A stretch of DNA of 14,470 nt from Nitrospinota bacterium. GTDB lineage: Bacteria; UBA8248. Positions 1 to 14,470 of this stretch are shown one piece after another. A model generated the notes under the pieces. It saw only the letters and a program-made list of their open reading frames with translations, had not been told where the DNA came from and searched no databases. The position numbers and the translations under genes were made by a program. Within the stretch, counting starts at the first letter, position 1. Each line of letters opens with the position of its first letter. The DNA lies in contig JAYGFR010000110.1 of the NCBI GenBank assembly GCA_046581755.1, positions 1 to 14,470 on the forward strand, given 5' to 3'.

Positions 1-96
1 AACCAGCTCAAGTTCCCGGGGATGGCCGGTCCTCCGGCCAAGAAGAATACGCCCGAGGGCGACATTACGCGCAAGATCATGCGGCGCAAGAAGTAG
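1..96 (+). CDS. 3' end of a CDS entering from the left (…NQLKFPGMAGPPAKKNTPEGDITRKIMRRKK*), product unknown
   Basis: Frame +1 is open from base 1 to TAG at 94-96 with high-GC3 codon usage. It is followed by the hairpin at 126-158. Confidence 0.7.
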   Translation, partial: NQLKFPGMAGPPAKKNTPEGDITRKIMRRKK

Positions 97-114
97 GCTC
101 TCGAAACTCTTGCC

Positions 115-158
115 AAAAACAAAACCCGCCCCGCGTATTTAGCCGATGCGCGGGGCGG
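115..158 (-). terminator. Rho-independent terminator closing the minus-strand MerR operon (possibly also serving the convergent + gene)
   Basis: Inverted repeat CCGCCCCGCG (126-135) / CGCGGGGCGG (149-158). The A-rich tract at 115-124 gives a U-tail on the minus-strand transcript. Confidence 0.7.
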
Positions 159-184
159 CGGGGGAGCGGCGTGCGAAACCGGAA

Positions 185-580
185 TCAGGGACCGGATTTG
201 GCGCCGAAAATTCGCGAGCCGATGGCTCCGAGAAGCGCATCCCCCCGCTCGAAGTCGGGGATGATGCAGACATCGTTTTCCACGCCGATTTCGTGGATGG
301 AGGCGATTTCCCGCTTCTCGGCCCCCTCCTGGAGATGAATGGCGTTGTCAACGTCAATGGTGAATCCGAAATCTTTCGCGAGCCCTTCCAGGGCCGCCCA
401 TTTCTCCTGGTTCCAATCGATGGTGGAGGCCAGGCGAAATTTGAGTTTGCCTCATCAAAATCCTGCGAACCGGTAGTCGCCCCTGGAGATGGATTGGCGC
501 TTTTTCCGCGTCTTCTCGAAAAAATCGGCCTCCTGGCTGATCTCCTCCATGGCGCTCCGGGCTTCCTCGAACAGGCTCAA
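185..580 (-). CDS. Putative selenoprotein, 131 aa, with two adjacent in-frame TGA codons (residues 42-43): MSLFEEARSAMEEISQEADFFEKTRKKRQSISRGDYRFAGF-U-U-GKLKFRLASTIDWNQEKWAALEGLAKDFGFTIDVDNAIHLQEGAEKREIASIHEIGVENDVCIIPDFERGDALLGAIGSRIFGAKSGP*
   Basis: SD AGGAGG (594-589) lies 8 nt before TTG at 580. The same frame is protein-like on both sides of TGA TGA (457-452), and there is no in-frame restart right after them. A hairpin follows downstream. The stop at 187-185 precedes a terminator. The + ORF 146..703 is its codon-aligned antisense shadow. Confidence 0.7.
400..440 (-). promoter_or_regulatory. Candidate bacterial SECIS stem-loop
   Basis: The mRNA AUUUC-G-CCUGG-CC-UCCA-[CCAUCGAU]-UGGA-A-CCAGG-A-GAAAU can form 14 Watson-Crick pairs, beginning 11 nt after the second UGA. 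Folded by eye only. Confidence 0.45.
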
Positions 581-626
581 AAGGAATTCCTCCTATTTCG
601 CGTTCACGACGGGCCGGGACGCGCGA

Positions 627-755
627 TTAATGATCCTTCTTGTCTGCCGCCTGGGTGGAAGCGATTTTCTTGTCACCGGCGAGCTGGACCGTGGACGGGG
701 TGATGACTTTGACGCTCTTGAAATGAGGTCCCGCGCATCCGCAGAAGAAACACAT
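627..755 (-). CDS. 42-aa Cys-rich peptide MCFFCGCAGPHFKSVKVITPSTVQLAGDKKIASTQAADKKDH; putative metal-binding small protein
   Basis: Strong SD AAAGGAGG 6 nt before ATG at 755 and TAA at 629-627. It fills the gap between the MerR gene and the TGA-TGA gene and carries an N-terminal CxxCGC motif. Confidence 0.75.
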   Translation of the reverse strand: MCFFCGCAGPHFKSVKVITPSTVQLAGDKKIASTQAADKKDH

Positions 756-783
756 GTTATTCCTCCTTTCGCTGTTGGAAACG

Positions 784-1239
784 TTATTGGGGATTTTCCT
801 CCGTTCCACCGATGGGAATCAACCGGGGGAGGTCTCCCAGGCATGTGCAAACGCTATTATCGTGGTCGGAGTAGGGGCGCCGCCCCAATTGGTCAAGCTC
901 CTCCTCGAGACTCCGCCGAAGGTCCGCGAACAGTTCGATCTGTGCGCTCAACTCGCCGATGCGCTCCTTGAGGACATTCGTCAGGACAGGGCGCGTCATG
1001 GCGCACGATTCTCCCGGCCACAGGGAGACGATGTCGGCGATTCGGCGAAGGGAAATTCCCAACTCCTTGGCCCGGCGAATGAAGATGAGGCGCTGGATGT
1101 CGGCCTCCCCGTATTGGCGGTAGCCGTTCGCGGAGCGGGGCCGTTTGGGCAAAAGCCCTCTCCCCTCGTAGTAGCGGATTGCCCTGGGCGTCAGCCCCGT
1201 GGTTTTGGACACCATTCCGATCGGCATCGTCTCGTCCAT
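784..1239 (-). CDS. MerR-family transcriptional regulator (151 aa), probable metal sensor
   Basis: MerR HTH signature IGMVSKTTGLTPRAIRYYEGRGLL…RSANGYRQY…RLIFIRRAKELGISL, a coiled-coil helix, and Cys79, His126, Cys131, Cys133. SD GGAGGAG precedes ATG at 1239; the upstream ATG at 1263 lies inside the -10 box. Confidence 0.93.
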   Translation of the reverse strand: MDETMPIGMVSKTTGLTPRAIRYYEGRGLLPKRPRSANGYRQYGEADIQRLIFIRRAKELGISLRRIADIVSLWPGESCAMTRPVLTNVLKERIGELSAQIELFADLRRSLEEELDQLGRRPYSDHDNSVCTCLGDLPRLIPIGGTEENPQ

Positions 1240-1261
1240 GACGTTCTCCTCCACTTCCCCC

Positions 1262-1293
1262 ATTCTAAACCCTTCCCCATAGGGAAGAGTCAA
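1262..1293 (-). promoter_or_regulatory. MerR-type sigma70 promoter/operator: -35 TTGACT, 20-nt spacer, -10 TAGAAT, dyad ACTCTTCCC-TATG-GGGAAGGGT
   Basis: The minus strand reads TTGACTCTTCCCTATGGGGAAGGGTTTAGAAT. An over-long spacer with a 22-bp dyad overlapping the -35 is the hallmark of MerR-activated promoters, and this one lies directly upstream of the MerR gene. Confidence 0.88.
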
Positions 1294-1322
1294 GCGAATT
1301 TTGGAGGAATGGTGTGGAAAAT

Positions 1323-1656
1323 TCACCCGCCCTCTTCGTCCTCGCCCAACTTGTCCCGGAGGAATTTTCGGAAACGCCCGCCGGTTTCGGTGTCGAGAAA
1401 GATGAGAAACGCCCTCCCGCCAGAGGGAGGAGGGCGAGAATGAACCGCTTGGCCCGGAGGGCGGCGGCCAGATCCCGCCCGCTTGCCGGAATACGAAAGA
1501 GGCGGTCCCCATCAGGCGAAGTTCGAAATAGGTGGGTTGACCCGGCGAAATAGCGGGTGGTTTGCCGGGTGATGAGAGCAGAACGGCGAGCAACAAGACG
1601 CCGCCGAATGCGGAGAGGGCGAGTCCCGCCCGGGTGCGCCAGCCCGCTCCTTGCAT
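1323..1656 (-). pseudogene. Small two-TM membrane protein gene (~111 aa) with two apparent 1-nt deletions in G runs (pseudogene or sequencing error)
   Basis: ATG at 1656 with GAGG upstream. Restoring one G at ~1474-1476 and one at ~1412-1414 gives MQGAGWRTRAGLALSAFGGVLLLAVLLSS…FRQAGG/DLAAALRAKRFILALLPLAGG/AFLIFLDTETGGRFRKFLRDKLGEDEEGG* ending at TGA 1325-1323. Confidence 0.6.
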
Positions 1657-1663
1657 GATCGCC

Positions 1664-2470
1664 TCAGGCGGAAATATCCTCACCGCCGTCTACGCGGATG
1701 ACGTTGCCCGTCATCCAGCGAGTCCCTTCGGCGGCAAAAAGAGCGATGGCGTCGGCGACCATCCTGGGTGTGGTGAGCTCGCTATGGGGGTTGGCTTCCT
1801 TGGCTTTTTCGATCATATCCACGTTGCCAGGAATTTTCCGGAGCGCCGGGGTGTCGGTGACGCCCGCCTGGACGCAGTTGGCCGTGATGCCCCTTTGGGC
1901 GAGCTCGACCGCAAGCTGCCGGATGTGGCTTTCGAGGGCTGCCTTGGCAGCCGAGACCGCGCCATAGGCCGCCCAGACGCGGTGTCCGCCCGAACTGGTC
2001 ATGGCAAAGATGCGCCCACCTTCGCCCATGAGGCCGCCTCCGATAATTTCCTGGGACCAATAGACGAGGCTGTGGGCCATCACGCCGAGCGTCATGTCCA
2101 TCTGCTTGGGCGTGATGGTGTCCTCCGGATCGTCGGTGATGTAGGGCTTGAGGGTGCCGAAGGCGAGGCTGTGGAGCATGACGCGAATGGCGCCGTTAGC
2201 GCCGCCGCCGAGATGGCTCTTCATCTGCGAAACCACATCGGCGCGGGCGTCCTCCGCCGCCGCATTGACGTTGAAGAATACGGCCTCGGCGCCGTTGGCC
2301 CAGATGTCTTCCTGGATTTTCTCGGCGTTGGGCTGGGTGGCCTTCCGGTCCAGGTGCACACCGAAGATATTCATTCCCTCTTTCGACAGGCGGACGGCGA
2401 CCGTCCCGCCGAAGCCACTGCTCGATCCCAGAATGAGCGCCCATTTTCCCTTCAGTCCGGTATCCGCCAC
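1664..2470 (-). CDS. SDR-family oxidoreductase, FabL/FabI-like enoyl-ACP reductase
   Basis: Rossmann motif LILGSSSGFG, the enoyl-reductase-type YxxxxxxK (YGAVSAAK), GVTDTPAL and TGNVIRVDGG. GTG start with an AGGAG SD. Confidence 0.88.
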   Translation of the reverse strand: MADTGLKGKWALILGSSSGFGGTVAVRLSKEGMNIFGVHLDRKATQPNAEKIQEDIWANGAEAVFFNVNAAAEDARADVVSQMKSHLGGGANGAIRVMLHSLAFGTLKPYITDDPEDTITPKQMDMTLGVMAHSLVYWSQEIIGGGLMGEGGRIFAMTSSGGHRVWAAYGAVSAAKAALESHIRQLAVELAQRGITANCVQAGVTDTPALRKIPGNVDMIEKAKEANPHSELTTPRMVADAIALFAAEGTRWMTGNVIRVDGGEDISA

Positions 2471-2664
2471 GGAATAATTCTCCTCTCGGGGACAAAATTA
2501 CGAAAATATATTTTACGTTTATAACATACCGGGCGGCAGGAGGGAGCCTGCGGGGAGCCTCTATCGTCCGCCCGGTTTGCGGTGGCCCCGCCGTTTGGAT
2601 AACGTAAGCCATTCCGAAAAATTTCCCGAAAACCGTGTTCATTCTCCAGGAGGCAACCAGCGCG

Positions 2665-3651
2665 ATGCGAATCGATGTCCACAATCATTTCTACCCCCAA
2701 GCCTATCTGGACGAGGTAGCCCGCCTCGGTGGGGCGGTGCGGCTCGAGGAAGACAAGAGCGGCAGGCGGGTGTTTACCATACGGGGGGTGCCGGTCGTCC
2801 ATATTTCGCCTCCTCAGCTCGACCCCGAACTCCGCATCCGGGACATGGACGCCTGCGGGGTGGACATGCAGATGCTCTCCCTCACCATGCCCCATGTCTA
2901 CCTCTGGGAGCCCCGGGCCGGGCTGGCGCTCTCCCAGGCGGTGAACGACGCATTCGCCGAGATCGTCTCGCGCCACCCGGATCGATTCACGGCCGCCTGC
3001 GCCGTTCCGCTCCAGGACCCCCGCCTCGCCATCGAGGAGCTCGAGCGCGCGGTCGAAAAACTGGGATTCCGGGCGGTCTACGCGATTACGAACATCGACG
3101 GGAAGGGAATCCACGAGCACGATCTCTGGCCCTTTTATGAGCGGGTGGCTGAGCTGGGGATCCCGCTTTTTATCCACCCGTTCCTGCCGCCCGGGGCGGA
3201 CGAGATGCGCGATTTCTGGCTCCAGACCGTTCTCGGCGTCCTGTTCGAGAGCGCGCTGACGGCGGCGCGCTTCGCCTTTAGCGGCCTGCTCGATGCCGTA
3301 CCCGAATTAAAACTAGTGGTTCCCCATATCGGGGGCCTGATCCCCTATTCGCTGGGCCGCCTCGACAAGGGGTTTCGGACCCATGCTGCGTGCAGCGAAT
3401 TAATCAAAAAGCCCCCGAGCGAGTATTTGAAAAATATTTATATCGACTCGGTCGCTTTCGAGCGCGAGGCGCTTCAATTCGCCGTCGGGCGCTGGGGCGC
3501 TGGGCGAGTGATGCTCGGGAGCGATTACCCCCAGGCGATGGGAGAGCTGGACACCTGTGTCGCCGACGTGGAGGGGCTCGACCTGCCCGAAGCGGAAAAA
3601 GAGATGATCCGGGGCGGAAACGCCCAAAAGTTATTGGGGCTTCCCGCCTAG
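2665..3651 (+). CDS. Amidohydrolase_2 family protein (ACMSD/LigW-like metal-dependent decarboxylase/hydratase)
   Basis: N-terminal DVHNH, FIHP, PHIGGLIP and GSDYP motifs. SD AGGAGG precedes ATG at 2665. Confidence 0.92.
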   Translation: MRIDVHNHFYPQAYLDEVARLGGAVRLEEDKSGRRVFTIRGVPVVHISPPQLDPELRIRDMDACGVDMQMLSLTMPHVYLWEPRAGLALSQAVNDAFAEIVSRHPDRFTAACAVPLQDPRLAIEELERAVEKLGFRAVYAITNIDGKGIHEHDLWPFYERVAELGIPLFIHPFLPPGADEMRDFWLQTVLGVLFESALTAARFAFSGLLDAVPELKLVVPHIGGLIPYSLGRLDKGFRTHAACSELIKKPPSEYLKNIYIDSVAFEREALQFAVGRWGAGRVMLGSDYPQAMGELDTCVADVEGLDLPEAEKEMIRGGNAQKLLGLPA

Positions 3652-3773
3652 CTGTGGGTTTAACCGATTCGGGCGGAGGCGGGTCGGTGGCGATTCGGGT
3701 TGTGATCCCCGCCCTGGACGCTCCGCCCTGAATGAGGGTTCCTTTTCGGCACTGCCCGTGCCGTATTTCCTTT

Positions 3774-4808
3774 TTAATCCATCACGATTGCGGCGCGTCC
3801 GGTGATCAGTCCCGCTTCGAGGCGGGCATGAACCTTTTCGGCCTCCTCGAGTTTGTAGATTTCGGTGACAAAGGGCCATACCTCCCCGCGCGCCACGAGA
3901 TCGAGCGAGTCCCTGATCTCCTGTTTGGTAAACGAGCGGCTGCCCATGAGTTCAAGTTCCTTGGCGAGCATGGCTCCGGCCGAGACCCGGAAGGGCTCGG
4001 GTGTGTTGCCGCCCAGGGTGACCAGGCGGCCCCCCCGGCCGAGGGCTTCGGTGGCGGTCTCCAGGGTAGTGGGGGTGGAGACGAAATCGATCGCCACGTC
4101 GAGGCCGCGCCCCCCGGTGAACTCTGCCAGGGCCTCGGCGACGTTGTCCCTGGAGCCGTCGATGACGGCCTCGGCGCCCATCTCACGGCATTTGCCGAGT
4201 TTTTCGGGAACGATGTCCACCGCGACGACGCGGGCATGGGCCCAGCGGGCGAGCATGACCATATGAATTCCGACGCCGCCGCCCGCCCCGAATACGGCGA
4301 CCGTCTCCAGCGGGGCGATGCGCGCCCGGCGCACCACCTTGTAGGGGGTGACGATGGCGTCGCAGATGACGGCGGTCTCCGCCGGATGTGCCTTGTAGTC
4401 GAGGTTCTCGGGGATGGGGATGAAATTTCGGGCGGGCATTTTGATGTACTCGGCGTAGCCACCGTCCGCGTTTCGGCCGGTGAAGCCCGCCAGGTTCTCG
4501 CAAAGCGCCTCGCGGTCGATCCGGCACCAGTAGCAATGCCCGCAGGAAAGGTAGCAGTGCATGGTGACCGGATCGCCCTCCTTGAGGAGGGTTACGCCCT
4601 CGCCCACCGCCGAGATCTCGCCCAGCACCTCATGGCCGATGATGATGGGGTAGGTGACCGGAGCGCGCCCGGCGCGGGCATGGTGGATGGTGAGCCCGGA
4701 ACCGCAGGCCAAGACGCGGGCGACTGCCTCGCCCGGCCCGGGTACGGGATCGGGAACCTCTTCCAGCACGAAGGGGGCGCCTTTTTCGTGAAGAACCATT
4801 GCTTTCAT
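3774..4808 (-). CDS. Medium-chain (zinc-binding alcohol dehydrogenase family) oxidoreductase
   Basis: GHE motif, structural Zn motif CGHCYWCRIDREALC and Rossmann GAGGGVG. The first catalytic-Zn motif is altered (ACGSGLTIHH). Confidence 0.93.
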   Translation of the reverse strand: MKAMVLHEKGAPFVLEEVPDPVPGPGEAVARVLACGSGLTIHHARAGRAPVTYPIIIGHEVLGEISAVGEGVTLLKEGDPVTMHCYLSCGHCYWCRIDREALCENLAGFTGRNADGGYAEYIKMPARNFIPIPENLDYKAHPAETAVICDAIVTPYKVVRRARIAPLETVAVFGAGGGVGIHMVMLARWAHARVVAVDIVPEKLGKCREMGAEAVIDGSRDNVAEALAEFTGGRGLDVAIDFVSTPTTLETATEALGRGGRLVTLGGNTPEPFRVSAGAMLAKELELMGSRSFTKQEIRDSLDLVARGEVWPFVTEIYKLEEAEKVHARLEAGLITGRAAIVMD

Positions 4809-5563
4809 GGGATTTTCCTCTTGAATACGAATAAACGATGGGCGCTCCTGCGGGGCGCGCGCTCTCTCTGTCGAGAATTGTTTTTCACCAGCGGTCCGAT
4901 GGGATCGAGACGCACCCTCCGCCCTTGGACGAGCTTGAGGGTGACCTGCTTGCCGTCGGCCGAAAATGCCTTCCAGTGCTTCATCCCGAATATGGTCTGG
5001 CTACCCGTCAATGGATCGTGAAGGGGGAATTCGGCGAAAACCTTCCATCCCCCCTCCAGCGCCCCGAGGACGATTCCGTCCGTGCAGCAGGGAAACCATC
5101 TGTGCCAGGTGGAAAAATCCCGCCCGCCGGGGGCGGCCCGGAAAGAGTCCCAGTCACTGTAGGGATCGTCGAACACGAGGACGCGGGCGCCGTTCGGGTC
5201 TCCGGTCACCTTGATCCGCATGACGGCGGCCCCACCGTCGGTGTCGCTGGGCTTGTCGTGGACGATGAAGAGGGAAAACCCCTCCCGGGTGGTGACGAAA
5301 AATAGATGCGAGGTGTCCGCCTGAAGCCGGGGATGCGGGCCGTTGAACGAGTAGCGGGAAACCGCTTGGTAGGAGTAAAAATCGCTCGCCGCCTTTTCCT
5401 TCTCGTAGTAAGCATCGATGTGGCCCAGGACGTTCGCGTCAAAATCTCCGAGGCCGGGGCGGGACTCCTGGGCGACGCGGATGCGGACGGCGGCGGCGGG
5501 CGCGGGCGCGGCTTGAGGAATAACGGCCAAGATCAGGAGGATTGAGCAGGCGGTTTTTCCCAT
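4805..5563 (-). CDS. Hypothetical exported protein with signal peptide
   Basis: MGKTACSILLILAVIPQAAPAPAAA is signal-like and codon usage is coding-like. The stop overlaps the ADH start (ATGA). Alternative start at 5587. Confidence 0.75.
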   Translation of the reverse strand: MGKTACSILLILAVIPQAAPAPAAAVRIRVAQESRPGLGDFDANVLGHIDAYYEKEKAASDFYSYQAVSRYSFNGPHPRLQADTSHLFFVTTREGFSLFIVHDKPSDTDGGAAVMRIKVTGDPNGARVLVFDDPYSDWDSFRAAPGGRDFSTWHRWFPCCTDGIVLGALEGGWKVFAEFPLHDPLTGSQTIFGMKHWKAFSADGKQVTLKLVQGRRVRLDPIGPLVKNNSRQRERAPRRSAHRLFVFKRKIP

Positions 5564-5587
5564 CGGCTGGCCTTCTGCGAAACGCAT

Positions 5588-5609
5588 GAATAGGTTAGCA
5601 TACCTATTC
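5588..5609. promoter_or_regulatory. Perfect inverted repeat GAATAGGT-N6-ACCTATTC, candidate operator
   Basis: 8-bp AT-rich arms in the divergent intergenic region between the exported-protein/ADH unit and the M24 gene. Confidence 0.45.
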
Positions 5610-5699
5610 TAGCACAGGGGCGCTCCCGCGGCGGCGGGCGCCCCGCTACCGAAGCGCAACGAAAATCATTTCAATTCTTCATAAGGAGCGGTGTGAGCA

Positions 5700-6914
5700 A
5701 TGGCTGATCTTGGCGATCATGGATTGATGGGTGTGGATTGGGAGGAGCGAATCGATTTTGCCCGCATGAGGAGGGAGCGTCTCCAGCGGGCGAAGGATGC
5801 GCTGGAGGCCTCGGACGTGGACGCCCTCTTCGTCTTTCGGACGGAGGATTGCCGCTACCTGACGGGATTTCGATCCCACCTCCACCCGACGGCCTCGCTC
5901 GGGATGGCCGTCTGTATTTTAGCCAAGGGCGGCGAGCCCTTTATCTTCAGCATGGACAACGATCACGTGGCCGAGCGGATGACCTGGCTGGCGCCCGAGC
6001 AGATTCAGGAGCGGGCGAACCTGCGCGACATATCGGCGGTGCGCAAATTCGCCGGTCGCGTGGAGGGGCTCATCGGGAACTTGGACGGGAAAAAGGTGGG
6101 CGTCGATCTGTGGACCCCCTCGATTGAGGCGCGCCTGAAAGAGGCATTCCCCAAAACCGAGTTCGTGGACGGCTACGAGGTCCTGATGAAGGCGAAGATC
6201 ATCAAGACCCAGGACGAAATCCACTGCCTCAAGGCCGCCACGGTTATTACCGAGGCGGGCATGGAGGCCGCTCTCGATTTCCTCCGGCCGGGGGTGCGGG
6301 AGTGCGAGGTGCTGGCCGTTGCGTGGCAGACCATGACCGCCCTCGGGAGCGAGTGGACCCAGTGCGCCAACATCGTTTGCTCGGGGCCCTACACGGCGCC
6401 CTACCGGCGGCTGACCTCGGACCGGATTATCCGCAAGGGCGACCCGGTGATCATCGACATCGGCGGCTGCTTCAACGGCTATTGGGGCGACTTCACCCGC
6501 ACCTGGATCTGCGGCGCCATCGCCCCGACGAAGGAGCAGATCGAGTGGCATCAAAAGTGCTACAACTCGGTGTGGGATTCATGCGCTGCCTCCAAGGTGG
6601 GCAACACGACGCTGGACGTCTACAAGGCGGCCATGCCTTATGTCCTGGACAGCCTGGGACATGGCTCGGGCACAAACCCCTGGGAGCTGCCCTACTTCAG
6701 CCCGGCGTCCTACGACGATCCGATGGTCCTGGAGGAGGGGATGACCTTCAACCTCGAGCCCTATGCGGGCAAGAAAGGGGTGGGCGGATTCCGCCTGGAG
6801 AACAACGTCGTGGTCACCAGCAATGGGCCGGACATTTATACGCCCTATCCCTACGATGAGCGGCTCGTGACGGACCTCCACGAGTTGGACACCTCGACGG
6901 GGCGCACCCGCTAG
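5700..6914 (+). CDS. M24 (Xaa-Pro peptidase/creatinase fold) family metallohydrolase
   Basis: Creatinase_N-like N-terminus. Metal ligands are present in IIDIG, GDFTRT, LGHG, LEP and RLEN. SD AAGGAG lies upstream. Confidence 0.92.
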   Translation: MADLGDHGLMGVDWEERIDFARMRRERLQRAKDALEASDVDALFVFRTEDCRYLTGFRSHLHPTASLGMAVCILAKGGEPFIFSMDNDHVAERMTWLAPEQIQERANLRDISAVRKFAGRVEGLIGNLDGKKVGVDLWTPSIEARLKEAFPKTEFVDGYEVLMKAKIIKTQDEIHCLKAATVITEAGMEAALDFLRPGVRECEVLAVAWQTMTALGSEWTQCANIVCSGPYTAPYRRLTSDRIIRKGDPVIIDIGGCFNGYWGDFTRTWICGAIAPTKEQIEWHQKCYNSVWDSCAASKVGNTTLDVYKAAMPYVLDSLGHGSGTNPWELPYFSPASYDDPMVLEEGMTFNLEPYAGKKGVGGFRLENNVVVTSNGPDIYTPYPYDERLVTDLHELDTSTGRTR

Positions 6915-6924
6915 CGGACCGGAG

Positions 6925-6970
6925 AAAAAAAAATGAGAGAGCGACCGGAGGGCCGCTCTCCCCTTTTTTT
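6925..6970. terminator. Bidirectional intrinsic terminator
   Basis: A-run, then stem GAGAGCG…CGCTCTC, then T-run, between convergent genes. Confidence 0.8.
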
Positions 6971-7002
6971 CGTTTGGTGCTCGGCCTATGGTTTGATCGC
7001 GG

Positions 7003-7572
7003 TCAATCGTTTCTATCGTCTCCGACCAGGGCCAAATCCGTCTGGAGCGGGAAATCCACCTGGCCGAGATCGACATTGGCATTGATGCCGGGAGGAGGCG
7101 CGAAAGTGTCCTTGGGGCCGAATGGCTGGACCTCGAACATTATCGTTTTTGAATTGCTCATGTTCCCGGCGCGGTCCTCGACGAGGACTTCCACCGTGCC
7201 GTATATGGTGCCGGAGGCTCCTCCGCCGTTGAGGTTGGCCCACACCGAAATAGACCCGTTCATGGAGGCGACCTTTTTATCGAAATATATGGTATCGGGT
7301 GAGTAGGAAGAGGCGCCGAGTTGTCCGAAGGTGAACTGAATCTTATCCAGATCGCCGTCCGGGTCGGTGGCGCGGATGTAAATTTTCCAGATATTTCCGT
7401 TGCGAATTTCGGTCTGGGCCGCGATTACCTCAAGGATGGGTTCATGCGCCTTGCCCACCGGCTCATCCATGGGCGGCAAGAGAAACGGGAGAAACGCTTT
7501 TGCCGTTGCGGCGGCCAGAAAAAGAAATGCCGCCCCCAGAAATATGGATCCGAGAGCCATTTTACGAGTCAT
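7003..7572 (-). CDS. Hypothetical exported protein, predicted beta-rich/Ig-like
   Basis: Signal peptide MTRKMALGSIFLGAAFLFLAAATAKA, plus ATDPDGD and VEDRAGNMS motifs typical of secreted beta-sandwich modules. SD GGGGGAG precedes ATG at 7572. Confidence 0.8.
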   Translation of the reverse strand: MTRKMALGSIFLGAAFLFLAAATAKAFLPFLLPPMDEPVGKAHEPILEVIAAQTEIRNGNIWKIYIRATDPDGDLDKIQFTFGQLGASSYSPDTIYFDKKVASMNGSISVWANLNGGGASGTIYGTVEVLVEDRAGNMSNSKTIMFEVQPFGPKDTFAPPPGINANVDLGQVDFPLQTDLALVGDDRND

Positions 7573-7673
7573 TATACTCCCCCTAACGTCCATCGGTATT
7601 CCAAGAGTGGCGGCGATCCCTTCACCTAACTATTAGACATCAAAAATGATACAAAATTTCTTTTTTTTCGAAA

Positions 7674-7697
7674 AATTTGTGACATTCTTCACAAATT
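7674..7697. promoter_or_regulatory. Perfect palindrome AATTTGTGA-CATTCT-TCACAAATT (CRP-family TGTGA-N6-TCACA; also one mismatch from the Rex box)
   Basis: 9-bp perfect arms in an AT-rich divergent intergenic region. Confidence 0.7.
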
Positions 7698-7942
7698 CAC
7701 TGAATTCCCAAAGAGCGAAATCTTCCTATTCGGCGGCTCGATCCGGCCCCGCCTGGCGAATACCCGGACGCCACATATAGATAAACACCGTTCCGGCTCG
7801 ATAGGTTTCAGGAAACGGGTCGGCGCTCCTCCCCGCTCGGTGCGTTGCCCGCGCCGGGCCGTTCGGATAGTTTTGGAGGATTGAAGTGCCAATCTCGCCC
7901 CCAGGGGGCTTTTCATTTCCCGGAAACGAGGATGGAGCGACC

Positions 7943-8500
7943 ATGAGCCAGGGCCCATCGCGCGATGAAATCGCCGCAGCGGCGGAGAAGAAAACCTACG
8001 AAGAGCACCGGGCCGAGGGTCCGGACGCCGTCACATGCGCGGTTGTCACGGTGAGCGACACGCGCACCGAGGAGACCGACACGAGCGGAAAACTCATCGC
8101 CAACATGCTCACCGACTGCGGCCACCGGATTGCATTCACCCGCATCGTCAAGGACGACGCCGGCCAGATACGAGCGGCGCTGGAGGAGGCTTGCGGTGAT
8201 CCGGCCGTACAGGTCGTCATCACCAACGGCGGGACGGGCATCACCCAGCGGGACACGACCTACGACGTCGCCCTCTCGATGATCGAAAAAGAGATGCCCG
8301 GTTTCGGCGAATTGTTCCGGTACTTGAGCTATCTGGAAATCGGCACCGCCTCCATCCTGACCCGCGCAACGGCCGGCACCTGCCGGGAGACGATCATCAT
8401 GACGCTGCCGGGCTCGGGGAACGCCTGCCGGACGGGCATGGAGAAGATCATTCTGCCCGAGATCAGCCACATGGTCCGCGAGGTCTTGAAAAAGGGCTGA
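7943..8500 (+). CDS. moaB: Molybdenum cofactor biosynthesis protein MoaB/MogA family
   Basis: VTVSDTRTEETDTSG, TNGGTGITQRDTT, MPGFGELFR and LPGS motifs. SD GGAG precedes ATG at 7943. Confidence 0.92.
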   Translation: MSQGPSRDEIAAAAEKKTYEEHRAEGPDAVTCAVVTVSDTRTEETDTSGKLIANMLTDCGHRIAFTRIVKDDAGQIRAALEEACGDPAVQVVITNGGTGITQRDTTYDVALSMIEKEMPGFGELFRYLSYLEIGTASILTRATAGTCRETIIMTLPGSGNACRTGMEKIILPEISHMVREVLKKG

Positions 8501-8510
8501 GGCGGCAGGG

Positions 8511-9386
8511 CTACTTCGAGAGCGCGAGCAAAACAAGACCGGCGGCGACCGCCGCCGCTCCCGCCAGTTTCCGGCGGGCTCCTCCTTCCTTGAGGATAAA
8601 TACGCCCAGCCCCGTGCCGATGACGACGCTCACCTCGCGCGCCGCCACGACGTAGCTCACCCTGCTCATGGTCATGGCCAGAAGCACCAGGCCGTAGGCG
8701 CCCATCATGCCCGCGCCCGTGGTGGCGATGCGGAATAAGGAGCGCGCCCCCCCTAGCCGGAGGACGGCGAAGCCCGCGCGGGTTTGCCTGAACTGGAGGG
8801 GCAGGTTGATCAGCGCTGTCAGGACGAACATGAGGTAGATGTAGATGTCCGGTGATACCCGCGCGACGCCCGCCTTGTCCACGACGGAATAGACCGCCGT
8901 CACCACCCCGGTAACGAGGGCCCAGCGGCTGCCGGGTTCGCCGAGAAACTCAAAAAGGGAGCGCCCGCCGCCATCCGTGCCGGTATGCGCGATAAAAATA
9001 CCGGCCACCACGAGGAGGATCGCGGCGGCCCCGGTGGCTGGTATCCGCTCGCCCAAAAAGACCGCCGCCAGCCCGACGACCAGCACCGGAGCCGATCCGC
9101 GGGCCAGCGGATACACCCTCGACAGGTCCCCCGAGCGGTAGGCCCGGCCCAGCGTGTAAAAATAAAGGGCATGAAGAATCCCGGTGGCCAGGATAAATCT
9201 CCAGGCGCCGGGAGCGAAACGCGCTGTGGGAAGGCGGTAAAGGAAGGCCGGTGCGAAGAGAATCAGCGAGGCGCAAAGGGACGCCTGAAGCATGGCTTGA
9301 GGCTCTTCCGAATCCTTGGCGGCGTAGTTCCATAAGGCGTGGAGAAGGGCGGCAACGAGGATTAGGCCGAGGGGGATGATATCCAA
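8511..9386 (-). CDS. DMT/EamA-family transporter
   Basis: About 10 hydrophobic segments with AALLHALWN, GDLSRVYPLARG, YSVVDKAGV and AAREVSVV. The start is placed at TTG 9386 (uncertain). Confidence 0.9.
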   Translation of the reverse strand: MDIIPLGLILVAALLHALWNYAAKDSEEPQAMLQASLCASLILFAPAFLYRLPTARFAPGAWRFILATGILHALYFYTLGRAYRSGDLSRVYPLARGSAPVLVVGLAAVFLGERIPATGAAAILLVVAGIFIAHTGTDGGGRSLFEFLGEPGSRWALVTGVVTAVYSVVDKAGVARVSPDIYIYLMFVLTALINLPLQFRQTRAGFAVLRLGGARSLFRIATTGAGMMGAYGLVLLAMTMSRVSYVVAAREVSVVIGTGLGVFILKEGGARRKLAGAAAVAAGLVLLALSK

Positions 9387-9470
9387 CGCGGGCTCTTTTC
9401 TGGATTCTGGGGGCGGGGGCGCAGGCGCTCCGAGAGAGATATGAAATCCGCATCCGGCCAAACCGGTAAG

Positions 9471-9500
9471 TTGACACACCGCTTAGGAAAAGACTAGTTT
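9471..9500 (+). promoter_or_regulatory. Putative sigma70 promoter for the coaD operon
   Basis: TTGACA (9471-9476), an 18-nt spacer and TAGTTT (9495-9500), about 70 nt before coaD. Confidence 0.4.
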
Positions 9501-9569
9501 GCCCCGAATTTATTTAGCGGCAACCCTGGTTTCTCCTCGCTGAGATTCGACCGAAAGGTATTGAATTTA

Positions 9570-10061
9570 ATGGCACGCCGAGCCGTTTATCCTGGAACCT
9601 TCGATCCGCCCACGAACGGCCATATCGATATCGTCCGGCGGAGTCTGGAAATTTTCGATGAGCTGATCGTGGCGGTGACGCTCAACCCCGACAAAATCTC
9701 GCTTTTCTCGTTTGATGAACGAAAGGCGTTTTTTCTCGGCGAATTGTCCGGCGAAGCGAACGTCGAAATCGTCAGCTTCGAGAAGAAGCTCCTTGTTGAT
9801 TTCGCCAGCGAAATCGGAGTGAACGTCATTATCCGCGGAATCCGGGCGGTGAGCGACTTCGAGTACGAATTTCAGATGACTCTCATGAACCGCCAGCTCA
9901 ATAACACGATCGAAACGGTCTTTTTGATGCCGAGCGAGCAGTACAGCTTTCTCAGCTCCAGTCTTGTCAAGGAAGTTGCCTCGTTCGGCGGCGACGTGAG
10001 CCACCTGGTCCCCAAATCGGTGGCCGAGGCGCTCGCGCGCCGCCTCAGTAACTCCGACTAG
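9570..10061 (+). CDS. coaD: Pantetheine-phosphate adenylyltransferase
   Basis: AVYPGTFDPPTNGH, IRGIRAVSDFEYEFQM and FLSSSLVKEVA. Confidence 0.97.
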   Translation: MARRAVYPGTFDPPTNGHIDIVRRSLEIFDELIVAVTLNPDKISLFSFDERKAFFLGELSGEANVEIVSFEKKLLVDFASEIGVNVIIRGIRAVSDFEYEFQMTLMNRQLNNTIETVFLMPSEQYSFLSSSLVKEVASFGGDVSHLVPKSVAEALARRLSNSD

Positions 10062-10077
10062 CCCCGGGAGTCCTTTC

Positions 10078-11274
10078 ATGAAGCTTGCATCGCGGATGGG
10101 CAAACTGCCTCCAATCCCAACCCTTGCAATGAACACCAAGGCCGCCGAATTGCGCGAGCAGGGGGTGGATATCATCTCTTTCGCGGCGGGTGAGCCAGAT
10201 TTCGACACGCCCGACCATATCAAAGAGGCCGCGATCCGGGCGTTGCGCGAGGGCCACACGAAATACACGGCCGTCAGCGGCATTCCGCCGCTCCGAAAGG
10301 CGATTTGCGACTGGGTGGAGGAAAACAAGGGCGTCGCCTATGGACCGGACGAGGTAATTGTCACCGTCGGTGGAAAACAATCGGTTTTCAACGCGCTCCA
10401 TGTCCTCCTCGAAGAGGGGGACGAGATCGTGATTCCGGTCCCGGTATGGGTGGCCTACGAGCCCGTCGCGACCCTGACCGGGGCGAAAGTCGTTCCCATC
10501 GAGACGAGTGAGGAGAACGGCTTCAAGATGACCCGCGAGCAACTGGCCGTGGCCATTACGCCTCGCACCAAGCTCGTGGTCATCAACAGCCCTTGCAATC
10601 CCTCTGGATGCGTTTACAGCCGCGCCGAGATCGAGGGAATCGCCGAGGAGGTGCTCGCTTCACCCCAGGCAATGGTCCTTTCGGACGAGATATACGGAAA
10701 AATCCTCTACGACGGCGAAGAGCATGTTTCCATCGCCTCCCTCTCGTCCGAGATGCGGGCGCGCACACTGTTGCTGGACGGTTTCTCGAAGACCTATGCC
10801 ATGACGGGCTGGCGCATGGGCTATACCTGCGCTCCGCGTGAAATCGTCAAGGCGATGGACACCCTCCAGGGCCAGAGCACGAGCAACGTCACCTCGTTCG
10901 CCCAGTACGGGGGAATCGCCGCCCTGACCGGTCCGCACGATTTTCTCAGTGGATGGCTGGCCGAGTACGACACGCGCCGCCAGGCGATCGTCGAGGGGAT
11001 GAACTCGATCGACGGCCTCTCGGTCGTTATGCCCAAGGGTGCGTTTTACGTCTTTCCCCGCATCAGCGATCTTTTCGGGCGCCACGCTCCCGGCGGGAAG
11101 CTCAAGAATTCGGTGGACGTGGGCGTCTATTTTCTCGAACAAGCCCAATGCGCCGCCGTTCCGGGCGCCGGGTTCGGCGACGATCGCTTCATGCGCTTCT
11201 CCTACGCCACATCGCTTGAGAACGTGCGGGAGGGCATCGAGCGCATCCGGGCGGCGGTGAGCCAGCTGGGCTGA
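10078..11274 (+). CDS. aspC: PLP-dependent class I aminotransferase (aspartate aminotransferase type)
   Basis: GEPDFDTP, INSPCNPSG, LSDEIY, GFSKTYAMTGWRMG (PLP lysine) and RFSYA. Confidence 0.92.
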   Translation: MKLASRMGKLPPIPTLAMNTKAAELREQGVDIISFAAGEPDFDTPDHIKEAAIRALREGHTKYTAVSGIPPLRKAICDWVEENKGVAYGPDEVIVTVGGKQSVFNALHVLLEEGDEIVIPVPVWVAYEPVATLTGAKVVPIETSEENGFKMTREQLAVAITPRTKLVVINSPCNPSGCVYSRAEIEGIAEEVLASPQAMVLSDEIYGKILYDGEEHVSIASLSSEMRARTLLLDGFSKTYAMTGWRMGYTCAPREIVKAMDTLQGQSTSNVTSFAQYGGIAALTGPHDFLSGWLAEYDTRRQAIVEGMNSIDGLSVVMPKGAFYVFPRISDLFGRHAPGGKLKNSVDVGVYFLEQAQCAAVPGAGFGDDRFMRFSYATSLENVREGIERIRAAVSQLG

Positions 11275-11564
11275 TGTTTTACTACCGGCTTGGCCGCATT
11301 CTTCAGATTCTGGCCTTGATCGACTGTGCGTTCGCGCTTTTCTTCGCGGGCCTCTTTCCCGCGTTCTCCGGGATGGAGGCACAGCTCCAGATTGTCCTCT
11401 TCGCGGGCGCCCTTTTCGCCGCCGGAAGGGTTTTCCAGAAAATGGGCGAGTCCAGGCTCCAGGCCGCGGGGGCGGCTTCCGGCGCCCAGGATTCCGGGGA
11501 TGACGCTTCGGTCTCCTCGCCGGAATCTCCACAGGGCGGGAGCCATGAAATCGAGAGCCGTTGA
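11274..11564 (+). CDS. Small two-TM hypothetical membrane protein
   Basis: TGATG coupling with the aminotransferase, two hydrophobic helices and a low-complexity tail. Confidence 0.75.
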   Translation: MFYYRLGRILQILALIDCAFALFFAGLFPAFSGMEAQLQIVLFAGALFAAGRVFQKMGESRLQAAGAASGAQDSGDDASVSSPESPQGGSHEIESR

Positions 11565-12910
11565 GCCGGCCCGGACTCCTGGCGACCTTCTCCGAGAGAT
11601 GGGACGGGCGCTACCGCGAGTACCTCGATAAAAACATCGGCCGGGTGAGCGGGGAGATACTCCCCAAGCTCGTAAAATTTCTGTTTCCGGCCTCGGCCGA
11701 GCCCACCCTGCCCGAACAGTGTCTTCCCGTTTCGTTCATCCATCTCCGCCTTCTCGGCGGGGAGTCCCTGCGCACCGTCCAGGAACGCATGGAGCCCTTG
11801 GCGTGCCTGTTCGGGATGGCGGGCGCCAGGCTCCCGACCGGAACTCTCTACCTGATTCTTACATCGCTGACCTCAACGCCCGGGAACCTGTCCTCCCTCG
11901 CGCGGGCGCAGGCGGCTTTTTTCAGCCTCCTGCTCCGCCGCCTTGCGAGAGCGATCGACCGGGGGGAGAGCGAGAGTTCGATTCGCGCCGAGTTGGCCGG
12001 GGTTTGGGACATCCGCGGCGAGGGGGCCGCCGAGGCCGCCCTTCAGGGGGCGCGAGGGTACTGGAGACGCTTCCGCGACCCACATTTGGGACTCATCCCC
12101 CTGCCGTTCGATCTGGCCGAATGGATGGCCGAGAATGGGCTGGGCGGGGAGATGGACTCGGAACTGGCGCTTTTCCCGAAGGCCGGAGGACATCCCCATC
12201 TCGAAGCCCTGGCCGGCCGCCTGGCCGCCGCCGAGGCCCTGAAGGCGGCCCTGCAATCCGGTGGGGCGGGCCAATCCGCGCTCGGGCAAACCCTCGCGGA
12301 GGTTCAGGGGAGTCTCGAAGCCGCCCTGGAGGGGATCACGCCCTGGGAGGCCGAGGCCCTCCGCCCGGTGCACCCGCTCATCTCCTCGCTGGTGGCGTGG
12401 TCCGGGCGTCTCCTGCTTTTGGGCGAGGGAGAGACGCCGGTTGCCTCCACCGGGCGCGAGAAGCTGGCCGACTGGCTGAGCGAATTATTGGGCAGTACAT
12501 CGTCCGGGAGGCTTTTGGTGGGGGGCGACACCTATCTCATCTTCGGCGCCGATGTCACCGCCGCCCCCGAGGCGGTTTCGGCCGAGTTGGCCGAGCCCGG
12601 CAAAGGAGAGAAAGACGCCGTATCTCTCCGGGTCCGCTTCGGTGGCGCCGAGAAAAGGTTCCGCTTCGATCTTTCGGCGGGGAAAGATCTGCTGGCAGCC
12701 GTCCGTCTCGCGCATCAGCCCGACATCCGGGCGGATTTGTTTCTCCGGGGAGAAAACGGTCTCTGGCGTTTCGCGGCCTCGCGCTATCTTCAGCCGGACG
12801 AGGCCCACCGCGCCGCTTGGCGCCGGCGGGTGCTTGAATACCTTTTCGAGAAATTCGGCGGGGAGGAGGACCAAATCCGACTGGAGATTCTGAAGGCCGT
12901 CAAAGGATAG
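11561..12910 (+). CDS. Hypothetical protein (449 aa)
   Basis: Long ORF with coding-like composition whose TTG start overlaps the upstream stop (TTGA). It converges tightly with the MFS gene. No recognisable motif. Confidence 0.75.
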   Translation: MSRPGLLATFSERWDGRYREYLDKNIGRVSGEILPKLVKFLFPASAEPTLPEQCLPVSFIHLRLLGGESLRTVQERMEPLACLFGMAGARLPTGTLYLILTSLTSTPGNLSSLARAQAAFFSLLLRRLARAIDRGESESSIRAELAGVWDIRGEGAAEAALQGARGYWRRFRDPHLGLIPLPFDLAEWMAENGLGGEMDSELALFPKAGGHPHLEALAGRLAAAEALKAALQSGGAGQSALGQTLAEVQGSLEAALEGITPWEAEALRPVHPLISSLVAWSGRLLLLGEGETPVASTGREKLADWLSELLGSTSSGRLLVGGDTYLIFGADVTAAPEAVSAELAEPGKGEKDAVSLRVRFGGAEKRFRFDLSAGKDLLAAVRLAHQPDIRADLFLRGENGLWRFAASRYLQPDEAHRAAWRRRVLEYLFEKFGGEEDQIRLEILKAVKG

Positions 12911-12916
12911 GAAGTC

Positions 12917-14203
12917 TCACGCCCGCACGCGCGATATCGCCGCCACGCTGATAAGCCGCGTCGCCGCCATGATGGTGAAGACCCAAAACCACCCGTTCGG
13001 CACCGCCAGCGAGAGCCAGCCGAAAAACCAGGCCTGGGCACCGCCGTACAAATAGCCATGGGCATCGAGCACGCCCGATGCCGTGGCTGCGAGTTTTCTT
13101 CCTGCCAGATCGACGGCCAGCGCCTGAATGGGAGACATGTTGACGAAAAATCCGCCCACGATGAGGAAAAAGACGGCCAGGGGGATGCTGCTCGCCGGGG
13201 CGAGGGCGATGCCCATGAGGGCCGCCCCGCTGAGAAAGCCGGAGATGACGATGACCCGTGAGCGGTTGCTGTGGAAGAATTTGTCCGAGATGTAGCCCCC
13301 GCAGATCGGCCCCCACATGTAGCCCAGGGGGTAGGCGAACGTGACCCAGCCCATCTCCCGAAGGTCCATCCCGCCGGCATGTATGTAATAGAGCGGCGCC
13401 CAAGAGACGATCCCGTAGCGCACCACATTGTCTAGCCCCTTTACCTGGCAGGCGATGAAAAAGCGCCAGTTGGAGAGCAGGTGAAGATAGGCCCGGATGC
13501 CGTGCTCACTGCCCTCGGAGGAGGATTCGGCCTCGATGGATACCTCGTCGGACTCGACATATTCCGGAAGTCCCACATCGCTGGGCTTGTCCCGCGCCAC
13601 AAAGTAAAAGACGATGCCCAGCAGCGAGATGACCAGGGGAGGGTAGCGCAACGCAGCCCGCCAGCCGTAGCTCGCCGCCACCCAGGGCGCCACGATCCAA
13701 ACGACGAGCATCGCGAAGCCCGCCGCCGTTCCCACAAGGCCCATGACCCGGCCGCGCTCCCGCCGCCCCCACCACTGGGCGAGAATCCCAATGCCGGGTG
13801 CCCAGGTGGCGGCGTTCACGAAACCGACAATGGCCCAGGGGACGAGCAGGGTGTTGATCGTGGTTCCGAAGCTGGCGATGACGTTGAATAGCCCGGTTCC
13901 GATCGCTCCCAGGAGGAGAATCCGCCTGTAGCCGTACCGCTCGGCGAAGCGGCCGTGGACGAAGTCACCGAATGCGAAGCCCCAGAACATCCAAGAGTTG
14001 ATCCATCCCGTATCGGCGCGGGTGATTCCGAGATCTGCGATGATTTCCGACTGGATGATGCTGAAGTTGAACCGCCCCATGTAGTTCATGGAGTAGAACA
14101 CGCAGTAGGCGATGAGAATCCGCCATTTCCAGGTGTGGTAGAGGGCGGACATCTCGCCGTAGGTGGCCCCCCCGTCGGCAGGGAAGTTTTCCCGGGGGTT
14201 CAT
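12917..14203 (-). CDS. MFS transporter, GlpT/UhpT (organophosphate:phosphate antiporter)-like
   Basis: 12-TM pattern. NYMGRFNFS and VVRYGIVSWAPLY retain the two Arg positions typical of GlpT. Also WWGRRERG and RDKPSDVGLP. Confidence 0.9.
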   Translation of the reverse strand: MNPRENFPADGGATYGEMSALYHTWKWRILIAYCVFYSMNYMGRFNFSIIQSEIIADLGITRADTGWINSWMFWGFAFGDFVHGRFAERYGYRRILLLGAIGTGLFNVIASFGTTINTLLVPWAIVGFVNAATWAPGIGILAQWWGRRERGRVMGLVGTAAGFAMLVVWIVAPWVAASYGWRAALRYPPLVISLLGIVFYFVARDKPSDVGLPEYVESDEVSIEAESSSEGSEHGIRAYLHLLSNWRFFIACQVKGLDNVVRYGIVSWAPLYYIHAGGMDLREMGWVTFAYPLGYMWGPICGGYISDKFFHSNRSRVIVISGFLSGAALMGIALAPASSIPLAVFFLIVGGFFVNMSPIQALAVDLAGRKLAATASGVLDAHGYLYGGAQAWFFGWLSLAVPNGWFWVFTIMAATRLISVAAISRVRA

Positions 14204-14276
14204 GCCGCCGGGTGGGCTTTCGTGAAATGGCGCAAAGATTTACTGCCTCTCGGTGACAGGGTGGTTTGGATACCGG

Positions 14277-14470
14277 TTACTTCAGGAGGTCCGCGACGCC
14301 GGCGGATGAAGTGAACGATTCGCTGCTGTCGTCCTCGATTTGCACGAAATAACTCTCGCAGGCTCGCAAGAGCAGATCGTTGGTCATCTCGGGCTGCTTT
14401 TCCTCGAATTTGGCCAGGTCAATGAGATGGTCGAGAAGGTCCCGCAGGTGGCAACCGTTGAAGGGCAGCC
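14277..14470 (-). CDS. 3' end of a CDS entering from the right (…LPFNGCHLRDLLDHLIDLAKFEEKQPEMTNDLLLRACESYFVQ…LLK*), resembles the C-terminal lid of an AAA-type ATPase
   Basis: Open frame to TAA at 14279-14277. The CHxRDL…RAC.SYF pattern is recalled from an uncharacterised ATPase family; Walker motifs are not in the window. Confidence 0.6.
   Translation of the reverse strand, partial: LPFNGCHLRDLLDHLIDLAKFEEKQPEMTNDLLLRACESYFVQIEDDSSESFTSSAGVADLLK

What the first reader, a model, noticed from the sequence alone, without database searches (positions are those of the whole stretch)
115..1293. Candidate undescribed metal-responsive operon: MerR sensor + CxxCGC peptide + Sec-Sec protein
Seen: a MerR-type promoter, then merR (1239-784), a 28-nt gap, a 42-aa MCFFCGC peptide (755-627), a 46-nt gap, a TGA-TGA-containing 131-codon frame (580-185) and a terminator. 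Each gene has its own clear SD. Known: MerR-family sensors activate long-spacer promoters of metal detoxification genes, normally efflux ATPases, CDFs, MerA or chaperones. No such effector is in this unit. Inference: the effectors are two small soluble thiol/selenol proteins, suggesting a sequestration or redox route for a soft metal (Hg, Cd, Ag, Cu, Ni or similar). The ORF track recovers none of the three genes correctly.
Basis: partly seen in the sequence, partly recalled or inferred. Interest (0 to 1): 0.9.

Follow-up and report, generated by a model that had tools for sequence, protein, structure and literature searches.

The report
New selenoprotein in MerR metal operon
A marine Nitrospinota genome carries a conserved three-gene unit (a MerR-type regulator, a 42-residue cysteine-rich peptide and a small protein of no filed family that is predicted to be read through two adjacent UGA codons as selenocysteine), and it is likely a defence against a soft metal, probably copper, because the cysteine-bearing relatives of the small protein sit directly behind copper-type export pumps.

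Summary
On the minus strand lie a long-spacer promoter with a perfect dyad (1293-1262), merR (1239-784), a 42-aa MCFFCGC peptide (755-627), a 131-codon frame with TGA-TGA at codons 42-43 (580-185) and a terminator-like hairpin.

The TGA frame is a real, conserved gene:
- Seven loci keep TGA at codon 43. Codon 42 is Sec, Cys, Tyr or Arg.
- dN/dS is 0.08-0.28 on both sides of the TGA.
- Full-length relatives carry an invariant Cys there.
- The genome has selA, selB, selD and tRNA-Sec.

The protein matches no Pfam or NCBIfam model and no solved fold. It does not appear among the 119 selenoprotein families of a 2026 review table.

The peptide precedes the selenoprotein gene in 6 of 7 loci, and a MerR-type promoter is present in 4 of 7.

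The new lead is a link to copper. In 13 of 13 Deinococcota plasmid records, the Cys-form homologue lies directly downstream of a heavy-metal or copper P-type ATPase.

The best reading is a MerR-controlled soft-metal stress operon, probably for copper, whose effectors are a Cys-rich peptide and a new selenoprotein. Metal identity, metal binding and selenium insertion remain untested.

The parts
1262..1293 (-). MerR-type promoter: TTGACT, 20-nt spacer, TAGAAT
   Evidence: Sequence read. Unique in the genome by regex. The same architecture, differing at one dyad base, stands upstream of merR in L024.
1272..1287 (.). Operator-like perfect dyad CTTCCC-N4-GGGAAG inside the spacer
   Evidence: exact match at C222:1272-1287. 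TTCC..GGAA dyads also lie in the promoters of L026 and L027.
784..1239 (-). merR, 151 aa; candidate sensor residues C79, H126, C131, C133
   Evidence: Pfam MerR_1 and MerR-DNA-bind. Below every NCBIfam equivalog cut-off, best CueR at 77.5 against 147.4 bits. C79 aligns with the Cys in the 'THC' stretch of the chain titled 'Mercuric resistance operon regulatory protein', 5crl. C79, S124, D125, H126, C131 and C133 are invariant in 3 of 3 regulators aligned.
627..755 (-). 42-aa Cys-rich peptide MCFFCGC...FKSVKVITP
   Evidence: In an alignment of 6 peptides the invariant positions are M1, C5, G6, C7, F12, S14, V15, V17 and P20. There are 29 unnamed database relatives. The match to NCBIfam HypB_prefix_1 is weak (E 0.1).
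185..580 (-). Predicted selenoprotein gene: TTG start, 131 codons, TGA stop
   Evidence: AlphaFold2 mean pLDDT 93.7. No Pfam, NCBIfam or PDB match.
452..457 (-). TGA-TGA, codons 42 and 43 (predicted Sec-Sec); codon 43 is the conserved one
   Evidence: Codon 43 is TGA in 7 of 7 loci. Codon 42 is TGA in 3, Cys in 1, Tyr in 1 and Arg in 2. The aligned residue is Cys in all 10 Cys-form sequences of A6.
400..440 (-). SECIS-like hairpin; apical loop about 29 nt after the second UGA
   Evidence: 93.3% of cells pair, against 42-54% in slid registers, but covariation is not significant (66 of 500 shuffles reach it). In the window alone z = -0.84.
335..337 (-). His82 codon, invariant across Sec and Cys forms; candidate second ligand
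   Evidence: Invariant in A6, 13 sequences. Nearly invariant in A3.
114..158 (-). Terminator-like hairpin plus U-tract
   Evidence: 10-bp GC stem, 13-nt loop, GGUUUUGUUUUU. Not listed by the generic scan.
1412..1431 (-). Terminator-like site of the upstream gene, which would isolate the unit

Best explanation

Shown:
- The anatomy of the unit.
- Conservation of the peptide-selenoprotein pair, and of TGA at codon 43.
- Purifying selection on both sides of the TGA.
- An invariant Cys at that position in full-length relatives.
- A complete Sec machinery in the genome.
- The strict position of the Cys forms directly behind heavy-metal or copper-type P-type ATPases in Deinococcota.

Inferred:
- MerR (C79 plus the loop S-D-H126-x4-C131-x-C133) binds a thiophilic metal and activates the long-spacer promoter.
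- The peptide chelates the metal through its CxxCGC cluster. Its conserved F-x-S-V-x-V-x-x-P segment docks it on the selenoprotein.
- Sec43 (with Sec42 here) and His82 take over or hold the metal, or keep the thiols reduced.
For: Sec reading:
- selB 374.7 bits and selA 569.8 bits lie on C136. selD scores 335.4 bits and has an in-frame TGA. All three exceed their cut-offs. tRNA-SeC(tca) lies on C264.
- TGA is kept at codon 43 in 7 of 7 loci.
- selB is over its cut-off in 4 of 4 other carrier genomes.
- dN/dS is 0.08-0.20 for codons 2-41 (10 of 15 pairs computable) and 0.08-0.28 for codons 44-128 (15 of 15 pairs).
- 23 of 24 database hits are C-terminal pieces that cover only 60-65% of the query, as expected if gene callers stop at the TGA.
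- Cys occupies the Sec position in P0031, P0033 (both repeats), P0042/P0078 and 8 Deinococcus proteins. H82 is invariant.

Operon:
- The peptide lies upstream in 6 of 7 loci.
- MerR is present in 3 loci and PadR in 1.
- The promoter and dyad are conserved in L024, L026 and L027.
- Two fusions link the parts. P0031 carries an N-terminal MCDCC cluster. In L027 and in P0072 the merR frame runs into the peptide.

Metal:
- MerR C79 aligns with the Cys in 'THC' of the 5crl chain, titled 'Mercuric resistance operon regulatory protein'. The CueR chains have no Cys at that place.
- In 13 of 13 plasmid records with a homologue, it lies directly downstream of a heavy-metal or copper P-type ATPase on the same strand. 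The Meiothermus pump has two HMA domains and a CPC motif.
- A second, broken Meiothermus copy lies in a copper island with a multicopper oxidase and a four-helix-bundle copper-binding protein.
Against: - No metal, binding or induction was tested.
- MerR carries the Cys79 that I recall as typical of divalent-metal sensors. CueR-type Cu(I) sensors lack it. This sits badly with copper.
- The genome's own copA-copZ (C75) has a TetR-like neighbour and no homologue beside it. The link to a pump is therefore not kept in Nitrospinota.
- One relative uses PadR instead of MerR. L023 has neither peptide nor regulator within 700 nt upstream.
- In Meiothermus a glutaredoxin gene follows 4 nt after the homologue. 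That fits a redox role as well as a metal-binding one.
- The SECIS-like hairpin is conserved but shows no significant covariation. In the window it is no more stable than shuffles (z -0.84).
- The fold resembles no known metal-binding protein.
- RNA-library contigs cover the operon and its neighbours alike, so they show neither induction nor a single transcript.
Confidence: 0.6

Rival explanations
1. Redox rather than chelation. The selenoprotein would be a selenol/thiol oxidoreductase. It might reduce Cu(II) or repair metal- or oxidant-damaged thiols, with the Cys-rich peptide or a glutaredoxin as its thiol partner. The MerR protein would sense thiol-reactive stress.
For: A glutaredoxin gene starts 4 nt after the Meiothermus homologue. 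A weak thioredoxin_3-like ORF lies upstream in L027 (E 0.0064). One Sec/Cys is invariant, which is typical of redox selenoproteins according to the review text read. The NCBIfam hit list of the regulator also holds NmlR and SoxR.
Against: There is no CxxU/UxxC-type motif and no thioredoxin-like fold. Glutaredoxin adjacency was seen in 1 of 13 plasmid records, whereas the P-type ATPase was seen in 13 of 13. The best regulator matches are metal sensors: CueR, ZntR, MerR and CadR.
Confidence: 0.2
2. Mercury, or another divalent thiophilic metal such as Cd, Zn or Pb, is handled rather than copper. MerR with Cys79 would sense the divalent metal, and the vicinal Sec-Sec would clamp it.
For: C79 aligns with the Cys in 'THC' of the chain titled 'Mercuric resistance operon regulatory protein'. 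Vicinal CU and CC motifs are proposed heavy-metal ligands in SaoL, SaoB and HgcA (Haft and Gwadz preprint, sections 29-30 read).
Against: The unit holds no merA, merT or merP genes. Cys-form relatives accompany copper-type pumps with CsoR and CopZ (13 of 13 records). The vicinal pair is present in only 4 of 7 loci (UU in 3, CU in 1).
Confidence: 0.1
3. Nickel handling. The peptide would be a free-standing copy of the HypB N-terminal CxxCGC nickel site, and the selenoprotein a nickel partner.
For: M-C-x-x-C-G-C at residues 1-7 in 4 of 6 peptides. Weak hit to NCBIfam HypB_prefix_1 (E 0.1, 14 bits).
Against: The score is far below the 30-bit cut-off. The long peptide subtype has an internal CGCGC(GC) cluster that is not N-terminal. 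No hydrogenase, urease or nik genes lie nearby. The relatives' link is to copper-type pumps.
Confidence: 0.06
4. Not a selenoprotein. The frame would be a decayed gene, or two separate small genes, and the TGAs would terminate translation.
For: The hairpin is not statistically supported on its own. Two adjacent UGAs should be decoded inefficiently (inference).
Against: TGA is conserved at the same codon in 7 loci spanning several families. dN/dS is low on both sides. No start codon opens the downstream part until a GTG at 283. Relatives carry Cys at the position. The Sec machinery is complete in 5 of 5 carrier genomes.
Confidence: 0.03

Closest known systems
MerR-family metal-responsive operons (CueR-copA/cueO, ZntR-zntA, MerR-merTPA)
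   Same: A winged-helix MerR regulator with a dimerisation helix. A long-spacer (20-nt) promoter with a dyad in the spacer. The TTCC..GGAA dyad resembles the copA operator as I recall it. A Cys at position 79, as in the chain titled 'Mercuric resistance operon regulatory protein'.
   Different: The regulator is below all equivalog cut-offs. Its sensor loop is S-D-H-x4-C-x-C rather than the known Cys spacings. merR is the first gene of its own target operon. The targets are a peptide and a selenoprotein, not a pump, oxidase or reductase.
Unnamed copA-linked 'hypothetical protein' of Deinococcota (e.g. WP_027888009.1 of Meiothermus, WP_012694742.1 of Deinococcus deserti)
   Same: Homologous over the whole length. 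The profile hit to P0042 has E 9.7e-8 and tblastn gives 38.5% identity with E 3e-7. G40, U/C43, K45, F48, W56, E65, H82 and L83 are invariant.
   Different: These proteins carry Cys instead of Sec. They have no Cys-rich peptide partner. They lie behind a P-type ATPase with CsoR and CopZ rather than under MerR. They are themselves uncharacterised, with no Pfam or NCBIfam model.
HypB N-terminal high-affinity nickel site (CxxCGC)
   Same: The same M-C-x-x-C-G-C spacing at the very N-terminus.
   Different: No GTPase domain. The model score is below its cut-off. The long subtype has the cluster internally. The context is not hydrogenase maturation.
Vicinal CU/CC selenoproteins of the SAO system and HgcA (Haft and Gwadz, bioRxiv 10.1101/2022.07.06.499078)
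   Same: Adjacent chalcogen residues (UU or CU here) proposed as heavy-metal ligands. The products are truncated in databases at the Sec site.
   Different: No sequence or model match to any SAO or Hgc family. The motif is UU, CU, YU or RU. The context differs.
Small bacterial metallothioneins (SmtA, MymT; recalled, not tested)
   Same: A short, Cys-rich, inducible peptide. The CxC repeats of the long subtype resemble Cu(I)-thiolate cluster motifs.
   Different: No sequence relation was tested. This peptide has a conserved non-Cys segment F-x-S-V-x-V-x-x-P and a dedicated protein partner.

Membership tests
MerR family, metal-sensing branch | N-terminal winged HTH plus dimerisation helix | tested here: met
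   Pfam MerR_1 3e-18, MerR 3.8e-13, MerR-DNA-bind 1.8e-11.
MerR family, metal-sensing branch | Score above the curated cut-off of a named equivalog (CueR, ZntR, MerR, CadR/PbrR) | tested here: not met
   Best is CueR TIGR02044 at 77.5 bits against 147.4. All others are lower.
MerR family, metal-sensing branch | Cys at the start of the dimerisation helix (position 79/82) and Cys ligands in the C-terminal loop | tested here: inconclusive
   C79 aligns with the Cys in 'THC' of 5crl. The loop holds H126, C131 and C133, invariant in 3 of 3 regulators, but their spacing differs from the known sensors (recalled).
MerR family, metal-sensing branch | Target promoter with a 19-20 nt spacer and a dyad operator | tested here: met
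MerR family, metal-sensing branch | Activation by a metal | not testable with these tools
   Needs a reporter assay.
Bacterial selenoprotein | In-frame UGA conserved among orthologues, with coding constraint on both sides | tested here: met
   7 of 7 loci. dN/dS 0.08-0.28.
Bacterial selenoprotein | Homologues with Cys at the Sec position | tested here: met
Bacterial selenoprotein | SECIS hairpin just downstream of the UGA | tested here: inconclusive
   A conserved hairpin pairs in 93.3% of cells, but covariation is not significant and z is -0.84 in the window. There is no Rfam match.
Bacterial selenoprotein | selA, selB, selD and tRNA-Sec in the genome | tested here: met
   selB is present in 4 of 4 other carriers.
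Bacterial selenoprotein | Selenium in the protein | not testable with these tools
   Needs mass spectrometry or 75Se labelling.
Any catalogued prokaryotic selenoprotein family (119 in Table 1 of PMC13188914) | Match to the family's Pfam, NCBIfam or TIGR model | tested here: not met
   No Pfam or NCBIfam hit at E <= 0.1, and only DUF3813 at E 0.17. No UU motif appears in the table, read in parts 1-2 of section 7. Families listed with cd or PTHR ids, or with no representative accession, could not be scanned.
HypB (nickel insertion GTPase) | CxxCGC prefix model and GTPase domain | tested here: not met
   HypB_prefix_1 scores 14 bits against a cut-off of 30. The peptide is 42 aa and has no GTPase domain.
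copA-linked Deinococcota protein family (unnamed) | Sequence homology with the invariant G-x2-[C/U]-x-K...H-L core | tested here: met
copA-linked Deinococcota protein family (unnamed) | Position directly downstream of a P-type ATPase | tested here: not met
   In the window the gene follows merR and the peptide. The genome's copA on C75 has no homologue beside it.

The most novel reading that the evidence does not exclude
This is a selenium-based soft-metal defence. A MerR sensor switches on a two-part chelator made of a Cys-cluster peptide and a new selenoprotein with a Sec-Sec tip. The selenoprotein belongs to a so far unrecognised protein family that partners copper-export pumps across phyla. 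It would be the first selenoprotein shown to act in copper (or Ag/Hg) detoxification, and the first bacterial protein with adjacent selenocysteines.
Probability: 0.35. Interest if true: 0.85.

Novelty: new variant of a known kind. Interest (0 to 1): 0.72.

Why it matters
If the reading holds, three things follow.

- It adds a selenoprotein family outside the thioredoxin-like redox world. The family has a vicinal Sec-Sec or Cys-Sec tip and is mis-annotated everywhere as an 82-100 aa fragment.
- It exposes an uncharacterised protein that follows the copper pump in 13 of 13 Deinococcota plasmid records. Several of those hosts are cultured strains, so the function can be tested by knock-out.
- It shows a MerR regulator whose targets are small chelating proteins rather than a pump or an enzyme. 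That would be a different way for marine nitrite oxidisers to cope with thiophilic metals, using selenium.

Tried and rejected
- Homodimer job on the natural Cys-form alignment A7: never accepted (queue full, then too early). No result.
- Fold of the natural tandem-repeat relative P0033: pTM 0.47, with both repeats showing the same secondary structure. No confident domain packing, so no support for a dimer.
- Rfam: no family matched.
- PDB by sequence: nothing.
- Foldseek against PDB: nothing at E <= 1e-3.
- VIA wide search: best Z 6.7, on a generic alpha/beta arrangement. Not interpretable.
- ESM Atlas with P0031: best score 0.81, uninformative.
- Genome-wide dyad CTTCCC-N4-GGGAAG with 1 mismatch: 32 sites against 40 for the control pattern, so no regulon can be read from it.
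- RNA libraries: short contigs cover the operon, bridge the peptide and Sec genes (463-732) and span the UGAs (302-607, 156-481, 449-615). Similar contigs cover the whole 14.5-kb window, so neither induction nor a single transcript is shown. Uncovered parts mean nothing.
- Papers PMC12013261 and PMC9879109: not held. The 2022 preprint of the latter was read instead.
- Literature searches: found no description of this family, peptide or operon.
- Earlier findings of this scan: none.
- RiPP precursor reading of the peptide: dropped because no modifying enzyme lies nearby.
Full report
**What is there**

Read on the minus strand, the region begins with TTGACT (1293-1288). A 20-nt spacer follows, holding the perfect dyad CTTCCC-TATG-GGGAAG (1287-1272), and then TAGAAT (1267-1262).

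- A regex for this architecture matches once in the 4.22-Mb genome, at this place.
- The ordinary sigma-70 scan (16-18 nt spacers) finds nothing in 1-1500. It does list a terminator-like site at 1431-1412 that would close the upstream SDR gene.
- Three genes follow, each with its own Shine-Dalgarno sequence: merR (1239-784, 151 aa), a 42-aa peptide MCFFCGCAGPHFKSVKVITP... (755-627) and a 131-codon frame from a TTG at 580 to a TGA at 187-185. That frame has TGA-TGA at codons 42-43.
- The gaps are 28 and 46 nt.
- A 10-bp GC hairpin with a 13-nt loop and a U-tract (158-114) ends the unit. The generic scan missed it because of the long loop.

**The TGA frame is a gene read through TGA**

The genome has the full Sec machinery:
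- selA (569.8 bits) and selB (374.7 bits) lie side by side on C136.
- selD scores 335.4 bits and itself has an in-frame TGA.
- All three are over their curated cut-offs.
- aragorn finds tRNA-SeC(tca) on C264.

A six-frame search found homologues in 5 of 61 relatives and samples, and in 5 of the 51 genomes held for the phylum, covering 4 of 15 genera. Every one has an in-frame TGA at the same place.
- The same four other genomes came back from genome contigs. Three are titled Nitrospinota bacterium MAGs.

Across the 7 loci, codon 43 is always TGA. Codon 42 is TGA in 3 (window, L023, L024), Cys in L022, Tyr in L025 and Arg in L026 and L027. Only the second Sec therefore defines the family. The Sec-Sec pair is a variant of it.

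Further evidence:
- Protein identity to the window is 68-74%.
- dN/dS is 0.08-0.20 for codons 2-41 (10 of 15 pairs, the other 5 saturated) and 0.08-0.28 for codons 44-128 (15 of 15 pairs).
- selB is over its cut-off in 4 of 4 other carriers.
- In the 5.8-billion-protein collection, all 24 hits are 78-100 aa. Of these, 23 cover only the C-terminal 60-65% of the query, the signature of gene callers stopping at the TGA.

A hairpin follows the UGA, at 440-400, with its apical loop about 29 nt downstream. It is conserved: 93.3% of cells pair, against 42-54% for slid registers. Covariation is not significant (66 of 500 shuffles reach it), and the window's own hairpin is no more stable than shuffles (z -0.84). 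I count the SECIS as plausible, not shown.

Contigs of three RNA libraries that span 452-457 show no differing letter there.

**What the protein is**

The protein matches no known family or fold:
- Pfam and NCBIfam give nothing. The only listing is DUF3813 at E 0.17.
- A profile search of PDB sequences gives nothing.
- AlphaFold2 on a 23-row alignment gives a confident model (mean pLDDT 93.7, pTM 0.87). It has two N-terminal helices, then a beta-hairpin (36-42, 45-50) with residues 42-43 at its tip, then an alpha/beta domain.
- Foldseek finds no PDB match at E <= 1e-3.
- The exhaustive aligner gives at best Z 6.7, on generic alpha/beta arrangements.

A profile search of 1.84 billion representatives found only 22 proteins. 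Among them are a few full-length forms with Cys at the Sec position:
- P0031, which also carries an N-terminal MCDCC cluster.
- P0033, a tandem duplication with Cys in both repeats.
- P0042, found in Meiothermus and Calidithermus.

A 2026 review tabulates 119 prokaryotic selenoprotein families (section 7, parts 1-2 read). None has a UU motif. All carry domain ids, and this protein matches none of the Pfam, NCBIfam or TIGR ones. Ids of the cd or PTHR type could not be scanned.

**The copper lead**

tblastn against plasmids found the Cys form in Meiothermus taiwanensis and then in 13 records, 12 of them Deinococcus. I inspected all 13.
- In 13 of 13 the homologue lies directly downstream of a heavy-metal or copper-translocating P-type ATPase on the same strand. 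D. aetherius and D. grandis have two tandem copies.
- A CsoR-type repressor gene and an HMA (CopZ-like) gene flank the pump in 10 of the 13 records: divergently in nine, and co-directionally in Meiothermus. D. aetherius shows only the HMA gene, cut at the edge of the stretch. D. grandis and D. taeanensis show neither in the stretch fetched.
- The Meiothermus pump has two HMA domains and a CPC motif. A glutaredoxin gene starts 4 nt after the homologue there.
- A second, broken copy lies in a copper island with a multicopper oxidase, a four-helix-bundle copper-binding protein and DUF305, DUF302 and DUF411 genes.
- Across Sec and Cys forms, G40, U/C43, K45, F48, W56, E65, H82 and L83 are invariant. 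These proteins are annotated only as hypothetical and have no Pfam or NCBIfam model.

**The peptide and the regulator**

The peptide lies directly upstream of the selenoprotein gene in 6 of 7 loci. L023 has none within 700 nt.
- Six peptides share CGC and F-x-S-V-x-V-x-x-P.
- The database holds 29 unnamed relatives of two kinds. The short kind is MC..CGC. The long kind is MSTPTTLES...SCGCGC(GC)DDD...SVAV.LPSA.
- The N-terminal spacing equals the HypB nickel-site prefix, but the model scores only 14 bits against a cut-off of 30.

The regulator is a MerR protein in the window, L024 and L027, and a PadR protein with a CEC motif in L022.
- Its C79 aligns with the Cys in 'THC' of the chain titled 'Mercuric resistance operon regulatory protein' (5crl). 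The CueR chains have no Cys at that place.
- C79, S124, D125, H126, C131 and C133 are invariant in the three MerR proteins aligned.
- The regulator is below every equivalog cut-off.
- The promoter of L024 is the window's with one dyad base changed. L026 and L027 have TTGACC-TTCCAG-N3-GTGGAA promoters.
- In L027 and in P0072 the merR frame runs without a stop into the peptide, which also keeps its own Shine-Dalgarno sequence.

**Mechanism**

My inference is as follows. A thiophilic metal binds the MerR dimer at C79, H126, C131 and C133 and activates the long-spacer promoter. The peptide's Cys cluster takes up the metal. Its conserved beta-like segment brings it to the selenoprotein. Sec43 (with Sec42 here) and His82 hold the metal, pass it on, or keep the thiols reduced.

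Copper is favoured by the 13 of 13 synteny. Several observations count against copper, or leave the question open:
- Cys79 is, as I recall, typical of divalent-metal sensors.
- No pump lies in the unit.
- The genome's own copA-copZ stands elsewhere with a TetR-like neighbour.

A redox role is the main rival, resting on the glutaredoxin link. Mercury or cadmium and nickel are lesser rivals.

**What could not be done**

- A homodimer job was never accepted.
- The tandem relative folds without confident domain packing (pTM 0.47).
- RNA-library contigs cover the operon, bridge the peptide and Sec genes and span the UGAs. Similar contigs cover the whole window, so they show neither induction nor one transcript.
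- Searches of the paper library found no description of this family. Two relevant papers are not held, and I saw no supplements.

**Verdict**

The Sec protein is a new selenoprotein family and belongs to an uncharacterised copper-pump-associated family. Function is inferred, not shown.

Noticed in passing
L027:698-1462 (+); also P0072: The merR frame runs without a stop codon into the Cys-rich peptide, so it may yield a MerR-peptide fusion. The peptide's own Shine-Dalgarno sequence (GGAGGAAAAGAC-ATG) is kept inside the frame.
   Followed up: partly
L027:282-527 (-): A second, divergent copy of the long-type peptide (…SCGCGCGCDEEF…LVLPQP…) lies on the opposite strand upstream of merR.
   Followed up: no
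L023:5236-5364 (+), and L023:4449-8030: A stop-free remnant of a second selenoprotein copy (residues about 88-131 only) sits between a MacB_PCD-like gene and two FtsX/MacB permease genes. L022 also has a MacB_PCD gene right after the selenoprotein gene.
   Followed up: partly
G000:C75:26802-30158: The genome's own copA (27519-29930) and copZ (29973-30158) are preceded by a TetR-like regulator that carries a PCCGCPIG motif. It may be an unusual copper sensor.
   Followed up: no
P0028 (145 aa, database protein): This full-length relative shows Gly at the Sec position (…GGTRGSKLAFRL…). It may be a TGA translated as Gly by a gene caller that used another code, or a true Gly variant.
   Followed up: no
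L026:3-782 (-): A multi-pass membrane protein with a PCAFPLFPAY motif and no Pfam match at E <= 0.01 is transcribed divergently from the MerR-type promoter of the peptide-selenoprotein pair.
   Followed up: partly
L043:7029-7451 (NZ_CP021131.1 196028-196450, -): The second Meiothermus copy of the Cys form is broken by two in-frame stops and is annotated as two small hypothetical proteins. It lies between a copper P-type ATPase and SHOCT and DUF302 genes.
   Followed up: yes
L047:2752-3611; L052:2508-3399: Deinococcus aetherius and D. grandis carry two tandem copies of the Cys-form gene behind the pump. P0033 is a fused tandem repeat of the same domain.
   Followed up: partly
window 3732-5021 (+), 11561-12910 (+), 4805-5587 (-), 7003-7593 (-): Four long ORFs of the window have no Pfam match at E <= 0.001. 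I did not check whether they are real genes.
   Followed up: no
G000:C268:4596-5561 (-): The genome's selD itself carries one in-frame TGA, so it is a selenoprotein form.
   Followed up: no

Follow-up and report, generated by a model that had tools for sequence, protein, structure and literature searches.

Does a pair of adjacent in-frame TGA codons in a contig of a Nitrospinota bacterium encode two consecutive selenocysteines (Sec), and what might a protein carrying such a pair do? The window considered here, that is, the whole stretch of DNA that was analysed, consists of the 14,470 nucleotides of contig JAYGFR010000110.1. An earlier note on this DNA, made from the letters alone, had drawn attention to the two TGA codons, and both are indeed present at positions 457-452 of the minus strand, with 41 codons on the 5' side and 88 on the 3' side. 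The frame runs through 41 codons, a first TGA (457-455), a second TGA (454-452) and 88 sense codons, and the residues around the UGA pair would read YRFAGF-UU-GKLKF. The elements of this gene, which is the last of three co-directional genes, are as follows.

185..580, minus strand: predicted selenoprotein gene, with a TTG start at 580-578, 131 codons and a TGA stop at 187-185
589..594, minus strand: ribosome-binding site, seen in the sequence itself as AGGAGG 8 nt upstream from the TTG start
455..457, minus strand: codon 42, TGA, a lineage-specific variant predicted to encode an additional selenocysteine
452..454, minus strand: codon 43, TGA, predicted family-defining selenocysteine
115..158, minus strand: terminator-like element past the selenoprotein stop (10-bp GC stem, 13-nt loop and U-rich run in the centroid fold)

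The terminator-like hairpin at 158-115 does not figure in the list produced by the consensus scan, because its loop is longer than 8 nt. The ATG inside TGATGA (455-453) opens only a short off-frame ORF of about 33 codons, with none reaching 40 aa, as had been described. The statement that no in-frame start follows the TGAs needs correction, as there is one GTG, at codon 100; it is the sole in-frame start beyond them, and its product would be 32 residues long. TGA acts as a normal stop elsewhere, ending four of the eight Pfam-supported ORFs of the window as well as the selenoprotein gene itself, and the code is therefore not globally recoded.

We investigated how often such an arrangement occurs in the 4.2-Mb genome. 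On both strands together, 58 of 3018 TGATGA hexamers are preceded by at least 41 open codons and followed by at least 88. The bare open-frame TGATGA pattern is not rare in this genome, and the case must therefore rest on comparison; the signal above chance is conservation. These 58 occurrences are what can be said for the view that the gene is an artefact of sequencing or assembly, or else a pseudogene, the TGAs being errors or fresh nonsense mutations. Against it, positions 452-457 are covered without any difference in contigs from four DNA runs belonging to four studies, one of which may be the window's own source. One of these contigs (X7) differs from the window at eight other places in 1201 bases and therefore represents a different strain. 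The hexamer is likewise unchanged in three contigs from RNA libraries (three studies), although such libraries may hold DNA; the metatranscriptome contig X16 (302-607) spans both halves of the gene and the start codon, and the RNA-library contigs together cover positions 100-755, plus 964-1175 in one run, gaps in this coverage carrying no weight. The hexamer is not an assembly slip. The earlier argument that error or nonsense mutation is unlikely was borne out by the retention of the hexamer across studies and of TGA codons across loci, described below, but not by the bare pattern, which is nothing special.

The gene was sought by six-frame search in 51 genomes of the phylum and was found in five of them, including that of the window, each match being full length with one or two in-frame TGA codons. 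Scans of other collections recovered the four loci other than the window and added two metagenome loci, and seven loci (the window, L005, L006, L007, L008, L014 and L015) were compared. One reading frame is kept across the UGA site in all seven. Codon 43 is TGA in 7/7 loci, and codon 42 is TGA in three, specifying Cys, Tyr or Arg in the others:

Window, L006 and L007: codon 42 is TGA
L005: codon 42 is TGC
L008: codon 42 is TAC
L014: codon 42 is CGT
L015: codon 42 is CGC

The three genes with two TGAs belong to three genera, and their pairwise synonymous divergence, calculated for the N-terminal part, is 0.54-0.98, from which it follows that the TGA at codon 42 is old and has been kept. Codons 2-41 gave a pooled pN/pS ratio of 0.227 and codons 44-106 one of 0.202, whereas reading the N-terminal nucleotides out of frame gave control values of 1.42 and 1.21 for the two alternative frames. 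These ratios show purifying selection on both halves, in the selenoprotein frame only. The locus thus displays the pattern by which UGA-encoded selenoproteins are recognized, an in-frame UGA kept in orthologs with coding conservation on both sides. With codon 43 preserved as TGA throughout, codon 42 in three loci and pN/pS close to 0.2 on either side, the artefact or pseudogene explanation is close to refuted, and we assign it hardly any probability.

The read-through protein, with Cys substituted for Sec, was used as a query and retrieved 24 proteins among 34 candidates, none of which contains the UGA site: 23 are C-terminal fragments of 82-100 aa that start past it, and P0025 has an internal deletion. 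All the protein records found show the gene called as a truncated fragment, which is of consequence for annotation. N-terminal fragments occur too, and a search for shorter ones returned only the 41-aa ORF of the window itself. Searched with a profile, a set of 1.84 billion representatives yielded 22 matches, many of them fragments beginning just past the UGA site, a pattern that would be expected if a UGA were present there too. Position 43 is Cys in the full-length proteins P0029 (..GTGC-GKL..) and P0040 (..GGSC-GKP..; a Meiothermus protein), in both repeats of P0031 and in eight Deinococcus rows of alignment A10; P0026, with Gly, is the exception. In A10, 15 of the 16 rows have Cys or Sec at this position. 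In P0029, a Cys-rich N-terminus is fused to the domain. Residues G40, K45, F48, W56, H82, L83 and L116 are invariant in the Nitrospinota and Deinococcota forms.

The earlier note had proposed that full-length homologs with a chalcogen pair, conserved on both sides, would support a vicinal Sec protein. Such homologs were largely found, as UU (L006 and L007), CU (L005) and forms with Cys at position 43, with conservation on both sides. The idea that the site would read naturally as a Cys pair does not hold for the family, in which position 42 may be U, C, Y, R, G, A or S. Because position 42 is this variable and P0026 has Gly at 43, the Sec pair cannot be essential to the family. Judged from the alignments, position 43 is the only conserved Sec/Cys position, the vicinal pair is not the functional unit of the family, and the Sec-Sec pair is best seen as a lineage variant. 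What stands of the proposed UU selenoprotein of an unnamed family is a predicted selenoprotein, with UU in this genome and without a match in Pfam or NCBIfam; what does not stand is the pair as its functional unit.

The genome has the means to decode UGA as Sec, a point on which the earlier note had made its reading depend. SelA (498 bits) and the SelB wing domain (70.9 bits) lie on the same contig, and tRNA-Sec (73.8 bits) and SelD (335 bits, with an in-frame TGA of its own) are also present; SelA was found in all four of the other genomes carrying the selenoprotein gene. According to PMC13326102, BSepDB lists Nitrospinota genomes with 48-54 selenoprotein genes. The genome of the window is likewise rich in selenoproteins, since one in-frame TGA was found in 8/10 matches to OsmC and in 11/23 matches to CMD. 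Taken together, the locus very probably encodes a real selenoprotein, and it is likely, with a little less assurance, that both UGA codons are read as Sec.

For Sec insertion, bacteria need a hairpin whose distance from the UGA is short and fixed. Two candidates for such a SECIS element were identified downstream from the pair.

400..440, minus strand: hairpin 1, first SECIS candidate, 41 nt, in the minimum-energy and consensus folds
378..397, minus strand: hairpin 2, second SECIS candidate or auxiliary element, with a GC-rich stem and a GGA loop

Hairpin 1 begins 11 nt past UGA43 and 14 nt past UGA42. Nine other Sec genes of the genome were folded, and the starts of their hairpins, read from the dot-brackets by eye, lay 11-14 nt past the UGA in seven genes and 20 nt past it in one, with no comparable hairpin in the last. 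Both UGA codons are therefore within the range of this organism. The stem of hairpin 1 also occurs in the folds of four of the six other sequences (L005-L008, not L014 or L015). Over the seven sequences, 94.8% of cells are paired, versus 38-55% with slid partners, and the covariation score was matched by 57 of 500 shuffles, with one pair altering on both sides. The apical loop is CCAUCGAU or CAUCGA, with no G at the first or second place, whereas the loops of other Sec genes are GGA, GUA and CGUG. Hairpin 2 is located 54 nt past UGA43, and its loop and stem are very like those of the SelD hairpin of the same genome. In its region, codons 62 and 64-66 are nucleotide-invariant in the seven loci, a synonymous invariance that is not significant for a run of four (2570 of 20000 shuffles reach such a run). 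Support for either candidate as the SECIS element is weak.

The selenoprotein and its homologs P0040, P0029 and P0026 had no matches in Pfam, and neither the selenoprotein nor its Cys homologs belonged to an NCBIfam family (release of June 2026). An AlphaFold2 model built from 21 input sequences predicts a single compact alpha/beta domain (pLDDT 94.6, pTM 0.87), in which residues 42-43 are placed in the turn joining strand 36-42 to strand 45-50. A Foldseek search of the PDB returned nothing at E ≤ 0.001 (best value 0.19). The best hits of the wide VIA-align search were the C-terminal domain of CPSF, the C-terminal domain of phosphoglucomutase and KA1 domains, with a Z score of at most 6.7; this value is within the background stated for the tool, and no fold was therefore assigned. 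In a protein atlas queried with the natural Cys homolog P0029, no match exceeded 0.81.

The model bears on another explanation for the tandem codons, in which the first UGA mainly terminates translation to yield a 41-residue peptide, the full-length protein being rare or made only when selenium is plentiful, and the tandem UGA serving as a selenium-dependent attenuator. One hairpin should serve two SelB-dependent events in a row only inefficiently, many residues are tolerated at position 42, and the N-terminal 41 residues are strongly conserved by themselves, all of which would suit an attenuator. In the predicted structure, however, the single domain includes the N-terminal helices and strand 36-42 as integral parts; the Cys forms are single continuous proteins, the C-terminal part has no start of its own before codon 100, and codon 42 has stayed UGA in three genera although their synonymous divergence is close to saturation. 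We consider attenuation improbable.

The genomic context was then considered for clues to function. Upstream from the selenoprotein gene, the window contains the following elements.

627..755, minus strand: gene for a Cys-rich peptide of 42 residues (MCFFCGC...FKSVKV..P), with AGGAGG at 767-762
784..1239, minus strand: gene for a MerR-family regulator of the metal-sensor type, 151 aa (Pfam MerR_1, MerR and MerR-DNA-bind)
1262..1293, minus strand: MerR-type promoter, with TTGACT, a spacer of 19-20 nt containing the dyad CTTCCC-N4-GGGAAG, and TAGAAT

The order of transcription is from the promoter (1293-1262) through the MerR regulator and the peptide gene to the selenoprotein gene. A homologous gene for a CxxCGC peptide lies upstream from the selenoprotein gene in all seven loci, and a search with its profile brought up 37 small relatives, all unnamed. 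The regulator has a Cys in ..GESCAM.. and a C-terminal CTC motif. Its best NCBIfam match was CueR (TIGR02044), at 77.5 bits, below the cut-off of 147.4, and its best relatives of solved structure were CueR (E 2e-13), followed by MerR and CadR. The Cu(I) loop of CueR is C112-x7-C120; the C-terminal motif of the regulator is C-T-C instead, and its phmmer alignments to CueR stop before this motif. The dyad of the promoter is at 1287-1272, and the operator at 1293-1262 presumably resembles the CueR box of E. coli. A matching promoter layout precedes the MerR genes of L012 and L015.

The regulators vary between loci, being of the MerR, PadR or CsoR type. In two loci, a PadR regulator with a CxCPG motif takes the place of MerR, and genes for MacB/FtsX-type permeases lie downstream. 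A MacB-like ORF of L010 was considered as a selenoprotein in its own right and was rejected, because the continuation past its TGA looks non-coding. The genome's own copper ATPase gene is on another contig, beside a TetR-like gene. Genome-wide, the promoter dyad had 32 matches, versus 40 for the control, and the one match near the copper ATPase falls inside the TetR-like ORF; a common regulon is therefore not shown. The earlier note had likened the pair to the vicinal Cys of mercury-binding proteins. No mer genes were found in the window or the related loci, and the analogy gives way to a context of the type expected for a regulon responding to copper or another soft metal.

A further indication of function comes from the Cys forms. 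In tblastn searches, such a form was found on 13 plasmid records, 12 from Deinococcus and one from Meiothermus, and in 13/13 it lies directly downstream from the gene for a heavy-metal/copper P-type ATPase, on the same strand. The ATPase of D. grandis is annotated merely as “ATPase”. A gene for a CsoR-type regulator and a small HMA gene accompany the Cys form in 11 of the 13 (Pfam check), and genes for DUF305, CueP, multicopper oxidase or copper-binding proteins are often nearby. Such proteins, uncharacterized and annotated as hypothetical (for example WP_027883185.1 and WP_012694742.1), are whole-length homologs of the window protein (profile match E 9.6e-8), P0040 and the Deinococcus rows of A10 being 19-29% identical to it. 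They share with it the G-x-x-[C/U]-[G/A]-K..F hairpin, the invariant residues W56, H82 and L83, and a metal-regulated context. They differ from it in having Cys rather than Sec, and never a pair (motif GGSCGKP), and in belonging to CsoR-CopZ-CopA operons instead of following a MerR or PadR regulator and the CGC peptide gene. The literature searched, as far as its available text goes, describes no function for the Deinococcus and Meiothermus homologs. Since the Cys versions stand beside copper-export pumps, the family likely helps the cell to cope with toxic metals.

The same neighbourhoods contain evidence for the main rival, in which the protein does not bind metal but works as a redox enzyme of the selenol/thiol type, with Sec43 as the nucleophile and a glutaredoxin-type partner recycling it; such an enzyme could, for example, reduce disulfides, persulfides or oxidized thiols arising from metal or electrophile stress. 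In Meiothermus, a glutaredoxin gene starts 4 nt past the homolog, and the D. wulumuqiensis locus also has one nearby; the Meiothermus gene fits a redox role as well as it fits a metal role. Only one Cys is conserved in the Deinococcota forms, and the Sec/Cys-Gly/Ala-Lys motif resembles, though no more than that, the active-site loop Sec-Gly-x-Lys found in SelD of the window's genome. Most of the prokaryotic selenoproteins listed in Table 1 of PMC9312934 are redox proteins. On the other side, the protein matches no thioredoxin-like or other redox domain and has no resolving residue of the CxxC type, and the linkage of the family to metal pumps, metal sensors and the Cys-rich peptide is tight and exclusive. 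We consider a redox enzyme unlikely, and lean, if only slightly, towards a role in soft-metal handling. Against this role, the link to metal is indirect in the genome of the window, its own copper pump is elsewhere and shares no operator, and the regulators differ between loci.

Under this metal-handling reading, expression would be controlled by the CueR-like MerR regulator. SelB with Sec-tRNA(Sec), docked on the hairpin lying 11 and 14 nt past UGA43 and UGA42, would decode both codons in succession. The two selenols would then occupy the tip of an exposed beta-hairpin, formed by strands 36-42 and 45-50, beside the invariant Lys45, where they might bind a thiophilic metal ion or pass it on, and the co-transcribed CxxCGC peptide would probably be a partner in this handling of metal. 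As a whole, we think it reasonably probable that the locus encodes a protein of 131 residues, from a family without a name, with predicted Sec at UGA43 and UGA42 and a likely role in the handling of copper or another soft metal. The fullest version of this proposal is tentative and invites more doubt than belief: a first bacterial Sec-Sec protein, made with one SECIS within the ORF and forming a vicinal diselenol clamp on the tip of a hairpin, from a copper or soft-metal family with a new fold and a CxxCGC micro-peptide.

The natural UGA-UGA sequence, with CU, YU and RU controls in sister genomes, offers a test of the tolerance of SelB to spacing and of the reloading of one SECIS on successive codons. 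The selenoproteome gains an unnamed family that is confidently predicted to fold, and a conserved, unstudied gene of the copper operons of Deinococcus and Meiothermus is brought to notice; these bacteria are cultivable and genetically tractable, and the function of the gene is therefore testable. The CxxCGC peptide gene is a second conserved element, also unannotated, with a likely part in metal chemistry.

Several known systems resemble this one in part. Among metal-binding proteins, the CopZ/HMA metallochaperones provide a functional analogy, as small proteins of the cytoplasm that belong to copper operons and expose a thiolate loop, properties that we infer for the window protein also. Unlike them, the window protein has no match to HMA (PF00403), no MxCxxC motif and a different predicted topology; the CopZ-like neighbour in Meiothermus, used as a positive control, matched HMA with 68.1 bits. 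MerT, MerC and the C-terminus of MerA likewise combine adjacent chalcogens with a regulator of the MerR family, but the window protein has no Pfam or NCBIfam match to MerT, MerC or MerA, its pair is not conserved and its regulator is nearest to CueR.

Among selenoproteins, the algal PDI_e, with a GUGUU motif, was presented as the first protein with consecutive Sec in a 2020 paper (PMC7539508). As in the window, it has two adjacent UGA codons, which in PDI_e are read as Sec-Sec. It is a eukaryotic protein disulfide isomerase with a thioredoxin fold, and its SECIS lies outside the coding region and can serve many UGAs. The system described here is bacterial, with the bacterial SECIS in the ORF at a fixed short distance, and the protein has a different predicted fold, no thioredoxin-like match and a motif that is AGF-UU-GK rather than GUGUU. 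In bacteria, a rhodanese-related sulfurtransferase with a UxU motif was reported in 2007 (PMC1976440), and families with CxU, UxC, UGC and UxxU motifs appear in Table 1 of PMC9312934 (2022). The window protein is like all of these in being bacterial, in its predicted dependence on an in-ORF SECIS and in the closeness of the second chalcogen to the first. It has no match to any domain family that the table names. The 87 prokaryotic selenoprotein families of the table include none with a UU or CU motif and none like the family of the window, to which a few unnamed “hypothetical” families could still correspond. Full-text literature searches found no bacterial Sec-Sec protein, and the searched passages of PMC13326102, PMC5029168 and PMC12013277 make no mention of one. 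Set against these systems, we rate as new both the unnamed selenoprotein family and the predicted variant of bacterial Sec decoding, in which two adjacent UGA codons would be served in succession.

Copies of the selenoprotein family, whose member in the window has Sec predicted at codons 42-43, at the tip of a modelled hairpin (the Sec hairpin), included variant, partial and duplicated forms. Database entry P0025 (protein only, 78 residues) has the N-terminal helix region joined directly to residue ~86, with the whole Sec hairpin missing; the variant arose either by natural in-frame deletion or through chimeric assembly. In one relative, the complete gene is followed ~850 nt downstream by a partial second copy that covers residues 90-131 only (locus L009; G007 contig C61, 14084-14209). 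Tandem copies (n=2) of the Cys form, the plasmid homologs from Deinococcus and Meiothermus with Cys at position 43, follow the ATPase gene in Deinococcus aetherius and D. grandis (L047:3552-4411 and L062:3008-3899), and P0031 combines two domains of the Cys-form type in one natural fusion.

Within the selenoprotein gene of the window, residue-changing strain variants were present in other sequencing runs; those of low depth may be errors:
Window 216: S122L, in run X7
Window 480: G34D, in one X17 RNA contig, at low depth
Window 493: S30P, in a short X3 contig

The Cys form also has glutaredoxin neighbours, which hint at a thiol-redox partner: in Meiothermus taiwanensis the glutaredoxin gene (L045:6430-6681) starts 4 nt past the stop of the homolog, and in D. 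wulumuqiensis it adjoins the CsoR gene. As regards the small Cys-rich peptide encoded upstream of the selenoprotein gene, a relative, P0084 (protein only), carries extra Cys in a C-terminal extension (..GGCCDPVCGPTTCG..). At L015, one of seven loci with the selenoprotein gene, a second ORF with the GSCGCGCGC motif (282-527, minus strand) lies upstream of the MerR gene, on the opposite strand, and possibly represents a duplicate of the gene for this peptide.

SelD of the window's own genome, G000, is itself a selenoprotein (..AGGUGSK..; L025, contig C268). A single in-frame TGA lies within eight of the 10 OsmC matches and 11 of the 23 CMD matches in this genome, which suggests a very large selenoproteome.

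Three long ORFs of the window gave no Pfam match at E <= 0.01, and some of them may be spurious frames of GC-rich DNA:
Window 3732-5021 (+): 429 aa
Window 11561-12910 (+): 449 aa
Window 4805-5587 (-): 260 aa

Contig C75 of G000 carries a copper ATPase gene preceded by a putative regulator gene, the latter recognized by sequence reading:
L059:145-807: putative TetR-like ORF
L059:862-3273: copper P-type ATPase, 803 aa, scoring 608.7 bits against TIGR01511 and containing two HMA domains

The putative TetR-like ORF contains the motif ..SSPCCGCPIGK.., such that Cys-x-Cys motifs recur in three types of regulator near these systems: CTC in MerR, CxCPG in PadR and CCGC in the TetR-like type.
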